A stretch of 64,000 nucleotides of DNA from a phage. The position numbers and the translations under genes are program-made. The stretch lies in sequence record OZ413489.1; one strand, 5' to 3'. How positions within the stretch are numbered: position 1 is the stretch's first letter; each line of letters starts with the position of its first letter. The notes below the pieces were generated by a model. It did no database searches and was not told the origin of the DNA. It saw only the letters and a program-made list of their open reading frames with translations. Positions 1 to 64,000 of the stretch are shown one piece after another.

Positions 1-258
1 CTCTGGGATGCCAACCCAGGTCTTAAGGGGCGCAAAGAGGATCTGGAGAAATTCTGGGAAGCAACAGGTAAGAAGTTTATCTACTCTTTTGATGGTCATG
101 CTATCTGGACCCGATCTAAACACTCTTTACTTAATGCATACCAACAAAATGGCGGTGCATCGTTGTGTGACTTAGTTGGAATACTCATGCACCACCAGAT
201 GGTGAAGCGTGGGTGGTACGATGAAGGTGTTCGTCGTATTATTTATTACCATAAATAA
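1..258 (+). CDS. hypothetical protein (5'-truncated at window edge)
   Basis: Open frame 1 from window start to TAA at 256-258; same strand as downstream array. Confidence 0.5.
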   Translation, partial: LWDANPGLKGRKEDLEKFWEATGKKFIYSFDGHAIWTRSKHSLLNAYQQNGGASLCDLVGILMHHQMVKRGWYDEGVRRIIYYHK

Positions 259-282
259 CATTGTGGCTTCATAGAGTAATCT

Positions 283-441
283 ATGTCGAATAACCTCTTT
301 AACTGCGGGAAGCCTAAACCTTATGGCAAGGTAATCCGCAACGAAGCGCTCAAAAGAGCGAACGCTCAGAGGCCATTCCGAAAGGAAGTAGACCAGCAAG
401 TGCGGTCGAAATGGGAGGATTCCTGTGGTTGCTTATCATAG
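283..441 (+). CDS. small Cys-containing hypothetical protein (52 aa)
   Basis: ATG 283, weak RBS; not in ORF track (<60 aa). Confidence 0.25.
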   Translation: MSNNLFNCGKPKPYGKVIRNEALKRANAQRPFRKEVDQQVRSKWEDSCGCLS

Positions 442-525
442 GAATATGAGATGGTCCGATCCTACGTGAAAACGTATGGCTATGCACGTAATGGTGCGGG
501 GTAGCTTAACGACCTACCTGAACTA

Positions 526-882
526 TTGGATGAGTACCAACTTCAAGTGCCTGACACACCGAAGTATAAGACTGTGTACACCTTCGACACAATTGAAGAA
601 CTGGAAGCATTTAAGGCAGAGCAGGAAGCCAAACTTCATGTGTTCGACGGTCATAAGTACAAAAAGGCACGCAAGGATGAGGACGGAAACGAAGTGGTTG
701 ACAGAGACGGAAACACGGTGTACGATCCTATCCTGAACGATGACGGAAAGCTTGAACTTATCTGGAGCCCTGTGGGTGAAATGGTGGTACATTGCTTCTG
801 GCAAGCTTCTAAAATGATGGGAGTCCCGTTCCAGATCACAGGTGAATACTTGTGTGGTCGTAATTGGGGTGATTGTCACTAA
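526..882 (+). CDS. hypothetical protein
   Basis: 118-aa ORF, protein-like composition. Confidence 0.6.
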   Translation: MDEYQLQVPDTPKYKTVYTFDTIEELEAFKAEQEAKLHVFDGHKYKKARKDEDGNEVVDRDGNTVYDPILNDDGKLELIWSPVGEMVVHCFWQASKMMGVPFQITGEYLCGRNWGDCH

Positions 883-931
883 TGTAAACTATCAACACAT
901 GGAAGTGTTGTTGAGCAAAGAGGAGACTTTT

Positions 932-1216
932 ATGGTAGTAGAACCAACAAAAACATTTACATCCATGACTATCCCTGTTATTATGCAGGTGGAGTGTGTT
1001 CAGGTATCTCAAGTGTGGCCTGGCACCAAAATCCCAACAGGGCCTGATTTCTTTCAGGTTGGGAAAGTGTACAATGTCTGGAAGGCACCAGATTGTTACC
1101 CTTTCATTAAAGATGACCGTGGGATGCTGTGGTACCTTGGAAATGACTTGACACTGCACCTTGGGAATACTATTATTGCAGTATTCAGACTTAACAAGAA
1201 GGAGACCGATCAATGA
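932..1216 (+). CDS. hypothetical protein
   Basis: ATG 932 preceded by aggag RBS; track ORF 842..1216 probably over-extended. Confidence 0.55.
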   Translation: MVVEPTKTFTSMTIPVIMQVECVQVSQVWPGTKIPTGPDFFQVGKVYNVWKAPDCYPFIKDDRGMLWYLGNDLTLHLGNTIIAVFRLNKKETDQ

Positions 1217-1440
1217 CGACTTTGGTTAAAGCTACCTTTGTAGAAGAAAAGATGACAGACCTGTCATTCTTTAAAGAAGGAAAGACCTACGAGGTTTATT
1301 ACGATAAAGCTCGTGCAAACAAAATGATTAAAGACGAGGAAGGGGTTGCCTGGTATATCTCTCACCTGGCAAACGGTGAGTATCATATCTACGGAACCAC
1401 TTTGCTTGCCAAGTTTGTAGTTGTTGAAGAGGACCTATGA
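1213..1440 (+). CDS. hypothetical protein
   Basis: 75-aa ORF, start overlaps upstream stop (ATGA coupling). Confidence 0.6.
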   Translation: MTTLVKATFVEEKMTDLSFFKEGKTYEVYYDKARANKMIKDEEGVAWYISHLANGEYHIYGTTLLAKFVVVEEDL

Positions 1441-1631
1441 AAGTAAAGTATCTTGCTGAAGGTATGAATAGGTATTTTACCCTTGGTGAAGAATATTGGC
1501 CCTTTACAAACAACGGCGATGTCTACGTGAAAGATAATTTCGGCACGCCGTGGTTTCTGCACTCTAATGGGCTGGGATACTCCATTTACTGCGGTGCAGT
1601 GAACAACACAACTCTTGCAGAGTTCGTTTAG
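1437..1631 (+). CDS. hypothetical protein
   Basis: 64-aa ORF, translationally coupled. Confidence 0.55.
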   Translation: MKVKYLAEGMNRYFTLGEEYWPFTNNGDVYVKDNFGTPWFLHSNGLGYSIYCGAVNNTTLAEFV

Positions 1632-1641
1632 AGGAGGTAGG

Positions 1642-2013
1642 ATGTTAGTAAAAGGTACCCACACAGTCAAACAACGTATTGAAGTTGAGATTGATGATTG
1701 TGAGCTGAAGCATATTTTACGGTCATGCTCCAACGTTTTGCTCCTTAGTATTCTTCAGGAGCGAGCGGAGAACGAGTTCTTAAATGCATTGGCAGGCCGT
1801 CCCGGTGACTTCTGTGTGCGTAAGCGTGGTGACAACAAGTCGTGGTTGTGGGAGATCGATGCCGACTGGGATTACCACAAAAATGAGGGTATAGATGAGC
1901 CTATTCGTGAACTGACGGACAAAGAGATTCAGATGTACAATGAAGTTTGTCATTGGGCAACACGCCAACAAATTTACCTAGACCCTGTGTGGCTGATTGA
2001 AAATAGTCGTTGA
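1642..2013 (+). CDS. hypothetical protein
   Basis: ATG 1642 after GAGGAGG RBS. Confidence 0.6.
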   Translation: MLVKGTHTVKQRIEVEIDDCELKHILRSCSNVLLLSILQERAENEFLNALAGRPGDFCVRKRGDNKSWLWEIDADWDYHKNEGIDEPIRELTDKEIQMYNEVCHWATRQQIYLDPVWLIENSR

Positions 2014-2038
2014 CAAGAAGTAAGGCTAGATGTAAGAT
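2010..2038 (+). promoter_or_regulatory. sigma70-like promoter (ttgaca-17-taagat)
   Basis: -35 ttgaca at 2010-2015, -10 at 2033-2038; upstream aaatagtcgttgaca motif shared with 10591-10604. Confidence 0.55.
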
Positions 2039-2089
2039 ACTCCCCACAAACAGAGTATTGATTGTTAAATAATTAAGGAGACCTCTAAG

Positions 2090-2344
2090 ATGAAAATCAT
2101 GTTGAAACCAGAATGCGTTGCAAACGACCGAGCTTTTAAAGATTGCACACTTGGCGCTACTTATGAAGCAGAGTTTTGTGAGAACCCTTTGGTAAAAGCC
2201 CTTTTGGAAGAAGGGGCCCCTCTATCACAAGAAGAGCTTGATGAGCTGGAAAACTCAGCACAGTGCCTTACCTTTAAAGATGATGAAGGAGACTCTGTCT
2301 GGTGCACTGTTAATGAAGTAGTTTTTGTAAAACCTGAACATTAA
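2090..2344 (+). CDS. hypothetical protein, paralog of 2408..2668
   Basis: RBS aaggaga; shares DRAFKDCT / DSAFRDCT with next gene. Confidence 0.65.
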   Translation: MKIMLKPECVANDRAFKDCTLGATYEAEFCENPLVKALLEEGAPLSQEELDELENSAQCLTFKDDEGDSVWCTVNEVVFVKPEH

Positions 2345-2347
2345 TAC

Positions 2348-2376
2348 TTGACAACAGTGATGGGGCCTAATATAAT
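2348..2376 (+). promoter_or_regulatory. sigma70-like promoter (ttgaca-17-tataat)
   Basis: Consensus hexamers at 2348-2353 and 2371-2376. Confidence 0.6.
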
Positions 2377-2407
2377 GGCCCTATCAAAACGAAAGGGGAC
2401 CACAGCA

Positions 2408-2668
2408 ATGACCAAACAATATCAACGAATTAAAGCCAAGGTTAAGCCAGACTATCTGGAGAAAGACTCTGCTTTTCGGGACTGCACAGCCGACAAAGTT
2501 TACACAGGGGCTGTCCTGTTGAACGATAAACTTGAAGTAGATGTGCTGGGTAAAGAGGCCGTTATCGAGGATGACAACGGTGACTGGGTTTTCTGCACCA
2601 CACGAGAGCTAGAAGTCTTAGAATATTTCGGTGAAATCTTCAACTCCTTAGACGACGAGGAAGCGTGA
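2408..2668 (+). CDS. hypothetical protein, paralog of 2090..2344
   Basis: ATG 2408 downstream of promoter; track start 2348 lies inside the promoter. Confidence 0.6.
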   Translation: MTKQYQRIKAKVKPDYLEKDSAFRDCTADKVYTGAVLLNDKLEVDVLGKEAVIEDDNGDWVFCTTRELEVLEYFGEIFNSLDDEEA

Positions 2669-3057
2669 TGAAAAATATTTGGGATATCGATATCTTTGAA
2701 GCCTCTAAGCTTGACGGTGCTGATGGAGTGATTATGGTGTCTGATGGCAAGGCAACACTAACTTCCGGAGATATCATCTATGCCTTGGACGAGCTGGCGC
2801 TTCTGAAATCTACCGGTAACACTTTGGAGGAGCGTCTTCAAGGATTCGCTTTCAAAGAAGGTACAAATACAGCCATGATGTGCACCACACGGACAGTTCA
2901 GGTTGGTAACGGTGTCTATATGATTATTGCTGTGTGTCCTAAATTCAGCAACGTCAACAAAGATGATGCTGACGCGGTCAACGATGTGGTTGTTCTCTTC
3001 GTGGGTGACGCTATGGCAGATCTGATGAATGCAGGAGAAGCAGCAAATGAAGACTGA
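2665..3057 (+). CDS. hypothetical protein
   Basis: 130-aa ORF, coupled start. Confidence 0.6.
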   Translation: MMKNIWDIDIFEASKLDGADGVIMVSDGKATLTSGDIIYALDELALLKSTGNTLEERLQGFAFKEGTNTAMMCTTRTVQVGNGVYMIIAVCPKFSNVNKDDADAVNDVVVLFVGDAMADLMNAGEAANED

Positions 3058-3349
3058 AAACATCACCCCAGCAGGGTTCTTAAAAGTATACCGTGAACTG
3101 CTATATACTACAGAGGACAGTGTTCTAGAGTATCCAGAATATCTTTTGCTGTATAAGTATCTGCAGGAGGCTGGTGAAAATCTGCCAGTTAGTGCAGAAG
3201 GTGGTCCAAACTGGATATACAGCGCATGGAGAAAGGTTGACATTCTCCCAGACCCAGGTAAAGATATGGTAGTTTGGCAGCTTATCAACAACATCGGGAT
3301 TCCAATCTTTGATGAAGCTGTTAAAATCTATTTTGAACTTGACGATTAA
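3047..3349 (+). CDS. hypothetical protein
   Basis: ATG 3047 with ggagaag RBS; in frame with track ORF 3029. Confidence 0.55.
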   Translation: MKTENITPAGFLKVYRELLYTTEDSVLEYPEYLLLYKYLQEAGENLPVSAEGGPNWIYSAWRKVDILPDPGKDMVVWQLINNIGIPIFDEAVKIYFELDD

Positions 3350-3366
3350 TATCAGGAGACCTTAAG

Positions 3367-3612
3367 ATGACTGAAGCAGTTGCTCGCGCAGGACAGAAAG
3401 TACGTTGTGTTGAAGTAGGTTTTGGTGGCAAAGGGTGTCAAAACTTGACTCAAGGTAAGGAATACGCTGTTATCTCTGGGGGTGGAGACGAAAGTATTGT
3501 GTTCGAGGGCCACATCCTGGATGCTGAAAACTTTGAAATCTTTGACGACGATGGGGACCCGATCACCTGCCTGCTGGACGGGAATTGGGGAACTTTCGAA
3601 GTGATTGGCTAA
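3367..3612 (+). CDS. hypothetical protein
   Basis: RBS caggagacc upstream. Confidence 0.6.
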   Translation: MTEAVARAGQKVRCVEVGFGGKGCQNLTQGKEYAVISGGGDESIVFEGHILDAENFEIFDDDGDPITCLLDGNWGTFEVIG

Positions 3613-3695
3613 CAAATACCTATTGTAATTTACAGAAGGGGATGCTAAAATAGTGTCTCCTTCTATGTTGTTCAAATAAAATCGGAGATTCCATA

Positions 3696-4061
3696 ATGGA
3701 ACAAATGAACGATCAAGCGTCGGTTGCGATGAACGAGCAAGAACAACCTCAAGAATTTTTCTTAGGGTTAAGTAAAGATCAAGTGTCTCTTCTGCTAGTG
3801 CTTTCTTCTTTCATGGGAAGACTTCAGGAGCTTACACAACAGCCAGAGGCTGAACAATTATTCCAGGCTCTGCGTGAAGAAGAAAAATATCGTCGTTTGG
3901 ACTATGCCTTAGGTTGGGTAGCTCAACAACGAGATATGCTGATGGCCCTCTCTGGGACCACAAGTTTTGCAATGGGCCTGTTGGCTCAAGTTCAGGACAA
4001 ATTAATTCAAGCAGGGTTTGCACACACGGCAAACACTAACGAAGAACAAGGAGATAAATAA
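3696..4061 (+). CDS. hypothetical protein
   Basis: 121-aa ORF. Confidence 0.6.
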   Translation: MEQMNDQASVAMNEQEQPQEFFLGLSKDQVSLLLVLSSFMGRLQELTQQPEAEQLFQALREEEKYRRLDYALGWVAQQRDMLMALSGTTSFAMGLLAQVQDKLIQAGFAHTANTNEEQGDK

Positions 4062-5287
4062 TGAGCGTTATTCAACAATTCGCTAACCCGATGAATCCGC
4101 GTGAAACTGTTTTACTAGCTCACGGCATGATTAAACGTGTCAGCATCAAGCCTATCAAAGGTGCTGATCCTACAACAGGTATTAAAACCACTGTGTGGCA
4201 AGGTAAGAAAATTGAATCCAGCCACACCATCTCTTTACTGATTTCTGAACTGGATTCCTCTGATAACCTACTTCAAGGTGGTGAAGAAGTTTGGATCAGT
4301 ATGGGCGATAAGCTGCTTAAACCAGGTCATCAAGACTCTGTCTCTGTTAAAATTGATGACAAGTGGGAAACCGTAACGCCAGGATGGATCGTAAATATCC
4401 CTTTGAAGGCAAACGAGCATAACGGTAAGACCTACTACAAAGGCTCACTGGCTAAGATGGTTAAGCTGGGTGCAGGAGAGGCTCCAGCAGCGACTCAGCA
4501 GCAAAAACAGCAACAAGGTGCACAATCACAAGGCCAGAAGCAGAAACCTCAGCAGAATGCCAATCAGGACGTTTTACGCATCTATGGTGATGTGACTCAG
4601 ATTGTTGGCAACGTGGTTACTGTTAATGACCACAAGATTGGCGAAGGTGCTATGGTTGTCACTGATGAGCAGCTTAAAGACCTGGTGGTAGGTGGTCGTG
4701 TTGCAGCCATTGTTGACAAAGACACCGGAAACATTATCAGTGGCTTCAAGGCCTATCCTCCTAAGGCAGAGAACGGCACTCAAGGCTCTGGTGGCAAGCG
4801 TAAATCCTCTTACGACCCTATCGGTGTGGAGACGGGACATAGCATCAATGCGTTGCAGATCATCCTGGATCGCGGGTTTAAGGTGGACGACCCACTAGGC
4901 GTGGCTAAAACACTGCACGTAGTCACCATTGAGCTTAAGAAAGAGTATGCTCAAGCCACCAACCGAACTGAAGATGAAGTAGGTGCCAGTGTCGGCAATG
5001 CGGTGTTGAACGCTTGTCGCCGTATTGACAAGAAAACGAAAGTTGATGATTTTGCAGCGGCAATTACTGCAGAAGCAAAAGATGTCTTGACTAATCTGGC
5101 TGAGCCGTTGTACGATTGGATCAAGAACGGTGCTGGGTCCACTGACCATCAAGAACCTCAAGCTGCCAAACAGGAAGCAGCTCCACAGCAAAACACTGTA
5201 GACGCTCCTCCTGTAAATGACGAGGAAGATGACCCGATGGATCAGAATCCAGCACAGTATGAGTTCGATGACTCGATCCCTTTCTGA
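4061..5287 (+). CDS. SSB-like protein (Gln-rich linker, C-terminal acidic tail ...YEFDDSIPF)
   Basis: C-terminal DDSIPF resembles the bacterial SSB tail (DFDDDIPF); Q-rich low-complexity linker; N-terminal fold not verifiable by eye. Confidence 0.55.
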   Translation: MSVIQQFANPMNPRETVLLAHGMIKRVSIKPIKGADPTTGIKTTVWQGKKIESSHTISLLISELDSSDNLLQGGEEVWISMGDKLLKPGHQDSVSVKIDDKWETVTPGWIVNIPLKANEHNGKTYYKGSLAKMVKLGAGEAPAATQQQKQQQGAQSQGQKQKPQQNANQDVLRIYGDVTQIVGNVVTVNDHKIGEGAMVVTDEQLKDLVVGGRVAAIVDKDTGNIISGFKAYPPKAENGTQGSGGKRKSSYDPIGVETGHSINALQIILDRGFKVDDPLGVAKTLHVVTIELKKEYAQATNRTEDEVGASVGNAVLNACRRIDKKTKVDDFAAAITAEAKDVLTNLAEPLYDWIKNGAGSTDHQEPQAAKQEAAPQQNTVDAPPVNDEEDDPMDQNPAQYEFDDSIPF

Positions 5288-5295
5288 GGTCAGTT

Positions 5296-5874
5296 ATGAA
5301 ATGCAAACGTTGTGGAGAGGACAAGGAGGCCTCCGACTTCTACACCAGTAACAAATCAACGTGCAAAGAGTGTTGCAAGAAGGCCAGCAGGGAGGCTGAC
5401 CAATTTGCTAAAGACTCTTCAGAAAAAGGTGTAATACGTGTGTTGTACAAGGCTCAAAAGTGCAACAGCAAGCAAAGAGGTCACCCTCCTCCGACTTACA
5501 CCAAAAAAGAGTTTAAGGAGTGGCTATACCTTAACGGTTACAAAGAGTTGTATGATCAGTGGGTAGCCAGCGGATACGACAAAAGGAAAAAGCCTTCTTG
5601 TGACAGGATAGATGATTTCAAAGGGTACTCTTTTGATAATATCCGTTTAACGACTTGGGGAGAAAATAAAGACAAGCAGACAGAGGATATTCTGTTACAT
5701 AGAAGCACCAGCGGTAGACGGTGCAAAAATGTAAGGAGGTTGGACATGAATGGTAACGTTCTTAAAGAATGGGTATCTCACAACTCTTGTAGCAGAGAAA
5801 CCGGAATATATATTGGTTACTACATTCATGAAAAAATTCCAGCTCCAGATGGATACTTATACGAATACTTTTAA
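5296..5874 (+). CDS. Cys-rich protein with HNH_3-like domain (DRID in place of DHID)
   Basis: N-terminal CxxC...CxxCC; SCDRIDDFKGYSFDNIRLTTWGENK resembles HNH_3 but catalytic His position is Arg. Confidence 0.45.
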   Translation: MKCKRCGEDKEASDFYTSNKSTCKECCKKASREADQFAKDSSEKGVIRVLYKAQKCNSKQRGHPPPTYTKKEFKEWLYLNGYKELYDQWVASGYDKRKKPSCDRIDDFKGYSFDNIRLTTWGENKDKQTEDILLHRSTSGRRCKNVRRLDMNGNVLKEWVSHNSCSRETGIYIGYYIHEKIPAPDGYLYEYF

Positions 5875-5890
5875 CACATAACTAACATAG

Positions 5891-5917
5891 CCCTGCCCGA
5901 AAGGGTGGGGCATTTTT
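5891..5917 (+). terminator. putative intrinsic terminator
   Basis: ccctgccc-gaaa-gggtgggg hairpin followed by T-run. Confidence 0.45.
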
Positions 5918-5936
5918 GTATAAGGAGATCTGAAAA

Positions 5937-6353
5937 ATGACATTAGAAGATATCATTGTTAAACCTGAGAACTATGACCAATACAACCTGTCAACTCAAT
6001 CTGTAGACCTTGGATGCGCCACAGTTAGTGCGTGGCTGGTTAATGGAAAAGAGCTGGACAAGTGCTTAGAAGCTCACATGTCTGTTAACAAGTTTCTGGA
6101 TGAAAATACTCACTGGCTTGAGGGTGCTGGAGTATATGCTTCATGGTTGGAGAGCATGGGCTTTGACTATCAATCTGATGAAGGGTGGTGGAGCTATCTG
6201 GCTATCTGTCCAGAAACACTGCAATGCTTCATGAAATACTCTGAAGATCTTGAGTACCGAGCGGTGGTTGATAGTGCTATTGCCCGTTATAGCCGTAAAC
6301 CTTTTTCCCATGACATTAAAACTGTGGAAGAATTTGTTGAAGTTTTCTGTTGA
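5937..6353 (+). CDS. hypothetical protein
   Basis: 138-aa ORF. Confidence 0.6.
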   Translation: MTLEDIIVKPENYDQYNLSTQSVDLGCATVSAWLVNGKELDKCLEAHMSVNKFLDENTHWLEGAGVYASWLESMGFDYQSDEGWWSYLAICPETLQCFMKYSEDLEYRAVVDSAIARYSRKPFSHDIKTVEEFVEVFC

Positions 6354-6449
6354 CACAGGTTGAAAGGTGTGCAATTATAACTTCATAAAACGGGAGGACG
6401 CGATGAACGAAGAAAACTGGGATGTATAACTAACAGGAGACCACTGCCC

Positions 6450-6647
6450 ATGATTTATCGAATCCGTGTAAGAGAAGATGCACCAGGCTGTTACTTTGAC
6501 TGGCGTGGGTGGTGGTTTCTCCACCCGATGGATGGACTCACAGATAGAATGCTGGATGCTGCCCTTTATACAGATACCGACATAGAATATAATCTTTATC
6601 TGAAGGACGGTATAGATAACGGCCTATTTGAAGCAATTCCTGTGTAA
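6450..6647 (+). CDS. hypothetical protein
   Basis: 65-aa ORF. Confidence 0.5.
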   Translation: MIYRIRVREDAPGCYFDWRGWWFLHPMDGLTDRMLDAALYTDTDIEYNLYLKDGIDNGLFEAIPV

Positions 6648-6715
6648 GAGACTGCGATAGCCATGTTTTATGATCTTCCTGTAGCACCACCACCTATTGA
6701 ACCCGGAGAACCAAG

Positions 6716-7135
6716 ATGATCTATGAAATGCCAAAATTGATCCGTGACGATGCCCAAAACCACACCATTATTATGGGTAAACGCATGAATATCCTTTGCC
6801 GTAACGATTTCTGTGGTGGAGAATACGTTGCAGACTACTTCGGTGAGAATGGTAAACACCCTGTTCAGTTCTTCCTTGACCATGAGGATAACATTATCTG
6901 GGAGTTTGAAACTGAAGATATCCGCAACCTCTTCATCTTCCTCGGTGTCAAGGTTAAGGCCAATTTCGCAGAAGGTGAGTGCGACGATTGTGGATTTTAT
7001 GAGGTGACAGACTTTTATCTCCCGAGTGGCAAGAACCTTTACTATGAGAGTCACTTCGGAAACACCAACATGCCTCAAAGCTGGGAAGAATTTTTCAGTA
7101 TCGTAGAAGAGGAGCTGGCATACCGTGATTATTGA
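6716..7135 (+). CDS. hypothetical protein
   Basis: 139-aa ORF, overlaps start of macro-domain gene (operon). Confidence 0.6.
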   Translation: MIYEMPKLIRDDAQNHTIIMGKRMNILCRNDFCGGEYVADYFGENGKHPVQFFLDHEDNIIWEFETEDIRNLFIFLGVKVKANFAEGECDDCGFYEVTDFYLPSGKNLYYESHFGNTNMPQSWEEFFSIVEEELAYRDY

Positions 7136-7583
7136 TACTGTAAAGGGAGATTTAATCTCCCTTTTTAAGAGCGGTGCTGGTCACCTGATCCACGGTTGTA
7201 ACTGCTTCCACACAATGGGTAAAGGTATAGCAAAACAGATTGCCCGTGAGTTCCCTCAAGCATTGGCAGCCGACAAAGAGACGAGACACGGTTGCCTAAG
7301 TAAACTGGGTGCGTTCTCCCGATGGGAGCACTTATCTCCGATAGGTATTGTCTACGGAATCAATCTGTATACTCAGTTCTACCCAGGGCCTAATGCTGAA
7401 TATTTCTCAATCCTGAAAGGCTTTGAGCTAGTCAATGAGGTATTCAAGGGATCGACTTTACCATTCTACATCCCTAAGATCGGGTGCGGCATAGGCGGTT
7501 TGAAGTGGGAGCACGTAGAGGACGTTATTAACCTCGCCACTTTTGATATAGATATTATCGTGGTGGAGTACAAAGAGTGTTGA
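7125..7583 (+). CDS. macro-domain protein (ADP-ribose binding / O-acetyl-ADP-ribose deacetylase family)
   Basis: GHLIHGCNCFHTMGKGIAKQI and IGCGIGG match macro-domain signatures; GTG start. Confidence 0.7.
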   Translation: MIIDTVKGDLISLFKSGAGHLIHGCNCFHTMGKGIAKQIAREFPQALAADKETRHGCLSKLGAFSRWEHLSPIGIVYGINLYTQFYPGPNAEYFSILKGFELVNEVFKGSTLPFYIPKIGCGIGGLKWEHVEDVINLATFDIDIIVVEYKEC

Positions 7584-7609
7584 CAGCTGGCTTTTGAGAT
7601 GGTATAGTC
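7580..7609 (+). promoter_or_regulatory. sigma70-like promoter (ttgaca-18-tatagt)
   Basis: Hexamers at 7580-7585 and 7604-7609. Confidence 0.5.
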
Positions 7610-7636
7610 ACCACAACGATTGAGAGAGGGAGCACT

Positions 7637-7837
7637 ATGGAGACTAAAATCTTAATTCTGGCTGTGATAGATACGACCGAAGGGGCCGTGTTCGAATCTG
7701 CAGGAGGGTATTTCTACCTGCCCTACGGAAAAAGAACTTCCGAACCGAGTAAAGATTCAATCCTTAAAGTGTTCCCTTGTGCTTTCTGGCTGGAGATTCT
7801 GGTAGAAGATTGCAGAGGATTGGGGAGAGAATTATGA
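7637..7837 (+). CDS. hypothetical protein
   Basis: 66-aa ORF. Confidence 0.5.
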   Translation: METKILILAVIDTTEGAVFESAGGYFYLPYGKRTSEPSKDSILKVFPCAFWLEILVEDCRGLGREL

Positions 7838-8028
7838 GAAACAAGAAAGAGCTTTACTCTGGCGAGTGGATCAACGATCAACAGGTCGGAGAGGTAACCT
7901 GCTTCCGATGTTTTACCAGGTACAATCTTAAAACTGCACCAAAAAGTGTTCCAAAGACTGATGGTTATTATATAAAAGAACCTCATTGCCCAAAATGTAA
8001 ATGCCGATTGTACTGGAGCAATCTGTAA
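7834..8028 (+). CDS. zinc-ribbon protein (CxxC...CxxC)
   Basis: ATG 7834 after ggggagag RBS; CFRC...CPKCKC. Confidence 0.5.
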   Translation: MRNKKELYSGEWINDQQVGEVTCFRCFTRYNLKTAPKSVPKTDGYYIKEPHCPKCKCRLYWSNL

Positions 8029-8041
8029 GAGGTTGACATCT

Positions 8042-8069
8042 GAAAACTGCAGTGTATAATATACGCATA
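8042..8069 (+). promoter_or_regulatory. sigma70-like promoter with extended -10 (ttgaca-16-tgtgtataat)
   Basis: Consensus hexamers. Confidence 0.6.
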
Positions 8070-8091
8070 AACTAACAGAGAGCGATGTATT

Positions 8092-8283
8092 ATGGTAATT
8101 TTTAACCGGGATGGTATCATAGTTAGACAGCACCCGTTCCTTGAATACTATCAAATTGAGCAATGGTGCTACGGGGATTGCAGTCACTCCTATGGGCAAA
8201 GTTGGGGATACCGTACAGTTTTTGAATCCACAGACCTTGACAAAGTAAGACAGAAAGTTTTAGAACTTATTAACAACAAGTGA
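8092..8283 (+). CDS. hypothetical protein
   Basis: 63-aa ORF downstream of promoter. Confidence 0.5.
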   Translation: MVIFNRDGIIVRQHPFLEYYQIEQWCYGDCSHSYGQSWGYRTVFESTDLDKVRQKVLELINNK

Positions 8284-8290
8284 GTATGAT

Positions 8291-8623
8291 ATGGTAACAT
8301 TAGAAAGACGTAAAGCTATTGCCGCCACACTGGCAGACATCTTTTGGGATTGTAATTTAAAATCTACCCGAAATTGTGGCGCATCTGTAGATGTATTATT
8401 CCCACGGCCTACTATTGTTGCAATGGGCAACCTTCTTGATGTGGTATATGGAGCATGGGACAAGGAAGGTGGATTCTATATCTGGCAACCTGACTACGGG
8501 ACTTGGAAAGAGGTTAGTGGTTCTACGGACTTCACTCCTGCAGTGGCTAAAATGGATGGCTGGAAAATCTATGTCGGTAACGACATGGAACTGAAAGGCG
8601 AAATTGTTTACTGGTTACCTTAA
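8291..8623 (+). CDS. hypothetical protein
   Basis: 110-aa ORF. Confidence 0.6.
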   Translation: MVTLERRKAIAATLADIFWDCNLKSTRNCGASVDVLFPRPTIVAMGNLLDVVYGAWDKEGGFYIWQPDYGTWKEVSGSTDFTPAVAKMDGWKIYVGNDMELKGEIVYWLP

Positions 8624-8644
8624 GAGAATGCAGGAGATAAAGTT

Positions 8645-8890
8645 ATGAACAAAGGGTGGACATTTGTAGACGGCGTTAAAAACATGCCTCTAGGAAAGTA
8701 TATTGTAGCCATGGCTGATGAGGATGGCAATGTGGATTTCGGAGCTTGCGAGGTTGTTCTTGCAGGATCTGGTAACTATGTGGACAAAACCGGGATAATT
8801 AACGGTCAGTTCTACTTTGATCACAACCCTGTTGTAGCGTATATGGCTATGCCAGAGTTTAAGTTCCCAAAGGATGGTGCTGATGTTTAA
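8645..8890 (+). CDS. hypothetical protein
   Basis: 81-aa ORF, RBS gcaggaga. Confidence 0.55.
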   Translation: MNKGWTFVDGVKNMPLGKYIVAMADEDGNVDFGACEVVLAGSGNYVDKTGIINGQFYFDHNPVVAYMAMPEFKFPKDGADV

Positions 8891-9080
8891 GCTTAAATCC
8901 GCATGGAGCATTGCTGTGGGTGATGAGATCCGTATCCCCGGTGGGAAGACCATTATGAAGATATCTCGTATTGAGTACGAAGGTGACCGTGTATTCCACA
9001 TCTTCGCAGAAGATGGTCGAGAAATTTATATACAGGCAGGTTCTCACATTTATATCCGTAAGAAAGGGGACGACAAATGA
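8874..9080 (+). CDS. hypothetical protein
   Basis: 68-aa ORF. Confidence 0.5.
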   Translation: MVLMFKLKSAWSIAVGDEIRIPGGKTIMKISRIEYEGDRVFHIFAEDGREIYIQAGSHIYIRKKGDDK

Positions 9081-9406
9081 CAGAAATCATCATTTCAACT
9101 GCAGGGTATGTGTTCCTGACAATCATTGCACTGACTATTTTGGTGACAGTGTATGGGTTTGTTATCCTTCCTATCCTTGAGACATTTAGTTTGTGTCGGT
9201 GTTGGAGAAAAGCTTACGGTCCACAACCATGGAAGGACTGGCCCCACCTGGTGCGCTTAGCGTTCTCTTATGCTTACGATCACTCCAGTAGTGCATGCAT
9301 AACCGGATACCACGCCCACAACTGGAGCTGGGAAGGGTTGAGGAAATGGAATGTTACAAAGACCATACCTCTGCGCATGTACAAACCTAAAAACAAAGAC
9401 AACTGA
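9077..9406 (+). CDS. membrane protein (N-terminal TM helix)
   Basis: Hydrophobic N-terminus IISTAGYVFLTIIALTILVTVYGFVILPIL. Confidence 0.55.
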   Translation: MTEIIISTAGYVFLTIIALTILVTVYGFVILPILETFSLCRCWRKAYGPQPWKDWPHLVRLAFSYAYDHSSSACITGYHAHNWSWEGLRKWNVTKTIPLRMYKPKNKDN

Positions 9407-9419
9407 TACTTGAAAATTC

Positions 9420-9990
9420 TTGGCATATCAAGTATAAGGGGGATTTCTAAAATGGATTTCCTCCTTTTGATATTTCACCGGGCCGGATATTTTAAAATTC
9501 TTAGAAAATCAGAAAATGGATCGAAAACTAAAATGGATTTTTCAGAGTAGGCGCGACAAGCTGAATAACTCATCCTATCGTTTGCACCATATTCCAGGCC
9601 ACCATTATAGATTTCCCACACATGCTAACCTCCCTCTACTAGAACTTCCTCCACTTACCCTTGACCTTCTATGGTAACAATCTAACCGCTATCTTGAAGT
9701 TGCTGTGCAGCTTTCCAGGTACTCGATCTACTTTTCATTTCAGGGCTTGGATTTTCTGAAAATTTTTCTCGATAAATTTCTCAGTACTCGATCTGTTTTT
9801 CGTTTTCTGAATCGGATTTTCTGGAAATCGTTCCGGCTCTCGACCTGAAATTTTTGGGGACGAAATCGATTTTTCGTTTTCAGAAATGGATTTTTAAAAT
9901 TTCTATATGGGAATATTTTATGGGATACTGTTTTATAGGAAATTGTTACGGAGGGTAATTAGCGTGCTAATTAAATTTATTAAATGCGAG
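9420..9990. repeat. ORF-free region of degenerate direct repeats
   Basis: Recurring tactcgatct, ggattttctg, tttcgttttc, aaatggattt motifs; no ORF of 60 aa or more. Confidence 0.6.
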
Positions 9991-10004
9991 GAGTTCTCAT
10001 TTAG

Positions 10005-10225
10005 AATTTTGAATGATAATCATTCTCGTTTGCAGAATAACGGGCAGGCCCGGTGATTGTCTCCCGGCCCCTACTGCCCCGGCTTGTTATTATAGTATCA
10101 CACAGGACAAAGAAAGCAAGGATTTTTTGCATAAATTTTTAAATGATAATGATAACCGTTCTCATTTTATGCAGCGCCCATCCCCGGTGGTTGTCTCCCC
10201 CGTCACCGGTGCCTGCCGTCCTTTC
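10005..10225 (+). repeat. two tandem ~75-nt GC-rich units containing ccggtgRttgtctccc
   Basis: Unit 1 ~10005-10085, unit 2 ~10143-10225; each begins aatgataat and contains a GC hairpin. Confidence 0.6.
10045..10067. repeat. 23-nt inverted-repeat arm, left (ggcaggcccggtgattgtctccc)
   Basis: Exact reverse complement of 17486-17508. Confidence 0.75.
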
Positions 10226-10422
10226 GATAGGTATATCGTGCCACCTGGCGGGGCCGCTGTCAACACTTTTCAAAAAATTTTTCTAACCTGATGCGCTAAC
10301 CGCTGCAACCTGGCGGGGTCAGCCTGGCAGGACCTAACTGACCGGGTAGGAGAGAATGAAGGCTTGTAAACCTGGTGGGCCTATGCTACAGGATAGGTAA
10401 CAATTGAAGAGGAGGTACAAAA

Positions 10423-10590
10423 ATGAAAGGTAATATGATCCCCCTAGAAAATGTAGCTATTAATGACGCTGAGGCTATCGCCCTGGTTGAAAAGGCTATG
10501 GCGGGAGCGTTGGAACATAAAGAAGAGTACGAAAAATGGTGGTTAACCTGGCGGGGGCGGCAGGTGGATTCTATCATAAAAATAATTTAA
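10423..10590 (+). CDS. small hypothetical protein (55 aa)
   Basis: Strong RBS gaggagg; not in ORF track (<60 aa). Confidence 0.45.
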   Translation: MKGNMIPLENVAINDAEAIALVEKAMAGALEHKEEYEKWWLTWRGRQVDSIIKII

Positions 10591-10598
10591 AATAGTCG

Positions 10599-10626
10599 TT
10601 GACAACAAGGTTAATCATGGTATTAT
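10599..10626 (+). promoter_or_regulatory. sigma70-like promoter (aaatagtcgttgaca...tattat)
   Basis: Same upstream motif as promoter at 2010. Confidence 0.5.
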
Positions 10627-10676
10627 TACCCTACAAGGTGAACAACACCGCACTAACCAGTAAAGAGGATAAATTT

Positions 10677-10874
10677 ATGAACGCATACGGGATCAAAGTA
10701 CGTCGCAACACTCGCCAGGTGGTCACCAATCAAGTGATTTGCCGGGTGGATGTAACCATCAACAACGGGCAAGGCCTTTATAAATTTCGTCGCGGTCATA
10801 GCTATACCCTGCAACAGCTTAATCGTTGCGCCCTGACAAAAGGTCAGATCAACCATTGGTTTAATAAAAAATAA
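10677..10874 (+). CDS. hypothetical protein
   Basis: ATG 10677 after gagga RBS; track start 10599 lies in the promoter. Confidence 0.5.
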   Translation: MNAYGIKVRRNTRQVVTNQVICRVDVTINNGQGLYKFRRGHSYTLQQLNRCALTKGQINHWFNKK

Positions 10875-10877
10875 GTA

Positions 10878-10906
10878 TTGACATACAGTCCGACACCAAA
10901 TACACT
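10878..10906 (+). promoter_or_regulatory. sigma70-like promoter (ttgaca-17-tacact)
   Basis: Hexamers upstream of 10939 gene. Confidence 0.5.
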
Positions 10907-10938
10907 AAAAGCACAAAAGACACTAAGAGGATAAAATC

Positions 10939-11337
10939 ATGAAAACCACTACCTTTAATTTTGATAATGCAGACTTTTCTTTTTCTGATGTCAAGAACTG
11001 CCGCCGTGATCGTGGATTTTACAAGGCTTATAATCTGGTGGGCCTGGACGATGACAATAATTTGCACGAAGTAGCTGAGATCCGGTATTATGCCGCCGCC
11101 AGCGGTAACACTAACTACTGCGTTTTTTGGATACACGACAACAAGAACAATAAGTACGGTTATACTGGTGGCAAGGCTAGCGGTCACGGTTATGATAAAG
11201 CCAACGCTGCACTTGAAAGCGCATTAAATGCCATGGGAATCACTGCCGACGGCTGGATCTATGAAGAAGAGTTTTTGGCGGCACTTGCTGCCCACCTGGG
11301 CTATAAAAAGCACATTGTAACATGCGCCCACGAATAA
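10939..11337 (+). CDS. hypothetical protein
   Basis: 132-aa ORF, RBS aagagga. Confidence 0.6.
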   Translation: MKTTTFNFDNADFSFSDVKNCRRDRGFYKAYNLVGLDDDNNLHEVAEIRYYAAASGNTNYCVFWIHDNKNNKYGYTGGKASGHGYDKANAALESALNAMGITADGWIYEEEFLAALAAHLGYKKHIVTCAHE

Positions 11338-11347
11338 AAAAAAAATT

Positions 11348-11376
11348 ATTGACACGCTGCAAAATTCAAGTAAACT
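11348..11376 (+). promoter_or_regulatory. sigma70-like promoter (ttgaca-17-taaact)
   Basis: Hexamers upstream of 11425 gene. Confidence 0.5.
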
Positions 11377-11424
11377 AGGCACAAAAGGCGGGAATGTTTC
11401 CCGCCAACACGAAGGAAAAAGATC

Positions 11425-11820
11425 ATGAATAAAAACGTACGCCGCATCATGAACGAACTGGCAAACGATGAAAAAATTATTGATATGCATTTGGTCAACA
11501 TTTGCCGCCGTTGTGTAACATATAACAACCGCGCCGCAAAAGCGCGTGAGATGAACGCAAAAGGCACCTTAAAGCCCTTTCAGGTGGTTGTAAAATCTAT
11601 GACCAGTGCAGCAGGCCAGGCGCATGACCACAACAACGGGAGCACTAATATTGATCCATCTTACGTAATGAAACGGATCCGGACTTGCAAGAATAAAGAG
11701 CAGGTGTATAACGTCATAGATTGGCTGGACTCCCTGGGTGACGTGGTTTACAATAGGTTTTCTGCAGCTATTGAAATTCAGTTAGACAGGTTGGACGGGA
11801 AAGTACTGAAAACTTACTGA
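11425..11820 (+). CDS. hypothetical protein
   Basis: 131-aa ORF. Confidence 0.6.
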   Translation: MNKNVRRIMNELANDEKIIDMHLVNICRRCVTYNNRAAKAREMNAKGTLKPFQVVVKSMTSAAGQAHDHNNGSTNIDPSYVMKRIRTCKNKEQVYNVIDWLDSLGDVVYNRFSAAIEIQLDRLDGKVLKTY

Positions 11821-11822
11821 GT

Positions 11823-11868
11823 TTATTTTTAGATGGCCTTGACTCCAGGGCCATCAATAAAGTAAACT
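11823..11868 (+). promoter_or_regulatory. conserved promoter-stem-loop module, copy 1
   Basis: ttatttttagatggccttgactccagggccatcaataaagtaaact: 7-bp stem gatggcc/ggccatc enclosing ttgact. Confidence 0.6.
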
Positions 11869-11900
11869 AATCCCAGTTAAGCGAAAAAGGAGGCTTGAAG

Positions 11901-12020
11901 ATGAGCACTACACGCCAGCACACAAAGGTAACTATTATCGTTTGCATCATTGGTTATATCCTGGCGCAAATGTTGATGGGTAGCGCTAACGGTGTCGCAA
12001 AATTTTTCTTAAACTTTTAA
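11901..12020 (+). CDS. small hydrophobic peptide (39 aa)
   Basis: RBS aaaggagg; TM-like IIVCIIGYILAQMLMG; below ORF-track cutoff. Confidence 0.4.
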   Translation: MSTTRQHTKVTIIVCIIGYILAQMLMGSANGVAKFFLNF

Positions 12021-12049
12021 TTGACAAGCTAACTTAGATCAGTATACTA
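12021..12049 (+). promoter_or_regulatory. sigma70-like promoter (ttgaca-17-tatact)
   Basis: Hexamers upstream of 12098 gene. Confidence 0.55.
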
Positions 12050-12097
12050 AACACATAAACGGGAAAACTTCCCAGAACACCAAAAGGAGAAAACATT

Positions 12098-12448
12098 ATG
12101 AATACTTCCATCACTATGACCGCCGAAGAAAAAGCCCTGCAGATCGCCGCTCTGAAAAAACAGATTGCAGAACTTGAAGACAAGATCGACAATTTTGAAA
12201 TCGACGAAGACAAATACGACGATAAATATGATGAATGGTTGGACGAGATCTACGGCGAAATTATGATCGGAAACATTTCTTTTCTTCCGTCGCGTATCCT
12301 CAAGGAGCTAGATCCTATCGCTTACCGCTGCGGATTTAGCGACTACATCGACAGCCTGGATATTGAGGACGATGAAGAATACCAGGAATTGCAGACAGAG
12401 CTTGAAGAAGTGAAAGAAGAGCTTGCAGAACTGGAAGAAAACGAGTAA
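12098..12448 (+). CDS. highly acidic coiled-coil protein
   Basis: 116 aa, Asp/Glu-rich with heptad-like N-terminus. Confidence 0.6.
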   Translation: MNTSITMTAEEKALQIAALKKQIAELEDKIDNFEIDEDKYDDKYDEWLDEIYGEIMIGNISFLPSRILKELDPIAYRCGFSDYIDSLDIEDDEEYQELQTELEEVKEELAELEENE

Positions 12449-12450
12449 GA

Positions 12451-12496
12451 TTATTTTTAGATGGCCTTGACTCCAGGGCCATCAATAAAGTAAACT
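12451..12496 (+). promoter_or_regulatory. conserved promoter-stem-loop module, copy 2
   Basis: Identical to copy 1. Confidence 0.6.
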
Positions 12497-12537
12497 TTAT
12501 ACTGTTAACACTGAACTAATGCATAGGAGTTAAAACC

Positions 12538-12783
12538 ATGGCAGCACTAATCACCAAATATTATGCCCCTACCAACACCAAAAGCGCCCGTATCATGGTA
12601 AAAGGCTTCGGACGTAAAAAGGTTTACACTTGGGATTATTCCCTAGACATGGAAGACAACTACACCAACGCGATGACCGATTTTATTAATGAACTAAATA
12701 AGCAGATCTTAACCAATTATAAGGTGACCGACATCGCCTATGTTGGGGAAGGTGGGATCTGTTTTGTCGGTATTGTCAAATAA
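12538..12783 (+). CDS. hypothetical protein
   Basis: 81-aa ORF. Confidence 0.6.
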   Translation: MAALITKYYAPTNTKSARIMVKGFGRKKVYTWDYSLDMEDNYTNAMTDFINELNKQILTNYKVTDIAYVGEGGICFVGIVK

Positions 12784-12835
12784 GCTGTTTTTTCGGTGGT
12801 CCTGGTGGCAGGGCCATCTATAAAGATAGTTTATT
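12784..12835 (+). promoter_or_regulatory. diverged promoter-stem-loop module
   Basis: gtggtcctggtggcagggccatctataaagatag; same layout, different stem. Confidence 0.4.
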
Positions 12836-12858
12836 AACACCATGAAAGGAGAAAGTAC

Positions 12859-13212
12859 ATGATCAGCGGGGCTAGTTTTATTATTGGCGCTATTGCTACA
12901 GCTTTAATTGTAAACAAGATCCAGGATAAAAAGGAAAGAGGAAGTACCGCCCTTGCAGAATATCCATTTTGGACATTCAACGATAACGAAGATTATATTA
13001 TAAAGTATAAAAATAAAGAAGGTGACCAAGTAACACCGCGACCGATCCCGGCTTACAAGATGCAGGAAACACTATACCGCTTGGAGGCAGGGGGCGCAAA
13101 AATTGTGGACTTTTGGGGATACGATCACACAGATCAGGAAGTTATAAAGCGCCGTATCCGGGCTATTCAGGCCAATATTGAAGTTAGCAAGGGGGGAATA
13201 TATGAAGATTAA
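12859..13212 (+). CDS. membrane-anchored hypothetical protein
   Basis: N-terminal TM helix, 117 aa. Confidence 0.6.
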   Translation: MISGASFIIGAIATALIVNKIQDKKERGSTALAEYPFWTFNDNEDYIIKYKNKEGDQVTPRPIPAYKMQETLYRLEAGGAKIVDFWGYDHTDQEVIKRRIRAIQANIEVSKGGIYED

Positions 13213-13399
13213 TTTTGAGAAAATTGTAAAGCGATCTCATGATTCCGAAGAGCTGCCGGAACGCCGCCAGCGTAACAATAAACTGAATAAGCCAAAAAGA
13301 TTTGGGAAGATCTGGCGGAATCATTATGATCGTAAATTGCCGGGCCTCCTTTTGGAACGTGAACGGCAGGCGGAACGATACCGCCACAAAGGCAACTAA
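13202..13399 (+). CDS. small basic protein
   Basis: ATG 13202; Lys/Arg-rich. Confidence 0.4.
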   Translation: MKINFEKIVKRSHDSEELPERRQRNNKLNKPKRFGKIWRNHYDRKLPGLLLERERQAERYRHKGN

Positions 13400-13406
13400 C
13401 AACCAA

Positions 13407-13434
13407 CGCCCCGCCATCGTGCGGGGCTTTTTAT
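13407..13434 (+). terminator. intrinsic terminator
   Basis: gccccgc-loop-gcggggc followed by tttttatt. Confidence 0.65.
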
Positions 13435-13556
13435 TTCTACCCTACGAATAGCGCCCCTGGTTGGCCCCACAACGCCCTAAAAGCCCCCTACCCATGCAAT
13501 CCCATTTCTTAACCTGAAAACATCGTCAAAGGCTGTTTTAAAGCGTTAAAAATATT

Positions 13557-13584
13557 GTTGACATCTAAAATATTCTAGATATAC
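13557..13584 (+). promoter_or_regulatory. sigma70-like promoter (ttgaca-16-tatact)
   Basis: Hexamers upstream of 13621 gene. Confidence 0.55.
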
Positions 13585-13620
13585 TAATCACATCAAAGCG
13601 AGAAGTAAGGAGTAAACGCC

Positions 13621-13881
13621 ATGCGTAAATTAAAAAATTTTGATAAAGTTGATATTGTCCTGAATAATTTTTACTACTGCAATAACAAGGCCGTTTGGTG
13701 GCGTGATAGTTCCACCGATAAAGTCAAGGCGCGCTTTCTCCAGGGGCACTGGCAAGGCCGCCCAGTGATTAAAATCATGGGGCAATTGGTAGCGTTTAAA
13801 AATTGCCGCCGTGTTGATGACGTTGAAGAGATTTTAAACATTTTGCGCCACAATAATTTAAAAAATAGTGTTGACAAGTAA
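13621..13881 (+). CDS. hypothetical protein
   Basis: 86-aa ORF, RBS aaggag. Confidence 0.55.
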   Translation: MRKLKNFDKVDIVLNNFYYCNNKAVWWRDSSTDKVKARFLQGHWQGRPVIKIMGQLVAFKNCRRVDDVEEILNILRHNNLKNSVDK

Positions 13882-13898
13882 ATCTCAATAAGTATAAT
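13871..13898 (+). promoter_or_regulatory. sigma70-like promoter (ttgaca-16-tataat)
   Basis: Consensus hexamers; overlaps 3' end of previous ORF. Confidence 0.55.
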
Positions 13899-13955
13899 TA
13901 AAAACACAGGCGGGAAAACTTCCCGCCACTAACAAAGAAAACAGGAGAAAATATC

Positions 13956-14579
13956 ATGACCACCGTTAACATTACCACAGGTTACAATTTATCTTTCGAC
14001 GTGCTGACCGACGAACAAAAAGAAAAAGCCGTGGAAATGGTCCGCGAAAGAGAAGAACACAGCGGGGATAACTTTTTTGCAGAAAGTGTAATTGAGTACT
14101 ATAAAGAATATGTTTTTCCAGAGTACGGCCTTGAAGATACCGATGTACATTGGTCAGGCTTTTGGTGCCAGGGTGACGGCGCGTCAATCAGTGCGGAAAA
14201 CGTGGATTTAGAAAAATTCTTGCGTAAAGTCAAGTCTCTGACTAAATTCCGCTCAATTCGTCACTTGTTCGGCACAATGCACGATGGCGAGTTATCCGCA
14301 AGTGTTGAGCGTGATCCATATAGCCGCTATAGTCACGAAAACACTGTAAACGGATACATCGATACTACATGGCTAGACCTGACCACCAAACAAGAAAACA
14401 AAGTGGAAGATCTGGAAGAGCTGATCACCGAGACGGTACGGGAGTTATCCCGCAAGGTTTACGTAGACCTGGAGGAGGCCTATCTTGAACAATTCACCGC
14501 CGAAAACTTGATCGGCCTTATCGAGGCCAATGATTGGCGGTTTGATGTCGATGAACACGGTAAGATGACTTTTTCATAA
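13956..14579 (+). CDS. hypothetical protein
   Basis: 207-aa ORF. Confidence 0.65.
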   Translation: MTTVNITTGYNLSFDVLTDEQKEKAVEMVREREEHSGDNFFAESVIEYYKEYVFPEYGLEDTDVHWSGFWCQGDGASISAENVDLEKFLRKVKSLTKFRSIRHLFGTMHDGELSASVERDPYSRYSHENTVNGYIDTTWLDLTTKQENKVEDLEELITETVRELSRKVYVDLEEAYLEQFTAENLIGLIEANDWRFDVDEHGKMTFS

Positions 14580-14667
14580 ATAAAGTGTTGCAATAACCTA
14601 AAAACCTGCTATATTAAAACTCAAGGGGCAAGACGTTTGCCCCACACAAAACAAAGAGGTAAACATT

Positions 14668-15048
14668 ATGAAAAACACTACTAAAGCTATTGACACCGTT
14701 ATGTTTAACCTGGTTACATTCCGTGAAGATATGAAAGATCTTCCACGTGAAACAGTGTGCGATCACATTGAAAACTATCGCAAACTAATCAAAGAGTTGC
14801 CTTTAAAACGTGACCAGTATGCGGCTAACGCTATGCTTAACGCCATGATCAAAAAGATGATTCAGTGTGATTTAACTCTGGCCTATGATTATGCAGGTGG
14901 TCGTTTTGCAGTATACAATCAGCCCGTGCCTGGTATGAGCACCACCGAAGAATTGCACGCGTTAAATCTGAAACAAGATGTATGGGATAACATGCCCCGC
15001 GTGGTGGTGTGGGCAGAAAGCGGAAAGATTTACGGCGATAATTTTTAA
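14668..15048 (+). CDS. hypothetical protein
   Basis: 126-aa ORF. Confidence 0.6.
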   Translation: MKNTTKAIDTVMFNLVTFREDMKDLPRETVCDHIENYRKLIKELPLKRDQYAANAMLNAMIKKMIQCDLTLAYDYAGGRFAVYNQPVPGMSTTEELHALNLKQDVWDNMPRVVVWAESGKIYGDNF

Positions 15049-15112
15049 TCAGGTAACAGGCGGCATATTTGCCGCCTTATTGTTAAACAGAACTGCAAAA
15101 GAGGTACATAGA

Positions 15113-15484
15113 ATGGAATTTATTATTTTGGCTGTAGTAGTTGCCTTGTTCAACGCCTGGATCGCTGGCAAGATAGGTAGATCCGCTTTTCTATGGTTTG
15201 TTATATCTATTTTCCTGGGAGTGGTTGCAACTATTGTATTGGTTATCCTTGCAATTGTTGACAAGGGCGATAATAGAAAGGGTAAAGTGTTTTCCGACCT
15301 GTATGACGCACAAACGTTTGTCAACGCCTATTATAGTGATCTTCCAGTCTCCCTACGCTGCAGCCTGGCACAACAGGTTTTTGATGAGGCTAAAACCAGA
15401 GACCAAGCCCATGAGATATGTTTAACTGAAGCGGATCGCCTATTTGAGAGGAATAGAAAATATGTGGACCAGCCGTTTAAATAA
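15113..15484 (+). CDS. membrane protein (two TM helices)
   Basis: ATG 15113 after aagagg RBS; hydrophobic N-terminal half. Confidence 0.55.
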   Translation: MEFIILAVVVALFNAWIAGKIGRSAFLWFVISIFLGVVATIVLVILAIVDKGDNRKGKVFSDLYDAQTFVNAYYSDLPVSLRCSLAQQVFDEAKTRDQAHEICLTEADRLFERNRKYVDQPFK

Positions 15485-15683
15485 CGCCACGTTAATTAAT
15501 CCCTTTAGTGAAGATTTGAAGCCAGCCGCCTGGCGTGACGGATTCAATAACGAACGCTTTATTTTCAGGCCTGATCTTGAGGAATTTTATAACAATGGAT
15601 CGAACAACAGCGGAGATAATTTTTCTTGTGGTGTGCGTGGTGATAGGACTCCTGGGGGCCATTGTAAACCACGTCACTACTAA
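15462..15683 (+). CDS. hypothetical protein (alternative: overlapping frame 15535..15720 with a TM segment)
   Basis: Two overlapping frames; neither resolvable from sequence alone. Confidence 0.3.
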   Translation: MWTSRLNNATLINPFSEDLKPAAWRDGFNNERFIFRPDLEEFYNNGSNNSGDNFSCGVRGDRTPGGHCKPRHY

Positions 15684-15703
15684 CAGGAGGGAAGGGGGAG
15701 ACG

Positions 15704-15823
15704 ATGACAACCAAAGATAAGCCATGCGCTGATAAGGTGCGCCGTGTTATGGTATGGCTTGAGATTATCGCCCTTGAAATATTGTTAGGCGTAGGGATGT
15801 ACTTTATCGCTGTAAGTAACTAA
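15704..15823 (+). CDS. small membrane peptide (39 aa)
   Basis: RBS aggaggg; hydrophobic core; terminator immediately downstream. Confidence 0.4.
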   Translation: MTTKDKPCADKVRRVMVWLEIIALEILLGVGMYFIAVSN

Positions 15824-15825
15824 GA

Positions 15826-15856
15826 GCGGCCCCCGATCATGGGGGCCTATCTTTTA
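15826..15856 (+). terminator. intrinsic terminator
   Basis: ggccccc-gatcat-gggggcc followed by T-run. Confidence 0.65.
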
Positions 15857-15961
15857 AAAAATTTTTCTTCCGGGGTGTTGCAATCCGGTCCGGAATGTGG
15901 ATAATAACAATCAACGGGGAGCTAATCCCCACCACCACAAAAACCAGAAAGGAGAAACAAA

Positions 15962-16162
15962 ATGAGCAACAATATCCGCGTTATTAACTTCAAAAAAGAA
16001 GAAAAAATTGCCGTGCTGATTGACGGTCAAGAAATCTTCAAGGGCGACTATGAAGATCATCAAACGGCGATTAGTATCACTCGCGTGATTGGTTATCATA
16101 ATTTCTACCCCCAAGGCGCTGAGGCAGCAGTTAAACGAATCAAAGAGATTGTAGGCCTGTAA
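15962..16162 (+). CDS. hypothetical protein
   Basis: 66-aa ORF, RBS aaaggagaaa. Confidence 0.6.
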   Translation: MSNNIRVINFKKEEKIAVLIDGQEIFKGDYEDHQTAISITRVIGYHNFYPQGAEAAVKRIKEIVGL

Positions 16163-16165
16163 AAT

Positions 16166-16210
16166 TTATTTTTAGATGGCCTTGACTTCAGGGCCATCGA
16201 TAAAGTAAAT
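16166..16210 (+). promoter_or_regulatory. conserved promoter-stem-loop module, copy 3
   Basis: tttatttttagatggccttgacttcagggccatcgataaagtaaat. Confidence 0.6.
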
Positions 16211-16255
16211 TTAAACCCTGTTAAAATACCACGCAGTTAACAAGGAGTGATAGAC

Positions 16256-16555
16256 ATGTTTATCCAGGCTAATAATCTTTATTTCTTTGATGGTCAGATC
16301 GTAGATGGTGTGGAAGTGGAGATCACCGGGTGCCCTGGCGGTCAGGCTATGACTTTTCGGAATAATGCCTTTGATGATTCTCATATCGTTATAAGAATGG
16401 AAGTTACGAAGCTGGACGACAAGAAAACACTTATTGACTATTCTGTGAAAGATCATCCAGACTACCGCATGATCCATGGTGATTTGTGCATTGTTGACCG
16501 TGACAAGGTGGGCGGCATTGTGATCGCTATTGTGAACGATGTTTTCTCAAACTAA
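16256..16555 (+). CDS. hypothetical protein
   Basis: ATG 16256 after aaggag RBS. Confidence 0.6.
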   Translation: MFIQANNLYFFDGQIVDGVEVEITGCPGGQAMTFRNNAFDDSHIVIRMEVTKLDDKKTLIDYSVKDHPDYRMIHGDLCIVDRDKVGGIVIAIVNDVFSN

Positions 16556-16572
16556 TTTCAGCAGGCGATTTT

Positions 16573-16923
16573 ATGAAAGTCAAACTATATTACCTTAATG
16601 AGCTTAACCCCCTTGCCCAGGTCCGCGCCCTAGCTAATACCTTGATTTGTGAGAAATCTGTATATTGTGTTGAGCTTAACGCCATGCGTGAACGTCTCAA
16701 AGGTGGTTACTTTGACATCCATGCTGCAATCAACGGCCTGAATATGGAATTTATACGCTTACGTAACAGCCGCCGGAATCTGGCAAGAATGGAACAAGAT
16801 CCGGCCCACCTTCGTAAACTGGTTATTGAAAATCATCTGATGTTTAATGCCGAGGGGGATTATTACCATTTTCACCGCAAACGCTGGTACCGTGGCGGCA
16901 ATACAGGCAAGAATGCAAAATAA
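16573..16923 (+). CDS. hypothetical protein
   Basis: 116-aa ORF. Confidence 0.6.
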   Translation: MKVKLYYLNELNPLAQVRALANTLICEKSVYCVELNAMRERLKGGYFDIHAAINGLNMEFIRLRNSRRNLARMEQDPAHLRKLVIENHLMFNAEGDYYHFHRKRWYRGGNTGKNAK

Positions 16924-16957
16924 GGCCCCTAGCAGGGCCTGCAGCAATATAATCACA

Positions 16958-16992
16958 TAAAGGCCATGCGGTTGCATGGCCTTTATTATTTT
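16958..16992 (+). terminator. intrinsic terminator
   Basis: aggccatgc-ggtt-gcatggcct followed by ttattatttt. Confidence 0.6.
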
Positions 16993-17048
16993 GGCGTTAC
17001 AACGGCATACGGGGCGCTTAAAAAATTTTTAAAGAAGTACTTGCATCA

Positions 17049-17530
17049 TTCCCGACAATATGGATAATAAGAGTTGTCGAGGGGGAGGCCCCCAATCGTT
17101 GACCAGATAGATAGGAGTTAAAATCATGGCTATTGTTACCGCTGGCTATCTTCAAAGATGCGGAAGCAAAACAACGCCGGATCTCAATACATGAGATCAT
17201 CAACCTTAACGCTGGAGGCACACCATACCGCCCAGGACCTGGCCGTGAGATGGACAATACGCTAGCGATCCTGAAGATACGCCGTAAACGGTCCTCCCTT
17301 ACTCTGGACTCATTACACACAATGCAGCCTCCGTTCCAGGTGACCGGGAAACGGATCGCCAGGTCCTGGACAAAGGCCAATGATCGGACCGTATAAATAA
17401 AAGTGTTTTGGTACTGATTTTGGGGTTGACTTGTTCGGCCCCTTTTGCTATTCTTATTAAACGGGCGGCACTTGGGAACAGGGGGAGACAATCACCGGGC
17501 CTGCCTGTCATATAAGAACTATAAAAACCG
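17049..17530 (+). other. promoter-driven GC-rich leader region: candidate 22-aa leader ORF or structured RNA
   Basis: ttgcat-16-gataat promoter at 17049-17076; 22-aa ORF at 17126 with aggag RBS; both long ORFs here look non-protein-like. Confidence 0.35.
17486..17508. repeat. 23-nt inverted-repeat arm, right
   Basis: ggagacaatcaccgggcctgcc is the reverse complement of 10045-10067. Confidence 0.75.
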
Positions 17531-17559
17531 TTGACATCTGCCATGGGGTGGGGTAACAT
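17531..17559 (+). promoter_or_regulatory. sigma70-like promoter (ttgaca-17-taacat)
   Basis: Hexamers upstream of 17614 gene. Confidence 0.5.
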
Positions 17560-17613
17560 TTATCTTGAAGGGGCAAAAGTGCCCACACAACAACCAAGAG
17601 AGAGGAAAACACT

Positions 17614-17886
17614 ATGTCAAACTGGATTAATCAAGAAGTCGAATCACGTTTTAATGCTATTTGGGATCTCATCGAAAAAGAAGACGGCACATCAAGCCCC
17701 TACCTCAACAATTTGGAATTCCATTTTGTGGAAGCGATGAACGCAGAACATGATCACGAAGGTGGCGCGGATGAGTTCGCTAAAGGTTATGGCTTTAACA
17801 ATGCCAACGAAATGATCGAGGCGGTAGTACTCCAGGCTGAGGAAGATTATCAACTAAAAACGCTTGAATTCTGCCGCCGCAAGTAA
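17614..17886 (+). CDS. hypothetical protein
   Basis: 90-aa ORF, RBS agagagga. Confidence 0.6.
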   Translation: MSNWINQEVESRFNAIWDLIEKEDGTSSPYLNNLEFHFVEAMNAEHDHEGGADEFAKGYGFNNANEMIEAVVLQAEEDYQLKTLEFCRRK

Positions 17887-17946
17887 TAAGATAATGACAC
17901 GGGCCAAAAGGCCCACTAATCAGAACCGCACAAAGAGGTAAACATC

Positions 17947-18210
17947 ATGAAACGTCTTGATCAGCTCAAATTAGTTCAATATATGGCTTATCGTGTTCTT
18001 GAAGTCCAGAAAGGTAGCAAAAAAGAGGTTTGCGAGAAAGCTTATAAGATCTTCACTCGCAAAAAAGATGACTGGATGCTACGCCAGACTAAAAAGGCTG
18101 ACATCTTGGGGTACCTGGAAGAAGAGATCCGCCTTGAAGAGCAAGAAGAGATCCGCCGTAGTGAGGCAGATTATCAGGCAGCTTGGGAAAACTGGATGAG
18201 CAACAAATAA
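17947..18210 (+). CDS. hypothetical protein
   Basis: 87-aa ORF, RBS aagaggtaaa. Confidence 0.6.
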   Translation: MKRLDQLKLVQYMAYRVLEVQKGSKKEVCEKAYKIFTRKKDDWMLRQTKKADILGYLEEEIRLEEQEEIRRSEADYQAAWENWMSNK

Positions 18211-18228
18211 TACAACAAGGTGCACGGT

Positions 18229-18256
18229 CAGGGGCTTAAAGCCCCTTTCTTTTTGT
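18229..18256 (+). terminator. intrinsic terminator closing the + strand block
   Basis: aggggc-ttaaa-gcccct followed by ttctttttg. Confidence 0.65.
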
Positions 18257-18859
18257 CTCCTCTTTTCCTACCACAAATGGCCCCGCCTGGCAAATGGAAT
18301 AATCAACAAGCCAGCAATTAACCCCACTGTACAAACATACATATAAAATAACTATTGCATAATTTTTCATTGTGTGGTAGCAGTGCCATTTTTACACGTT
18401 TTTCCTTCCAAAATTGCACGTAATGCAGCATTTGCACAAAATTTAACCTGATGCATATCTTCAATAGCTTGTCAACAACTAAAAATCTTTATAAGTCATA
18501 CACTTACATAACTACAAAAACGTTTTCTACGTGAAAAATCGAGTATAACTATAGCCGCCAGATCTCAGAATTTACGTACGCTCGCCATTCTATAGCCTGC
18601 TAAGCATTTATTCCAACCATAGAATAACGGAATAGTCAATACCTGCATAAAATAATTATTCGTGTAAACTGCATAACATAAATCGGCCCAGGTGTCAACA
18701 TTTTTCGTAAACAGTCTGGAATTGTCACGTTAGGTTACCATAAGCAGAGAAATCTTTAGTCGTCTAATGTTTACTGTACATTACTATACTGACTGGAATC
18801 ATTAGATGACTAAGAGAAAGATAAGAAATAATTAATAATGTAATTATTTTACCTGTAAC

Positions 18860-19125
18860 AATAAGGCAACTATGCAAACGAATGGCATGGCGCGACGGAG
18901 TCGCGACATAATATAAAAGCAGTAACCATCACCCCCGTGATAGTTTGTCTGCAAACTATTAATCAGATCATAGTTGCCTTGTATTTAGTTAATCATGACA
19001 TGACAAGCAAGGCAACTATAGATCTGCTAATAGTTGCCCTGCTTTTATATTATGTCATGCTAATTATAATCAGTGCGATTATTGTCATGTATAATTATTG
19101 TCATGCAAACGAATGGCATGGCTGA
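18860..19125. repeat. array of aaggcaactat motifs in both orientations plus duplicated gcaaacgaatggcatggc
   Basis: Copies near 18863, 18970 (inverted), 19009, 19031 (inverted variant); 18-mer at 18874 and 19106; cgcgac-ggag-tcgcg palindrome. Confidence 0.6.
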
Positions 19126-19132
19126 TTATCGG

Positions 19133-19230
19133 TGTGTAAACAGTCAATCATGTAAATGGTTAGCATGTGAACAATCAGGAATGTAAACAATCCAGTGTGT
19201 AAACTAATAGGTGTGTAAAAGTGTCATGTT
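19133..19230. repeat. iteron-like array of six tgtaaac-type direct repeats
   Basis: gtgtgtaaacag, atgtaaatgg, atgtgaacaa, aatgtaaacaa, gtgtgtaaact, gtgtgtaaaag at 10-20 bp spacing. Confidence 0.55.
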
Positions 19231-19364
19231 GTGTCAGTTAGGTCACATTATGTCAGACAAGTTTTTCTCCTCTTTGTCAAGTGCTGCATGAAAAATTTAC
19301 AAGCTTGTATGGTAGCATTTTTGCGGCCCTGTTTACATTCAGTAATGTATGTATAATCCTTGTT

Positions 19365-19527
19365 GTGTGGGCGTTTAGACGTCTAGACGGTTGGAAGTCC
19401 ACAGGTCAATATCTAATCTATCGGCTGCTAACTATATCCCACACATGTGTGGGCGTTTAGACGTCTAGACGGTTGGAAGTCCACAGGTCAATATCTAATC
19501 TATCGGCTGCTAACTATATCCCACACA
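19365..19527 (+). repeat. perfect tandem duplication of an 81-bp unit (82-bp period)
   Basis: Unit gtgtgggcg...tagacgtcta...cccacaca twice; 7-bp terminal inverted repeat gtgtggg/cccacac; tataat hexamer at 19351-19356. Confidence 0.8.
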
Positions 19528-19789
19528 AATAGTAAGAAATATGATTGTTATATGCGTAAACTGTAACTCATGTTATCAATCCCTGTATGGATCGCCAGTG
19601 GTGCGCATAATAGGTATTATGTTAAATTGCCCGTAATGATAACAGTTCTCACAATGATAGGTATTCTCATTCATCCACACAAAATAGGTTGCAAATGTTG
19701 TGCCACTGTGTGAACGGCCTGGCCTATTAATTTCTCTCACTGCCTCGATATTTGAGAATTGTTATAAGAATGAGAAGTATTCCCATTCC

Positions 19790-20130
19790 GTCCGCCTGGC
19801 AGCACTCCTGTAGGTCCTGCAAGGACTCTAGCTGAAAGCTAGACCCTTCGGGCCTCCCTGTAGGTCAGGTCAAAATCGTGGTAGAATTGGGCCTGTTCAG
19901 ATATTTCTGGCTGACTCTTCAGGTCTGTGTGGGAAAAGCCAACCTCTCCGGCGGGGCAGGGGGTCATGACGGGAAAATTGCAGGTCAATTAAAAAATTTA
20001 CGTGGTGTATGAAGCGCTCTTCAGGTAAGGCATGTATTATGGGATGAAACCCTCTTCAGGCAATGATATTTGTGGGTGTGATATTTGCTGGAAAGCCAGA
20101 TATGACGGGACTCCCGGCGGGGATGGGGTA
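19790..20130. repeat. GC-rich segment with recurring short motifs
   Basis: ctcttcagg x3 (plus one at 20465), ccggcgggg x2, cctgtaggtc x2, atgacggg x2. Confidence 0.55.
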
Positions 20131-20823
20131 GTACAGACAGGGAAAATATGAGAATGTAGTTGGGGAAATTGATCAGACAGGTAGAGTATGGAATATGTTA
20201 CAAGTATGTTAAATATGGAGGTTGAATATCTGTAGGATTTGTGTGTAAAATCAAAGACTTAAGGGGTGTTGTGGTATTTTCTATAAATAATTCAAGTTTA
20301 ATAGGCAATATTTGTCTCTATCCGCTTTGTGTGGTAAACAGATTCAGATTAGATTGGTTTACAAGTGTATACATAATATACAAATTAAAGATACAAGAAA
20401 CCCCCCTCCCCCTTCGGCTACCATTCACCTTTTCCTCTGACTGGTACTTAAACACTTATTCAGACTCTTCAGGTTATCACCCATATATCATATGGCAGTG
20501 ACTGGTGTCCTCCGGCCCCTCTTTCGTCACCCGTCCGCTTCGCCATGCTAATGCCATAGCCAATGGTTCGGTTGTTCACTCTGTTCACTCAGGTGTATCT
20601 CCATACCCCTTCAAACCGAAGAGAACAGAAAACCCGAATTACTCGGTAAAAGAAAAGAGAAGAACTTAATTTTATCAGGATAGGCAAGAATGTCAAGGCA
20701 TGACTGCTCACTAAACAAGCAAACAGTCATGTGTGGAAGGTAAGTGATTGTGGTGGTGGGAAATTTAGTTGAAAGATGTGTTATAGGTGCTCCCAGCACT
20801 TTAGCCGGGTAGCTAATTGTGTG

Positions 20824-21039
20824 TCAGTCCAGTGGTTCATCACCTACTTCACTGAAATCAATGTTCATGGTCTCCTCCCAACCATCAATCTCAGCACCAG
20901 AGTAGAGATCTTTAGGACTTACTCCCAAAGCATCAGCAACAGAGTCCATATTTAACACCTCTGGCAGGTATGATTCATCGAATTCAAGGTAAATCAGGCC
21001 ACGAGTGTTGTCAGCTCCACCAAATATTTCTATCTTCAT
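20824..21039 (-). CDS. hypothetical acidic protein
   Basis: Start at MKIEIF after aggag RBS; last gene of minus block. Confidence 0.5.
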   Translation of the reverse strand: MKIEIFGGADNTRGLIYLEFDESYLPEVLNMDSVADALGVSPKDLYSGAEIDGWEETMNIDFSEVGDEPLD

Positions 21040-21159
21040 GAAATCTCCTCTGGGAATGAGAGTGTGAACAGGGTTTATACGTTCCAATGCGCTGGAATTA
21101 TGCACGTTTGCCTCTTCAGGCCATGCTTCAGCATGAGGAACCTGTGTGGGCTCGGTGCT

Positions 21160-21372
21160 TCATAGTCTACCACCCCTGAACTCTTCGTGCTCAGGCATAA
21201 TAGAGAACCAGATATCTACGATGTCTTCCCACGTCAGGTCATCAGCCTCAGGATCTACCTGGAGCGAAGATGAAGAATCTTCAGAATCGAAGTTTTCCTC
21301 TTGCACTGGCTCAGTCAAGGGACATATAGTCACTCCTTTGGATGTCTCTTCAGATGCATGTGTGTTTATCAT
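21160..21372 (-). CDS. hypothetical acidic protein
   Basis: 70-aa ORF; start overlaps stop of upstream small ORF. Confidence 0.35.
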   Translation of the reverse strand: MINTHASEETSKGVTICPLTEPVQEENFDSEDSSSSLQVDPEADDLTWEDIVDIWFSIMPEHEEFRGGRL

Positions 21373-21470
21373 GTTCCACCCGTGAGTATTCCGGCAACAG
21401 CTGCTATGGACGTAATGATCATCAGGATCACCACTAAAACTTCGGACAATGTTCTCATTGTGTACTCCAT
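21369..21470 (-). CDS. small membrane peptide (33 aa)
   Basis: Hydrophobic LVVILMIITSIAAVAGIL; ATGA coupling to next gene; no clear RBS. Confidence 0.25.
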   Translation of the reverse strand: MEYTMRTLSEVLVVILMIITSIAAVAGILTGGT

Positions 21471-21732
21471 ATTCTACAAACTATGTGTGGATACTATCAC
21501 TGGATCGGTAATGTGTCAACAGAAACGCCGCGAGGGTTTGGTTAAAATCCGAGCGTATGGTGATTTGGGTCAAAACGGACGTGCGTTCTCGCTACGCTCG
21601 AAATATGGAGTTGTTTGTAGGGAGCTCTTAAACGCTCTGTAATGAAATTAACTACCCAAGGTATGCAATCGTGCACCAGACAAAGAAAAGGACGCCACAG
21701 AGCGTCCTAGGTGTCTTAAATTTGATATTTTG

Positions 21733-22044
21733 CTATACCCACGAGGGCTTATCAAGGTTGGAGTAGCTGAAAGGTGTCAAAAGGTGACTGTCAAAATCTC
21801 TCAAACTATCCAAATCTTTTTCCTCGTCCTGACACCATCTGTGCCTACATTTGTTGTTGTAGTGCATGGAATGCATAGCGTTCTGCAACTTAACAGGCAC
21901 AAGTGATTCAGGAGTAGATAGTATTGTTGGGTATGCCAGAACCACCTCAAACAGTGGAAACACATCGAAACTAAAGTCTACCTCTGCAGAGGTTGATGGC
22001 ATATAGGAGTATTTAGCCGCCTTTGTAGACATAATCCACCTCAC
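21733..22044 (-). CDS. hypothetical protein
   Basis: 103-aa ORF. Confidence 0.55.
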   Translation of the reverse strand: MRWIMSTKAAKYSYMPSTSAEVDFSFDVFPLFEVVLAYPTILSTPESLVPVKLQNAMHSMHYNNKCRHRWCQDEEKDLDSLRDFDSHLLTPFSYSNLDKPSWV

Positions 22045-22373
22045 ACAGGTTTGATAATACCTTCACCGAATAGCTCTTCGTATCTAATCTTGTCCGGATC
22101 CCACTCCTGTATAATTTCGAAGACAATATCCAACCCAGGAACAATCACTTCTCCAGTGTCAAGCTTAGCAAGAACAAAACCGGAAGGTTGAATGGTTTCC
22201 CAGTTACGGCGATCAGAATAAAATACTTCGAAAATATCACCAACCTCAATCCGTTTCTGTTGCTCAAGATGCTGAAGGTTCTCTTTCATACGGATGCAGC
22301 GTATTTTTCGTGCAGGCCATAGACCACCTGCATCACGTTCATTCAATTCTTTTACAGTGATCGGTATACCCAT
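22041..22373 (-). CDS. hypothetical protein
   Basis: 110-aa ORF. Confidence 0.6.
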   Translation of the reverse strand: MGIPITVKELNERDAGGLWPARKIRCIRMKENLQHLEQQKRIEVGDIFEVFYSDRRNWETIQPSGFVLAKLDTGEVIVPGLDIVFEIIQEWDPDKIRYEELFGEGIIKPV

Positions 22374-22428
22374 CTCAAGTCTCCTTCATGGATAGTAAAA
22401 AGAGGGGCCTAAGCCCCCCTCTTTGTCA

Positions 22429-22734
22429 TTATTCTACAGAGCGTTTGAACAGAATGTCTGCCTCAGACATGTGCTCAACCTCTTCTTCGATTTTAGCTCG
22501 ACGTTTTTCAGCCTCATATCGAATATCGAACTCGGTAGCCACCAGAGATTTGATGAATTTAGGAGAATACAGATGATCCTGCTTCTCAACAAGAATGATA
22601 TCCTTGATGGCATCTTTCAAATCTTTAATCTGAAGCTGGAGTTCCACCAGTTCTTCAATTGTTTTGCGAAGGCGATCACGTTCTGCAGTGTCAGAAGGAA
22701 GAGAGGTGAACAGTTCAACTTTAGATTTAGCCAT
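22429..22734 (-). CDS. coiled-coil hypothetical protein
   Basis: 101-aa ORF, charged heptad-like sequence. Confidence 0.6.
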   Translation of the reverse strand: MAKSKVELFTSLPSDTAERDRLRKTIEELVELQLQIKDLKDAIKDIILVEKQDHLYSPKFIKSLVATEFDIRYEAEKRRAKIEEEVEHMSEADILFKRSVE

Positions 22735-22762
22735 AGTAAGAGTCTCCTTATGTTGTTTTAAA

Positions 22763-23014
22763 TTAACGTTCTACAAAAATACCGTTCAGTTCAATAACCA
22801 GGAATTTCTGGTCTTCACTATCGTCTCGTGCCAGCACCTCACAGACGTATCGGTCATCCCCATCATCATCGCAGTCAAATACAAGACTGAGGACTTTATC
22901 ATGGTAAACCTTCGCCACTACCGCCTCGTAAGTATTGCCGATTGTGAATCCAAGATAATCTCCGATGCATTTGACAACAACATGGTCTCCAGCATTTAAG
23001 TCAATCTTCGTCAT
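22763..23014 (-). CDS. hypothetical protein
   Basis: Start at MTKIDL after aaggag RBS; track ORF extended to 23080. Confidence 0.55.
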   Translation of the reverse strand: MTKIDLNAGDHVVVKCIGDYLGFTIGNTYEAVVAKVYHDKVLSLVFDCDDDGDDRYVCEVLARDDSEDQKFLVIELNGIFVER

Positions 23015-23169
23015 TACTGCGCTCCTTGGGTAATAATACTGTATGTAAAACTTTAACCAGAGATGTGAATAACGCCCCAAAACACACCGATAGCGCTAAA
23101 ACAGACAAGGCCATCATTAAAGCTTCAGTAAAATCCGTCATTCCTCACCTCTTGTTAGTCACTATACTA

Positions 23170-23433
23170 TCATTTATCCTTGTCGTCAAGAACTTTTTTA
23201 AATCTTTCAGGGATATCTCCCGTTCTTAGATAGTTCATGACCTCGCAAGGTTCCCACTTGAATTTCTTACAGAGCAGGGCGGCTGAGATTGTTTCATTGC
23301 GAAAAGAAAGGATATTAATATCCCACTCTGAGAACCCCAACTTCCGAAGGGTAGCTACAGAAATCCTCACCGCAACCCAGCAGCAAAAACATGCAACAAA
23401 CGCCACTGCTACAACCCACATCAGGATGTTCAT
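23170..23433 (-). CDS. membrane protein (N-terminal TM)
   Basis: MNILMWVVAVAFVACFCCWVAV hydrophobic N-terminus. Confidence 0.55.
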   Translation of the reverse strand: MNILMWVVAVAFVACFCCWVAVRISVATLRKLGFSEWDINILSFRNETISAALLCKKFKWEPCEVMNYLRTGDIPERFKKVLDDKDK

Positions 23434-23522
23434 ATAAGCACCTTACTGAAATACAAGACACAGTGTTAAGGTTACTGACCAGCAAATAATTAACAGTGCC
23501 GTTGCAACCTTGGCAAGATTTA

Positions 23523-23810
23523 TCATAGTGCCTCTAAGATTTCATATCCTTCGGGTCGGAATACAAGCCACTCCGTGGCTCCGTTTGGTCGATACGCTTT
23601 ATACAGAACAACCTGATCTCGGCACATGCACATGGCTACATAGTTTTCATCCACACCTGCAGCCTGCATTGCATCTTCTTCTCCGGCAACCGCTTTGCTT
23701 ACAACTTCCTTGGTAGGCAGGTGTGCGATCAGCTCGTCACCATCATTAATTCCAAAATGGCTGAGTTCTCCATTGGTATCTTTGATCTTAATCTTAACCA
23801 GATCTTTCAT
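23523..23810 (-). CDS. hypothetical protein
   Basis: 95-aa ORF. Confidence 0.6.
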   Translation of the reverse strand: MKDLVKIKIKDTNGELSHFGINDGDELIAHLPTKEVVSKAVAGEEDAMQAAGVDENYVAMCMCRDQVVLYKAYRPNGATEWLVFRPEGYEILEAL

Positions 23811-24139
23811 TAGTCTTTCTCCAGGTTCAAAGGTCCTAAGATTTCATATGCCAGATTAGAAGTTACAAGAGGGTCTTCTGCGTCTTTAGTATTATACCAC
23901 CCGTGAATAACCAGAGTCCCACTTTGTTTCATGTCCAACTGTAACTCTTCTGCCGTTTCCTCATCCAGCTCCAAGATTTCCATAAGGTATTTGATGTTAG
24001 GGAGGTATGCAGCTGTTACAGTCCCCTCTACCAGACCTTCAGGCCAACCTACATCTGGATGACAAGTAGGAACCAGGTTGGTCAGCTTAATGGTGTACGC
24101 TTTTTCTGCACGAGCCTTCAGTAACGGGTCAATCTTCAT
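23810..24139 (-). CDS. hypothetical acidic protein
   Basis: 109-aa ORF, coupled. Confidence 0.6.
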   Translation of the reverse strand: MKIDPLLKARAEKAYTIKLTNLVPTCHPDVGWPEGLVEGTVTAAYLPNIKYLMEILELDEETAEELQLDMKQSGTLVIHGWYNTKDAEDPLVTSNLAYEILGPLNLEKD

Positions 24140-24489
24140 TATTCGTCCTCCTCTTCGGTACCTGCTTCCAGTAATAAGTTAAGAATATCTTCTGCACAAG
24201 GCTCATAGAACTCTTGGCCTTCATTATCGATGATTTTATAGTCATCTCCACGAATAATCAGGGGATCACTCTCAAAATTATCGAGACCTTTAACAACGAC
24301 AACACGATCGATTGCCATCATTGTAAGAACTTTATCGACATCTTCCTCTGCTACACCATACTGCAGCAGAATGTCTTTGGTAGGAGGAACAGCATCCACC
24401 ACAACGCCGTTACCAAAACCTTCTGGAAGTTTAGCTAAAATATCTTCCGGAACCACATTCACATCAAAACCGGTAATTTCTACTTTCAT
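24139..24489 (-). CDS. hypothetical acidic protein (MKVEITG family)
   Basis: 116-aa ORF. Confidence 0.6.
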   Translation of the reverse strand: MKVEITGFDVNVVPEDILAKLPEGFGNGVVVDAVPPTKDILLQYGVAEEDVDKVLTMMAIDRVVVVKGLDNFESDPLIIRGDDYKIIDNEGQEFYEPCAEDILNLLLEAGTEEEDE

Positions 24490-24750
24490 TTACAGCACCT
24501 CTTCGTCAACTACTTCATAAAAATGGCCTGGGATTGCAATAGCGTTCTCACCTTCACCTACAAACACAGTTCCGTCAAGAATCAACATCATAAGAATTTC
24601 TGTAATATCCTCTTCCGGAACGTTGCCAAAACCTTTAATCAGCTCGTAGGTTGGAATATTTACCTCTAAGATGTCACCATCTTTAGAACGGAAATCAACA
24701 CCGTCCTGAATCTCTGCCGTTTCAAGGTTTTTCAATTTAATCTTCATCAA
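24490..24750 (-). CDS. hypothetical acidic protein (MKIKL family)
   Basis: 86-aa ORF. Confidence 0.6.
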   Translation of the reverse strand: MMKIKLKNLETAEIQDGVDFRSKDGDILEVNIPTYELIKGFGNVPEEDITEILMMLILDGTVFVGEGENAIAIPGHFYEVVDEEVL

Positions 24751-24826
24751 TCGGTCTCCTGTCTTGTTAAGATGAAGGTATTATTTCACACAGGGTTGGC
24801 GTTGTCAACACCTGTGTGCAAGAAAA

Positions 24827-25222
24827 TTACTGAAACAGTGCGGATAAATTACCTTCTGGTGGGAACTTATCTGCCAAAAACGGTGTTAGCACAGTAGCCC
24901 TCTGAAGATCTGGGGTCCACTCGTTGTTCAGAACATCCCAGTAGTACGCAATGTTGCTGTGTGGGTGCCGCATTACGAACTTTTTCCCTTCGTAGTCATC
25001 TGAAACCTCTACAGAAGAAATAACAACAGAATCTTCAAGGGTTTCTTCATAGAAAGATCCACCTTCAAATTTCCAACGAGATGCAAGAGCCCCTGCCTTG
25101 AACGCTGCAGATAACGGACTGTCGGCAAGAACATACATTTCTTGCACTCTGTCGCTGCGATCTTTGCTTCTTACGTTGTATACAGTATCTGAGCTATACT
25201 CAACACGGTATAGGCTTACCAT
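24827..25222 (-). CDS. hypothetical protein, paralog of 27029..27427
   Basis: Shared HP(H/D)S...YW...W TP block. Confidence 0.65.
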   Translation of the reverse strand: MVSLYRVEYSSDTVYNVRSKDRSDRVQEMYVLADSPLSAAFKAGALASRWKFEGGSFYEETLEDSVVISSVEVSDDYEGKKFVMRHPHSNIAYYWDVLNNEWTPDLQRATVLTPFLADKFPPEGNLSALFQ

Positions 25223-25554
25223 TACCGAACCTCCTCAATAACTTCCACATCTGAACCTACCACAAATGCAAAAGGACAGGTTTCATGAAAGATATCCGGA
25301 TCGCCGCCAAGCTTGCTAACAATTTCTCCACCACTAATAAACACAAGCTCACCGATATTCATCAGATTGCTGAAATAGTACCCATAATGATTAAAGAATG
25401 CAGCAGGGTCAGGTAGACTAGTAGCCTCAAGCACTACATCGGTTGAGGTTACTTTCTTATCATAACCTCTCGCCTTTTGAGATGCAAGATCTGCAGAATC
25501 CTCAGGCGACCGGAGATGCACAGGAATTGTTTCACCAATAAAGCGTACTTTCAT
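25222..25554 (-). CDS. hypothetical protein
   Basis: ATG start at MKVRFIGE; track start is TTG. Confidence 0.55.
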   Translation of the reverse strand: MKVRFIGETIPVHLRSPEDSADLASQKARGYDKKVTSTDVVLEATSLPDPAAFFNHYGYYFSNLMNIGELVFISGGEIVSKLGGDPDIFHETCPFAFVVGSDVEVIEEVR

Positions 25555-25558
25555 ATTA

Positions 25559-25822
25559 TCACCCAACAACCATAGCTTCAAAAGGAGTCATGAACGAATA
25601 AACGGCATCATCATCTGCTTCAGGGAATGCTCCCAAAGACTTCATATCTGAGCCCTTGACAAATACAAGGTTTTGATCAAAGGCTTCTTGGGGGTCAATC
25701 CGATACATATTTCGTAAAATATCGCTTACCTCCTCATCAAGAGGTGAGTATGCTGTGCACGTTTTTCCGATCAAGCTTTGAGAATCAGGGTATCCACCTG
25801 AAGTTTTAAAATAAACAATCAT
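25559..25822 (-). CDS. hypothetical protein
   Basis: 87-aa ORF. Confidence 0.6.
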   Translation of the reverse strand: MIVYFKTSGGYPDSQSLIGKTCTAYSPLDEEVSDILRNMYRIDPQEAFDQNLVFVKGSDMKSLGAFPEADDDAVYSFMTPFEAMVVG

Positions 25823-25913
25823 ATAGTATCACCTCTGGTAAGAGATTGGGACTCCTTTCCCACAAATAATTACAAATCTTCCTTAGCGAGGAAGTATGCT
25901 AATCCAAGCAGGA

Positions 25914-26183
25914 TTATTCCTCTACAATCTCATACACATCAGGAGTTACAATCAACTCTTCTCCGTTACCCGGTGCAACAAACACCACCAAACCTTCAGG
26001 TGTGTGCTTTTTAGCCATCTCGATAACATCTTCTCGCAGAGCTGGCTCCATCAGATCAAAACCTTCACCTAGGGCATCACGAACCACCTTCATATAGTCC
26101 ACTGGTTGTGCTTCAACAATCATGCCTTCAACCAGTCCACAATTTTTGTCTGCCAGCTCAGTTTGGAATAATTTAATTTTCAT
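25914..26183 (-). CDS. hypothetical acidic protein (MKIKLF family)
   Basis: 89-aa ORF. Confidence 0.6.
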   Translation of the reverse strand: MKIKLFQTELADKNCGLVEGMIVEAQPVDYMKVVRDALGEGFDLMEPALREDVIEMAKKHTPEGLVVFVAPGNGEELIVTPDVYEIVEE

Positions 26184-26320
26184 TTAGAGGTCTCCTCAAT
26201 TATTTGATATTAATAGCCGTAACCTAACACATTAACTACAACTGCGATTGCAAACATAATTTCAAAGCATGCAATCTCTACATTTGGGACTAATTTCTTA
26301 ATCACACCCATTGTAGCACC

Positions 26321-26638
26321 TCATTCTCCAAAGTCAATCTTTACTTTGCCTTTCCCCTTACCTTTCTTTCCACCGCATTTAGCCAGCTGACGTGCTGCAA
26401 CATCTACCATACGGTCAGTTGCCTCGTAAGCATCACTGCCTTTAGCCTTGGCAATAACTTCTTTTCCAGAATTGTCAAAAATGAACGCCATAACTTCCTG
26501 GTGATCATTTTCAACTTTTACACTCACACGTGCATAGTTGGCAGAGGGATGCAAACGCTCCAACTTAGACATTTTGTGGGAAATGAAAGACACCATACCT
26601 TCAGTGATTTCTACGTTGCCAGTGATTTCAATTTGCAT
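26321..26638 (-). CDS. ribosome hibernation promoting factor / RaiA (YfiA) family homolog
   Basis: MQIEITGNVEITEGM...KVE...AKAKGSDAYEATDRMVDVAARQLAK aligns by eye with E. coli HPF (MQLNITGNNVEITEAL...ASAEGQDMYAAIDGLIDKLARQLTK); Lys/Gly-rich C-terminal tail. Confidence 0.7.
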   Translation of the reverse strand: MQIEITGNVEITEGMVSFISHKMSKLERLHPSANYARVSVKVENDHQEVMAFIFDNSGKEVIAKAKGSDAYEATDRMVDVAARQLAKCGGKKGKGKGKVKIDFGE

Positions 26639-26720
26639 AACGTGTTCCTTTTAAAGAAGAGGGAACCGAACCCTCTTTGAAAACAATGATACTAAATCTG
26701 AAGCGTTGTGTCAACAGTTT

Positions 26721-27011
26721 TTACAGATTGTTGTCGATAGTTTTTAAAATATCCACAGCAAGATCTGCCATTTTTCGAACATACTCTGCAAACTCAACAG
26801 GATCCTTGATCAAAGAATTCACAGGGTCGTACCCTAGAGCGTTCAAAATGGCTGCAGCATCTACAACCTTCTCATCATTTGCGAAGATCTCTCCATCAAA
26901 CTTGTAGGTCCATTTTGAGTCAATCTTGGCAGGGAATGATTGGTCAACGCTTGTTACACCATCCTTTTTAAACGCTCCGGTGTTATCAGTGTCTAGAACT
27001 AAATCCATCAT
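26721..27011 (-). CDS. hypothetical protein
   Basis: 96-aa ORF. Confidence 0.6.
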   Translation of the reverse strand: MMDLVLDTDNTGAFKKDGVTSVDQSFPAKIDSKWTYKFDGEIFANDEKVVDAAAILNALGYDPVNSLIKDPVEFAEYVRKMADLAVDILKTIDNNL

Positions 27012-27028
27012 GTTAGTACCTCACCGTT

Positions 27029-27427
27029 TCAGTTTAGCTTTTCTTCAACAACCCCATAGCTCGGGACAGAGTCAAGAGCTTTCTGGTTTAAAAGTGGTGT
27101 AGCAGAATCTGCAAACGGTGTCCAAGTTTTTGTTCTGGCGTTCCAGTAATGCTTCACTCTGGAATCTGGATGCACTATAACAAAAACTTTTTCACTTGTC
27201 AACACATTAATTTCTTCCACACCCCTGCTGATAATTTCTCCGTCATATCCCCCGGTCTGGTATCCTTCGTACCAGGTTCTTGCATAGGCATAGCCAGCCT
27301 GCCAGCATGCAGCCTCCTCCGAGGTGGAGACTACGTAGAAGTCTTTCTCAAATTCTGGGATACGCCCTTGCTTTACGCTCCAAGCTCCGCGAATTTTCAT
27401 TGTAACTTTGAATAGTTTATTTTTCAC
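27029..27427 (-). CDS. hypothetical protein, paralog of 24827..25222
   Basis: 132-aa ORF. Confidence 0.65.
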   Translation of the reverse strand: MKNKLFKVTMKIRGAWSVKQGRIPEFEKDFYVVSTSEEAACWQAGYAYARTWYEGYQTGGYDGEIISRGVEEINVLTSEKVFVIVHPDSRVKHYWNARTKTWTPFADSATPLLNQKALDSVPSYGVVEEKLN

Positions 27428-27439
27428 AACGGTTACCCA

Positions 27440-27694
27440 TCACAGTTCTACAATATCTGCATCTGACCCTGCCCCAAAGGCATAATAGGACTCTTCCCCG
27501 AAATAATATTCCGGTGCACCAGCAGCGATCAGGTCTGATCCCAAAATGAATACCACGTTGTGGCCTACATAGCTGTGATTTTGCCGCACAGGATCATCCC
27601 ACGGCAACCCTTCGAAGTATACCGCAGGGACGACCTTTCCTTTCAGGAAGGATTGCCCCAAGTAGACGTTAGAATCAAGAATTTTAACCTTCAT
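27440..27694 (-). CDS. hypothetical protein, MKVK(I/V)LD paralog family
   Basis: Shares MKVKxLDS...GKV...DLIAAGA with 27684..27911 and 31324..31557. Confidence 0.65.
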   Translation of the reverse strand: MKVKILDSNVYLGQSFLKGKVVPAVYFEGLPWDDPVRQNHSYVGHNVVFILGSDLIAAGAPEYYFGEESYYAFGAGSDADIVEL

Positions 27695-27911
27695 GATCGT
27701 CCTCCACTATCTCTACATCCTCACCTAGGGCAAAGTTGTAGGTCCACTGACTGTCAAAGCATTCCTGAGATGCACCAGCGGCAATAAGATCTGCCCCTTT
27801 TATTTTTAAAAGGTCAGGGTAATCTTCGTTAGGGACAGCAGTAAACACTTTCCCTACTAAAGGCTCCTGACCAATATAGAAGCTTGAATCTAAAACTTTA
27901 ACTTTCATCAA
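27684..27911 (-). CDS. hypothetical protein, MKVK(I/V)LD paralog family
   Basis: Tandem paralog. Confidence 0.65.
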   Translation of the reverse strand: MMKVKVLDSSFYIGQEPLVGKVFTAVPNEDYPDLLKIKGADLIAAGASQECFDSQWTYNFALGEDVEIVEDDHEG

Positions 27912-28195
27912 CGGTCTCCATCAGGTGGTTGTGGGACGTAAACACTGTTACGAATATCGTCCGCAGTATAGTAATAAGTGTCTCCAACCCTATCTCTGGC
28001 TGCAATGTACTCTGCTATACCAATAAGTGCCATTGATTTGGTGGCGTATCTTCCCCACTCGTTAGCTCCCCAGTAGAATTTAGACCAGTAGGGAATAATA
28101 CCGAACAAATATACCTTTTGACGAACTTCCCAGTAAGTGCCTTTTCCGACAAGTTTAAACTCTACTTCACTACTGTTAATCTTTTTCATTATCAA
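27908..28195 (-). CDS. hypothetical protein
   Basis: 95-aa ORF. Confidence 0.6.
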   Translation of the reverse strand: MIMKKINSSEVEFKLVGKGTYWEVRQKVYLFGIIPYWSKFYWGANEWGRYATKSMALIGIAEYIAARDRVGDTYYYTADDIRNSVYVPQPPDGDR

Positions 28196-28488
28196 TCTCC
28201 CTCTACCGTGGTCGGATTGTCAGTAAGAAATTGAGCATTGGCTGGAGGCACGCCTGACATTTTCCACACAACCATAAGTTTGTAACCAGGAACTCTATTA
28301 AGTGCAGATCGAGTAGAGTTTGTGCACGTATACTTTCGCTTTCCAAACCCGTTCTCCATCATAATCCAGTACCCAGTATCTTTGTCACCAGGTATCGGTA
28401 GACCACCTTCATCAACCCACTGAATGGACCACGGCACGATGGCTACAGCTTTATATTTAAACTTTTTAAACCACTCAAAAAGTTTCAT
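28192..28488 (-). CDS. hypothetical protein
   Basis: 98-aa ORF. Confidence 0.6.
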   Translation of the reverse strand: MKLFEWFKKFKYKAVAIVPWSIQWVDEGGLPIPGDKDTGYWIMMENGFGKRKYTCTNSTRSALNRVPGYKLMVVWKMSGVPPANAQFLTDNPTTVEGD

Positions 28489-28491
28489 AAT

Positions 28492-28581
28492 TCAGCCTCG
28501 CATAGACATAATCACTATAAACAGGCAAACAATGAATCCGAATGCCACGCCACCCATAAACGTTAATATTGATGCAATCAT
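28492..28581 (-). CDS. small membrane peptide (29 aa)
   Basis: MIASILTFMGGVAFGFIVCLFIVIMSMRG; fits exactly between flanking genes; below ORF-track cutoff. Confidence 0.35.
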   Translation of the reverse strand: MIASILTFMGGVAFGFIVCLFIVIMSMRG

Positions 28582-28583
28582 AG

Positions 28584-28769
28584 TCAATCAGCCTCGCTTG
28601 GCAACTCTTCTACCTTAACATGCCGAAAAGTGTTACCGTAATGGTTGATCCATGACATCAGCTCGCTTTCTTGCTCTTCCTCTGGGATGAACTCTCGAAT
28701 GCTGACAAGTTTTAAGAAAACCCAATCACAATCTGCACCCATTCTACCAGACAGGCAATAGTGCTTCAT
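28584..28769 (-). CDS. hypothetical protein
   Basis: 61-aa ORF. Confidence 0.5.
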   Translation of the reverse strand: MKHYCLSGRMGADCDWVFLKLVSIREFIPEEEQESELMSWINHYGNTFRHVKVEELPSEAD

Positions 28770-28787
28770 AAAAACCCCCCGCCTGGT

Positions 28788-28982
28788 TTAGAATATTGCT
28801 TCTTCCATTGCACCTGAGAGCAACAAAGAGGTGATCTGGCTAACATTCATCTCAGACTCTACTTCCTCCCCTTTGAAAGGTTCGCGGCAGAATAGGACTG
28901 TTTCAGGACTTTTACTTCGAACAATATAATACAAATCATTCAATGTGTTGTAGTAATAAGTGTTAAAACGTAAGTTTTTCAT
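28788..28982 (-). CDS. hypothetical protein
   Basis: 64-aa ORF. Confidence 0.5.
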   Translation of the reverse strand: MKNLRFNTYYYNTLNDLYYIVRSKSPETVLFCREPFKGEEVESEMNVSQITSLLLSGAMEEAIF

Positions 28983-29266
28983 TTTCTAGTCCCCTTCTTA
29001 GATTTTTGTGTAGAAACGCTTTCTGCAATACGAGACAAACGTTCTTCTGAAGCCTTGCCTATTCCAGGTTTTTTGAGTGGGTTATCTTTATGACCACAAT
29101 CCAATTGGATATTGGATACCTCTCCAACCTTGTAAGTCAATTCTAGCAAAAGGTTGTCGTCCTTGTCAAATGTTCTTACGATAAATTTTTTATCGTTCTC
29201 CTGAACTTCGTATCGGGTACCCGCAGTATACAGCATGGTGCCATCCGCATAGGATATCCAGATCAT
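28979..29266 (-). CDS. hypothetical protein
   Basis: 95-aa ORF. Confidence 0.6.
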   Translation of the reverse strand: MIWISYADGTMLYTAGTRYEVQENDKKFIVRTFDKDDNLLLELTYKVGEVSNIQLDCGHKDNPLKKPGIGKASEERLSRIAESVSTQKSKKGTRK

Positions 29267-29610
29267 TGAACCTCCTTCTGCTGCAACAGCATTAACTCTT
29301 TGTTGGAGATTTTTACTGCTGTTTTTATTGTTCCATCTTCACGAAACCACGACCAGAACTCTACAGTGTCCCCACTGTCAAGCAAAGCATACCCGTGGTA
29401 GAAGTCTTTGTCCTTAGACAGTTTCTCATCTATGTCTGCATCGACACATTCGTGATCCATAGCATTTTGCCTGAATGCATCGGTTATACCAATGCACGCC
29501 TTGCTCTCAAGACTGGTATATCCGATATCTTTTAATTCAGTTTCCCAAGTCCAGTACCCTATAAAAGCTAAAACAGCTACCCACATTAATAACGTTTTAA
29601 TCTTTGGCAT
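29263..29610 (-). CDS. membrane-anchored hypothetical protein
   Basis: N-terminal hydrophobic LLMWVAVLAFIGYW. Confidence 0.6.
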   Translation of the reverse strand: MPKIKTLLMWVAVLAFIGYWTWETELKDIGYTSLESKACIGITDAFRQNAMDHECVDADIDEKLSKDKDFYHGYALLDSGDTVEFWSWFREDGTIKTAVKISNKELMLLQQKEVQ

Positions 29611-29672
29611 TCTCTCTACCTCTTTCTTAGTTTATTTCACTATGGCACATCCTTTGTGCCATATCTCAACCA

Positions 29673-30134
29673 CTACTTAAATAGTAGTCCAAAATAGTGC
29701 AAAATTAACAGAAGTTGAACTACACCTAGTGCAACGGCGAGTATGTTAATCTTAGAATCGAAAAACTTCTTAACTTTTACTCTAAAAGGTTCCTTAATGT
29801 CCTTTACGATCCTATTTATAGATGATTTCATATCCCTGATTACCATCCTAAACATTAGAGACGGATCTTCCTTCTCTGTAATAGAATCGAAAACATACTC
29901 TCTTCGGTCATAAGGACCTCCAGATCTGCGTATTAACCTCTCCACAGAGACCTCGTACGACACACCTGTAACGTAATCATCTATGATAAGTAGTGACGGG
30001 TCTTTATCGTCCAAGGGTATTAAAGTTATCTTTCCAGATTTTGTTAAAATTTCTCCTTTTTCAAGCAAGGTGTACCAATGCTCTCTACCAAGATTGTTGA
30101 GGCACGTTTTTACATATTTAACAAACATCGTCAC
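29673..30134 (-). CDS. hypothetical protein with C-terminal TM helix
   Basis: C-terminal NILAVALGVVQLLLILHYFGLLFK. Confidence 0.6.
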   Translation of the reverse strand: MTMFVKYVKTCLNNLGREHWYTLLEKGEILTKSGKITLIPLDDKDPSLLIIDDYVTGVSYEVSVERLIRRSGGPYDRREYVFDSITEKEDPSLMFRMVIRDMKSSINRIVKDIKEPFRVKVKKFFDSKINILAVALGVVQLLLILHYFGLLFK

Positions 30135-30334
30135 CCCTCATCGCACGTCTGATATAACCACTCTATGAAATCTTGATACCATTCGCCCTCTGAGCGCTCC
30201 GTAGGCCAATAATCTTCACCCTCTCGTGCATTAAAATCTGAGTATTCAACTTTCCACTCCTTTACCAGCTCGTGGAGAAGGTTTTCAGCCTGCTCTAAAG
30301 ATTTATTTTTTGCCATTGCTGTCTCCTTTTTCAA
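30131..30334 (-). CDS. hypothetical protein
   Basis: 67-aa ORF. Confidence 0.55.
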   Translation of the reverse strand: MKKETAMAKNKSLEQAENLLHELVKEWKVEYSDFNAREGEDYWPTERSEGEWYQDFIEWLYQTCDEG

Positions 30335-30535
30335 GATAGTTATACATCAGAACTGCACCACCTAAGATGGCTACCAGTAACAATATCCCAGATAGCATCT
30401 CAATAAACATGGCTTGAAACACTGGAAGGTCTCCCTAAATTAACGCACCATTTTAAATACATGCTCTTTTCCCATAAAGGTGCCTGGCTAAGATCTGCGT
30501 AGAACGCAATCTCTTTAAGAACAGTATAGATAGTT

Positions 30536-30763
30536 TTAGGTGCGGTCTCCATCCCTACTCTCCTTCCTGATATTCTTGTAGTAATCAACTAGGCACATTG
30601 TTACGATGAAGATAACAACAGGCCAAAAAGGTGCAGCAGTGATGATGGTGATAAAATCATCAAACTTCACCCTTCGTCTGGACACGATGCATACACCTGT
30701 CAAGAATGCCGCTGTTATAACGGACATTACCAGGTAACCTATTAGCACAACATTTATACTCAT
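30536..30763 (-). CDS. small two-TM membrane protein (holin-like topology)
   Basis: Two hydrophobic segments and charged C-terminus; holin role is speculation. Confidence 0.5.
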   Translation of the reverse strand: MSINVVLIGYLVMSVITAAFLTGVCIVSRRRVKFDDFITIITAAPFWPVVIFIVTMCLVDYYKNIRKESRDGDRT

Positions 30764-30793
30764 TGGTCCTCCCTTTGTAGGTTAAATTGTATA

Positions 30794-31327
30794 CTACAAA
30801 TGGTCGCTGAGGGTGTCAAGAAAATTATCCCGTTCTTTCTCAGAGTTTTCATGTGTGTAGCTGAAAAACATATCGAGAATAACCTTATTGATATATTCCA
30901 GCTCCTCTGTGTTCAGATGCTTAGCAGGATCTACAATGACATCCCAAATATCATACAGACCACACTCATGATACCCATAACGCCACTCAATTGTCAAGCT
31001 GAGCGGCAAATCTTTACCTTCACAAACAACCTTCCATCTACATATGTTGGTATCTGGTCGTACCTGTGCACGGTACACCTGCACAAAATCCAATTTGAAT
31101 TTGAGGTACTCGTCATACAATTTAAGCACAAAGCTCTCGATTTGTGGAGACACTTTTGCAGCAAACTGTGCGTATTTGTACTTGCACTGGATGATCTTTC
31201 TACGTTTTGCAGTTAAATTTTTTGCCGCCAGTTGTTCTTCAGTGTATCTCCACCTACGATCAACAAACGCAACAGGGTCTTTGTCCCCATAGAGGTCTTC
31301 CCAGTTAATCAGAAGCATACCTGTCAC
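30794..31327 (-). CDS. hypothetical protein
   Basis: 177-aa ORF. Confidence 0.65.
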   Translation of the reverse strand: MTGMLLINWEDLYGDKDPVAFVDRRWRYTEEQLAAKNLTAKRRKIIQCKYKYAQFAAKVSPQIESFVLKLYDEYLKFKLDFVQVYRAQVRPDTNICRWKVVCEGKDLPLSLTIEWRYGYHECGLYDIWDVIVDPAKHLNTEELEYINKVILDMFFSYTHENSEKERDNFLDTLSDHL

Positions 31328-31557
31328 TCCTCCACAACTTCAAGGCCTTTACCGCCTCGCTCTGGCAGATTACTTAAAGATAGGTAATACATATAATCAG
31401 GAGAGATCCTGCCAGACTCTGCACCTGCAGCTAGTAAATCCTTCCCTTTAACCAGGACAACATTCTCGTTTGCAGATAGCCGTTTTGCTTCCACAATTTT
31501 ACCAACACAGTCAACCAAGGAAGGGTACCCTAAATCTGTAAGAAATTTAACTTTCAT
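31324..31557 (-). CDS. hypothetical protein, MKVK(I/V)LD paralog family
   Basis: MKVKFLTD...GKIV...DLLAAGA. Confidence 0.6.
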   Translation of the reverse strand: MKVKFLTDLGYPSLVDCVGKIVEAKRLSANENVVLVKGKDLLAAGAESGRISPDYMYYLSLSNLPERGGKGLEVVEE

Positions 31558-31594
31558 GCTACCTCCTACCTACCGTCCCTGGTAAGATAAATTA

Positions 31595-31993
31595 TTACTG
31601 AACAGAGCGCGGTGCTGGGAAGGATAACTCCTCTAAAGAGAAGATTTCATTTCCTACCACCCAAGTTGCTGGGTCATCTGGATCAACAGGTTGGATAATC
31701 ATTACCTCATCCGCCTCGCACACACGTTTCCCACCCATAGTAGCGTCAGCCACTAACATACGCGGCTCTTCAGAAATGCACAGGTAGCCACCTCGGCCCA
31801 CTGTTCCTTCCACGGGATCCTGCCCTTTGACCACAATGAATACCTTCTCTCCTGTGGAGATATTACTTTTCACACTAACAGTTTGACCAACTTTAGATGT
31901 ACCGATCTTGGTGGCTTCAAACATTAAATCCCGAATTACTGTTGCATAGTTGCCGGACACTTTCTTACCTTCTTTAGTAATCTCAATCTTCAT
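31595..31993 (-). CDS. hypothetical protein
   Basis: 132-aa ORF. Confidence 0.6.
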   Translation of the reverse strand: MKIEITKEGKKVSGNYATVIRDLMFEATKIGTSKVGQTVSVKSNISTGEKVFIVVKGQDPVEGTVGRGGYLCISEEPRMLVADATMGGKRVCEADEVMIIQPVDPDDPATWVVGNEIFSLEELSFPAPRSVQ

Positions 31994-32265
31994 AATCTAG
32001 GCTCCTTAAATGAATCTATGTAATCAATTAAATCCCAAGCATCGCGATGGGCTGTCAGAGGGTATACTTCTCCGAGAGGGATCATAGCAATAAGTCTATC
32101 AAAAACCCAGTCTGGACGCAACATTTTATGGTGATATTCCCACTCACCTTCCACAGATTTTTTCTGAGTTATCAGGATCTCTGTGTAGTGTTTCTCCTGT
32201 CTTGAGTAGATTGAAAATGACTTGTACATAAATGACCCCCTCTTGTTGAAAACAACAATACACAA
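31990..32265 (-). CDS. hypothetical protein
   Basis: 91-aa ORF. Confidence 0.6.
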   Translation of the reverse strand: MCIVVFNKRGSFMYKSFSIYSRQEKHYTEILITQKKSVEGEWEYHHKMLRPDWVFDRLIAMIPLGEVYPLTAHRDAWDLIDYIDSFKEPRL

Positions 32266-32580
32266 CTACCAGGTTACTGTCAAGTAGGCAACCGTATTAT
32301 TTTTCTCTGGGGAGATGCCAACAACATCTACCTGCAGACCTCCTGCCCTTAAATCTCCAACAATGTGAGGGAAGTAATCTGAGAGATGCGAGGGTAGATT
32401 TATCGAAAATCCGCACCCCAGAAAGCCTGCTAACGCTTTATTTTGTATCTCCCCCACAATCGCATCATAAATGGAGTTAAGCTCGTCAGGGAGCGTTACA
32501 GGACGTTTTAGCGCTAACTGGTGTAATTTGTCCTTAGCACTCATTTTCATTTCAGGTCTACCTCTGGAGGTGCCAACCAC
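32266..32580 (-). CDS. hypothetical protein
   Basis: 104-aa ORF. Confidence 0.6.
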   Translation of the reverse strand: MVGTSRGRPEMKMSAKDKLHQLALKRPVTLPDELNSIYDAIVGEIQNKALAGFLGCGFSINLPSHLSDYFPHIVGDLRAGGLQVDVVGISPEKNNTVAYLTVTW

Positions 32581-33080
32581 ATAAACGGCGGCAAGTCTAA
32601 ACGGTTTTTCTTATCCCACACAAAATATGCATATGCTTGCCCGTCAGTTCTGCCGTTTGATTGAAATGATGGACGCTTAGATATTGTGATCACAGTAGTA
32701 GGTGCATTATCAAGCCACCATTCAAATCTGGCTTTGCTTTCCAGAAAATTAAGACGCAAAAGCATAATAACTACGTCAGCATCTTTCAACGCCTTGTCTA
32801 CAAACTCACGAGCCAGGCTGTATGGTGGGTTGGTGATAATACAGTCAACATGGTTGTATTCTGTATTCAGATAGTCAACACCTTCTTGTATTTCTCCCCA
32901 TGCAGATCCTAACGGCATACGGGAGTAGAACACACCTGAGGCACTATTCCTGCAAGGCTCTAAGTAGGTCCAGTCTTCTGGGAACGGAATAAGGTCATAC
33001 AGCCCTTCTGCACACCACTCCGGTGTCACATACTCATCGTAGGCGTTACGTTGTTCATCAGGTTTTCGAGCACAAGTCAT
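32547..33080 (-). CDS. DNA N6-adenine methyltransferase (small phage Dam-like, NPPY motif)
   Basis: IITNPPYS catalytic motif; 177 aa. Confidence 0.6.
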   Translation of the reverse strand: MTCARKPDEQRNAYDEYVTPEWCAEGLYDLIPFPEDWTYLEPCRNSASGVFYSRMPLGSAWGEIQEGVDYLNTEYNHVDCIITNPPYSLAREFVDKALKDADVVIMLLRLNFLESKARFEWWLDNAPTTVITISKRPSFQSNGRTDGQAYAYFVWDKKNRLDLPPFMWLAPPEVDLK

Positions 33081-33131
33081 GCAAATCTCCAGATCATAAA
33101 AGCCCTCCGAAGAGGGCTTTAGAATTAATGT

Positions 33132-34181
33132 TTAAGCTTCTTCGACAATTCCTGCACCCAGGATTTTTTCATTGAGCTCTTTTGCTGTTTTAATAATATT
33201 GTCCACCAGACGCTTGCGAGTCTTATCTTTTACCTTAACCTCTTCACCGCCGTTTAGGGTTGTCTTCAATTGGGACAAAATGTCTTGAAGTTCAACGACA
33301 GAGAATCGCTGCAGATCTTCTGAGGTAATCTCACCTAAGGCAATCTTAACGGTCTCACCACTTTCCATCTGCAGGTTCAGGAACACAGTGTGAACATCCC
33401 CTTTCGAACCACCCGCTTTTGCAGATTCAACAGCATGAACTAACTCATCTAAAGATGTGCACTGGTGAATCTCCGGAAGACCTGCTTCACCTAACACGCC
33501 TTCTTCATCACCTTTTGCCAGAAGCTTTTTCGGTTTTTGTCCGTTCTGGATGCGTTGTATGTTGCCTTCATCCAGAATAATAGCTCCAGTGCGTGCTGCC
33601 AGCTCTTCTCCGTCCAACCACACTTCGCCACCAGCTGTGATGGATGCGATCTCATCTTCTGTCAGCACCCCACCGTAGTATTTTTCGATCAGGCGTTCAA
33701 AACGTTTTTTCCAGTAGCTGACCTGAGTATTCATGTTCACACCGTTACCATAAGTGCCACCTTGATAGTAGTGGAACATAAACTCTGTGTCCGGAGCCAC
33801 AGTACGTTCTTTGCAACCCAGCCATAAGATTGTTCCCGCAGAGCAGCACATCCCTTCCGCATGTGCAACAACGCTTGCCTGAGACTCGCGGAATGCCTGC
33901 AGATAAGCCATCGCAATGTGCACGCAACCACCAGGGCTGTTAATGATCACTCGAATGCTTTCTTCAGGCTGAGCCATACGGATCGTCTGCAGGCGAGACA
34001 TATGATCCTGCAGGTCTTCCAAATCGTCGATATAAAGAACGTGGTCAACAACAGGTGTTGGGTAGCTGTATGTTTCCATGATACCGCCCGGCATACCAAA
34101 CATTTTATTACTCATAGGTTCGAAACCGTTCTGTTTCTCTTTCATGCCGTGTACCATGGTGCTGCGAGGTGTTAAATTCAT
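33132..34181 (-). CDS. ClpP/S14-like serine peptidase with C-terminal extension
   Basis: VIINSPGG and GMCCSAGT match ClpP-family motifs; about 150-aa C-terminal extension. Confidence 0.6.
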   Translation of the reverse strand: MNLTPRSTMVHGMKEKQNGFEPMSNKMFGMPGGIMETYSYPTPVVDHVLYIDDLEDLQDHMSRLQTIRMAQPEESIRVIINSPGGCVHIAMAYLQAFRESQASVVAHAEGMCCSAGTILWLGCKERTVAPDTEFMFHYYQGGTYGNGVNMNTQVSYWKKRFERLIEKYYGGVLTEDEIASITAGGEVWLDGEELAARTGAIILDEGNIQRIQNGQKPKKLLAKGDEEGVLGEAGLPEIHQCTSLDELVHAVESAKAGGSKGDVHTVFLNLQMESGETVKIALGEITSEDLQRFSVVELQDILSQLKTTLNGGEEVKVKDKTRKRLVDNIIKTAKELNEKILGAGIVEEA

Positions 34182-34241
34182 GAGAAATCCTTAATATTGG
34201 AAGTTGAAAGCTATTTATTTAAACCTGATTCACATTTACCT

Positions 34242-34553
34242 TTATTTAGCAATCACTATGGAATACTTACGATTGTCAGAAGCATCACAGCTCAATGATT
34301 GCCAGTCTACCACATACCACGTATCATTGTCAACAATTACTTTATCGCCTGTTCTGTAGCAAGTGCTGCTTTCAATAATTCGAGACTCGATAAAGAATCT
34401 GTGTCGGCGCTCACGTAGCAACGCTAAGTTAATTATATTACCACCGCTGTCCTTGGTCCACACATTCTTGGATCCCTTATTTGCCAAAATTGTCTCGCCG
34501 TTATAGACAAACAGGCAGTATATTTTATTCAGTTTCTCTTGTATTGTAGCCAT
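34242..34553 (-). CDS. hypothetical protein
   Basis: 103-aa ORF with minus-strand ttgaca/tattat promoter upstream (~34593-34622). Confidence 0.6.
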   Translation of the reverse strand: MATIQEKLNKIYCLFVYNGETILANKGSKNVWTKDSGGNIINLALLRERRHRFFIESRIIESSTCYRTGDKVIVDNDTWYVVDWQSLSCDASDNRKYSIVIAK

Positions 34554-34654
34554 ACTGTCCTTCTCTCTGTTTTGTCCGATAATAATATCTAAAGCTTACC
34601 TATTTGTCAACAACTGTTTTAGATATTTAAGGGTGGAATAACCACCCTTCTGTA

Positions 34655-35443
34655 TTACTCGGAAACAGGGGTCCAAATATGATTTGCACGATCCTCAATA
34701 AGATTGAGTGCGATCTGACGACCCAACCCAGAACGAACGACATCGTCTGGACTATCAAAGCTGATCATTCCAACCTCAGGATCTGGATGACGAGTAAAGA
34801 AATCCGTCACCCATGCAAGGCCAGATTTACCAGGGATGTCACGTTGGCTATTATCACCCATAATTACAAGGGTGGCTTGATCAGAGATCCTTGTGATAAT
34901 TGACAACATTTCTTCAGGGTTAGTTTGCTGTGCCTCGTCAATCAGGACAAAGCATCGCTCATCGAAACTACGACCACGAATGCTTTCAACTTCACAAATC
35001 TCGATACGACTGTTCTGACCGTCTCCCAGCATTGCGGCAAAAGCACCTTTGCCAACACGACGACAAATCGTGTCCATCATGCTTCGAAGATAGGGCCACA
35101 GTTTCTGCATTGCATTTCCGGGTTTAAATCCTGAAGTCTTTCCTGTCTGGACGTAAGGACGTGCAACAATGATCTTATCAATCTCATTCTTACGCAGAAG
35201 ATCACCTGCATATGCAGATGCCATGAATGTCTTACCGGATCCAAACACACCGTTTACAATAATAATCTTACGTGACCCTAGATAATCAAGATACTTTTGC
35301 TGCTTTTTATTCATTGGTCGGAGAGCTGGAGCGGTGTGCTCTCGTTCGTCAGCAAATTTCTCAGCAGCCTTACGCAGGCGATCAGATTTGCGAGCCTCTC
35401 TAGCTTCATCACGCATGCGTTTTGTTTCTTTAGCTCGACCCAT
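34655..35443 (-). CDS. phoH: PhoH-like ATPase
   Basis: Walker A GVFGSGKTFMA; size and basic N-terminus typical of phage PhoH. Confidence 0.7.
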   Translation of the reverse strand: MGRAKETKRMRDEAREARKSDRLRKAAEKFADEREHTAPALRPMNKKQQKYLDYLGSRKIIIVNGVFGSGKTFMASAYAGDLLRKNEIDKIIVARPYVQTGKTSGFKPGNAMQKLWPYLRSMMDTICRRVGKGAFAAMLGDGQNSRIEICEVESIRGRSFDERCFVLIDEAQQTNPEEMLSIITRISDQATLVIMGDNSQRDIPGKSGLAWVTDFFTRHPDPEVGMISFDSPDDVVRSGLGRQIALNLIEDRANHIWTPVSE

Positions 35444-35481
35444 GTTGGGACTCCTTTCAGATTGAGATGTGCCAAGTACTT

Positions 35482-35832
35482 TTACTGCAACAGTTTTTCA
35501 ATAGCCGCTTCCATGCTGCTTGCAACAGCCTGAACTCGGATATTCATCTCTTCTTGGTGGATCAGCTCCTTAAGCTCTTTAATGGTAAATTCTTTAGAGA
35601 AACCTTCCACCATAATCTTGTGCAAGGCTTCTTGCGTGTCTACTTGCAAGAACTTTTCCAGTTTGTTGGCAGAGGCTTCTAAATCAGCCCGAATACGAGG
35701 GTCATCTGTGCGATTCAGCATTAGGCGTAAGCCATCAAGATTAGTAGAAATAGCGTCTGCATGTTGAGTAACTAACCGTGGCAAAATGAGATCTACAAAC
35801 TTATTAGCCAAATCGATACGTTCTTGTGTCAC
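35482..35832 (-). CDS. hypothetical protein
   Basis: 116-aa ORF, GTG start. Confidence 0.55.
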   Translation of the reverse strand: MTQERIDLANKFVDLILPRLVTQHADAISTNLDGLRLMLNRTDDPRIRADLEASANKLEKFLQVDTQEALHKIMVEGFSKEFTIKELKELIHQEEMNIRVQAVASSMEAAIEKLLQ

Positions 35833-35942
35833 TGTTGCACCCCCTCTTCATCCTCATGATATTTCTTTTCACGCTTGTGTTTTTTCTTAAGCTCAAGCGC
35901 AATCTCTTTTTTGTACGCCTTCTTCAAGGCTTTTTTAGCCAT
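35829..35942 (-). CDS. small Lys-rich peptide (37 aa)
   Basis: Perfect RBS gaggagg 6 nt upstream of ATG; GTGA coupling to next gene; below ORF-track cutoff. Confidence 0.5.
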   Translation of the reverse strand: MAKKALKKAYKKEIALELKKKHKREKKYHEDEEGVQQ

Positions 35943-36004
35943 TTGGCACCTCCTCTGCTCTCATTACGCTAATTATAACCAACTTAACAAAGCTTTGTCA
36001 ACGA

Positions 36005-36478
36005 TTAGTCAACCTGAACCCAACCATCTGCTACCTTTTTAAACATTCTTTGGTTATCACTACCTCTGAATGGTTTTTTGGTGGGGTTATCTTTTTCGTA
36101 CTTACCATCCATAATGTAATCGACACTATCTTTAATATAATCTGGGACTTCTTCAAACAAATACCCTGTGTACACCCAGATAGTTTTTGTGTTGCCGAAG
36201 CGTTCACGGATAGCGAGAATGATCGAGTACATACCATCGATATTGTAAGGCGCTAAAGGTTCGCCACCACACAATGTAACTCCGGTAATATGTTTCGGCT
36301 CTATAGAGTGAAGTATACTCTCAATTGTGTCATTTGTTAACGGTTCCCCTTTAGCGGGTGACCAAACACTTTTGTTTTGGCAACCAACACAGTGATGTGG
36401 ACAACCAGAACAGAACACCGTTGTCCTAATGCCTGGGCCGTCAACCATGCTACACTCTATAATATTAACAACATTCAT
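36005..36478 (-). CDS. nrdG: anaerobic ribonucleotide reductase activating protein (radical SAM)
   Basis: CSGCPHHCVGC cluster near N-terminus; adjacent to nrdD. Confidence 0.75.
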   Translation of the reverse strand: MNVVNIIECSMVDGPGIRTTVFCSGCPHHCVGCQNKSVWSPAKGEPLTNDTIESILHSIEPKHITGVTLCGGEPLAPYNIDGMYSIILAIRERFGNTKTIWVYTGYLFEEVPDYIKDSVDYIMDGKYEKDNPTKKPFRGSDNQRMFKKVADGWVQVD

Positions 36479-36711
36479 TCCTTACCCTCTTTGAGGTAGG
36501 GATATTCAGGCCCACAATAAGCTCTATCTAAGAAAACAGCTTCTTCCCCTCTGGAATCAGTAGATCTATAATACCCATCACCCTGGTAACTAACGAACCA
36601 GTAGCACCCATCATCGCTTTCTACTGTTGTGGCTCTGTCCGAATGAAAGATAATTTCGTAATCCTTGCCGAATGTAAACCATCTGTTAGCTTTTACACAG
36701 ACACCTACCAT
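36475..36711 (-). CDS. hypothetical protein
   Basis: 78-aa ORF between nrdD and nrdG. Confidence 0.55.
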   Translation of the reverse strand: MVGVCVKANRWFTFGKDYEIIFHSDRATTVESDDGCYWFVSYQGDGYYRSTDSRGEEAVFLDRAYCGPEYPYLKEGKE

Positions 36712-36862
36712 AAGGAACCTCTCTTCTGTGGTGTGCTTCTATTCAAGATAAACTTATAAAAGTCCATTTGATGAAGCCGTATAACTTTTTATACTTACGC
36801 TTCAGTGCTAACAATTTTATCTTGAGTTTCTTGATAGATTTCCGCATTTCGACCCCTTATGC

Positions 36863-36979
36863 TTATAAGTACTCTGCATCGCATTCAGGACAATGCCAAA
36901 TAAAATCGTCCAGTGCCTTGCACCAACGAAGATTGCAACGACAACCACACTTGCAAATTTTATAAATACCTTTAGACAT
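36863..36979 (-). CDS. small zinc-ribbon protein (38 aa)
   Basis: aggagg RBS; MSKGIYKICKCGCRCNLRWCKALDDFIWHCPECDAEYL; preferred over track ORF 36817..37008. Confidence 0.45.
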   Translation of the reverse strand: MSKGIYKICKCGCRCNLRWCKALDDFIWHCPECDAEYL

Positions 36980-37042
36980 ACTGTACCTCCTAGCTCACTG
37001 TGTGTCAATAATATGCCACATCCTTGTGGCTTTTGTCAAGTA

Positions 37043-39166
37043 TCAGCAAATACAACTTCCATAGTGCTTAACTCGCTCGATAACTTCCGCTTGCTTACCT
37101 TTATTGTAAGGACGGGAGTTAGGACTGGAAAGGTATCCAGACACACGTCGAATTACACTGATCGTTCCCTCTTCATGGTTTCCACACTCTGGGCATACAA
37201 AGCCTTTAGCTGTTGCACTGAACTCACCAGAGAAACCACACTTGAGACATTTATCCACAGGTTGGTTAATACCAAAATACATAATATGTTTATATCCGAA
37301 ATCAACAAGAGTTTCCAAAGCATCTAAGTTGTTTTTCAGATTTGGTGTCTCTACGTATCCGATGTTGCCACCAGAGGAGATCATAGCAAAACCTTCCTCA
37401 TACTCCCACTTATCAAAAGGAGAGCTACTGATCCATACTGGCTGATGGAAACTGTTGGTGAGATATTCATGCTCGTGCTTCAACACTTCCGGATATTCAC
37501 GATCCAGACAGGTTGCAGCTTTATAGCATAGACTTTCAGAAGGGGTGCCGTACAAGCTAAATGCTAGTCTACTTTCCTTCTTGTATCTCTCACAAGCATC
37601 TCTCATGTGCTGAAGGATTCCAAGAGCTAAAGCCTTGTCACCCTCTCTGCCCAAAATCTTACAGGTTTCATACACACCAATATACCCAATACTGATGGAA
37701 GCGTACCCGTCATAGAAGAGTTTATCAATACTCTCTTCAGGATCCAGGCGAGCAAGAGCGCCTTCACACCACATGATAGGGTTCTGCCCTGCCTTGGTGC
37801 CTTTCAGACGGTTAACCCTTACAAGGTGAGCTTCATATGCCAAATCCAGATACTCGTCAAGAACGGCAAAGAAATCAACACCTTCCGTCTTAGCTTTTGC
37901 CGCAATCATTGGTAGGTTAAGGCTAACAACACCCAAGTTGAATCTGCCGAGGTATTTCTCCTCACCTGTTTCCAAGTCATTGTATTTGCTAAGAAAACTC
38001 CGGCAACCCATACTCGTTACTTTGCCATCTGTCGAGCCTGTCACTTTACGATTTAGTGGAACAGAAACAAAGTCAGGATAAATCCGCTCTGCAGAGCATT
38101 CCAGAGCTAATCGTTTCAAATCATAGTTGGGATCTCCAGGGTTCATGTTGACACCCTCTTCTAGGAAGAACAGCACTTTAGGGAACACAGGTGTGATACG
38201 TTCTTCACCAAGACCCATTTTGTGGACTTTCAAGTAGTTTTTGGTAATCATTCTACCAAAGACTGAGGTGTCCAAACCTAAACTCAATGTGATGAATGGA
38301 GTTTGCCCGTTGACAGAAGTTAACGTATTGATTTGATAGAGCAAAGTCTGCATGCTGTCAAATACGTCTTTATCTGTCATTTGCATTGCAACAGTCTCAG
38401 CATCTGGCAACCAATGTTCCTGGCAAAATTTAAGGTTCTTCTCATAAGTCGCCTCAACATACTGTGCCAAATAATGGTCAATATGGCTCATAGTCTGACC
38501 CCCATATTGAGCACTAGCTACTGCACTAGAGATTTGGCTAAGGATTGTTGTTGCAACCCCTATTGACTTCGGCTTACTGACATGGGCGTTACCAATGTTG
38601 AATCCGTTTTCCAACATATCTGGATAATTTACCAAACAACAGTTTGTTAACGGACTGATCAAGTAGTCAAGATCATGCACATGGATGAAGCCTTTATTGT
38701 GCTCTTCTGAGACACGGTCTGGCAGGATCTGTGTTGATGCAAGGTGTTTGCTAAGGATGCCTGCAAGCAGGTCACGATGAGTGTGTACATGATTGGTAGG
38801 CTTATTTGCGTTTTCTTTTGTAAATTCATCACAAGTTCGATCCAAGAAGCCACTAATATCTGCAAGCAGTTTTCCACCTGCCTCTCTGTTATTATCTCTT
38901 GTCTGTCTATACTGGATGTATTCTCTGGCTGCACATTTTAAACCCATATCCATAAGAGCATCTTCAACAAGGATATGGATATTTTTTACAGAGATCGTGC
39001 ACTGGTCGGTTGGTAGATTGTTAGCAACAACTTCATTAACCGCACAAGCGATCCGGTAAGCTTCTTCTTCAGTATGTCCAGACTCAAGTAAGGCGGACTC
39101 TGCCGCCTTGATCACCTTAATTCCGTTATAGACCTCTTCTCTACCGTCCCGTTTTACAACTTTCAC
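37043..39166 (-). CDS. nrdD: anaerobic ribonucleoside-triphosphate reductase (class III)
   Basis: N-terminal ATP-cone; C-terminal Cys cluster and glycyl-radical motif RVSGYL; 707 aa. Confidence 0.85.
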   Translation of the reverse strand: MKVVKRDGREEVYNGIKVIKAAESALLESGHTEEEAYRIACAVNEVVANNLPTDQCTISVKNIHILVEDALMDMGLKCAAREYIQYRQTRDNNREAGGKLLADISGFLDRTCDEFTKENANKPTNHVHTHRDLLAGILSKHLASTQILPDRVSEEHNKGFIHVHDLDYLISPLTNCCLVNYPDMLENGFNIGNAHVSKPKSIGVATTILSQISSAVASAQYGGQTMSHIDHYLAQYVEATYEKNLKFCQEHWLPDAETVAMQMTDKDVFDSMQTLLYQINTLTSVNGQTPFITLSLGLDTSVFGRMITKNYLKVHKMGLGEERITPVFPKVLFFLEEGVNMNPGDPNYDLKRLALECSAERIYPDFVSVPLNRKVTGSTDGKVTSMGCRSFLSKYNDLETGEEKYLGRFNLGVVSLNLPMIAAKAKTEGVDFFAVLDEYLDLAYEAHLVRVNRLKGTKAGQNPIMWCEGALARLDPEESIDKLFYDGYASISIGYIGVYETCKILGREGDKALALGILQHMRDACERYKKESRLAFSLYGTPSESLCYKAATCLDREYPEVLKHEHEYLTNSFHQPVWISSSPFDKWEYEEGFAMISSGGNIGYVETPNLKNNLDALETLVDFGYKHIMYFGINQPVDKCLKCGFSGEFSATAKGFVCPECGNHEEGTISVIRRVSGYLSSPNSRPYNKGKQAEVIERVKHYGSCIC

Positions 39167-39441
39167 TTTTTCTCTCCAAAACCATTCTTAACAAAAGAGA
39201 TGAAATCGTCGGCACCGCCTATATGGACACTTTCAAGATTGCTTTCTAAGAAGATCTGCGGCAACGTTCTGGGTACGATTGGACTGCACTTCTCAATAAG
39301 CTCTTCTTTTGTGTAACCCTCGCCAAGTGTCTTATATACAAAAGGCAGACCTTTACTGACTGCAAATTCTTTTGCTCTTACACAATGTGGGCAGTTATCT
39401 TTACCGTAAATAATAAAGAAAAAAGATTTTTCACAGCTCAT
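39163..39441 (-). CDS. glutaredoxin/thioredoxin-like protein (CPHC)
   Basis: GKDNCPHCVRAKEF redox motif; between nrdB and nrdD. Confidence 0.7.
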   Translation of the reverse strand: MSCEKSFFFIIYGKDNCPHCVRAKEFAVSKGLPFVYKTLGEGYTKEELIEKCSPIVPRTLPQIFLESNLESVHIGGADDFISFVKNGFGEKK

Positions 39442-39444
39442 GTA

Positions 39445-40533
39445 TTAAAACTCCCAAATTTCTTCTTCAGCGTCATTAACAGTTGTGTTGACGCGGTAGT
39501 CAGTGTTCGACATTTCTTGGTTCGCCGTCTGTTGCAATGAAGGTTTCATCCACACCTGCATAAACGGTAGAGGGTCCTTTGTTGGCGGCACAAAGTCTTT
39601 GTCGATGCCGTAGTAATCATAAATCGGTGAGCAGTTATAGTCAACCCATTCTTTAAGCAACGGTGAGTTAAGACCTATAATCGCTCTTCCTTCGCTGAAA
39701 ATATAGTCACTCCAACCGTACTCTTTGGTTCGTACTTCATCAAGAATCTCTTTTAACTCCCCTTTTATCTCAAGGAAGCTTTTCTCCCATGCCGGATCAT
39801 TAAGCAGGATATCAATGATGGCAAAATCACCTTTCGAGTGTAGCATTTCGTCAAGCATGATTTTTTGAACAAGCTGCGCCACCTGAACAAAAATACCCTG
39901 TTCAGCTACTGCGAAAGTGCATGCAAAACTTGCAATAAACTCAATACTTTCCAGGGCTAAAAGTGCAAAAAGCGCTCTAAGAATGCATTTCCGCACAATA
40001 TCTTCTTCAACACTAGAAGGATCCAGTCGGTATTTTGCACCAATAACCTCAAGCTCTTGCATGTATTTGACAATAACGCCAGATCTGCTCAGAACGTTTT
40101 GGTTTTCCTGAATCTCTTCTATAATCTCACGGGCATTGGGGAGGCATTGTCTAACAATCTCTGAGTAAGTTAGTGCGTGAAGAACTTCAATCTCTGACTG
40201 TTTCATCAATAGAGTGAAAAGCTCACTATTAGTGATGAATGGTGAAAAGAGGCAGATGATCGATCTTGCCGCAACGCTATCAGCCTCCCATTGCCACATC
40301 AAGGTCTGCACCATCACGTCATAAGTTGACTTGGAGCATGTTACAAAATCTGAAATAGATTGCGACAAATCCACTTCATCCTCTGCCCAATCTTGCTCTT
40401 TTTGTTTTTTGTATAGTTCAAACAGTTGTGGATATTTTTTGTTGATAGAGTCATACATACCCATTTGCTGTCCTAGAAACAGCGGATAGTCACCAGTTTT
40501 ATGAGCGGTGTTCTCAGCATTAAATACAGCCAT
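39445..40533 (-). CDS. nrdB: ribonucleotide reductase class Ia beta subunit
   Basis: 362 aa immediately downstream of nrdA; called from length and operon position. Confidence 0.75.
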   Translation of the reverse strand: MAVFNAENTAHKTGDYPLFLGQQMGMYDSINKKYPQLFELYKKQKEQDWAEDEVDLSQSISDFVTCSKSTYDVMVQTLMWQWEADSVAARSIICLFSPFITNSELFTLLMKQSEIEVLHALTYSEIVRQCLPNAREIIEEIQENQNVLSRSGVIVKYMQELEVIGAKYRLDPSSVEEDIVRKCILRALFALLALESIEFIASFACTFAVAEQGIFVQVAQLVQKIMLDEMLHSKGDFAIIDILLNDPAWEKSFLEIKGELKEILDEVRTKEYGWSDYIFSEGRAIIGLNSPLLKEWVDYNCSPIYDYYGIDKDFVPPTKDPLPFMQVWMKPSLQQTANQEMSNTDYRVNTTVNDAEEEIWEF

Positions 40534-40572
40534 TATTCTAACCTCTAAAATGGGGCCGAAGCCCCTTTAAAA

Positions 40573-42888
40573 TTATAGTGCACAACTTTCGCAATACGGA
40601 TCTTCAACCGAACTATCTGCAATCAAAGGGTAGTTCTTTCTGGTTTCATCTTCAGCCTGTTTCTTGGCATGAAGTTCCTCTGCCAATGAGTCACCAGCAC
40701 CAACCCTGGAGTTTAAATAATACCATGTCTTCATCCCGAATTTAGTGGCACGGATAAGGTACCCTAGCTGCTCCTTCATTGAAATTTTACCATCTTTCAA
40801 CTTGGTGTAGTCTATGTATAAATCCGCGCTGATTGCCTGACCTGTAAATTTTTGAATCACAGCATACATATCGATCATGTCGTTAGTATCAACGTCCCAA
40901 GCCGAGGTGTAATACTCTTTCAACTCATCATAGTCAGGAACGATAAACAGCACCTGCCCTTGTGGCGACTTTTTAAAGATAATGTGCTCACGGACAGGAT
41001 AAACCCCGTTAGTGGTGTTTGTTGCCAGCGAAGAGCTTTCATTAGGCATATATGCTTCAAGAACGCTATTACGTAGCCCACCATTTTCAATGATTTCTTT
41101 ACGTAACCCTTCCCAATCCTGTTTAAGAGAAGGATCTTTCACCACGCTATCGACCTCTTTGTTATAGGTGTCGATTGGTAACCAACCTTCTGGATATTTT
41201 GTTTTATGCATCCACTCGCAGACACCACGCTCTTTTGCCAACCGTAAACTTGCCTTATGCAAGCTGTAGCTGTGAAGTTCTGCAAGATCGTGAACAAGCT
41301 GTTTACTTTCAGGAGATCCGTAAGTAACCTTGTGGCTGGCAATAAAATGTGCAACATTGGTAAGGCCAACCCCGATGGATCTGCGTTTTTTAACTGTGCT
41401 TTCCATATTTTCATACGGATATGTCATGATTTCCATAACATTGTCAATCATAAGCACCGTGTAGTATGCAACATCCTCATACTCCTCTGGAGTAACCCTT
41501 CCAGCTACAAGAGATGACAGGAAGCACAATGCAACCTCTCCATCATCAGCATCGTACTTGAAGATATTACGCATATCTGAATAGCCTTTTGTAGGGAGGG
41601 CTATTTCTGCACACAGGTTACTTGAATAGATCACATCTTTAAAAGGTGTATGTCTATTCATCTCATCTGTCCAGTATACATACAGCCTTCCCACCTCAGT
41701 ACGCTGCGTGATCAGTTCAACAGCAAGATCTCTGGCTCGGATCCATGTTTTAGGAATACTGTCATCTTTAGCAATACGATCAACCTCTGCATCAAACTCC
41801 TCCATAGACATGGTGAAGATACCCTCATGCAGTTGAGGAGCGTGCTTATAAGAAACAAGCATCCAATCTAAATTCTTAGCCACACGGTTGATAAACGACC
41901 TATTAATACCGATGGAGTAGTCCATGGTGTTGATTCTTTTTGAAGCAACAGTCATAGGGTTTCTCAAGCGGATTAGCTCATCAATCTGCGGGTCTAGTGC
42001 AAGGAATGATACTGTTGCAGAACCGCCACGTGATTGTTGTCTGTTCTCCTTAACACCAGCATCAATACCTCGATAATATGGAATCTTACCCATGTGTTTA
42101 ATAGTGTTACCGCGAACACCATCACCTGCAGATCTTGATGATAAATAGTAGCCGATACCTGCTTGGTTAACCGTCATTGTGTACGCAACTTCACGTGCCA
42201 CACCAATAGATTTTGCTGTATCGTCAGCTTTTATTACACAACAAGATGCATACCCTGTCTTACCTGTGCGCAGCCCGTTTAAGTACGGTGTCGGGGCATT
42301 GATCTTTAAGTCGGACAGATAAGTGTATAATTTTACAACATCGTTGATACGACGTTCTTTTGGCATATTCTTCATGACAGCCATTGCTATCCCCATAAAC
42401 ATCATCTGGGGAGATTCAAACAAGGTGTCTTTAAGAGTATCCTTGATCCCGTATTTGTCGCGAAACTGTTTAAGGACTGCATAGCCATAACCGAGATCTT
42501 TACTGTGGTCAATAACAGCGTCTAAAGTGTTTAGCTCGGTAAAGCTATATCCCATATCCTCCCAATACCCTTTCTCAACCATGTCGTTGTAAAATGATGG
42601 TAAGGAAGGGATCTTTGTAAACCCTCCAAAAGCCTCTTTATAAATCTGACCAATAAGAACACGACCAGCCATACGGGAATGTGCTTCGTCTTTACGGCTA
42701 ACACAGGAGTCTATGATAGCTTGGTTAACTTCTTTGGTTGTACATCCATCATACAGTCGTTTGTATGCATCCAGTGCAATATGTGACCAATTGCCGTTAC
42801 CGTCGTCACCGAAAATAGCTGCCTTATTTAAACGTTCTGGATCGAATGCCACTTCACATCCGTTGCTTTTAATTACCTTGGTGATCAA
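40573..42888 (-). CDS. nrdA: ribonucleotide reductase class Ia alpha subunit
   Basis: N-terminal ATP-cone (VIKSNGCEVAFDPERL); 771 aa. Confidence 0.85.
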   Translation of the reverse strand: MITKVIKSNGCEVAFDPERLNKAAIFGDDGNGNWSHIALDAYKRLYDGCTTKEVNQAIIDSCVSRKDEAHSRMAGRVLIGQIYKEAFGGFTKIPSLPSFYNDMVEKGYWEDMGYSFTELNTLDAVIDHSKDLGYGYAVLKQFRDKYGIKDTLKDTLFESPQMMFMGIAMAVMKNMPKERRINDVVKLYTYLSDLKINAPTPYLNGLRTGKTGYASCCVIKADDTAKSIGVAREVAYTMTVNQAGIGYYLSSRSAGDGVRGNTIKHMGKIPYYRGIDAGVKENRQQSRGGSATVSFLALDPQIDELIRLRNPMTVASKRINTMDYSIGINRSFINRVAKNLDWMLVSYKHAPQLHEGIFTMSMEEFDAEVDRIAKDDSIPKTWIRARDLAVELITQRTEVGRLYVYWTDEMNRHTPFKDVIYSSNLCAEIALPTKGYSDMRNIFKYDADDGEVALCFLSSLVAGRVTPEEYEDVAYYTVLMIDNVMEIMTYPYENMESTVKKRRSIGVGLTNVAHFIASHKVTYGSPESKQLVHDLAELHSYSLHKASLRLAKERGVCEWMHKTKYPEGWLPIDTYNKEVDSVVKDPSLKQDWEGLRKEIIENGGLRNSVLEAYMPNESSSLATNTTNGVYPVREHIIFKKSPQGQVLFIVPDYDELKEYYTSAWDVDTNDMIDMYAVIQKFTGQAISADLYIDYTKLKDGKISMKEQLGYLIRATKFGMKTWYYLNSRVGAGDSLAEELHAKKQAEDETRKNYPLIADSSVEDPYCESCAL

Positions 42889-43115
42889 TTTGCTTCCTCC
42901 ACTTCATCAACGTATTTATCAAGGCAGGTATCAGTATCTTGCTGGATAAAGGTATCCTCTTCTACAGAGATATTTATAATTTTGCCTGTATACTCGTCAT
43001 AATAAACATCATCATACATTTTAATATCGTTTGTCAGGCCGTTGAACCAAAGCCAACCAACATACTCTGACCGACTTGCAAAACCAAGATCCTTCCACTT
43101 GGAGTTATGACTCAT
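42885..43115 (-). CDS. hypothetical protein
   Basis: Start at MSHNSKW after aaggtgg RBS; track ORF extended to 43193. Confidence 0.5.
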   Translation of the reverse strand: MSHNSKWKDLGFASRSEYVGWLWFNGLTNDIKMYDDVYYDEYTGKIINISVEEDTFIQQDTDTCLDKYVDEVEEAN

Positions 43116-43125
43116 CTTCACCACC

Positions 43126-43626
43126 TTAGCTTTCAATACCGAATAATTTTTCCAGGCGATGCAGATCTTCAAAATTGAAAGGTTCATCAACAATATGAAT
43201 ATCTTCAGCCTTTTCAGATTGTTTTGTATACTTTCTTACATTAACACGATCCTCTACAGGAATATCATACGGAAGATCTTGAACAAGCATTGCCTCACCA
43301 GGTGCTTTATCCACATCTAAAATATCTACACCGTTATACATTTGCGGGTATCTAAAGTCTGCACGCATGACACCAGCAAATACATCTGCCTTTCGATAAT
43401 GTGTTGGCTTATTTTTGCATCGAACGTTTTTTCCACGAAGAACATCAATACTTTTTAAATCAAACCCTACGGCAAAGAGTGCAGCTCGGAGACCGTTTCG
43501 TGTGCGAACGTTAAACCCGGGAACGGTAGATAGGAAATCCAAAGTAACTGAAATAAATGTCTTTTTAGGAATCATAACATTACTCATATCTGTCTCCATT
43601 TCTGGCTCACCAACAAAGTGAGCCAT
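43126..43626 (-). CDS. hypothetical protein (nucleotide-metabolism context)
   Basis: 166 aa between thyX and nrdA; no motif recognised. Confidence 0.55.
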   Translation of the reverse strand: MAHFVGEPEMETDMSNVMIPKKTFISVTLDFLSTVPGFNVRTRNGLRAALFAVGFDLKSIDVLRGKNVRCKNKPTHYRKADVFAGVMRADFRYPQMYNGVDILDVDKAPGEAMLVQDLPYDIPVEDRVNVRKYTKQSEKAEDIHIVDEPFNFEDLHRLEKLFGIES

Positions 43627-43685
43627 TATTATAGATTATCTAATACTATTAGTCAACACAAAAGTTACCTATCGCTGTGATAGGA

Positions 43686-44669
43686 TTAACCTTTCACGAA
43701 GTGGTTATTAAGCAGTTGTCTGTGCTGAACCCACCCACAAAAGTTGGCAGACCAGAATTTACCATCACGGTCTTGATGGGTTACACCTTCCTGCCAAGTA
43801 CTGATGTCTTGTGTGATTTCACATGAAGACAGGTAGTAGTTTAAACGTTCCATTGCGTTATCGTGATCCATAGGTGTTGCCTGGTGCTCGTAAGGGCTTG
43901 CATGAATACGATCCCCACCAATCAATTTTTTAGCAACACTATCTGCCTTTTCAAACGTGCTGTCAATATTTCGATAAGATACTTGTGCACAGCAACTAGC
44001 ACTGATAGACAGAGCTTCTTTAGTATCGAGAATGCAAAGCTTTCCTTCTGTGTCACGTACAGCGTAGTTAAACTCTCCGTCCAAATAAACGTGCTCTACA
44101 TATGGGGTGTGCCATTGACCCGGTTTAAGGATTTCAGGAGTGCTATTCTCAAGAGCCTCCCACATACAATTAGCTAACATCTGAATCGTAGGATCCGCAT
44201 CGTGCCAGCAACGGAGGTGGAAAAAATTATTCCACTCGGTGCTTGTTACAACTGTTTTCATGCGCTGGAACGGCTCCACTAAGCGGTTACATACTTGCTT
44301 ATGGTAACCAGCAAGGGCGAACTTCTCTGCATGCCAAGCGGCGTTTTTTGCAGCTTCTTTCCAAAACTCTTCAGGAGTTAGCTCCATGTCAGTGTACTCT
44401 ACACGGATCTTTTGATCGTGTTCCCCACCATCTTCCATTCCTCGCTTATTTACACCGAAGCGAACTGGCATTGCCGGATTCTCCACAATCTGTTGCAGCA
44501 TCTTTCCGACAGGCACTGCACGGGAAGACATGGCGTTTCGGCTGAACACTCGGTGCGTCATAAGCTCTGAGTGAATAATTCGAGGATACTCTAGCTCAAA
44601 AGTGGTGATGCGCTTACCTTTCTCGGAAATGCTGTCAGCAATGATCTTTGCAGTGCACAGTTTTAGCAT
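43686..44669 (-). CDS. thyX: flavin-dependent thymidylate synthase (ThyX-like)
   Basis: HRVFSRNAMSSR matches the ThyX RHRx7S motif with Thr in place of the first Arg. Confidence 0.6.
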   Translation of the reverse strand: MLKLCTAKIIADSISEKGKRITTFELEYPRIIHSELMTHRVFSRNAMSSRAVPVGKMLQQIVENPAMPVRFGVNKRGMEDGGEHDQKIRVEYTDMELTPEEFWKEAAKNAAWHAEKFALAGYHKQVCNRLVEPFQRMKTVVTSTEWNNFFHLRCWHDADPTIQMLANCMWEALENSTPEILKPGQWHTPYVEHVYLDGEFNYAVRDTEGKLCILDTKEALSISASCCAQVSYRNIDSTFEKADSVAKKLIGGDRIHASPYEHQATPMDHDNAMERLNYYLSSCEITQDISTWQEGVTHQDRDGKFWSANFCGWVQHRQLLNNHFVKG

Positions 44670-44869
44670 TATTTAGCTCTCCTTGTTTTAATTTTGGAAA
44701 TTTCGTCTGGGTTTATGTTGGCCTTAAATGCAAGGTATCTGTTGAACATATCGGAGCACATGTCTTGGGTGATCCTAGAGGCATACACTAGCTTACCTCC
44801 TAGATCATACACCTCTAGCCAGTCACCGTATCTGACTACAGGATCGCCACCTTTAGAACATCTGCCCAT
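44669..44869 (-). CDS. hypothetical protein
   Basis: 66-aa ORF. Confidence 0.5.
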   Translation of the reverse strand: MGRCSKGGDPVVRYGDWLEVYDLGGKLVYASRITQDMCSDMFNRYLAFKANINPDEISKIKTRRAK

Positions 44870-44870
44870 T

Positions 44871-45464
44871 TCAAATACCTTCTAAAAATTTTCCTATTTT
44901 ATACCAGCTATTAGCGGTATAGTCAACACTGACCTTTAACTCCTCGAATTGCTCATAAGGCGTATCTTTTAGGATTTTAATAACTTCAGGTCGTGAAGCG
45001 AATTGGTTCAGGTATTCATGCCTGTCATCAATTATAACATCTACAGCCACATTTCCTTTGAAATGTGTGGCGTAGAATCCGTGGCCCTGGGTGTGATCGT
45101 CCAGATCCATAAAATCACTGGTCCAACGCTTTAAGAACCTTGATTTAGATGCAAGGTGACCTTTCTTGCATACCGAGATAAATGCAAGCTTGTGACCACG
45201 AGCCACCAAATCTTTCATAACCTCAATAGCCCCCTCTTCAGGCTTAAGGAAGTCGTAGAGGGACGGATCACTCCAGAAATCAAAAGGTCCTATGATGTTT
45301 TCTTTGGGACGATCAGGCCAATACTTTGACAGATCGTAATACATTAGCCCATTAGAAGGTTTAGCTACTGTCTTACTGGCTGGACCATACAAACGCTCCA
45401 ACCACTCCCACCATGCTGTTCCTGAATCTACCAGTGTCAGATCTACATCAATTCCGATTAACAT
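44871..45464 (-). CDS. HAD-family 5'(3')-deoxyribonucleotidase
   Basis: N-terminal IGIDVDLTL (DxDxT) motif. Confidence 0.6.
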   Translation of the reverse strand: MLIGIDVDLTLVDSGTAWWEWLERLYGPASKTVAKPSNGLMYYDLSKYWPDRPKENIIGPFDFWSDPSLYDFLKPEEGAIEVMKDLVARGHKLAFISVCKKGHLASKSRFLKRWTSDFMDLDDHTQGHGFYATHFKGNVAVDVIIDDRHEYLNQFASRPEVIKILKDTPYEQFEELKVSVDYTANSWYKIGKFLEGI

Positions 45465-46072
45465 TCTTCTTGGGCCTCTTTAGCATCAATATACTTGCAC
45501 ACAATCTCCGATGCACACTCCCAAGGTGCACCTTCAGGGTTTACAACATCAAACTCAACCCCTTTTATTCCGTTCTTTTCCAGACTTAGATAGGTTCTGG
45601 AATCATTTCCCCAGTCATATCCTACACGGTGAATACGGAACAACAACAGATCTCCACCTGTGCTGTATGCGTACTCGCTAAGGCATGCCAGCTCCTCTTT
45701 GAATCCCCCATCGGAGTAAACAATAACCCCTTTACCTTCAGGGAAATCTTTCTTCAAAGATGCGACTGCGGCTTTACCGAAAGCATCTTCACCAAAGATA
45801 GGTTTAATCAGATTTTCACTACAATGGATCATCCATTCTCGCGGAGAAACATGCTTGCCGTCTATCATTAAGAAAGGGCAAGGCTCTTCTTTGTAGTGAC
45901 GGTCATAAAGTGCATTCCAGAGTTGAGGAGTTACACCAGCTGCCTTAATTGCCACACTGAAGAGCATTTCCTTAACCTCGCGGTGGTGTGAGTTAGGAAT
46001 AGCTTCCAACAAGAGATCTGCAATGTGATCCTTACCACTGCTGGGTGGGGCGTTAAGAACAATAATATCCAT
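45458..46072 (-). CDS. P-loop kinase, probable dNMP kinase
   Basis: Walker A NAPPSSGKDH; layout resembles T4 gp1. Confidence 0.5.
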   Translation of the reverse strand: MDIIVLNAPPSSGKDHIADLLLEAIPNSHHREVKEMLFSVAIKAAGVTPQLWNALYDRHYKEEPCPFLMIDGKHVSPREWMIHCSENLIKPIFGEDAFGKAAVASLKKDFPEGKGVIVYSDGGFKEELACLSEYAYSTGGDLLLFRIHRVGYDWGNDSRTYLSLEKNGIKGVEFDVVNPEGAPWECASEIVCKYIDAKEAQEEC

Positions 46073-46275
46073 TAAAAACCTCCGTGGTATTCTTCAACTG
46101 CATCAATAATACTTTTACACTTATCTACCAGCTCGTTAGCCACTACAGAATCGTCTTCCCAAACAGCCTCCTCAATCTGATCAAGCAATGATCGCATCTT
46201 ACTCATCATTTCTGGGATAAAGTTTTCTGAAAAGTTGTCTGGAATTGTTAACTCTAGTGTCATTTCGGTCTCCAA
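46072..46275 (-). CDS. hypothetical acidic protein
   Basis: 67-aa ORF. Confidence 0.5.
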   Translation of the reverse strand: METEMTLELTIPDNFSENFIPEMMSKMRSLLDQIEEAVWEDDSVVANELVDKCKSIIDAVEEYHGGF

Positions 46276-46290
46276 TCATACTATGCGTTA

Positions 46291-46749
46291 TTAGAAGTTT
46301 GTTTTTACACGTCCCTTCTCATCAACCTCGTTGTTAGCTAAAAGCGTTACAAAGTCTGTGAAACGAACATGAAGAACCCTTTTCTTATCAAGGTATCCTA
46401 AAGCCACCCCTGAGAAATTTAGCATCAAAGGGGCTAAAGAAGCTCTGGCACTGAAATGCTGTTGTTCTACCCTTCCAACACCCTTAGTGTAGGATGGGTT
46501 AAGATTGTAAGTTCTGAATCCCAGTTTTGTTGGAGCTTTAGAATTAAAAACGACTTTATAGCGTTTCTTACTCAACTTATGCTCCAGGATAAGCATTCCC
46601 TTATCACCTTTGATAAGTTGAAAATCTGTAAAGTGCTCTTTTAAGACGAAAGGTAGTGCCAGTCCCATCGCCTGTCCTCTTTGTACCGCTGTCTCACCAA
46701 AAGCTTTTGCATCAGTAAGTTCTTTGGTCAAGTCTATGCTTTTGATCAT
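46291..46749 (-). CDS. hypothetical protein
   Basis: 152-aa ORF. Confidence 0.6.
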   Translation of the reverse strand: MIKSIDLTKELTDAKAFGETAVQRGQAMGLALPFVLKEHFTDFQLIKGDKGMLILEHKLSKKRYKVVFNSKAPTKLGFRTYNLNPSYTKGVGRVEQQHFSARASLAPLMLNFSGVALGYLDKKRVLHVRFTDFVTLLANNEVDEKGRVKTNF

Positions 46750-47533
46750 ACCTGGTCTCCAAAATGTATTGTAGTTCTTTCTTACCTATACTCTTCATTC
46801 CAGCAGTCTTACCTGCTTCTTCTTGAAAAGAAGAATAGCATTCAGCAAACACTCTGTCAACACCGTTAACTAAAGATTTTATGAAATATGTTGATTCTTC
46901 AGATTTTGGGTCATCATCCCCCAATACTTTTCCAGCATTATACCCAACACGTCTTACACAGAAGTCGTAGTCATCTGGTGTGCTAAAAGAAAATAACTTA
47001 TTCTCTCCAATCTCTACAGGATCCCTATTGCACGCCTTTTTCTCCCAAATTTGGAAAACACATGGCACGTCATAAGGTTTGCCATTAAGTAAAAACGAAT
47101 TCTTAGGGCACCTTTCGCTGTAGACAAGGTGCATCGACATGTCCAGTTTGTTTGCAAAAAATATTTTTTCAAATGTCCGTGGCAAGATGAAGGCTATAGC
47201 CCCTCCAAGCTCTAGCAATGATGCACAATGGTTAAAGAATTTGCAAGCTAAGGATGAATTCTTGCCAAATGGTGGGTTACCTATGAAGACATCTGCCTTG
47301 GGATGCACCTCCAAGAAGTTTGCCTGAATGCACGGTGTTGGTCCTTCAAATTCAGGATCTGGTACTAAATCGTACGACAGTATCTCTGAAAATAGTTTTG
47401 AAAAAGAACCCCTTCCAGCAGAAGGCTCAACGTATGCACAATTCCCATACTTATCTTTTACTTTACCAACAAGATATTCTGCATACTCAGGGTTTGTGTA
47501 GTATTTGTCGTTGGACTCTTTCTTGCTCAAAGT
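46712..47533 (-). CDS. DNA N6-adenine methyltransferase (NPPF motif)
   Basis: VEPSAGRGSF (motif I) and IGNPPFGK (motif IV); TTG start after ggagg; stem-loop gggaggc-gcaa-gcctccc just upstream. Confidence 0.65.
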   Translation of the reverse strand, partial: TLSKKESNDKYYTNPEYAEYLVGKVKDKYGNCAYVEPSAGRGSFSKLFSEILSYDLVPDPEFEGPTPCIQANFLEVHPKADVFIGNPPFGKNSSLACKFFNHCASLLELGGAIAFILPRTFEKIFFANKLDMSMHLVYSERCPKNSFLLNGKPYDVPCVFQIWEKKACNRDPVEIGENKLFSFSTPDDYDFCVRRVGYNAGKVLGDDDPKSEESTYFIKSLVNGVDRVFAECYSSFQEEAGKTAGMKSIGKKELQYILETRYDQKHRLDQRTY

Positions 47534-47575
47534 GCCTCCAAAAGGAAAAGGGAGGCGCAAGCCTCCCTATAATTG

Positions 47576-48559
47576 TTAGATTATCTGAATCAGGGTATTT
47601 TTCATTTCTTCTCTGGTTCGGATGTTGTTACGGTCACGAACAACAGATCCACAACCTTCGCAGCGGTATGTTTTAAATGCACTCAGTTGAGTATACGCCA
47701 AAGCTTCTTCCTCGTGAAGGTGTTCTCCACCACAGCGTGGGCAACGAACTTTTGGCTCCTCATCCTGGTAGTACAATGACATGTTGGGGTGCTGCTTAGC
47801 AAACGGGCGAGCCAGCAAATACAGGCCTTCCAGAGATAGGATATCGCCAACATTGTACTCCCGCATCTGTTTAAACGCCTCAAGATCACCGTGAACACAC
47901 TTGATCCACATTTCAAATGTGTGGTCAATCAGTTTCTGTCGGGCAAGTTGGAAGTATTTGCATGCATACTCCAAAGTGTTTGCATTCAAACGGAATGCCT
48001 TCTTGATCATTTTAAGGGTGTCAACCTCTTTGTAGGGGCTTGTTGGAGGCAATCCGTGAAATGCAAATCGTTGGTTGGCCCACCCACAGTCAAAACCTGA
48101 ATTGTGGGCTACTGCGACATCACATTTATCCAGATAATACCACAAATCCTGAATCAATTCGAGATCATTGTGAATATCCTCATCCCACATTTTGTAATCA
48201 GGAAGAGCGCAGTCAACCACACTAGGACTGTCTAACCACTTACCTGCGAAAGTTAGCATGTAGGGCATAATTTCAATACCACAGGTTTGAATGTTGGTCT
48301 TATAGTGCCCAAAGAACCAGCCGTTTGTTGGGGATGTCTCTGTATCATACACCCAAACTTTAGCACCTTTGTGCTCCTCAAGGAAGCGCTCCGTTGCCTC
48401 TCCTACAATCTCTGACATATTCTCTTGTGCACGTTTAAGCTGTAGTCGGATCCAGCTCTCACGTGACTCACGGCCTAAAAATTCACGAGCAATTTGTCTA
48501 TTAGTGTATCCCTGTTGCTTTAGTGTTAAAATTTGCTCAAGAGTTAACTTTGTCATCAT
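47576..48559 (-). CDS. DnaQ-like 3'-5' exonuclease with N-terminal HTH
   Basis: VWVYDTETS, VAHNSGFD and HGD exonuclease motifs; C-terminal CxxC...CxxC. Confidence 0.65.
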   Translation of the reverse strand: MMTKLTLEQILTLKQQGYTNRQIAREFLGRESRESWIRLQLKRAQENMSEIVGEATERFLEEHKGAKVWVYDTETSPTNGWFFGHYKTNIQTCGIEIMPYMLTFAGKWLDSPSVVDCALPDYKMWDEDIHNDLELIQDLWYYLDKCDVAVAHNSGFDCGWANQRFAFHGLPPTSPYKEVDTLKMIKKAFRLNANTLEYACKYFQLARQKLIDHTFEMWIKCVHGDLEAFKQMREYNVGDILSLEGLYLLARPFAKQHPNMSLYYQDEEPKVRCPRCGGEHLHEEEALAYTQLSAFKTYRCEGCGSVVRDRNNIRTREEMKNTLIQII

Positions 48560-48571
48560 CGTTAAGATTCC

Positions 48572-48793
48572 TTAGTAAAACTGAAGAATGTCTTTTAAAG
48601 CGAAGTCACGATATTCGCCCTTGTCTACATCGAAGGCACGCATCAACCACTGCTCTTCTTTATGATACTCTGTAGAGCCAAACCATAAATTAGGCTCAGT
48701 AACGCAGCGATCTGCAACAACACCTTTCCAGTTACGGTATTTCATCCTGATCAGGACTGAGTCGCAAGGATTGAATACCTTTTTCATCCCCAT
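48572..48793 (-). CDS. hypothetical protein
   Basis: 73-aa ORF; start uncertain. Confidence 0.45.
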   Translation of the reverse strand: MGMKKVFNPCDSVLIRMKYRNWKGVVADRCVTEPNLWFGSTEYHKEEQWLMRAFDVDKGEYRDFALKDILQFY

Positions 48794-49337
48794 AGAAATC
48801 TCTCTCCTCAGTTTTCTTTATAAACTCTTGCATGTAGGACTCAATAGCCTCATGCTTGGTGCACTCCGGATCAATGACAAGATTGAGATCTGATTCTGCT
48901 CGTGCAATAATCGTAGCTTTAGAGCATCTCCTCAAGAACTTTGTCATATCATCTCTGTAGTTTTTGTGGAGCGGGAAGTCGCTGTAGTCTTTCTCCAAAT
49001 AGTCAGCCATCCGGCGCAACGCCTCTGATAAACTGCAATCTGTATACTCGTTACAGTATTTCATCCAGTATTTAAGCACATACCCCTCAAAGGTATTAGT
49101 GCATTGAGACAAAACACCCCTGCAACGACCAGTCAGATGATCATGATCTAAACAAGGCTTACGAAGTGGCTCGCACAAGATCGGATCAAGACCATCCTGC
49201 TCCTCTGACAATTCTTTTCGAAAGTTGGCTATGTCCTTAGAATCTTTTAACCACCCGTTATGAACTGGGGCTTTGACAGCTTTCTTTCTTATTTTACGCT
49301 TTGCGATAATCCCTCCAGATGAGCCCTGCCTATCCAA
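48732..49337 (-). CDS. endonuclease VII-like Holliday junction resolvase
   Basis: CLDHDHLTGRCRGVLSQCTN matches the T4 gp49 HLDHDHxxG...RGLLCxxCN signature. Confidence 0.7.
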   Translation of the reverse strand: MDRQGSSGGIIAKRKIRKKAVKAPVHNGWLKDSKDIANFRKELSEEQDGLDPILCEPLRKPCLDHDHLTGRCRGVLSQCTNTFEGYVLKYWMKYCNEYTDCSLSEALRRMADYLEKDYSDFPLHKNYRDDMTKFLRRCSKATIIARAESDLNLVIDPECTKHEAIESYMQEFIKKTEERDFYGDEKGIQSLRLSPDQDEIP

Positions 49338-49918
49338 TAAGCATCTGCGAGATCGGCCTTACCTTGTACCAAATTGATCCCGTCTAGGAACCCAGGTTCA
49401 GATACTTCGCAGGCCTTAACCATCAACTTTTTATCCATTGTAACAGGTTTCTTCACAGTATGCTCTTTACCTGTCTTTTTGTCAAGCTTTTTCTTCTCCT
49501 CAAAAGCAAGTTCTTCAGGAAGATGACTACGAGCAAACTTTTTGGCAGTTGTTGGTGTCACTGTGTGGACCTTAAACAGGCCGTCATTTTCACAATCAGC
49601 TAAGGCATCCCAAAGCATAATTTCAAGACCGTAAAACAACCCAGCCAGTTCACGTGTGGCATCCCCGCGTGATCCAAAGGAAAGCCCTTCCATAACCACG
49701 GTGTCAACGTGATGCGTGTGGATATAATATCTGACCTGTTTGCAGATCCAGTCAATACGCTCAGCAGCTGTTGCAAAAGAAACCGTCCCTGGTTTCTTCT
49801 CTTTTGCAGATGAGCTTTGAGTTCGTAACACAACCTTATGAACAGGCTTTCCATCGTCCCATACAACGCAAGCTGTGTGTGTCAACGACTGGTCTATGGA
49901 TAATAGACGCTCTCTCAT
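49289..49918 (-). CDS. RuvC-like resolvase/nuclease (putative)
   Basis: N-terminal LLSIDQSLTHTACVVWD and later VMEGLSFG resemble RuvC/YqgF folds; weak. Confidence 0.45.
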   Translation of the reverse strand: MRERLLSIDQSLTHTACVVWDDGKPVHKVVLRTQSSSAKEKKPGTVSFATAAERIDWICKQVRYYIHTHHVDTVVMEGLSFGSRGDATRELAGLFYGLEIMLWDALADCENDGLFKVHTVTPTTAKKFARSHLPEELAFEEKKKLDKKTGKEHTVKKPVTMDKKLMVKACEVSEPGFLDGINLVQGKADLADAYWIGRAHLEGLSQSVK

Positions 49919-50250
49919 ACTTCCTCATCCTCCTCTCCTTCATCAGGAGCATAAGCCTTATCTTTGAACAAGACGAGAGAGCAAAGCTTAACATCTGTTT
50001 CCACACTGGTGAACATGCATAACCGCTCGCCCTCAATCAGTTCACAATCCTCTTTTAAAACAGCAGACCATACACGGTCATCTGCGTAATCATCAGTGTA
50101 CAGGATGTATGAAATGGTGTCATCTTCATACAACCGCCACATACCTGTGGCAACAACGAATGTATTTTTTGTTTTAAGTGTCCCTGTTGTATGATCATCC
50201 TCAAAAACAGCTTCCATAATTGCACTATCTACAGAATTTTTAGTCATCAA
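49915..50250 (-). CDS. hypothetical acidic protein
   Basis: 111-aa ORF. Confidence 0.55.
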   Translation of the reverse strand: MMTKNSVDSAIMEAVFEDDHTTGTLKTKNTFVVATGMWRLYEDDTISYILYTDDYADDRVWSAVLKEDCELIEGERLCMFTSVETDVKLCSLVLFKDKAYAPDEGEEDEEV

Positions 50251-51386
50251 ATTGCTCCAACATTTCTAAGAACGTTAACAAGTTTTGTTTGATCATTGAA
50301 TGTTCGCTTCATATACAAACAGTCAAAAATTATACTCATCCATTGACCTACGGAAATTCTACGATCAACACCATTGAAGTCAGTATACTTAACAACACCT
50401 TTCGGGAACCACTTCTTGTACTGATCAATAATAGCCACCCACATCTCCTTTGGAGTGCTGCACTGAGACAGTAGGTAGAATGCTGAGGCATCTCCGAACT
50501 TACCCTTACCGATAAGTCCCTGATACGGCTTGATGTTGTCAGCAGAGTCACCACACAGCATTTGGTATCCGAAGAACAGCATTCCGTAACCACCAACCTC
50601 TCCATTAGGCTTCATGAAGATGTTCCCCATACCGTTATCGATCAGCATAGGGGTTTCTCTTACAAAATCTCCCTTATCGTTTCGCATGGGATCGAACACA
50701 AGCCCCGGTAGTGTTCTTTGGTCCTTATCAATAGAGATAATAAACTTGTTGAACTTACCTGTTTTTTGGTAGTGGTTCCAACCTTCAAATTGCTGGATAG
50801 CTAACCAGTCGTCAGCCTCGATACCGTTGATCACTTGAGCATTATACTGCTTTTGGAGATACTGTCTTGCATCTCCAAGCAGCAGTGGTCGAAGAGTATT
50901 GTTACGGTTGGCTTTATATCTTTCCGGCATGGGAAGATCTAGTCTGAAATTACCTGTGCCTCCAAGTACCCCCACGCACCGATCTTCCGGAATACCGAGA
51001 TAATTAAGGACTGCATTAGCTTTACACTTAATTGTGTGCAAGCAGTTCTCTACAGGATCAGGGGTTTGGATATCCAAGACATCGAAATCTTCTCGTGTCC
51101 ACGGAATAAACTCCTTGCCAGCCTTTTTACATGCAGCTTCACGGTTGGTATTCTCAGCTTTTAACCAACCACCAACGGTGTTCTTCTGCCGCCCCCAGAA
51201 CTCTGTTCGTGTTTTAAACATCTTCTTACGTCCGGAGGCTTTGTGTGTTACCTCAATTGTCCTTTTTTCACAACTTGCTGCAGCTTGATATGCAACCTGA
51301 TCGAAGTCATAATAAACTATAGCGTCAGGTTCAAGAAGATCAGCCAGACAATCTATGGACTCAATAAGTGGATATTCTCTACTCAA
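50247..51386 (-). CDS. FEN-family 5'-3' exonuclease / RNase H-like protein
   Basis: GIEADD and GDSADNIKPY acidic motifs. Confidence 0.6.
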   Translation of the reverse strand: MSREYPLIESIDCLADLLEPDAIVYYDFDQVAYQAAASCEKRTIEVTHKASGRKKMFKTRTEFWGRQKNTVGGWLKAENTNREAACKKAGKEFIPWTREDFDVLDIQTPDPVENCLHTIKCKANAVLNYLGIPEDRCVGVLGGTGNFRLDLPMPERYKANRNNTLRPLLLGDARQYLQKQYNAQVINGIEADDWLAIQQFEGWNHYQKTGKFNKFIISIDKDQRTLPGLVFDPMRNDKGDFVRETPMLIDNGMGNIFMKPNGEVGGYGMLFFGYQMLCGDSADNIKPYQGLIGKGKFGDASAFYLLSQCSTPKEMWVAIIDQYKKWFPKGVVKYTDFNGVDRRISVGQWMSIIFDCLYMKRTFNDQTKLVNVLRNVGAI

Positions 51387-51687
51387 AGACCCTCCTGTTA
51401 GTTATTCTGCAAGATGGTTGGATGCTGTAATGGAAGGCATCATCACTCTCTGCAATAAGTGACTCAACATCCCAATACTTTTCAAAAAGGAACGGATTAG
51501 ACCCCCAGTGGTGGGTTATTTTCATCAAGGAGTCTGGTATCATATAACCACAGATCTTAATTACATCGCCAGGTTGAATTGTGTTTTCATGAAGGTTGCT
51601 TGCCTTCTTCAGAATCATACCTTTATGATTCTCGTTTGCATACAACTGGACAATATCTTTATCTTCAACAATAAAAATTTTAAGCAT
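51379..51687 (-). CDS. hypothetical protein
   Basis: 102-aa ORF. Confidence 0.55.
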   Translation of the reverse strand: MLKIFIVEDKDIVQLYANENHKGMILKKASNLHENTIQPGDVIKICGYMIPDSLMKITHHWGSNPFLFEKYWDVESLIAESDDAFHYSIQPSCRITNRRVFE

Positions 51688-51746
51688 ATCTAGTTCTCCT
51701 AGTTTATAGATATCTTACCGATAATATCAGATTAATAACACTTTTG

Positions 51747-52040
51747 TCAAGACTTTTTAGTCTTTCTTGGAGAGCTTTTTGTTGATCTTTTCCTTTTGTG
51801 GTAGATTCCAAGTGCAGCGTTTTCTTGGGCGCACGTTTTAACAGTTCTCAGACAAGAACTTTCAGCTTTAGGCAGGTTTAACTCCCACCAACCAAGCCAG
51901 TAAAGTTCTGATTCAGACAACTGCTCAGATTCAGCCTTCCGATACAAGGCTTGCATACCTCTGATGATATCGTCCAGAGGTGTATCGAATACAAAAGCTG
52001 TCTTATCGAATTTCTCTTTTACAGGTTTCTTAGCCATCAA
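51747..52040 (-). CDS. hypothetical protein
   Basis: 97-aa ORF, basic C-terminus. Confidence 0.55.
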   Translation of the reverse strand: MMAKKPVKEKFDKTAFVFDTPLDDIIRGMQALYRKAESEQLSESELYWLGWWELNLPKAESSCLRTVKTCAQENAALGIYHKRKRSTKSSPRKTKKS

Positions 52041-52494
52041 GGTAACCCTCTATCCACGAAAAGTCAGTCTTCCACTCTGGAACTTTACTAAGCTCACGCC
52101 ACTCTGCAAAGCAGTCTCGGTAATACTCCTCTGCCATACCTTTGGTGATCTTATTCACCTTAGCCAACTGATTAACTGCCTGAGCATACTTTCCACGGAT
52201 ATTTGCTAACCCAGGGTGCACCGATGTGTGACAATCCGGGCACAACGCTATCAGTCCGACAAGCCGGATCACTCCCTCTTCGAAAGTGTAAAGTTCATGA
52301 CACTCCACTGGGTGTTTGCTGCCTTTACCGCCGCACACCTCACAGGTGTAGTTGGCTTCTCTATAGCACTTCTTGCGGATCTTATCCCACTCACTCTTCT
52401 TTACAGCGTTTCGGAGGTTATTATACCAAGCTGTTTCTGGGATCAGTTGCACAATAAGCCTGCGTTCAGACTTCATTAAACGTCCGTCTTCCAC
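52030..52494 (-). CDS. HNH-like endonuclease (putative)
   Basis: CEVCGG...HPVECHE...CPDCHTSVH arrangement. Confidence 0.5.
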   Translation of the reverse strand: MEDGRLMKSERRLIVQLIPETAWYNNLRNAVKKSEWDKIRKKCYREANYTCEVCGGKGSKHPVECHELYTFEEGVIRLVGLIALCPDCHTSVHPGLANIRGKYAQAVNQLAKVNKITKGMAEEYYRDCFAEWRELSKVPEWKTDFSWIEGYLDG

Positions 52495-52503
52495 GTATCC
52501 TCC

Positions 52504-52710
52504 TCATTCAAAGAAATGGGTACGAGGGCAGGAACCTGCCTCTCCTTGTTTCACAAGTTCGTAGAGCTCACCTTGGCTTGTCTCATAAAGGCAAATACGT
52601 TTACCATTGTCCCGATATACATCGACAAGATACGCTGTTTCACCTGCAAACACTACACCACAGGCCAGACATGCCGCCATGAACAAAATTGCCAACAGAA
52701 AATCTTTCAT
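52504..52710 (-). CDS. small secreted protein or lipoprotein (68 aa)
   Basis: Signal peptide MKDFLLAILFMAACLACGVVFA with possible lipobox Cys; downstream of endolysin. Confidence 0.5.
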   Translation of the reverse strand: MKDFLLAILFMAACLACGVVFAGETAYLVDVYRDNGKRICLYETSQGELYELVKQGEAGSCPRTHFFE

Positions 52711-52778
52711 GGTTAAACCCTCTCAAACATTTTATGAGGTGACAATACCACGTCCGTGTGGTTATGTCAATGATACTG

Positions 52779-53477
52779 TTACAAGCTTTCAGTAAGAGCC
52801 TTTGCGTAACACGCTTCAGCAGACTCTTTGGTGTCAAACCTGCCTAACGTTTTTCCTCTGAAAGTTACTTTCCATTTGCCCCTGTCTGCTTCAAATCTGA
52901 CACCTCTAGATTTATCCCTCCCTAAAGGCTGTCCACGATATTCCCTGACAAACGTGCCACTTTCAAAAGACTTTTGAGCAGCAATGGCCTCTTCTAAGGT
53001 ATCGTATTCTCCTAAATCTTTCTTATAGTAATGACCTACCTTACCAAAAGCAGCATACCTTCCAGATCTAGCATGAAAATATACACCCAAATGTCCAGTA
53101 TTGGATTTAGGTATCTTGCGTGCCAGGCATCCGTCATCTGCCGCCTTTTTTGCATTTTCTTCTGGTGTTAACAGTTGTAGGTTTTCTACCCTATCATCCG
53201 CAACACCATCGGAATAGAAAAGTGGCTTTATGTGATCAACTTCGTACCCTTCTGGGATTGGTCCATAGTGCATCTCCCACACCAATCTATGCCTGTAGTA
53301 ATGCACGCCACAATAGACTATATCCCTGTACCCGTCCATGTTAGTACATCCAGCCTCCTTTCCCAGTAGTTGAGGTTTGTTTTTTGGCGGGGACTTCCAA
53401 AACAACCTTCCAGTTCCTGTATCGTATCTAAAGACACTCCACCAGTTAATCCCGTTACTCATCTGTAACAACTCCAC
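52779..53477 (-). CDS. HNH homing endonuclease with AP2-like DNA-binding domain
   Basis: GYEVDHIKP...NLQLLTPEEN HNH core; C-terminal AP2-like segment; overlaps endolysin 3' end. Confidence 0.7.
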   Translation of the reverse strand: MELLQMSNGINWWSVFRYDTGTGRLFWKSPPKNKPQLLGKEAGCTNMDGYRDIVYCGVHYYRHRLVWEMHYGPIPEGYEVDHIKPLFYSDGVADDRVENLQLLTPEENAKKAADDGCLARKIPKSNTGHLGVYFHARSGRYAAFGKVGHYYKKDLGEYDTLEEAIAAQKSFESGTFVREYRGQPLGRDKSRGVRFEADRGKWKVTFRGKTLGRFDTKESAEACYAKALTESL

Positions 53478-53943
53478 CTGCCTTCTTAAAGATATCCAGC
53501 ATCTTGTCTATACTTTCTGCTCGCTGATTGTACAGCTTTCCAGCTCCTGGCGGTGGTGGGAAGCTTGCCCAGCGGCTGCGGCATTTATAAATGGCCTGAT
53601 GAATACGCCCTTCGTCAATGTCAGCGAGAGCCTTGCACTCACGGATCAGTTGCAACGCAATCTTGTCCTGACTGGCAGGGCCAAAATCTGGTAATCCTAA
53701 CTGTTTCATGTAGTGTTTAGCAAACTTCTCCAAAACCTGGTAACGACCAGCAGCGGAGGAGGTAAGTTTAGCATTTAGCTTAACGTAAACACCTGGATGC
53801 TTGCTGTAATCGCTGAACAGCTTGCCGCCGACTATGACATCGTACCCCCGATCCTTGGTAGGTTGTCTACCATTATCTGTTCCTTCCGAATATGCGATCA
53901 TATCCAAGAAAGCTTTTCGTTGAACATTTTTATCAAGTTTCAT
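53455..53943 (-). CDS. endolysin, lambda R-like
   Basis: NVQRKAFLDMIAYSEGTDNGRQPTKDRGYDVIVGG aligns by eye with phage lambda R. Confidence 0.8.
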   Translation of the reverse strand: MKLDKNVQRKAFLDMIAYSEGTDNGRQPTKDRGYDVIVGGKLFSDYSKHPGVYVKLNAKLTSSAAGRYQVLEKFAKHYMKQLGLPDFGPASQDKIALQLIRECKALADIDEGRIHQAIYKCRSRWASFPPPPGAGKLYNQRAESIDKMLDIFKKAGGVVTDE

Positions 53944-54067
53944 TTTTCATACTCTCCAGTTTGCTCATAACTAACCCGATCAACAACACTGCATAGTGTG
54001 GTTATGTAGGTGCCAATTGAAAAACCATCATTCAATTGGCTACCGTTACCTACTAAACCATCCTACA

Positions 54068-55351
54068 TCATTCCAGAACCTCCCAAGTGTCTGGGTCAAC
54101 ATTTCGGACGCAGATACCGACAGGGAATTGGTAGTTGTTGTCTTCTGTCCTTGATTGATATTTGAAGGTGACAAACTTGCCGATCATTTCCTGCATCCTG
54201 TCATAGCTACGCTCCTCGTGCGTGCCTTTCATCTTCATTTTAACAATAACACCTTCCTTGTCAACACAGATAAGAACACCTTCATCATTCTTATCTTTCT
54301 CAACGTCAATAACTTTCACCTCTGCGTCGTTGAACTTTTTCCATTTCAATGCTTCAGATGTTCGCTGACCGTACTCGTATTTACCGCAGAAATTACGCAT
54401 GATAGTACCTTCATATCCTTCGGACATGAATATACCAACAGATTCTTCGCAATGATCAACTGTGTACGCAAGCTCTGCGTCAACAACCTTGATATGGTCA
54501 AGCATCAGAGTGGTAACGGTATCCTCTGCATCCATAAGATCCTTGCAGCGTCCAGACTCTGTTTCTGGATCCCACCACACCTTGTCGCTAGGAATATCAA
54601 AAATGTGATACTCCAGATCGTAGCTACAGTACCCACCGTAACGCAAATCATCACGAACAGGCTCAACATCGACAGGAATATCTACCTTGTTGAAGTTTTT
54701 GTATGTTGATAAGCCTGCCTTAATTGCTGCATGACGGCGTTTTTTATCTGCCTCATAGTCTTTATCGATCTCGGCCTGAATTTCTTCCTGTGTGCGCCAC
54801 CGTTTAGCAAGAGACACTATTTTCTGCAGAGGAAGACCATGAATATAGAGCTCTCCGTCGAGCTGTTTAATCCCGGTGGTTAGGTGGAAAGAGCGAAGTT
54901 GCTCCAGAAGCTTTCCTTGAATAGGGTAGGACTTATTACCACGGGAAATAAATTTAGGCTCACCATTTTGGAAAACAACAAGCAGACGAAGGCCATCTAA
55001 CTTACGCAAGATCCAGCAAGGTAATTTAAGTGCCTTGCCACGCTTCAGGTAGTCATGCACCAGCATGGGTAAAAGATCAACACCCTGCTCGCAATCTTCC
55101 ATGTTTTCAACATACCCCAGACGGACTTGTTTTTCCCACTTGCTGATAGCCTCAAGCTCGGCCTGTTGCTCAGCTGTAGTCTCGTTGGCACGACCTACGT
55201 TCTTAGGTGTGCATACCGTCTCTTTGTACTGCAGTTTACCATCAAGCTTGCCAAACTCTACGATAACCTTATCACCATCCGTGAATACTTTCCACTGTTG
55301 GTAGCTGCCATCTTTATTCAGTGCGTACAGTGTTGTTTTGATCTGATGCAT
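54068..55351 (-). CDS. ATP-dependent DNA ligase (putative)
   Basis: Motif I KxDGxR (RKLDGLR); 427 aa; ligase versus other nucleotidyltransferase not fully resolved. Confidence 0.6.
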   Translation of the reverse strand: MHQIKTTLYALNKDGSYQQWKVFTDGDKVIVEFGKLDGKLQYKETVCTPKNVGRANETTAEQQAELEAISKWEKQVRLGYVENMEDCEQGVDLLPMLVHDYLKRGKALKLPCWILRKLDGLRLLVVFQNGEPKFISRGNKSYPIQGKLLEQLRSFHLTTGIKQLDGELYIHGLPLQKIVSLAKRWRTQEEIQAEIDKDYEADKKRRHAAIKAGLSTYKNFNKVDIPVDVEPVRDDLRYGGYCSYDLEYHIFDIPSDKVWWDPETESGRCKDLMDAEDTVTTLMLDHIKVVDAELAYTVDHCEESVGIFMSEGYEGTIMRNFCGKYEYGQRTSEALKWKKFNDAEVKVIDVEKDKNDEGVLICVDKEGVIVKMKMKGTHEERSYDRMQEMIGKFVTFKYQSRTEDNNYQFPVGICVRNVDPDTWEVLE

Positions 55352-55620
55352 TACTCGGCCTCTTCCTTAAAAATTTTAAACATCTCTTCTTTACTCATTA
55401 CCAACCAGTCTCCCATAAAGTCAACTAGCCAATCTCCCTGGTACAAGACAAGGTTACCAAAAGGCTCGACAAGCTCACACATGCGACGAAGATCTCTGGT
55501 CCGAACAGGTGACGATGTAAACACACCTGTATCAATCCACCGTTGCAGATCAGATACTGATGAAGAGCTTCCGTCAAACTGATGTGCTTCTACAGGTTTA
55601 GCAAGATTAAATAACGGCAT
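55351..55620 (-). CDS. hypothetical protein
   Basis: 89-aa ORF. Confidence 0.55.
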   Translation of the reverse strand: MPLFNLAKPVEAHQFDGSSSSVSDLQRWIDTGVFTSSPVRTRDLRRMCELVEPFGNLVLYQGDWLVDFMGDWLVMSKEEMFKIFKEEAE

Positions 55621-55945
55621 TGCAGTCCTCCTTCTGTAGTAGGTCTTTTATAGGATAAACAAGTAAGTGTGGGTCGTAATAACGTATAGTCCTATTCTGC
55701 CACACTATGAACTTTATTACAACCAAATTTACAATATCTTTATCACCATGTAGCCCAACACACACATTTGTCCATATTTTGTGGTTGAAGACCTTGCTAT
55801 CGATGTAGATTTTAGTGTCAAACTTATCCTCCATTCTACCAATAAGTTTAACCAACTCTTTCATCTGATCCCCAAACACAGCATCGTTTTCAAGATCTCT
55901 AGAGTGCTTGTACATAACTATCTGCCTCACTTGCATACTTTCCAC
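55607..55945 (-). CDS. hypothetical protein
   Basis: 112-aa ORF. Confidence 0.55.
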   Translation of the reverse strand: MESMQVRQIVMYKHSRDLENDAVFGDQMKELVKLIGRMEDKFDTKIYIDSKVFNHKIWTNVCVGLHGDKDIVNLVVIKFIVWQNRTIRYYDPHLLVYPIKDLLQKEDCNAVI

Positions 55946-55978
55946 AACAAGTAAAGCCGGGTAATCCCGGCTATGTTG

Positions 55979-56692
55979 TTAAATATACTCTGTTACATCC
56001 TTGAAGCTCGAAGGCTTCATGATCTTACCTTTACTGTCAAGGAATATGATAACTTTATTACCGTTGTAGAATTCTTCCTTAGCAACAAAACCTTCATATC
56101 GACCATCAAAGCGTCGTTCAAGATCTTTAATCTCCAACTCGATGAGTTGTTCAGCAGGCATATCTGCACTGGCACCGTGTGAATACCGTAGATGGTTGAC
56201 CCGTGCAAACTTGCTGTCATTCGATTTGAGAACCTTACGCATCATCCCGCACACATCGCCGCGAAGCTGGAACAGCAAAGCTGTTGACAACTCTGCTAAG
56301 CGGTAAGCGGATGCTCTTTGCTTAGAGGTGTTTTTCGCAGCGATCAGTGTATCATAGAACTCACCGATCTTGAACTTAAGACCTCGTGGATTATCAAACA
56401 GGTTTGACCACTTTTCGTGATTGTCATTAACAAGATAAGCGGCATAACTTGTGACAACGTGAAGATCGCAGGCCTCTTTTAGCAGGTGATCTCCACCATC
56501 CCCTTTCTCCAGCTCTTCCAAAACTTCATTGAACTCTTCCTCAATGAAGCTAAGCTGTAATTCGAACGGTATGTATGATTTTTTCACTTTAGCTGCCACA
56601 CGGTTCCAGTTTTCCACCCAGTTGGCAGACCAAAGGTAGTTTTCAGGTTGGGACAGTTTTTCCAGGTTGTCAATTAATTTGGTATTCAGCAT
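55979..56692 (-). CDS. hypothetical protein, possible MazG-like NTP pyrophosphohydrolase
   Basis: EEEFNEVLEELEKGD...LLKEACDL resembles the MazG EExxE...D pattern; weak. Confidence 0.35.
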   Translation of the reverse strand: MLNTKLIDNLEKLSQPENYLWSANWVENWNRVAAKVKKSYIPFELQLSFIEEEFNEVLEELEKGDGGDHLLKEACDLHVVTSYAAYLVNDNHEKWSNLFDNPRGLKFKIGEFYDTLIAAKNTSKQRASAYRLAELSTALLFQLRGDVCGMMRKVLKSNDSKFARVNHLRYSHGASADMPAEQLIELEIKDLERRFDGRYEGFVAKEEFYNGNKVIIFLDSKGKIMKPSSFKDVTEYI

Positions 56693-56705
56693 TAAAGGTC
56701 TCCTT

Positions 56706-57467
56706 TTAAAGTTCCATAAAGTTTTCTACGGTCTCAATGAATGTTTTATCAGAGAAGGCATCAACCGCACCGTTAAACCAAACTGGGATGCCGCGATCCT
56801 CATACTGGTAAATATCACTACGTGAAATGCCATTCTCCTCTAGATGCTGTGAGTCGTATTTATTAACGATCAGTAGTTTGGTTCCCTTATTGCAGGCAGG
56901 GAATAGCTCCCAGTTAAAATTGATAACTGTGTTGGAACACCCTACAAGGATAACCATATCATTGCTTGTAAGAGAAGTCAACAGGTCATACATGTCTGTA
57001 TACTTCGGAGCTACTTCTCCGAAGAACACCACATTAGGTTTAACCCAGGTATACTTTCCTGCATCTACCTCAGAGTATCCAATGTCCTTAATGACGTCAC
57101 TTCCTTCATCGTCCTCATAGACTATTTCTGGCAAATACCCGTGAACATGTAAAATATCTTCATGTTTTACACCAGCACGCTCCAGCAAATCATCTACATT
57201 GGTGGTAAGGTTGATCACACGACCAGACCAGCGGGAATACCACTCAGCGATCCGAAGATGTGCAAGGTTAGGCTCAACACCGCCTAGAGCTACACGACGT
57301 GCATTGTAAAAGTCATGCACCTTGTAGTAGTTCTTGGCAAAGGTGTGGATGTTGCACACCTCATCGATGCTGAAATTCTCCCACATTGCAGTGCTACCAG
57401 ATCGGAAAGTGGGAATACCAGATTCAGCGCTCAAACCAGCACCGGAGATAATAATCAGTCGTCGCAT
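56706..57467 (-). CDS. Sir2-family (sirtuin-like) NAD-dependent protein
   Basis: GAGLSAESGIPTFR, TTNVDDL and HG motifs match Sir2/CobB; no Zn-ribbon Cys pairs seen. Confidence 0.7.
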   Translation of the reverse strand: MRRLIIISGAGLSAESGIPTFRSGSTAMWENFSIDEVCNIHTFAKNYYKVHDFYNARRVALGGVEPNLAHLRIAEWYSRWSGRVINLTTNVDDLLERAGVKHEDILHVHGYLPEIVYEDDEGSDVIKDIGYSEVDAGKYTWVKPNVVFFGEVAPKYTDMYDLLTSLTSNDMVILVGCSNTVINFNWELFPACNKGTKLLIVNKYDSQHLEENGISRSDIYQYEDRGIPVWFNGAVDAFSDKTFIETVENFMEL

Positions 57468-57475
57468 AAGTGTCC

Positions 57476-57826
57476 TCAGTAGATGTTTTGTTTAATCTCT
57501 ATTCCAAACTTTTTAAACGAGTCAGCTGCAAGCATGAATTTACGAGCCGCTGATGGGTTAGAAGTATGCACGAAAATCTTCACGTTGTCAACTACAGGGG
57601 GCTTACCAAATACAAATTTTTCCTCCAACATAGATAGGCAATCGTACCCTTCGAACACCTCTCCAAGGTCGTTGTCCATGTGCCACTCAGAAACGCGTCT
57701 GTAGAGCTTTCCCCTATCGTTAATAAAATCTATAAACTCGGAGGAATTCTTTAGCCAAATAGCGTCTGGGAGCCCATAATTTGACGGATCTCTCAAGTCA
57801 TCCAGCCACACAATCAACTTCTTCAT
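57476..57826 (-). CDS. hypothetical protein
   Basis: 116-aa ORF between Sir2 and RNA ligase. Confidence 0.55.
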   Translation of the reverse strand: MKKLIVWLDDLRDPSNYGLPDAIWLKNSSEFIDFINDRGKLYRRVSEWHMDNDLGEVFEGYDCLSMLEEKFVFGKPPVVDNVKIFVHTSNPSAARKFMLAADSFKKFGIEIKQNIY

Positions 57827-58758
57827 TGCATATAGTTCTCGTTGTGGAAATAGTAATCAAGTATCTCACGGCGTTCCTGCTCCAGGAGGCAGTTCCACAC
57901 ATCTTCTGTGTAATTGTTACGAATGAAGTTTACCATGCCGTAAAACTCTTCGTCAACACGTTTAAAGATATCATCATCCCAAATCCTCCAAGCTTTACCC
58001 CTCATTACGGCCTTCCGTGCCAGGTAGTATGGAGACTTGATCTTCAGCTGCAGGTCATAAGGGTAGTAAGGCTTACGGATCATATACCCTTCGCCCCTTG
58101 TTTCTGCGGCTAATTCTTTTGCATAGCTGAACGGGATTTCACGCACAGTGTGAGGACGTTTTGCACCAAGGTATTTGGCAATCCCATCTAAAGCTGCTTC
58201 TGGTAGCATTATTCCAGAATCATTATATCTGCAACCTATCAAATATGCGCCATGGTCTTCTTGAACAATATGCGGATCTGAAGGGTGACAAATTTCAAAC
58301 ATGAATGTCATGTTTTCATTGCCCATAACCTTCTTGATAAGATCTAAATTACCACATTGCTCTTGGATGGTTTCCTTTGCAAGGTTACAATATGGAGAAT
58401 CAAGAGACCCGGTTGTTGAGAACAATAGGTCACCTTTATGAGATGATACCACACCAAGGAATCCGTTCTTTTTCTCTACCGCAGTCACAAGCTTATTGTC
58501 AGGCAGGTTGGTGGAGTTTTCTCCCAAGTTAAACACTTTTGTGAAGGGCCATGCCACAACATTTCCTTCATTACCTACAACAATGCCTCGACACTCCAGT
58601 AAACGAGGGGACAAATGCCATAAATTGTTGTAAAATACTTTTCTAGCATATTTATAGATCTTTAACCCAAGATCCGGGTAATATCTACTGGTTACAAGAC
58701 CTTTGTCAACTAGGTCGTCTGCATTAAAATACTTCATCATACGTTCCTCATTTGTCAT
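57823..58758 (-). CDS. RNA ligase, T4 RnlA (Rnl1)-like
   Basis: LLECRGIVVG...KVFNLGEN resembles T4 Rnl1 (ALECRGIMFE...FFNLNENP); nucleotidyltransferase motif EKKNG. Confidence 0.6.
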   Translation of the reverse strand: MTNEERMMKYFNADDLVDKGLVTSRYYPDLGLKIYKYARKVFYNNLWHLSPRLLECRGIVVGNEGNVVAWPFTKVFNLGENSTNLPDNKLVTAVEKKNGFLGVVSSHKGDLLFSTTGSLDSPYCNLAKETIQEQCGNLDLIKKVMGNENMTFMFEICHPSDPHIVQEDHGAYLIGCRYNDSGIMLPEAALDGIAKYLGAKRPHTVREIPFSYAKELAAETRGEGYMIRKPYYPYDLQLKIKSPYYLARKAVMRGKAWRIWDDDIFKRVDEEFYGMVNFIRNNYTEDVWNCLLEQERREILDYYFHNENYMQ

Positions 58759-58801
58759 TTTGTCAGTCTATCCTGCCACACAAATAACCTAGTGTCAACA
58801 C

Positions 58802-58830
58802 TTGAAATTAACAAAACAGTTAGGTATACT
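58802..58830 (+). promoter_or_regulatory. sigma70-like promoter (ttgaaa-17-tatact)
   Basis: In the divergent intergenic region upstream of the kinase gene. Confidence 0.5.
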
Positions 58831-58858
58831 ATCGTTGAAATTAAAACGGAGTATTACT

Positions 58859-59269
58859 ATGTCTAAAATGCTATATATCGTGCGTGGTCTACCAGGGTCT
58901 GGCAAATCAACACTGGCAAATGCGCTATCTTTAGAAGGTCTGTATCCACATTTTGAGAACGACATGTTCTGGTACGACGATGATGGAAATTACAACTGGG
59001 ATGCAAGTAAAGTAACACTTGCAGCAAAATGGTGCAAAGATAACGTAGAAGATATGATGCGTATGGGATACGACCGTATCGTGGTAAGTAATACGTTTAC
59101 AAAAGAAAAATATGTGCAAGAATATATTGACATGGCGATCAGTCATGGGTATAGTTATACCGTGATCGTGGTTGAAAACCGCCATGGTAATAAAAGCATT
59201 CATGATGTTCCAGACAGGGTTGTGGATCGTATGGAACGCCAGCTTAAAAACTGCATTAAACTTAAATGA
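58859..59269 (+). CDS. P-loop polynucleotide 5'-kinase-like protein
   Basis: Walker A RGLPGSGKST; layout similar to the T4 Pnk kinase domain; track start 58802 lies in the promoter. Confidence 0.55.
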   Translation: MSKMLYIVRGLPGSGKSTLANALSLEGLYPHFENDMFWYDDDGNYNWDASKVTLAAKWCKDNVEDMMRMGYDRIVVSNTFTKEKYVQEYIDMAISHGYSYTVIVVENRHGNKSIHDVPDRVVDRMERQLKNCIKLK

Positions 59270-59276
59270 GGAATGT

Positions 59277-59831
59277 ATGAAATACTTTGTAACAAGCGAC
59301 ACACACTTTCTCCACCAGCGGGTCATGGAGTTCGATTCATGTCAAAAACACAGATCTCAGTATGATCACAATCTTGACAGTATGAATGCGGGAATCATCG
59401 CCGAGTGGAACTCTGTTGTGTCACCTGCAGACACTGTGTTCCACTTGGGAGATATTGCGTGCACTAATGATAAGAATATCAACAACTTACTTCCAGATAT
59501 TCTAAATATGTTGAACGGACATATTATTCTTGTTCGTGGCAACCATGACACAAGGACGACTGTCAGAATTATGAAAGAGTTCGGTCATGAGGTTGTAGAT
59601 TATTACGAGCTTCGCCACAACAAGAATTTGATCTGTATGAGCCATTACCAATTTGCAAAGTGGAACAGAAAGCCTCACGGATCAGTCCAACTGTTCGGTC
59701 ATGCTCACGGAACCACACAACAGTTGTTTGGCAGGCAGCTTGATGTCGGTTGGGATGTGTGGGGGAGACTCTTACCATTAGAAGAGGCATACCGTATTGC
59801 AATGAGTTTTGCTATTGACAGCGGGGAGTAA
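59277..59831 (+). CDS. calcineurin-like metallophosphoesterase
   Basis: VTSDTHF, HLGDI and GNHDT phosphoesterase motifs; start at MKYFVTSD. Confidence 0.7.
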   Translation: MKYFVTSDTHFLHQRVMEFDSCQKHRSQYDHNLDSMNAGIIAEWNSVVSPADTVFHLGDIACTNDKNINNLLPDILNMLNGHIILVRGNHDTRTTVRIMKEFGHEVVDYYELRHNKNLICMSHYQFAKWNRKPHGSVQLFGHAHGTTQQLFGRQLDVGWDVWGRLLPLEEAYRIAMSFAIDSGE

Positions 59832-59878
59832 TCCCTGCTATTTTAAAGAAAATTGCCACACAAGGAGAATCAGGAGAT

Positions 59879-60229
59879 ATGAAAGATGGGGATAAGCTGC
59901 TATATCTTAAAGTCCCCCTTGAAATACTGTCTATGTCAAAAGTTTTGAATGACACAACTGGAGAGGTTGTTGTTCTTGACTTGTATGACAAGATCGTATA
60001 CTGCTACCTGCACAACTGGTATAAGCTTGGAGGAAATTCACGCTTCACACCCAGCACAAGGAAAATTGCAGCAGATGTTGGGATAAAGAAAACAAAAGCA
60101 GCAGCGTGCGTTAAAACTTTAGAGTGTGCAGGGGTGGTTGAAACATCCACACAAGGGAGAGGTAAAAGATGCACATTTTCCAAAGTTTTGCCACCAGAAG
60201 AAGTTATTCGGATGTCAACAACTGGTTAG
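59879..60229 (+). CDS. winged-helix DNA-binding protein (replication-organizer or repressor-like)
   Basis: PSTRKIAADVGIKKTKAAACVKTLECAGVVE resembles HTH of phage replication initiators; operator array immediately downstream. Confidence 0.5.
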   Translation: MKDGDKLLYLKVPLEILSMSKVLNDTTGEVVVLDLYDKIVYCYLHNWYKLGGNSRFTPSTRKIAADVGIKKTKAAACVKTLECAGVVETSTQGRGKRCTFSKVLPPEEVIRMSTTG

Positions 60230-60288
60230 ACCAGTAAAAACTTAAATATCTGTACTATAAGGATTCGTATGTTTTATGTTCGCCATGG

Positions 60289-60386
60289 AACGGATACTAT
60301 TAACTGTCCGTGATACGGACACTACTGTCCGTCACGCGGACACATCTGCCCGTAATACGGACACTAACTGTCCGTGATACGGACAC
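60289..60386 (+). promoter_or_regulatory. array of four palindromic operators (ctgtccgt-N3-acggacac)
   Basis: Copies at 60304-60322, 60325-60343, 60346-60364, 60368-60386; 21-22 bp centre-to-centre. Confidence 0.7.
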
Positions 60387-60529
60387 ATAAAGAATATAAC
60401 TAAAATAACTAAATAATAAAAAATAAAAGATCTAGTACTTATGGTACTAAGTACATATACTTAACTTATGTAGAATATACTAGATCCTAAGTACCATGTT
60501 TTAAATTTATTACTTACTATGGGCAGTGT

Positions 60530-60790
60530 CGGCCCTTCATTGGCACTCGCCTACGAGGGGCGAGATGCCGTGCCTCCTTGGTGTACACAATAACAGAAGT
60601 GCATACATGCAGGTCTGTTAACATGTGTGGGAGCGAAGCGATAGCGCAGGCCAAAGGCCGAGCACTGCTGTGGACCACCGACGAAAGCTTGCCAGCGCCG
60701 TAAGGAGTCGGTTGAGAGTCTCCCGCGCGAGCTTGGATGAAGTTTATGTGTGGAAACTGACAAGAAGGTCCCTAAATCGCTCCACAGCCA
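60530..60790 (+). other. GC-rich hairpin-dense island; candidate structured RNA or leader
   Basis: Sharp composition shift; multiple stem-loops; only ORF is antisense and non-protein-like. Confidence 0.3.
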
Positions 60791-60889
60791 TGTAAACTAT
60801 ACCAAGTAAGGCAATCGCACCAGTTTGATAGAAAAGCTCGTTACAAAGCGATACAGTGAGTTTTTCTATAACTTGAAGAGGAGGCAGCT

Positions 60890-61468
60890 ATGAGTCCACG
60901 CAAAGATGACCGTGAAAAGATTGCAAAACGTTATCAGAATGAAGAACAGATGGAGAAAACTTTCAAGTGGAAGCCAGGTTTCCAGCGTAATCATTCTAAC
61001 GCTCGTGATCGTAAGCATCCGGATAAGTGGTTAACACCGCCAAATGATGGCATGCAGGTTGGGGATGAGAAGGAGCTGTCACCTGGAAAAGATGGCAACT
61101 ACATTCGCACTAAGGAAGCAGGTCCAAAGGATGACAGCTATCTTGTAGATAAGGTTCTTGATGGTATTGATGTAGATGTTGACACTGCACGAAACCTTTT
61201 TCTTGGTTGGTATCGTACAGGGTTTTTCGACATCAAGGCTATTCGTCGTGTTTGTGATATTAAAAAGTCTGCATATGATGATGACTCTCTACATCGCACT
61301 CTGAGACAATGCTCAGAGAGATACGGTCATCCAGTTATCACTCTTGACGATATTAACGAAGTGATGTATCATGCAGAGGTTGTTGCAGGTAGATTCGGTG
61401 ATGCATATCTCGGTATTCTTTCTGCAAAAGATGAGGTAATGTTAAATAAAATTTACTATGAACGCTGA
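60890..61468 (+). CDS. hypothetical protein
   Basis: 192-aa ORF, RBS gaggagg. Confidence 0.65.
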   Translation: MSPRKDDREKIAKRYQNEEQMEKTFKWKPGFQRNHSNARDRKHPDKWLTPPNDGMQVGDEKELSPGKDGNYIRTKEAGPKDDSYLVDKVLDGIDVDVDTARNLFLGWYRTGFFDIKAIRRVCDIKKSAYDDDSLHRTLRQCSERYGHPVITLDDINEVMYHAEVVAGRFGDAYLGILSAKDEVMLNKIYYER

Positions 61469-61667
61469 GGAGCGCTTAATGAACAACCCGGTAGCAAAGA
61501 ACTGTAATAAGTTCAACAAGTCTGCAATTCACACTGACAGGAAAAAGAGCTGGTCTCCTGACATTGACGAGGAGCTTGAGAGTTACTTTGAAGACCTGGT
61601 CACTAATGCAGATGAGGTTGCGATTAAAGAATACGCAGACAGGAAGGATAAGGCCGGAATCTGTTGA
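61458..61667 (+). CDS. hypothetical protein
   Basis: 69-aa ORF. Confidence 0.5.
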   Translation: MNAEERLMNNPVAKNCNKFNKSAIHTDRKKSWSPDIDEELESYFEDLVTNADEVAIKEYADRKDKAGIC

Positions 61668-61743
61668 CAAAAATAGTGTTACCTGATAAGATCTGCAATA
61701 TGATGTGATGCAATTTTAACTTACGAGGTCTACAGGTAATGCT

Positions 61744-61986
61744 ATGTTTAAGGTTAAGCTCGTTTTTCGTTCCATGAATGAGGATTATTTAGAAGATGAA
61801 GGTGAATTTCGTGCACTGGATGATGCAATAGATTTTGCCAACGACTTAGCTTGTATGAATACAGGTTATGGGCTATGTTGTTGGGATGGTGGTGTTCAGA
61901 TCGGTGATAGCAAGATCTTCTACTTCTACCCTGAGCCTGATAACAAACAAATTAAGTATGTTTTATTTATTTGTGCTTTACAATGA
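61744..61986 (+). CDS. hypothetical protein
   Basis: 80-aa ORF. Confidence 0.55.
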   Translation: MFKVKLVFRSMNEDYLEDEGEFRALDDAIDFANDLACMNTGYGLCCWDGGVQIGDSKIFYFYPEPDNKQIKYVLFICALQ

Positions 61987-62039
61987 GGTTGTTTTCGTGT
62001 ATCATGATGAATATCCAATTTAAAGATGAATTTGATGGC

Positions 62040-62300
62040 TTTATCTCTGGATGCTTTGAAACAGGGTTCGGAGAAGACTGAGTTCCCCTTAGAGGGCTTG
62101 ATAGTGCACCACACTTAAAATGGTAGGGGCAGCCAGCACATGACGATGTGACCCCAGCCAACCTGTAACAAGGTCGAGCCGAAGCGCGGGTAATAGGCCT
62201 CTGGTAACCCACTTGTTGGGTCTTGCTGGCCCAGGACGCTGGACAAGTCGCAGGGAATACCACCCTGCGGCGAACTTGACAATCAGTATTTGCTATGATA
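62040..62300 (+). other. GC-rich island; candidate structured RNA or leader
   Basis: Composition shift; stem-loops; in-frame extension upstream of ATG 62333 looks non-coding. Confidence 0.3.
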
Positions 62301-62332
62301 AAATCCACCTATCACGTGATAATGGAGGAAAC

Positions 62333-62671
62333 ATGGCGGATACAACTAAAAAGCGTCGCCGTAGAGGCAGACCTCTGAAAGAGGAGTCCAACGCCATTCA
62401 GCTAGAGAAGAACATCCTTGATATGAAGGAATCTTTTATAGCGATGGTTCCAGAAGCTCACAAAGTTTTAAGAGAGCTGATGTTGGACCCGAAAACCAAA
62501 CAAAATATTCGTCAAAGCATTGCAGAGTATGTTCTTGATAAGGCAGACCGAATGCAGGAAGAATATGATGAGATGTTTGGTGAAGAGGAAGAGGTGGTAG
62601 TGGAAGAGGCTGAAAAACCAGCACCTTTTATGCCATTTACTACAGAAATACAGCCTGTTAGCAATAGCTAA
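62333..62671 (+). CDS. AT-hook-like basic/acidic DNA-binding protein
   Basis: N-terminal KKRRRRGRPLKE (RGRP AT-hook core) and acidic C-terminus; RBS ggagga. Confidence 0.55.
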   Translation: MADTTKKRRRRGRPLKEESNAIQLEKNILDMKESFIAMVPEAHKVLRELMLDPKTKQNIRQSIAEYVLDKADRMQEEYDEMFGEEEEVVVEEAEKPAPFMPFTTEIQPVSNS

Positions 62672-62680
62672 AATATTTTC

Positions 62681-62709
62681 TTGACAAACTTTGCTTAACA
62701 GTGTAATAT
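62681..62709 (+). promoter_or_regulatory. sigma70-like promoter upstream of tRNA cluster (ttgaca-17-taatat)
   Basis: Hexamers at 62681-62686 and 62704-62709. Confidence 0.55.
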
Positions 62710-62767
62710 TGTAAACATGGTCTCCCACCTTTTCTGGCGGCTAAGGTGTAAAAGAAAGCCACCCAGT

Positions 62768-62842
62768 GCCCTGTTAGCTTAGTGGATAAAGCAGCGGCCT
62801 TCTAAGCCGTTGACACTGGTTCGAGTCCAGTACGGGGTGCCA
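62768..62842 (+). tRNA. tRNA-Arg (anticodon UCU)
   Basis: Cloverleaf folded by hand; loop cttctaa; TTCGAGT T-loop; encoded CCA. Confidence 0.75.
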
Positions 62843-62846
62843 AATT

Positions 62847-62933
62847 GGGGAGTTATCCCGTAGAGGTAGCGGTGTAGACTGTAAATCTATTGTCATTGCG
62901 ACTCGGGTGGTTCGACTCCACCACTCCCCACCA
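62847..62933 (+). tRNA. tRNA-Tyr (anticodon GUA), long variable arm
   Basis: Perfect acceptor ggggagt/actcccc; loop ctgtaaa; encoded CCA. Confidence 0.75.
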
Positions 62934-63047
62934 AATTTATATTTTTAGATGCATAAATAATACAGATAATGGCATTGATATTTATCGTCGTTTATACTAG
63001 TCACTAACTGCTCGAAAATCAGTGTCATTATCAGTATAATTTATAAA

Positions 63048-63138
63048 GGAGGGTAGGGAGCAATGGTGCTCAAGCGGTCTTGAAAACCGTCCCGTTGAGG
63101 ATGACTCGATGATGGTTCGATTCCATTACTCTCCGCCA
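63048..63138 (+). tRNA. tRNA-Ser (anticodon UGA), long variable arm
   Basis: Anticodon arm gcggt-cttgaaa-accgt close to E. coli tRNA-Ser(UGA); encoded CCA. Confidence 0.7.
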
Positions 63139-63236
63139 CATTGTTGACCTTGTAATTAAGCGAAAGCCGGAAGCAGAACCGGATTATCAAATGTTACAGT
63201 CGTCATCGCCGACTAGCAACATGGTCAACATGCTGA

Positions 63237-63335
63237 GCTAGGTAAGCCCTTTGGCAAGGGCGAGGATTTTTAATCCTGAAAATAGACGAGGTAGTCGTTG
63301 AATACATAGGTGGTTCGATTCCATCACCTAGCACC
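63237..63335 (+). tRNA. tRNA-like gene with aberrant anticodon arm
   Basis: Acceptor gctaggt/acctagc, D-arm and T-arm fold; anticodon region is either a 5-nt loop or a 4-bp stem with loop tttttaa; 3' end is CC then T. Confidence 0.35.
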
Positions 63336-63340
63336 TTTTT

Positions 63341-63416
63341 GCTGATGTAGCACAATCGGTAGTGCAATTGATTTGTAATCAATAGGTTGTAGGTTCAAAT
63401 CCTGCCATCAGCACCA
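63341..63416 (+). tRNA. tRNA-Thr (anticodon UGU)
   Basis: Perfect acceptor gctgatg/catcagc; loop tttgtaa; encoded CCA. Confidence 0.8.
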
Positions 63417-63417
63417 A

Positions 63418-63492
63418 GGCCCTGTAGCTGGAAGGTTCAAGCAAGCGACTCATAATCGCCAGACGGTGGTTCAATTCCACCCAGGGCCACCA
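63418..63492 (+). tRNA. tRNA-Met (anticodon CAU; could be Ile-lysidine type)
   Basis: Perfect acceptor ggccctg/cagggcc; loop ctcataa; encoded CCA. Confidence 0.75.
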
Positions 63493-63503
63493 AATAGTAA
63501 ATA

Positions 63504-63580
63504 CTCCGCGTAGCTCAGCTTGGTAGAGCGCCTGATTTGGGATCAGGAGGTCGAGTGTTCGAATCACTTCGTGGAGACCA
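63504..63580 (+). tRNA. tRNA-Pro (anticodon UGG)
   Basis: Anticodon arm cctga-tttggga-tcagg; canonical D-arm; encoded CCA. Confidence 0.75.
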
Positions 63581-63626
63581 CTTTCAGTTATACTTTAAAC
63601 ATATATAAACAAAAGGAACCTTTAAA

Positions 63627-63896
63627 ATGTATACACTTAAAATTGTAGAGCGTGTAAATCCAACCCATACTGTAGATTTTCGTGACGATTTCAATCCTCT
63701 GGCTGTAAATCTTCGAGAGTCATATCATGAACTCAGCTGCGATGCAGTGGTGGTCTTTTTTGAAGACAACTCTGAAGGGGCGGTAGCTTGTGTTGTTGAT
63801 AGTGAGCAGAAGTTTTATATTTACAGAGATGTAGATGCATACTTGATGAATGAAAACGCAGTTACTGTTAGAATCATCCACCGAGTGCCTCGATAA
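63627..63896 (+). CDS. hypothetical protein
   Basis: 89-aa ORF, RBS aaaggaacc. Confidence 0.6.
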   Translation: MYTLKIVERVNPTHTVDFRDDFNPLAVNLRESYHELSCDAVVVFFEDNSEGAVACVVDSEQKFYIYRDVDAYLMNENAVTVRIIHRVPR

Positions 63897-63949
63897 GTAT
63901 TAGTCTCCTTTTAGTTAGTTTCGATCTATTTAGGTTACTCAATTTTAAC

Positions 63950-63986
63950 CCGCCCCGTTAGCTGTATAGCTGCGGGGTTTTTTCGT
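63950..63986 (+). terminator. intrinsic terminator
   Basis: ccccg...cgggg stem followed by ttttttcg. Confidence 0.6.
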
Positions 63987-64000
63987 TTCTGGAGCCTTAA

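Follow-up and report, generated by a model that had tools for sequence, protein, structure and literature searches.

The window analysed here is a 64,000-nucleotide stretch of phage DNA (sequence record OZ413489.1), and the gene under study occupies positions 4061-5287 of its plus strand. This placement, already given in a preliminary description of the DNA, is exact: the gene is an ATG-initiated, complete ORF of 408 aa plus stop, with a C-terminus that reads ...NPAQYEFDDSIPF. The gene, the predicted modules of its product and the flanking features are as follows.

3696..4061 (+): 121-aa ORF, phrog_7310 (unknown function); its stop overlaps the start codon of the SSB-like gene (ATGA)
4061..5287 (+): SSB-like gene, complete ORF; orthologue of Bas52_0087 (QXV84166.1), bas51_0089 and rV5 gp209; phrog_4477
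4061..4477 (+): N-terminal OB-fold domain, aa 1-139, all-beta; predicted ssDNA-binding module; net charge +3
4478..4567 (+): Q-rich disordered linker, aa 140-169; 13 Gln in 30 residues; pLDDT below 50
4568..4771 (+): middle small beta-barrel, about aa 170-237; beta1-beta2-beta3-helix-beta4-beta5, the classic OB topology
4808..5131 (+): four-helix bundle, aa 250-357; the module best conserved across the family
5132..5257 (+): acidic P/Q/A-rich disordered linker, aa 358-399; net charge -9; pLDDT below 50
5258..5284 (+): C-terminal tip QYEFDDSIPF-COOH, of bacterial SSB-Ct type
5296..5874 (+): EndoVII/HNH-type homing endonuclease gene, phrog_1035 at 2.7e-32, between the SSB-like gene and the terminator
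5890..5921 (+): strong intrinsic-terminator-like hairpin and T-tract, closing the transcription unit

No other ORF of 50 aa or more in the 64-kb window has an IPF-type acidic C-terminus. By tblastn against phage genomes, its product is 100% identical to proteins encoded by several Escherichia Vequintavirus (rV5-like) genomes and at least 95% identical in 116 records, nearly all of which call the protein 'hypothetical'; relatives carry it as bas51_0089 (phage WalterGehring) and gp209 (rV5). The DNA of the window belongs to an rV5-like Vequintavirus. It matches phrog_4477 ('unknown function') across residues 1-408 (E 4e-173), and a minority of GenBank records (JLBYU08, ESCO9, phAPEC8_ev052, KpS11, Mt1B1_P17, Eryne) label family members SSB. 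About 16-20 unannotated 'Campylobacter phage' records (MG0656xx, host C. jejuni) contain a gene 99.5% identical to that of the E. coli Vequintaviruses, and their host labels likely reflect mislabelling or contamination of the dataset.

The AF2 model, built from a 27-sequence alignment (mean pLDDT 75), consists of three confident modules, with residues 140-169, 238-249 and about 358-408 disordered. Thus, the long N-terminal part noticed in the preliminary description is long indeed, with about 357 aa before the tail, but it is composed of three modules and disordered linkers rather than of one oversized domain. The Q-rich linker noticed there is real, since 13 of the 30 residues at positions 140-169 are Gln. 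Structure prediction, which that description had proposed as a check for an OB fold, gave one at the N-terminus, and its nearest structural matches are ssDNA-binding OB folds. The residues kept family-wide in this domain include the aromatic or basic H55, W78, K97 and W102, as well as G22, G108 and G122. The location of the conserved aromatics on OB strands argues for an SSB, and so does the SSB-like partition of charge, which is +3 in the OB domain and -12 over the C-terminal 51 aa. In the middle barrel, strands at residues 171-182, 185-190, 194-199, 213-219 and 224-232 surround a short helix at 202-205; it corresponds to the second OB fold described for Bas52_0087 in a recent preprint (bioRxiv 10.64898/2026.04.29.721553). 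The four-helix bundle, for which no structural relatives were found, retains D252, G255, G259, H260, N263, G308, G312 and A318. That this bundle, and not the OB domain, is the most conserved module counts against an SSB function. Considering its conservation, the escape mutations described below and the model put forward in the preprint, the bundle probably serves self-association or partner docking.

When 1.84 billion representatives were searched exhaustively with an HMMER profile, 245 clusters were obtained, and most family members are about 270-300 aa long and devoid of the middle barrel. In the family alignment the barrel has an occupancy of 0.27 (about a quarter) and is missing from homologues P0052-P0056, whereas the helical bundle reaches 0.92 and the tip 0.95, which suggests that the core of the family consists of the OB domain, the four-helix bundle and the acidic tail. 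The modules can also differ in identity to the window protein within one homologue: in P0034 the OB domain reaches 85% and the bundle 52%, and in P0040 the values are 42% for the OB domain and 70% for the middle barrel. Such mosaicism indicates recombination in the disordered linkers.

The tail was said in the preliminary description to be of host type, and the comparison bears this out, as FDDSIPF agrees with the E. coli SSB tip FDDDIPF in 6 of its 7 residues. All 27 homologues, down to 30% identity, have P407 and F408 unchanged, and 119 of 150 family representatives (79%) end in xP[FW], mostly as DDD[ILV]PF. These tails have D/E-rich positions before xP[FW] and an aliphatic residue at -3, with a median net charge of -7 over the last 30 residues (n=150). 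When the family profile was searched against the PDB, the sole matches were E. coli-type SSBs, hit through ...EPPMDFDDDIPF alone, and this exact 12-mer, EPPMDFDDDIPF, is present in phi92-like phage and phAPEC8 relatives. The family-wide retention of the tail, together with the exact E. coli-type 12-mer in relatives, points to an ancestral and selected feature, and at the level of sequence a chance match to the E. coli SSB tip is excluded. The DNA coding for the tail is 83-92% identical to canonical SSB genes over 35-87 nt, a span too short to prove recent exchange.

For the folded part of the protein, no sequence relationship to SSB families was detected, and this counts against reading it as an SSB. 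PF00436 gave no match at E<=10 with the query or at E<=1 with the 27 homologues. The NCBIfam models PRK09010 and TIGR00621 matched P0052 only, in the tail only and far under their cut-offs. Pfam, NCBIfam and PHROGs contained no SSB assignment, the Pfam matches being noise, and PDB searches, run with the sequence alone, with a profile of the whole family and with profiles of each domain, matched the tail only and left the folded part without a match. An hhalign comparison of the N-terminal domain with canonical E. coli-type SSB OB domains gave a probability of 0.1%, using a shallow template of three sequences, one of them approximate, which makes this a weak negative. This absence of sequence homology to SSBs, along with the common use of OB and SH3-like barrels as protein-protein modules, would fit a non-DNA-binding scaffold or regulator of the replisome, in which the barrels are incidental and the tip serves phage-internal contacts only. 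We regard such a role as highly improbable, because it is to ssDNA-binding OB folds in particular that the structure comes closest, and because the charge partition and the tail, which is common to canonical phage SSBs, amount to an SSB design. Generic OB similarity is the sole pointer to another function, in which the protein, with an OB plus helical layout like that of RecO, would anneal single strands or mediate recombination, in recombination-dependent replication or repair. This too seems quite unlikely. Neither a RecO profile match in Pfam nor a RecO-specific helical/zinc-binding domain after the OB fold was found, and the helical domain bears no specific resemblance to that of RecO. Moreover, the tail module is that of bona fide SSBs, and proteins of the mediator or annealase kind bind SSB tails rather than bearing one, as reported for Sak4 (PMC5928155), in review statements for RecO, and in the ETfinder abstract for RecT/Red-beta.

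The genomic neighbourhood is consistent with a role in replication. The genes for the primase/helicase, of gp4 type, and for the family-A DNA polymerase are located about 3 kb upstream of the SSB-like gene and share its strand, and the order primase/helicase, PolA, small ORFs, SSB-like gene is kept in two metagenomic relatives that are 26-30% identical and the most distant ones checked. About 1.7 kb upstream of the SSB-like gene, phAPEC8 and ESCO9 have a polymerase-type gene, which is called 'DNA polymerase' in ESCO9 and 'putative 3'-5' exonuclease' in phAPEC8. In the most distant relative (locus L011, 7837-8001), the ORF immediately upstream matches PF25708 (Phage_T7_Gp5_9), which reinforces the T7-like layout of the module. 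T7 gp5.9 is an inhibitor of RecBCD.

The 121-aa ORF immediately upstream in the window is probably translationally coupled to the SSB-like gene, given the ATGA overlap. It has no Pfam match, and in the JLBYU08 GenBank record it is called 'putative single-stranded DNA-binding protein' on a basis that is not evident. We considered it as a conserved partner and rejected this idea, since it is Vequintavirus-specific and not kept beside distant homologues, and unrelated ORFs occupy its position in phAPEC8 and ESCO9. The downstream EndoVII/HNH gene, 88% identical to rV5 gp208, is missing in about half of the close relatives, and in relatives without it the terminator directly follows the stop codon of the SSB-like gene. 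In WalterGehring, homing endonuclease genes interrupt the genes for DNA polymerase, large terminase and class III ribonucleotide reductase, which are annotated as joined CDSs. Such genes abound in these genomes, so the one beside the SSB-like gene follows a general pattern. Elsewhere in the window, a 152-aa ORF at 7125-7583 (+) matches the Macro domain PF01661 (E 1.8e-6) and phrog_335 'phosphatase' and could encode an ADP-ribose-processing enzyme. Seven tRNA genes lie at 62768-63580 (+), called as Arg-tct, Tyr, Ser, Thr, Met, Pro and one odd call of 99 nt with a four-base anticodon (atcc) at 63237-63335, which may be an interrupted or degenerate tRNA.

Across the roughly 137 kb of the collinear and carefully annotated WalterGehring (Bas51) genome, no SSB or recombinase is annotated. 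A tblastn search with E. coli SSB, T7 gp2.5 and T4 gp32, approximate probes that provide a lead only, matched nothing but the tail of this same ORF, and among the genes listed for rV5 in its genome paper are a ligase, a polymerase and two helicases, but no SSB. That no other SSB came to light in these comparisons also argues against the scaffold role mentioned above. Taken together, we consider it likely that the ORF encodes the replicative SSB of the rV5-like phage, with a non-canonical architecture and a tail that can also engage host SSB partners. On this reading, the N-terminal OB fold would coat ssDNA at a T7-like replisome consisting of the gp4-type primase/helicase and the family-A polymerase, as the fold, the conserved aromatics and the charge partition suggest, and the second, small OB-like barrel may assist in the three-domain forms. 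The conserved four-helix bundle would contribute self-association or cooperativity, or dock a partner. The FDDSIPF-COOH tip, through its match to the host tip, would bring SSB-interacting host proteins such as ExoI/SbcB, Pol III chi, PriA and RecQ to phage ssDNA, would thereby compete with host SSB for these partners, and may also have the phage's own polymerase or helicase as clients, in analogy to T7 gp2.5 and HK620 SSB.

The near-identical orthologue Bas52_0087 (QXV84166.1) of phage RudolfGeigy (MZ501102:75981-77207) was recently described in the preprint mentioned above, dated 30 April 2026 (bioRxiv 10.64898/2026.04.29.721553). It was predicted there to be 'SSB-like' by Phold and AF2, with two OB folds, a disordered C-terminus and an E. 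coli-type FDDDIPF tip, and genetic evidence showed that it is required to trigger the DRT10 (UG17-A) reverse-transcriptase defence. Two DRT10-escape phages carried D252V or Y351C in Bas52_0087, and expression of the wild-type protein strengthened DRT10 restriction during infection but was, by itself, non-toxic to E. coli (bioRxiv 10.64898/2026.04.29.721553). The window protein is identical to Bas52_0087 at 405 of 408 positions (99.3%), the differences being A369T, E401S and S405D, and it has both D252 (nt 4814-4816) and Y351 (nt 5111-5113). Both escape positions fall in the four-helix bundle; D252 is conserved in 81% of the family, and Y351 is not conserved. Because the escape mutants are viable, D252V and Y351C are presumably separation-of-function mutations and not nulls. 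As the three differences are conservative and outside the folded domains, the window allele would likely potentiate DRT10 too. Bas52 has its gene at the same genomic position, and differs in its FDDDIPF tip, compared with FDDSIPF in the window, and in the absence of the downstream homing endonuclease gene. Experiment underlies the DRT10 point alone, in this 99.3%-identical orthologue, and we infer all the mechanistic steps proposed above. Other papers linking BASEL Vequintaviruses and SSB, on retron Eco2, KpAvs2, retron Kva2 and DARNA, were considered and concern other proteins.

The preprint also ties Bas52_0087 to SbcB dosage and proposes a competition with SbcB (bioRxiv 10.64898/2026.04.29.721553), which brings up the possibility that coating of phage ssDNA is not the main job of the protein. 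Multiple host-type tips might instead titrate or redirect ExoI/SbcB, RecQ, PriA and RecO for host takeover or counter-defence, with the folded domains as scaffold or effector. The conserved, host-identical tip and the better conservation of the helical module than of the OB fold would fit such a decoy or hijacker as well. We nevertheless judge it unlikely, in view of the OB fold with conserved aromatics kept across the family, the conserved synteny with replisome genes and the absence of any other SSB among the annotations and tblastn matches considered above. In addition, the lack of toxicity of Bas52_0087 alone in E. coli (bioRxiv 10.64898/2026.04.29.721553) argues against strong titration of essential SSB partners. 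The interpretation given in the preliminary description, a true phage SSB or a protein that uses its tail to hijack host partners, is supported, with a replicative SSB as the likely option. The SSB-like inference for a near-identical protein was already public at the level of prediction, and our finding coincides with that description of Bas52_0087. What we add is the family census, the bundle as the most conserved module, the domain mosaicism, the 3'-end polymorphism linked to the homing endonuclease gene and an extension beyond the tip; the preprint has no separate conserved four-helix bundle, no family census and no post-tip extension (bioRxiv 10.64898/2026.04.29.721553).

The most interesting of these additions is the post-tip extension, for which a full-text search found no mention in the papers it covered. 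In many alleles, IPF is followed by 15 conserved aa, with the motif F-AP[IV]GL[QP]Y-x-[RK]-x2-[IL]-[HY]-x-[ILV], and the extended form of the tail ends ...DDIPFAPVGLQYGKSRIHAL. Carriers include rV5 gp209, the largest homologue cluster (P0001), ESCO9 and KpS11 (locus L015, 397-1614), and a 37-aa query comprising tip and extension matched at least 130 phage records over at least 80% of its length. The pockets that bind canonical SSB tips recognise the carboxylate of the terminal Phe. The extension makes the tip internal and would bury this carboxylate, which counts against an SSB; the masking of the tip in extension-bearing alleles likewise speaks against the decoy role. On the other hand, some canonical phage SSBs carry the tail variant with the 15-aa extension, which counts in favour of an SSB. 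The extension is found on canonical E. coli-like SSBs of the lambdoid phage mEpX2 (locus L013, 484-990) and of Vibrio phage V039C (locus L014, 439-987). These canonical SSBs with the extension (...DFDDDIPF-AP[VI]GL[QP]YGRN..H.I) are encoded beside Rad52/22-family or ERF annealases.

Comparison of the 3' ends of alleles (window 5258-5330; rV5, locus L004, 640-760; loci L005 and L006; locus L003, 4660-4740) distinguished three states. In MaxTheCat, JLBYU08 and Bas52, IPF and stop are followed by the terminator without an endonuclease gene; in the window (5258-5330), IPF and stop are followed by the homing endonuclease gene; and in rV5 (L004, 640-760), IPF continues into the 15-aa extension APVGLQYGKSRIHAL, which runs into the start of this endonuclease gene, here with another N-terminus. 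The endonuclease genes of the window and rV5 are 88% identical, and their differences lie mainly in the first ~30 residues and include a 6-aa indel. The idea that the extension is a leftover of the absence of the endonuclease gene was rejected, because alleles without that gene end at IPF, and because rV5 has the extension together with the endonuclease gene and ESCO9 has the extension without it. We tentatively offer, as a speculative and rather doubtful possibility, that the tail is a swappable cassette, in which the extension is a phage-specific motif that masks IPF-COOH and switches the partner or fate of the SSB, the Vequintavirus alleles being exchanged together with the endonuclease gene. 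A phage protein could be such a partner and a protease degron could bring about such a fate, and one may speculate that the hydrophobic ...H-A-[LI] end of the extension is such a degron or a partner motif.

If the protein is indeed the replicative SSB, the assignment would complete the T7-like replisome of rV5-like and phi92-like phages, which are widely used as model and therapy-candidate E. coli phages and of which rV5 and Bas51 have no annotated SSB. It would also account for the gene as a target of the DRT10 sensor, adding to the defences that monitor phage SSBs. Furthermore, it would mean that a bacterial SSB tip can be grafted on an OB protein without detectable sequence relationship to canonical SSBs, and the family would represent a natural experiment in telling the essential parts of an SSB from the rest.

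Among known systems, HK620 SSB provides a precedent in which the last six residues of a divergent phage SSB recruit a phage partner, Sak4, to SSB-coated ssDNA; that protein, however, a tetramer of distant PF00436 type whose tip reads NDYPPF, is encoded in a recombination module (PMC5928155), and for the window protein a Sak4-like partner is not evident. T7 gp2.5 (DUF2815) likewise comes from a phage whose primase/helicase is of the gp4 type and whose polymerase belongs to family A, and combines an OB fold with an acidic tail ending in Phe; this tail is reported to contact polymerase and helicase. The window protein differs from it in its bacterial IPF-type tip and its domain composition, and in comparisons with DUF2815, sequence gave no match and Foldseek a weak one (E 0.011), to a protein of that family. 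Canonical SSBs (PF00436/TIGR00621) tetramerise via the OB domain and have a family sequence profile that the phage protein does not match, whereas the phage family has an extra four-helix bundle and the window protein a second barrel. Nevertheless, the phage protein shares with canonical SSBs the succession of an OB-fold domain, a Gln/Pro-rich disordered linker and an acidic tip, which reads D-D-D-I-P-F in canonical SSBs and D-D-S-I-P-F in the window.

What the first reader, a model, noticed from the sequence alone, without database searches (positions are those of the whole stretch)
7125..7583. Macro-domain protein in the early small-gene block
Macro domains bind or hydrolyse ADP-ribose derivatives. 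Together with the Sir2-like gene this implies the phage handles NAD+-derived metabolites. Such enzymes could reverse ADP-ribosylation or degrade ADP-ribose-derived signals, but this is speculative.
Basis: partly seen in the sequence, partly recalled or inferred. Interest (0 to 1): 0.45.

Follow-up and report, generated by a model that had tools for sequence, protein, structure and literature searches.

The report
Phage enzyme that un-tags ADP-ribosylated DNA
The gene is a real, conserved macro-domain enzyme of an rV5-like E. coli phage, and it is the counterpart of the T4 gene tk.4/adfM, which lets T4 resist the bacterial DarTG2 defence; it most likely strips ADP-ribose off phage DNA, so it is an ordinary member of a recently characterised family.

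Summary
Window 7125..7583 (+) is a 152-aa ORF with a conserved GTG start. It matches Pfam Macro above threshold and PHROG 335 at 4e-60, models at pLDDT 96.7, and is under purifying selection (dN/dS 0.11-0.28).

A 2025 preprint renamed Tk.4 AdfM because deleting it makes T4 sensitive to DarTG2. I therefore read this gene as an orphan, antitoxin-like hydrolase that removes DarT2-type ADP-ribose from thymidine in phage DNA. That activity is inferred, not tested.

The T4/rV5 clade has an invariant Gln where DarG, TARG1 and PhiKZ AdfM have the catalytic Lys. This matches SCO6735, where the Gln is essential.

The proposed link to Sir2 is not supported. Sir2 lies 49 kb away on the other strand, in an RNA-ligase/MazG repair cluster. 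T5 has that Sir2 but no macrodomain, and it is DarTG2-sensitive.

Verdict: new member of a known kind, modest interest.

The parts
7125..7583 (+). Macro-domain CDS of 152 aa (GTG start, TGA stop included). It is the Vequintavirus homologue of T4 Tk.4/AdfM.
7110..7114 (+). Shine-Dalgarno-like AGGAG, 10 nt upstream of the GTG start
   Evidence: Read directly from the sequence. The GTG start is conserved in six Vequintaviruses. It aligns with the ATG of the Krischvirus and T4 homologues.
7194..7202 (+). Codons for Gly24-Cys25-Asn26 of the H-G-C-N motif. Asn26 is invariant in the family.
   Evidence: Family alignment invariants. Asn26 aligns with SCO6735 Asn27, where N27S nearly abolishes activity (PMC9411070). 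The paper on PhiKZ AdfM mutated a conserved active-site asparagine, construct 'gp104 N23A' (PMC13309987); in alignment A3 the PhiKZ motif Asn falls in this column.
7374..7376 (+). Codon CAG for Gln84, invariant in the family. It occupies the position of the catalytic Lys of DarG and TARG1.
   Evidence: Alignment A3: Gln in the window protein, Krischvirus Tk.4, T4 Tk.4, BT1257 and SCO6735; Lys in M. tuberculosis DarG, E. coli DarG2, PhiKZ gp104 and TARG1. SCO6735 Q85A is inactive (PMC9411070).
7482..7499 (+). Codons for the G120-C-G-I-G-G125 loop, predicted to bind the ADP-ribose diphosphate
   Evidence: G120 is invariant; G122 and G125 are conserved in at least 90% of sequences. The stretch aligns with PRIGCGLAGG of SCO6735/BT1257 and PPLGCGNGG of DarG.
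6716..7135 (+). Upstream ORF of 139 aa with unknown function. Its stop overlaps the macro start by 11 nt, so the two are probably co-transcribed and translationally coupled. A functional link is not shown.
   Evidence: ORF list. PHROG 8157, unknown function, 6.1e-62. No Pfam hit. Not related to T4 vs. 99% identical only to phage A6-1 and about 74% to other Vequintaviruses.
6565..6593 (+). Nearest upstream sigma-70-like promoter candidate (TTTATA-17-TATAAT) for the 6716-7583 gene pair. A second candidate lies at 6350-6378.
   Evidence: Consensus scan only. Not evidence of function.
7580..7608 (+). Strong sigma-70-like promoter (TTGACA-17-TATAGT with TG) that starts within the stop codon of the macro gene. 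It probably drives the next small genes.
   Evidence: Consensus scan, 11 of 12 matches.

Best explanation
The gene encodes a stand-alone, single-domain macrodomain hydrolase. It is the Vequintavirus counterpart of T4 Tk.4/AdfM, an 'orphan antitoxin' that resembles the N-terminal half of the bacterial DarG antitoxin.

Proposed mechanism:
1. The gene is transcribed by host RNA polymerase from the block of small + strand genes.
2. The enzyme binds the ADP-ribose that a host DarT2-type toxin attaches to thymidine in single-stranded phage DNA.
3. It cleaves the base-ribose bond, releasing ADP-ribose and restoring thymidine, so phage DNA replication can continue.

The active site is of the SCO6735 type, not the DarG type. 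Gln84 is held by Asn26 and positions the distal ribose. There is no catalytic lysine, so hydrolysis would be water-mediated.

Shown here: gene, fold, class, homology to Tk.4, conserved residues, purifying selection.
Shown by others: T4 lacking tk.4 is sensitive to DarTG2; SCO6735 and PhiKZ AdfM remove thymidine-linked ADP-ribose in vitro; the ORF at the matching position in Bas54, a phage of the same subfamily, is dispensable on E. coli K-12.
Inferred: this protein has the same substrate and the same role.
For: - Homology. The protein is 39% identical to T4 Tk.4 over the full length, E=5e-41. It is 69% identical to the Tk.4 of the T4-like Krischvirus Skers, which sits in the vs-tk.4-tk slot.
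- Function of the homologue. T4 tk.4 was the single significant hit when a T4 transposon library was grown on DarTG2. A clean knockout sensitised T4, and the gene was renamed adfM (10.1101/2025.11.20.689424).
- Family membership. PHROG 335 contains the window protein (3.9e-60), T4 Tk.4 (1.3e-65), PhiKZ gp104 AdfM (8e-43) and E. coli DarG2 (4.6e-44). DarG is the only hit in PADLOC (9.5e-14) and in NCBIfam (5.9e-13), covering only the macro part of each model. Identity to the macro domain of the E. coli DarG2 used in those experiments is 29%, E=1e-11.
- Active site. His23, Asn26, Lys33 and Gln84 align with SCO6735 His24, Asn27, Lys34 and Gln85. In SCO6735 the Q85A, N27S and K34E mutants lose activity. 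The wild-type enzyme cleaves thymidine-linked ADP-ribose on DNA and rescues cells from DarT toxicity (PMC9411070).
- Class-wide activity. Reversal of thymidine ADP-ribosylation is described as a unifying activity of this macrodomain class. PhiKZ AdfM removes DarT2 marks in vitro (PMC13309987).
- Dispensability. The Bas54 ORF matching by position and size, bas54_0092, tolerated insertions at 31 of 31 TA sites on K-12.
- Natural contrast. T5 lacks any macrodomain and is DarTG2-sensitive.
Against: - Nothing was measured for this protein or for any Vequintavirus. The HIDEN-SEQ study did not challenge its Bas54 library with DarTG2.
- The T4 evidence is genetic and comes from a preprint. No biochemistry is reported for the Gln-type phage clade.
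- The protein lacks the catalytic Lys of DarG and DarG's C-terminal DarT-binding domain.
- It also lacks the extended Lys-rich mobile loop that SCO6735 uses for DNA binding.
- The tested darTG2 allele occurs in only 10 of 5426 complete E. coli genomes by nucleotide search. The macro gene is present in about 119 of 123 related phages. The selective pressure may therefore come from other or additional substrates.
- Enzymes of this class are promiscuous. Reported substrates include protein Glu-ADP-ribose, uracil-ADP-ribose on RNA and ADP-ribose-1''-phosphate.
Confidence: 0.6

Rival explanations
1. It is a broader or different de-ADP-ribosylase. It would remove ADP-ribose from proteins (Glu/Asp-linked, as TARG1 and SCO6735 do) or from RNA (uracil-linked or phosphate-linked). 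That would reverse modifications made by other host defence transferases or by phage transferases. DarT2 reversal would then be incidental or only one of several activities.
For: SCO6735 and TARG1 also hydrolyse protein ADP-ribosylation. TARG1, DarG and SCO6735 all reverse uracil ADP-ribosylation on RNA (PMC13036486). The family is found in 2717 phage records, while the tested darTG2 allele is in only 10 of 5426 E. coli genomes.
Against: The only phenotype known for a clade member is against DarTG2. SCO6735 was inactive on 2'-OH RNA ADP-ribosylation, and its activity on phosphate-linked marks is reported inconsistently within the same paper. No ADP-ribosyltransferase was found among the window ORFs scanned with Pfam.
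Confidence: 0.17
2. It is an ADP-ribose-1''-phosphate phosphatase of the Poa1p type, as the GenBank label 'phosphatase' implies. It would clear the by-product of an NAD-dependent RNA 2'-phosphate removal step carried out by the phage's own Sir2/RNA-ligase repair module. This is the metabolic link the first reader suspected.
Against: The two loci are 49 kb apart on opposite strands. Iyer et al. note that this sirtuin type is not coupled to a Macro gene. T5 has the Sir2 without any macrodomain. The sampled macro hits are mostly T-even phages of about 165-170 kb, whereas the sampled Sir2 hits are not. To my knowledge T4 has no sirtuin (background knowledge, not tested here), yet its Tk.4 has a defence phenotype.
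Confidence: 0.08
3. It hydrolyses or sequesters ADP-ribose-derived immune signals, such as Thoeris gcADPR or His-ADPR, and so blocks signalling defences.
For: Macro domains bind such signals in ThsA effectors. Iyer et al. argue that many phage Macro domains target soluble ADP-ribose derivatives.
Confidence: 0.06
4. It neutralises DarT2-like toxins mainly by binding them rather than by catalysis, or it is a non-catalytic ADP-ribose reader.
For: A catalytically dead SCO6735 (Q85A) still inhibited DarT in vitro, more strongly than dead DarG or TARG1.
Against: The DarT-binding C-terminal domain of DarG is absent: the protein is 152 aa and matches only positions 2-143 of the 338-position DarG model. 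The invariant Asn26, Gln84 and glycine loop indicate selection on catalysis.
Confidence: 0.04

Closest known systems
T4 Tk.4 / AdfM (anti-DarT factor Macrodomain; bioRxiv 10.1101/2025.11.20.689424)
   Same: Both are single-domain proteins of about 150 aa. They are 39% identical over the full length, E=5e-41, and fall in the same PHROG 335. They share the family residues HGCNCFHTMG, NLYTQ and IG-G-G..W, including Gln at the catalytic column. Both are dispensable on E. coli K-12.
   Different: The genomic context differs. T4 tk.4 lies between vs and tk; here the gene follows an unrelated 139-aa ORF in the block downstream of the DNA polymerase gene. The anti-DarTG2 phenotype has been shown only for T4.
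SCO6735 (Streptomyces coelicolor) and BT1257 (PDB 5E3B, 2FG1/2AFC)
   Different: Identity is only 26-27%. The phage clade lacks the 6-residue mobile-loop insertion that carries SCO6735 Lys89/Lys94, and it has Gly where SCO6735 has Val25. SCO6735 and BT1257 are cellular proteins, not phage proteins.
DarG, antitoxin of the DarTG2 toxin-antitoxin defence system (PDB 5M3I, 5M31, 7OMU)
   Different: There is no C-terminal DarT-binding domain and no adjacent darT. The score of 48.8 bits is far below the NCBIfam cut-off of 250. The catalytic Lys (FPTK) is replaced by Gln (LYTQ).
PhiKZ gp104 AdfM (chimallivirus; PMC13309987)
   Same: Both are phage-encoded stand-alone macrodomains in PHROG 335. PhiKZ AdfM removes DarT2 ADP-ribose from DNA in vitro, and mutation of a conserved active-site Asn (construct N23A) reduces its activity.
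   Different: Identity is only about 21%. PhiKZ AdfM keeps the DarG-type Lys (FPTKDNW) and is imported into the phage nucleus. So two different macrodomain lineages carry the name AdfM.
Human TARG1/OARD1 (PDB 4J5R, 2LGR)
   Different: The TARG1 Lys84/Asp125 dyad corresponds to Gln84/Gly124 here.
Yeast Poa1p, ADP-ribose-1''-phosphate phosphatase (PDB 6LFQ)
   Different: Sequence similarity is confined to the two ends in the pairwise search. There is no evidence for phosphatase activity in the phage clade.

Membership tests
Macro domain superfamily (Pfam PF01661) | HMM score above the curated gathering threshold | tested here: met
   28.3 bits against a threshold of 22, E=1.8e-6
Macro domain superfamily (Pfam PF01661) | Three-layer alpha/beta macro fold | tested here: met
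ALC1/TARG1-like macrodomain class (TARG1, DarG, SCO6735, Poa1p) | Closest structures and profiles belong to this class rather than to the MacroD, PARG or macroH2A classes | tested here: met
T4 Tk.4 / AdfM clade (Gln-type phage macrodomains in PHROG 335) | Full-length sequence homology to T4 Tk.4 | tested here: met
   39% identity over 153 columns, E=5e-41. Both match PHROG 335 at 1e-60 or better
T4 Tk.4 / AdfM clade (Gln-type phage macrodomains in PHROG 335) | Clade-invariant residues G24, N26, G34, A36, N80, Q84, G120 | tested here: met
   All are present in the window protein and in T4 Tk.4
T4 Tk.4 / AdfM clade (Gln-type phage macrodomains in PHROG 335) | Required for plating on DarTG2-carrying hosts | not testable with these tools
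   Shown only for T4. The Bas54 library was not challenged with DarTG2
DarG antitoxin (NCBIfam NF048014, equivalog) | Score above the curated cut-off of 250 bits, which requires the two-domain architecture with the C-terminal DarT-binding domain | tested here: not met
   48.8 bits. Only model positions 2-143 of 338 are matched, and the protein is 152 aa
DarG antitoxin (NCBIfam NF048014, equivalog) | Catalytic lysine (Lys80 in T. aquaticus DarG) in the FPTK motif | tested here: not met
   Gln84 occupies that column
DarG antitoxin (NCBIfam NF048014, equivalog) | Encoded next to a darT toxin gene | tested here: not met
   The flanking ORFs are small proteins of unknown function. The upstream 139-aa ORF has no Pfam hit and matches only an unknown-function PHROG; the downstream 66-aa ORF matches only PHROG 15268, also of unknown function
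SCO6735/BT1257 subclass | Gln at the catalytic column, held by a conserved Asn, with a preceding His | tested here: met
   His23, Asn26 and Gln84 align with SCO6735 His24, Asn27 and Gln85
SCO6735/BT1257 subclass | Extended mobile loop (about 5 residues longer than in DarG/TARG1) carrying Lys89/Lys94 | tested here: not met
   There is a 6-column gap in the window, Skers and T4 proteins relative to SCO6735/BT1257
TARG1 | Lys84/Asp125 catalytic dyad | tested here: not met
   The aligned residues are Gln84 and Gly124
Poa1p-type ADP-ribose-1''-phosphate phosphatase | Phosphatase activity on ADP-ribose-1''-phosphate | not testable with these tools
Sirtuin-Macro operon (SirTM-type or toxin-antitoxin-type pairing) | Macro gene adjacent to and co-oriented with the sirtuin gene | tested here: not met
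   Sir2 is at 56706..57467 on the minus strand, 49 kb away, within an RNA ligase/MazG cluster. T5 has the Sir2 without a macro gene

The most novel reading that the evidence does not exclude
The Tk.4-like phage macrodomains, this one included, would form a distinct lysine-free, short-loop branch of the TARG1/DarG class. They would act as broad erasers of pyrimidine-base ADP-ribosylation on both DNA and RNA, or of a host transferase not yet identified, rather than as dedicated anti-DarTG2 factors. This would explain why the gene is kept in about 2700 sequenced phages although the tested darTG2 allele is in only 10 of 5426 E. coli genomes.
Probability: 0.2. Interest if true: 0.5.

Novelty: new member of a known kind. 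Interest (0 to 1): 0.27.

Why it matters
If the inference is right, rV5-like phages, which are used in therapeutic cocktails, carry a built-in counter to DarTG2-type DNA ADP-ribosylation. That would help predict their host range on strains with this defence.

The analysis also makes two small points about the family.

First, two unrelated macrodomain lineages now share the name AdfM. PhiKZ gp104 has the DarG-type lysine. T4 Tk.4 and the rV5 proteins have an invariant glutamine, as SCO6735 does. A lysine-independent mechanism should therefore be expected for the widespread enterobacterial-phage clade.

Second, the Sir2 gene of these phages belongs to a separate RNA-repair module. It should not be read as a partner of the macro gene.

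Tried and rejected
- Sir2-macro partnership. Rejected on distance and strand, on the published neighbourhood analysis and on the T5 counter-example.
- Upstream ORF 6716..7135 as a T4 vs homologue or a toxin partner. There is no similarity to vs (E=0.059), no Pfam hit and only an unknown-function PHROG match.
- A companion NADAR (AdfN-like, anti-DarTG1) gene in the window. None was found among 30 ORFs scanned with Pfam, and the first 25 nt of the Bas60 NADAR gene (taken from a primer) do not occur in the window. The rest of the phage genome lies outside the window, so absence is not established.
- Bona fide DarG membership. Rejected: 48.8 bits against a cut-off of 250, no C-terminal domain, no Lys.
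- Chromosomal context of a bacterial homologue (Pelagimonas, P0065). The gene stands alone among housekeeping genes, so the context is uninformative.
- First structure-prediction attempt. It was repeated without that row.
- Prevalence of darTG2 in E. coli. This was measured by nucleotide search with one allele only, so divergent DarTG2 variants are not counted.

Full report
**1. The observation**

The six-frame ORF list contains an ORF at exactly 7125..7583 on the + strand, 152 aa, starting with GTG. An AGGAG lies 10 nt upstream. The GTG overlaps the TGA of the preceding ORF (6716..7135) by 11 nt.

The protein matches Pfam Macro above the curated threshold (28.3 bits against 22). It matches PHROG 335 over its whole length at E=3.9e-60.

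The same CDS is annotated in related genomes, with the same GTG start and the same overlap. Among six Vequintavirus copies, dN/dS is 0.11-0.28 for the pairs that carry any non-synonymous change. The gene is real and under purifying selection.

**2. What the window is**

Nucleotide search places the window in the Vequintavirinae, the rV5-like myoviruses of E. coli. The closest record is phage MaxTheCat/Bas57, at 96.5% identity over 3 kb.

The gene lies in a long run of short + strand ORFs downstream of the DNA polymerase gene. Strong sigma-70-like promoters are interspersed in this run.

**3. Which macrodomain it is**

By sequence, by profile and by fold, the nearest solved structures all belong to the ALC1/TARG1-like class:

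DarG is the only hit in the PADLOC defence library (9.5e-14) and in NCBIfam (48.8 bits). Only the N-terminal macro half of each model is matched, and the score is far below the NCBIfam DarG cut-off of 250 bits. The protein is therefore an 'orphan' DarG-like macrodomain. It has no DarT-binding domain and no neighbouring toxin gene.

**4. The decisive relative**

A tblastn search finds homologues in 2717 phage records. The T-even copies lie next to vs, which is the position of T4 tk.4.

A direct comparison with T4 Tk.4 gives 39% identity over the full length, E=5e-41. The Tk.4 of the T4-like Krischvirus Skers, which sits in the vs-tk.4-tk slot, is 69% identical to the window protein. It links the two groups and suggests lateral exchange. 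The original rV5 record already calls the gene 'Tk.4 conserved hypothetical protein'.

A 2025 preprint (10.1101/2025.11.20.689424) grew a T4 transposon library on a DarTG2-expressing host. It found tk.4 as the single significant hit. A clean knockout sensitised T4, and the authors renamed the gene adfM.

That study's supplementary tables list, for the Vequintavirus Bas54, a 459-nt ORF (bas54_0092) that overlaps a 426-nt upstream ORF by 11 nt. I identify it with the macro gene by position and size, not by sequence. It tolerated insertions at 31 of 31 TA sites on E. coli K-12. This is what is expected of an accessory counter-defence gene. The Bas54 library was not challenged with DarTG2.

**5. 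Mechanism**

DarT2 ADP-ribosylates thymidine in single-stranded DNA and blocks phage replication. DarG-type macrodomains remove the mark. A separate paper shows that a chimallivirus macrodomain, PhiKZ gp104, also named AdfM, removes DarT2 marks in vitro and neutralises DarT2 (PMC13309987).

Aligning all of these proteins shows a split.

| Protein | Residue at the catalytic column |
|---|---|
| PhiKZ gp104, M. tuberculosis DarG, E. coli DarG2, TARG1 | Lys |
| Window protein, Krischvirus Tk.4, T4 Tk.4, and all 59 homologues aligned with the window protein | Gln (Gln84) |
| BT1257, SCO6735 | Gln |

For SCO6735, Hlousek-Kasun et al. (PMC9411070) showed the following:
- The enzyme cleaves thymidine-linked ADP-ribose from DNA and rescues cells from DarT toxicity.
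- Q85A is inactive.
- N27S is nearly inactive.
- K34E impairs activity on DNA.

The window protein has His23, Asn26, Lys33 and Gln84 at the equivalent positions. It lacks the SCO6735 mobile-loop insertion and has Gly where SCO6735 has Val25.

I therefore expect a lysine-independent, water-mediated cleavage in which Gln84, held by Asn26, positions the distal ribose. This step is inferred from SCO6735, not shown.

**6. The Sir2 link**

A Sir2 gene does exist in the window (56706..57467, minus strand; PF02146 E=5.5e-27; PHROG 2162). It lies 49 kb away on the other strand, between a MazG-like pyrophosphohydrolase and an Rnl1-type RNA ligase.

Iyer et al. 2022 describe this same arrangement for phage V5. 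They call it a predicted NAD-dependent RNA-repair module and state that this sirtuin type is not coupled to a Macro gene.

T5 provides a natural control. It has a 57%-identical Sir2, but four macrodomain queries find nothing in its genome (best E=0.15). T5 is also the DarTG2-sensitive test phage in both DarTG studies.

Sir2 homologues occur in 1007 phage records and macro homologues in 2717. In the sampled hit rows, Sir2 falls mostly in genomes of 105-150 kb and the macro mostly in T-even genomes of 165-170 kb.

A metabolic hand-off remains conceivable, with Sir2 producing ADP-ribose phosphate and the macro acting as a Poa1p-like phosphatase. It has no positional or phyletic support.

**7. Caveats**

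- Nothing has been measured for this protein.
- The T4 result is genetic and comes from a preprint.
- The enzyme class is promiscuous. Reported substrates include protein Glu-ADP-ribose, uracil-ADP-ribose on RNA and ADP-ribose-1''-phosphate.
- The darTG2 allele used experimentally lies in a P2-like prophage region. It is found in only 10 of 5426 complete E. coli genomes by nucleotide search. The universal retention of the gene in these phages may therefore reflect further targets.

**8. Verdict**

- Observation: confirmed.
- Interpretation: partly supported. The macro domain and ADP-ribosylation reversal hold; the partnership with Sir2 does not.
- Best explanation: an AdfM-type, anti-DarT2 DNA ADP-ribosylglycohydrolase with a Gln-type active site, confidence about 0.6.
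- Novelty: a new member of a known kind.
- Interest: modest.

Noticed in passing
window 243-478 (+): A group I catalytic intron (Rfam RF00028, 64.7 bits against a threshold of 50). It lies where the DNA polymerase gene of the close relative MaxTheCat is annotated as joined from two pieces.
   Followed up: partly
window 5296-5874 (+): A 192-aa ORF matching PHROG 1035 (endonuclease VII/HNH-like, 2.7e-32). It is absent at this position in MaxTheCat and ECP2309. Bas54 has an ORF annotated 'putative homing endonuclease' (bas54_0088) at the same position. It is probably a free-standing homing endonuclease insertion.
   Followed up: partly
window about 18200-20200, repeat at 19364-19527: An ORF-poor, AT-rich stretch with a perfect tandem duplication of 82 nt (19364-19445 and 19446-19527) and several inverted repeats. 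It seems to correspond to the roughly 2-kb intergenic region of Bas54 in which the HIDEN-SEQ study recovered no transposon insertions, so it may be an origin or another essential cis element.
   Followed up: partly
window 62768-63580 (+), especially 63237-63335: A cluster of seven tRNA genes. One is an unusually long (99 nt) tRNA-like gene that ARAGORN calls with a 4-nt anticodon (atcc). Rfam scores it as tRNA only weakly (35.5 bits).
   Followed up: no
window 55979-58758 (-): The Sir2 gene (56706..57467) is flanked by a MazG-like nucleotide pyrophosphohydrolase (55979..56692) and an Rnl1-type RNA ligase (57823..58758). This is the rV5-type predicted NAD-dependent RNA-repair neighbourhood of Iyer et al. 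2022. T5 has a 57%-identical Sir2.
   Followed up: partly
L008 3001-3456 (Escherichia phage Skers, Krischvirus): The Tk.4 of this T4-like phage, in the conserved vs-tk.4-tk slot, is 69% identical to the Vequintavirus protein but far less similar to T4's own Tk.4. This points to lateral exchange of the gene between two phage families.
   Followed up: partly
window 6716-7135 (+): The upstream ORF, which overlaps the macro start, is 99% identical only to phage A6-1 and about 74% identical to other Vequintaviruses. The macro gene itself is 92-97% identical to copies in other Vequintaviruses. There is therefore a mosaic boundary at or near the gene junction. The ORF has CxxxxC and CxxC motifs and no known function.
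   Followed up: partly
L004 3622-5179 (E. coli O22:H8 RM10809-3): The darTG2 operon used in the published phage-defence experiments lies in a P2-like prophage region, next to a replication endonuclease gene and a DinI-like gene. It occurs in only 10 of 5426 complete E. coli genomes by nucleotide search.
   Followed up: partly

Follow-up and report, generated by a model that had tools for sequence, protein, structure and literature searches.

A 23-nt inverted repeat around a small-gene block of an rV5-like phage is the core of mirrored, non-coding, putative promoter/operator cassettes

The small-gene block and its two edges

The window, the whole 64-kb stretch of DNA analyzed here, is from an Escherichia coli phage of the rV5-like Vequintavirus group. 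Between the two arms of an inverted repeat lie about 19 small ORFs on the + strand, encoding 39–207 aa (Table 1), and all 17 ORFs scanned matched phage protein families of unknown function. Promoter-like sites numbered 33 compared with 18.2 expected, in agreement with the description of about 20 small genes, most with their own promoter, in an earlier sequence-only reading of this DNA. A truncated gene (17133–17396) marks the site of a 2.19-kb deletion seen by comparison with phage isim.

The 23-mer GGCAGGCCCGGTGATTGTCTCCC has exactly two exact matches in 64 kb, one on each strand, and was not found in any of 100 dinucleotide shuffles even when up to three mismatches were tolerated. The exact inverted repeat noticed in the sequence-only reading is therefore real, with its positions corrected by 2–3 nt. 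The repeat can be extended to 29 nt at 93% (10037–10065 and 17483–17511), and a second left copy of 19 nt is 95% complementary to 17481–17499.

The left arm is located inside a gap of about 1 kb without credible genes (9407–10422), near a GC peak of 0.59 (10175–10324) compared with approximately 0.40–0.45 in the surroundings, consistent with the GC-rich, ORF-poor segment originally described. The right arm is likewise intergenic (217-nt gap, 17397–17613), but the GC richness ascribed to it was not recovered: the gap has a GC content of 0.46–0.48, and the richer stretch nearby (17150–17374) is coding. Tandem Repeats Finder detected no tandem repeats at the left arm, where two tandem units of about 75 nt had been reported. 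The region contains two homologous cassettes at a distance of about 134 nt, whose alignment is loose beyond the core, and direct repeats of 65–74 nt sit farther left (9709–9894).

Table 1. Features of the small-gene block and of the cassettes at its edges
Feature	Position	Strand	Basis
Left arm, exact 23-mer GGCAGGCCCGGTGATTGTCTCCC, core of cassette LA	10043..10065	+	exact match
Right arm, reverse complement of the 23-mer, core of cassette R	17483..17505	-	exact match
Third core copy, diverged, CCCGGTGGTTGTCTCCCCC, in cassette LB	10183..10201	+	19 nt, 95%
Block of ~19 small genes	10423..17396	+	ORFs
Cassette LA	10009..10126	- (promoter strand)	nhmmer 10013-10121, E = 6e-23; wider model 9959-10126, E = 2e-37
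Cassette LB, second left copy	10145..10270	-	nhmmer 10148-10259, E = 2e-19; wider model 10109-10270
Cassette R, right copy	17421..17529	+	nhmmer, E = 2e-25
Predicted LA outward promoter, TTGCTT-N16-TGaTACTAT	10092..10119	-	sequence reading; pattern in 18 units
Predicted LB outward promoter, TTGACA-N17-CACGAT	10235..10263	-	sequence reading
Predicted R outward promoter, TTGACT-N17-TATTCT, TG upstream	17426..17454	+	promoter scan
Candidate inward promoter, TTGAAT-N18-CAGAAT	10009..10038	+	sequence reading
Predicted second promoter, TTGACA-N17-TAACAT, between R and the next gene (17614-17886)	17531..17559	+	scan
Fur-box-like palindrome A, TTGAATGATAATCATTCTC	10009..10027	.	15/19 to GATAATGATAATCATTATC
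Fur-box-like palindrome B, GATAATGATAACCGTTCTC	10145..10163	.	16/19 to GATAATGATAATCATTATC
Third Fur-like box, degenerate, AAATGCGAGGAGTTCTCATTT	9982..10002	.	14/18 to the phage-type palindrome at 9983

Three homologous cassettes

The 23-nt repeat is the core common to three non-coding, predicted promoter/operator cassettes that are mirrored at the ends of the block. The arms are the best-conserved part of a cassette of about 110–130 bp, of which a genome has three: LA and LB on the left and R on the right. Exactly three significant copies were detected in the window, and the same number in the entire 135-kb genome of the curated relative MaxTheCat. The promoter strand of R is +, which makes R a mirrored version of the two left copies. 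A 92-aa ORF (10013–10291), annotated over LA and LB in some records, is frameshifted in rV5_ev147 and was therefore judged non-coding.

In each cassette, a predicted sigma-70-like promoter, its -10 of the extended type, points out of the gene block, and in LA it is followed on its own strand by a conserved segment with the core and then by a Fur-like box. In every cassette, the segment of about 55 nt downstream of the predicted outward promoter contains the invariant core GGAGACAAWCACCGG, at approximately 26–30 nt from the -10 in most copies and 36 nt in LB. An ATTCTG motif stands at a fixed 13 nt from the core, and Fur-box-like palindromes then follow in most copies. The core is unlike a classical operator because it lacks dyad symmetry.

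Across 18 non-redundant units, the promoter pattern consists of a conserved TTG, a low-information spacer of 16–17 nt and T.TG.TAT..T. According to the scans for both elements, the -35 of the R promoter falls in the loop of a terminator hairpin (17422–17442), a design that could also be read in ESCO5, CR8 and KpS8. The left outward promoters are sub-consensus and fell under the threshold of the promoter scan; LA has a sub-consensus -35 with an extended -10, and the -10 of LB is CACAAT or CAAAAT in relatives. The candidate inward promoter uses Fur-like box A as its spacer and has a predicted start at about 10042–10045, at the start of the arm. It is weak relative to the consensus and absent from the promoter-scan output, and in other genera the left copies show the same hexamers at a fixed spacing.

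GATAATGATAATCATTATC is the Fur consensus of Fur-repressed promoters in Enterobacterales (iucA/aerobactin and ryhB type). Fur-like boxes adjoin both left cassettes and overlap the weaker, opposing candidate promoter, and in the alignment the degenerate box AAATGCGAGGAGTTCTCATTT corresponds to the second box present in other genera. Six other genera have 7–13 sites per 12–20 kb that match the Fur consensus (≥14/19), compared with 0.3–1.0 expected, while enrichment over the entire window is modest (6 vs. 2.6 expected). The phage-type palindrome AATGAGAATNATTCTCATT (≥14/18) occurs only five times in the window, with three sites in the left region and the other two at 19.65–19.77 kb, and six of the seven sites in MaxTheCat lie in the two equivalent regions. 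No good Fur-like box was found in the right cassettes of Vequintavirus and Phapecoctavirus. Similar to Fur-repressed promoters, the phage boxes are 19-bp palindromes scoring 15–18/19 in tandem arrays of 1–5, one of them placed between -35 and -10. In contrast to such promoters, the predicted boxes occur in a strictly virulent phage, adjoin a conserved core, face a stronger opposing promoter and favor TGAGAAT/ATTCTCA half-sites, and the cassette has no similarity to RyhB or Rfam entries. No earlier description of the cassette family or of the Fur-like boxes was found.

Conservation and orientation in related phages

In other genera, about 56–60 intergenic nt around each arm are 77–89% conserved, and the flanking genes there are beyond blastn detection. 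The mirror pair likewise stands on both sides of the small genes in Phapecoctavirus, Certrevirus and Mydovirus, and a left/right pair around a block of host-RNAP-type small genes is present in at least four genera. The copies have equal relative orientation and lie 6–11 kb apart in isim, ESCO5, CR8, KpS8 and three IMG/VR contigs. KpS8 has an extra, weaker cassette-like third copy elsewhere, and describing the cassettes as two boundaries is therefore a simplification. These comparisons support, in kind, the view that the arms are homologous and regulatory and are conserved across genera. A functionless relic of an old duplication would suit the early small-gene regions of large phages, which are prone to recombination, and the 2.19-kb deletion in this window. 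Nevertheless, a neutral relic is very improbable given that the cassettes have kept this level of identity, as well as their position and orientation, across genera and two subfamilies while the neighboring genes have not.

An exact 23-bp inverted repeat around a discrete gene block could also be where a site-specific recombinase acts to flip the 7.4-kb block, and the sequence-only reading had suggested an invertible or mobile module. At the level of assembled genomes, inversion is already refuted, and it is barely credible. Among 130 records, 103 cover at least 80% of an 8.3-kb query at one collinear place, the orientation of the segment relative to its flanks is constant in every relative examined, and none of the 122 phage records matching an inverted-junction query joins the two halves. 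The proposed search for a recombinase was also negative: the curated MaxTheCat annotation contains no integrase, invertase, resolvase or transposase, and the words 'integrase' and 'recombinase' are both absent from the rV5 genome paper. Collinearity without a recombinase is what the sequence-only reading itself had named as speaking against the module. Moreover, inversion would turn all 19 genes antisense to the flanks, and the arms diverge in sister genomes. The locus resembles the invertible segments of Mu (G, Gin–gix), P1 (C, Cin–cix) and Salmonella (Hin–hix) in having short inverted repeats around a multi-kb segment; unlike these, it has no invertase gene and no enhancer, shows no alternative orientation in more than 100 genomes and does not keep its arms identical.

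Equally hard to credit is a mobile cassette, composite-transposon-like or MITE-like, with terminal inverted repeats. The inverted terminal copies with outward promoters recall the geometry of Tn10/IS10, but the MaxTheCat annotation includes no transposase, and the junctions (...AATAACG|GGCAGG and CCTGCC|TGTCATA) show neither a target-site duplication nor a direct repeat. Furthermore, the block occupies one syntenic place in four genera, only its inner gene content varies among relatives, through ordinary indels, and no block with arms was seen elsewhere in the genome or in an unrelated replicon among the matching records.

Possible roles of the cassettes

The cassettes could be small trans-acting RNA genes, with the 13–17-nt core as a pairing seed or a protein-binding/decoy motif. 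The targets of such RNAs would be in the host or the phage and not in cis, for example as a decoy against host defense. Each copy has its own predicted promoter with a short conserved segment downstream, and the sequence is conserved without structure, as would suit a single-stranded seed. RNAalifold predicted no pairs and no conserved fold on either strand, and the folding z scores were about -0.8 and -0.7; these results give no support to a structured RNA. As a precedent only, the related phage phiTE produces a non-coding RNA mimic against ToxIN (PMC3475682). Like this pseudo-ToxI, the cassette is non-coding, promoter-driven (by prediction here), from the same phage group and located in an early-type region; unlike it, the cassette lacks both tandem repetition and a conserved fold resembling a pseudoknot. 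No ToxI-like sequence was found in the stretches examined, including one of phiTE, with a ToxI repeat as the probe. On balance, a trans-acting RNA is unlikely, because no intrinsic terminator or U-tail follows the conserved segment on either strand, no Rfam family matches, E. coli genomes contain no similarity (short seed matches are beyond the reach of such a comparison) and the right copy runs directly into a second promoter and gene.

Pairing between the left and right transcripts, giving a 23–29-bp duplex as an sRNA–target pair or RNase III site, is quite improbable. A rightward RNA from the left arm would pair with the rightward leader of cassette R; the 23-bp complementarity is perfect in the window, and both RNAs are plausible from predicted promoters. 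However, identity between left and right cores is not maintained in the other genera or in other Vequintavirus genomes: two mismatches separate them in isim and at least one in MaxTheCat, only 17 nt are common in Gotham and ev147, and in ESCO5, CR8 and Mydovirus several core positions differ with no compensating change. The absence of left/right co-variation weakens the duplex, and a single 7.4-kb transcript is unlikely because the stretch between the arms contains terminators and promoters. Of the paired regulatory RNAs or common-regulator sites suggested earlier, the regulatory kind is upheld by cassettes conserved across genera, while the co-varying duplex and the conserved fold are not.

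R-loop priming of replication is exemplified by T4 oriF/oriG and ColE1. By analogy, the outward promoters might prime or activate origins, with a G-rich transcript serving as R-loop primer by AT-rich repeats. The outward RNA would indeed be G-rich; the left cassettes aim at AT-rich palindromes and the 65–74-nt direct repeats, a layout that recurs in other genera, and the right cassette aims toward the repeat-rich 18.4–20.3 kb. This role is nonetheless improbable, since a promoter, two genes and a strong terminator separate the right cassette from any repeat region, no initiator-like protein was recognized beside the repeats, and skew analysis in the rV5 paper failed to place an origin.

We favor, with a probability of roughly 0.55, a reading in which mirrored placement of homologous transcription-control cassettes produced the inverted repeat as a by-product, and the repeat is not a recombination substrate. 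Points against this reading are the sub-consensus left outward promoters, the absence of a terminator behind the outward transcripts, the missing RNA fold and dyad symmetry, the right cassette of this genus with no good Fur-like box, the modest enrichment of Fur-consensus sites over the window and the extra copy in KpS8. Judged from their sequence, the cassettes are most likely transcription-control units or short non-coding transcription units at the edges of the block. Host RNA polymerase would fire outward from every cassette and make a short non-coding RNA or leader, rich in G and including the core. At the left copies, outward transcription would run head-on into the weaker inward promoter about 50 bp away, which has the Fur-like box as its spacer, and the pair may act as a convergent-promoter/antisense gate, or Fur as a roadblock for the outward RNA, at the block boundary. 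Either arrangement would tie control of the boundary to host Fur and hence to iron status; coupling of the cassettes to Fur is possible. The right copy would restart transcription directly past the block's last gene and its terminator.

Two known systems offer partial parallels to these transcription-control cassettes. IS10/Tn10 has opposed weak pIN and strong pOUT promoters. The phage cassettes share with it a predicted strong outward and weak inward promoter that face each other and whose transcripts would overlap by a few tens of nucleotides, as well as two inverted copies around a gene block; they differ in having no transposase, terminal transposase sites, mobility or sequence similarity, and in measuring only about 120 bp. 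The face-to-face promoters of coliphages 186 and P2 decide between lysis and lysogeny under the control of phage repressors. As in that switch, the predicted convergent promoters are about 50–60 bp apart, and transcriptional interference is therefore expected; unlike 186 and P2, this phage is virulent, and its candidate operator resembles a host Fur box.

The inverted repeat and the block it encloses

The segment 9700–18000 matched 130 phage records in a Megablast search, nearly all of them rV5-like Vequintavirus phages of E. coli, with Escherichia phage vB_EcoM_10C2_SA_NWU as the top match (97.5% identity). Genes are carried by the plus strand between ~4 and 18.2 kb and by the minus strand between 18.3 and 58.7 kb. 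The 23-nt inverted repeat GGCAGGCCCGGTGATTGTCTCCC picked out by the sequence-only reading was confirmed, with exactly two copies in the 64 kb, although its arms had been placed 2–3 nt off. No match to the 23-mer was obtained in 100 shuffles, even with three mismatches allowed. The arm surroundings had been described as GC-rich and ORF-poor. This holds on the left, where a gene-free gap of ~1 kb reaches a GC content of 0.59, whereas the intergenic gap around the right arm spans 217 nt and is just mildly GC-rich. Instead of the tandem ~75-nt units proposed for the left arm, two homologous cassettes (LA and LB) were found ~134 nt apart; the right arm belongs to a single cassette (R). The small-gene array between the arms was recovered as described (~19 small plus-strand ORFs), and promoter-like sites are in excess (33 vs. 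18 expected). All 17 block ORFs scanned fall in phage protein families of unknown function, and Pfam and PHROGs searches of the block and its neighbours likewise returned only such families. No tRNA or tmRNA gene was detected close to the arms, nor in the six related loci scanned.

Features of the window and of related loci (L001, isim; L002, ESCO5; L004, phiTE; L006, KpS8; L007, Serratia phage)
Feature	Coordinates	Strand	Remarks
Left arm	10043–10065	+	
Right arm	17483–17505	−	
Further left copy of the repeat	10183–10201		19 nt, 95% complementary to right arm
Conserved surroundings of the arms	10009–10067; 17443–17498		
Cassette LA	10009–10126	−	
Cassette LB	10145–10270	−	
Cassette R	17421–17529	+	
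Box A, beside LA	10009–10027		15/19 to Fur box
Box B, beside LB	10145–10163		16/19 to Fur box
Phage-type palindromes	9983, 10012, 10148; 19653, 19769		First three in left region
Intrinsic terminator of R	17422–17442		
ORF over LA and LB	10013–10291		92 aa
49-nt repeat family	11820–11868; 12448–12496; 12783–12831; 16163–16211		
Deletion joint	17139–17149		2.19 kb, eight small genes, present at L001 8927–11113
ORF at deletion joint	17133–17396		
AT-rich direct repeats	9709–9894 (also 9444–9540)		Three, 65–74 nt, CTCGATC cores
Third KpS8 cassette-like copy	L006 5664–5738		
Its counterpart in the window	18663–18702	−	Promoter part only
ORF-poor stretch	18370–20300		~2 kb
Its equivalent in phiTE	L004 12411–13879		
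GTGTAAAC-type repeats	19130–19220		8/9 to DnaA box on other strand
80-nt direct repeat, two copies	19366–19440; 19446–19520		Each with AGACGTCTAGACG
Four half-overlapping Fur-like boxes	19634–19670; 19752–19790		
Block in place of LB	L002 3540–3660; L003 2740–2900; L006/L007 equivalents		
phrog_19316 ORF, Phapecoctavirus	L002 3685–3954	−	
phrog_19316 ORF, Mydovirus	L006 16961–17152		
phrog_19316 ORF, Serratia phage	L007 16581–16847		
Group I intron	243–478		Rfam RF00028, 64.7 bits
tRNA cluster	62768–63580		Seven genes
tRNA with 4-base anticodon	63237–63335		ARAGORN; just 35.5 bits in Rfam

The leading proposal, that the arms bound an invertible or mobile module, was not borne out. Inverted repeats do stand at both boundaries, as in an invertible segment (exact over 23 nt, and reaching 29 nt at 93%). 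The annotation of the curated complete relative MaxTheCat lists no recombinase in its 231 features, and the rV5 paper mentions neither 'integrase' nor 'recombinase'. At the level of assembled genomes, the two halves of the inverted junction were joined in 0 of the 122 records that matched the query, and 103 of the 130 records were collinear over 8.3 kb. A transposon-like module was rejected as well, with no transposase annotated in MaxTheCat and with bases flanking the arms that are not direct repeats. A mobile module would change location, and the block stays at one syntenic position in Vequintavirus, Phapecoctavirus, Certrevirus, and Mydovirus. The 2.19-kb loss relative to isim and the truncated ORF at its joint indicated that gene content between the arms varies by ordinary indels; the ORF is considered a truncated gene because it matches only positions 19–101 of the 102 in its family. 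The block should be annotated as neither phase-variable nor a mobile module.

The fallback proposal of paired regulatory elements was right in kind, but not as a left/right duplex that is maintained. Two arm mismatches occur within isim, the 17 nt GGGAGACAATCACCGGG alone are common to left and right in Gotham and rV5_ev147, and the left and right cores of ESCO5, CR8, and the Mydovirus KpS8 diverge further without compensation. Since the arms differ in isim, Gotham, rV5_ev147, and other genera, the perfect 23/23 match of the window is lineage-specific, and an RNA duplex between the arms was rejected as a maintained feature because the pairing is not preserved in relatives. Two flank alleles, CACCGGGCCTGCC and CACCGGGGGTGCC, were each found at left and right positions in different genomes, a distribution that hints at exchange between cassette copies. 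Overall, the arms are probably the cores of regulatory cassettes and not recombination sites.

Cassette architecture and a proposed role in transcription control

Low-stringency blastn revealed that ~56–60 nt around each arm are 77–89% conserved in other genera, namely Phapecoctavirus (ESCO5 and phAPEC8), Certrevirus (CR3, CR8, and phiTE), Seunavirus (SSE121), and Mydovirus (KpS8 and BIS47), and in Serratia phages. These matches were intergenic without exception, and their flanking genes were unmatched. When the window was searched with a cassette profile, LA, LB, and R were the only significant copies, and the complete 135-kb genome of MaxTheCat likewise yielded exactly three. A left and a right copy with the same mirror orientation relative to the block, 6–11 kb apart, were present in isim, ESCO5, CR8, KpS8, and three IMG/VR contigs, and the loci compared share a layout of a ~1-kb non-coding gap followed by a run of small same-strand genes. 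The IMG/VR pattern scan with GTTAGCCCCGCCTTT was informative, and those with AATGATAATCATTCTC and CCGGTGATTGTCTCC returned mostly unrelated contigs. Nor does the left cassette seem to derive from the host, as its blastn comparison with 5,426 E. coli genomes produced a single chance-level 26-nt match. The literature searched contained no description of the cassette family or of Fur-like boxes in these phages, and nothing relevant on Fur boxes, small RNAs, or transcriptomes of the group. The cassettes form an undescribed but conventional-looking regulatory family.

The alignment comprised 34 unique copies, reduced to 18 at <90% identity, on the strand facing away from the block (outward). The consensus consists of a conserved TTG (−35), a 16–17-nt spacer of free sequence, the extended −10 element T.TG.TAT..T, a variable G-rich stretch of ~26–30 nt (36 nt in LB), the invariant core GGAGACAAWCACCGG, 13 nt without indels (..TGCC.G..), and ATTCTG, followed in most copies by 1–5 palindromes of type AATGAGAATCATTCTCATT. 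The core GGAGACAATCACC is present in LA/LB and R. Conserved hexamers separated by a spacer of constant length and free sequence in 18 non-redundant units suggested that the promoter is real. Moreover, the sigma-70 extended −10 pattern (hexamers, 16–18-nt spacer, and TG at −15/−14) is readable in every cassette of every genus. In R, the promoter scan identified TTGACT-N17-TATTCT with TG, and its −35 lies inside the loop of the intrinsic terminator; this terminator-plus-promoter design is also readable in ESCO5, CR8, and KpS8. The left outward promoters of the window are weaker by consensus (LA, TTGCTT-N16-TGaTACTAT; LB, TTGACA-N17-CACGAT).

The left copies additionally carry a predicted weak promoter directed toward the block (inward), TTGAAT-N18-CAGAAT, whose transcript would start at the first bases of the 23-mer and whose hexamers keep the same fixed spacing in other genera. 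Its spacer is the Fur-like box nearest the core (box A in LA), and this would place the outward and inward promoters head to head, ~50 bp from one another, on either side of the core.

Homologous promoter-bearing cassettes mirrored at the block boundaries, most with Fur-like palindromes beside them in the sequence comparison, point to transcription control as the role of the cassettes as a whole, to which we assign a probability of roughly 0.55. Host RNA polymerase would fire outward, producing a short G-rich transcript or leader that contains the core. On the left, this transcription would either collide with, or be antisense to, a Fur-box-controlled inward promoter, or be halted a little further downstream by bound Fur; the right cassette would restart transcription past the last terminator of the block. 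The same promoters could instead activate nearby repeat-rich DNA for replication. In regulatory logic, the cassettes come closest to Fur-repressed promoters, to the IS10 pIN/pOUT pair, and to the face-to-face promoters of phage 186, but they share homology with none of these.

Several neighbouring features were also observed. AT-rich direct repeats lie just left of the left cassettes; similar repeats (GGTTCTCGATCG...GATCGTATT) stand ahead of the left cassette of CR8, KpS8, Kashira, and SSE121, and they could be iterons or binding sites. Within the block, a 49-nt repeat family combines a 7-bp hairpin (GATGGCC...GGCCATC) holding TTGACT in its loop with TAAACT 18 nt further, forming a repeated hairpin-plus-promoter module that is similar to the R cassette, where a hairpin loop likewise encloses the −35. 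A weaker cassette-like sequence (TTGACC-N17-TGtTATGCT, then ...GGAGGATACAATCACCACCCCTGCG) makes a third copy in KpS8; it is located where the two gene blocks of that phage converge and points against the block.

Fur-like palindromes

The E. coli Fur box consensus is GATAATGATAATCATTATC. Boxes A and B resemble it and show dyad symmetry; among relatives, near-perfect AATGAGAATCATTCTCATT palindromes are present and the best match reaches 18/19, in phiTE. Sites with at least 14/19 matches occur 7–13 times per 12–20 kb in six other genera, compared with 0.3–1.0 expected, and the excess over the whole window is weak (6 vs. 2.6 expected). The phage-type palindrome is confined to five places in the window, and six of the seven in MaxTheCat fall in the two equivalent regions. 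A small peptide encoded across the Fur box was rejected, as it needs CUG/GUG starts and has poor Shine–Dalgarno spacing; its apparent conservation is attributable to that of the DNA motif.

By sequence, symmetry, and clustering, the boxes resemble Fur operators, and binding of Fur is predicted. A phage-encoded regulator is conceivable, and a wHTH protein encoded elsewhere may fill this role. A more far-reaching proposal, which we consider rather unlikely, is that virulent Vequintavirinae and Stephanstirmvirinae share an undescribed device in which Fur-operator arrays would be linked to cassettes that have convergent promoters and an invariant 15-nt core, mirrored at the ends of the early block, with Fur-like boxes in a second non-coding region; by way of Fur, the phage would sense host iron status and accordingly control transcription entering or leaving the takeover genes, or let short RNAs be released. 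Should Fur truly bind, iron availability would tune how these phages infect; supplies of iron are limiting both in the gut and in infected tissue. Phages of the rV5-like and phAPEC8-like types are candidates for therapy with a broad host range, and two testable handles on their early-gene control are offered here: a non-coding cassette of fixed architecture, conserved in at least six genera, and Fur-box-like palindromes restricted to two regulatory regions per genome.

The second region in the window is an ORF-poor stretch where the plus- and minus-strand gene blocks converge, and numerous GenBank records of the genus have their start point here or close by. It holds half-overlapping Fur-like boxes, GTGTAAAC-type repeats, and an 80-nt direct repeat whose AGACGTCTAGACG we take to resemble tandem MetJ boxes. 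The equivalent gap of phiTE contains an 18/19 Fur box.

RNA and coding tests, and other features

The cassettes could also be genes for small trans-acting RNAs. Short closing helices with some compensatory changes were seen by eye (AUAGCGGG/CCCGCUAU, AUGGCG/CGUCAU, and AUGGCA/UGUCAU). No RNA structure is claimed, because the helix register shifts between lineages. RNAalifold found 0 pairs in 25 cassette units. MFE z was ~ −0.8 for one strand and −0.7 for the other, and folding of the arm copies in the window, each taken on both strands, was not significant. Rfam was searched with the window, the two arm regions, and the left region of CR8; for the cassettes, neither the gathering nor the E-value threshold brought up anything beyond chance level. 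A scan with the ToxI repeat found no similar sequence in the stretches examined. The cassettes are not a known or evidently structured RNA. The core was also compared by eye with a CRISPR-repeat mimic, with ops/nut/put, and with IHF, PhoB, CRP, and MntR sites, and each was rejected as a poor fit.

Several relatives have a hypothetical protein annotated for the ORF over LA and LB (e.g., Gotham F10B_0202 and MaxTheCat bas57_0099). This ORF is unlikely to be a gene, since it is frameshifted in rV5_ev147 and overlies promoter/operator motifs; the left-cassette ORFs called in several GenBank records are probably spurious.

In place of LB, other genera have a different, very conserved block (...CTACCGGCGATCCACCTTCC...GTTAGCCCCGCCTTTTCGCCGTGGGGTGGCG...), absent from the window, with its own outward near-consensus promoter (e.g., TTGACA-N17-TATACT in ESCO5) and one hairpin showing compensatory changes between genera by eye; it may represent a further non-coding RNA. 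The 'non-coding' gap of Phapecoctavirus, Mydovirus, and the Serratia phage contains a small conserved ORF (phrog_19316), oriented opposite to the block and with no counterpart in the window. Elsewhere in the window, a group I intron was detected, and introns in the large terminase gene are described in the rV5 paper. Finally, the tRNA cluster near the other end of the window includes a gene with a predicted 4-base anticodon, at the place corresponding to which the MaxTheCat cluster has an annotated tRNA-Lys.
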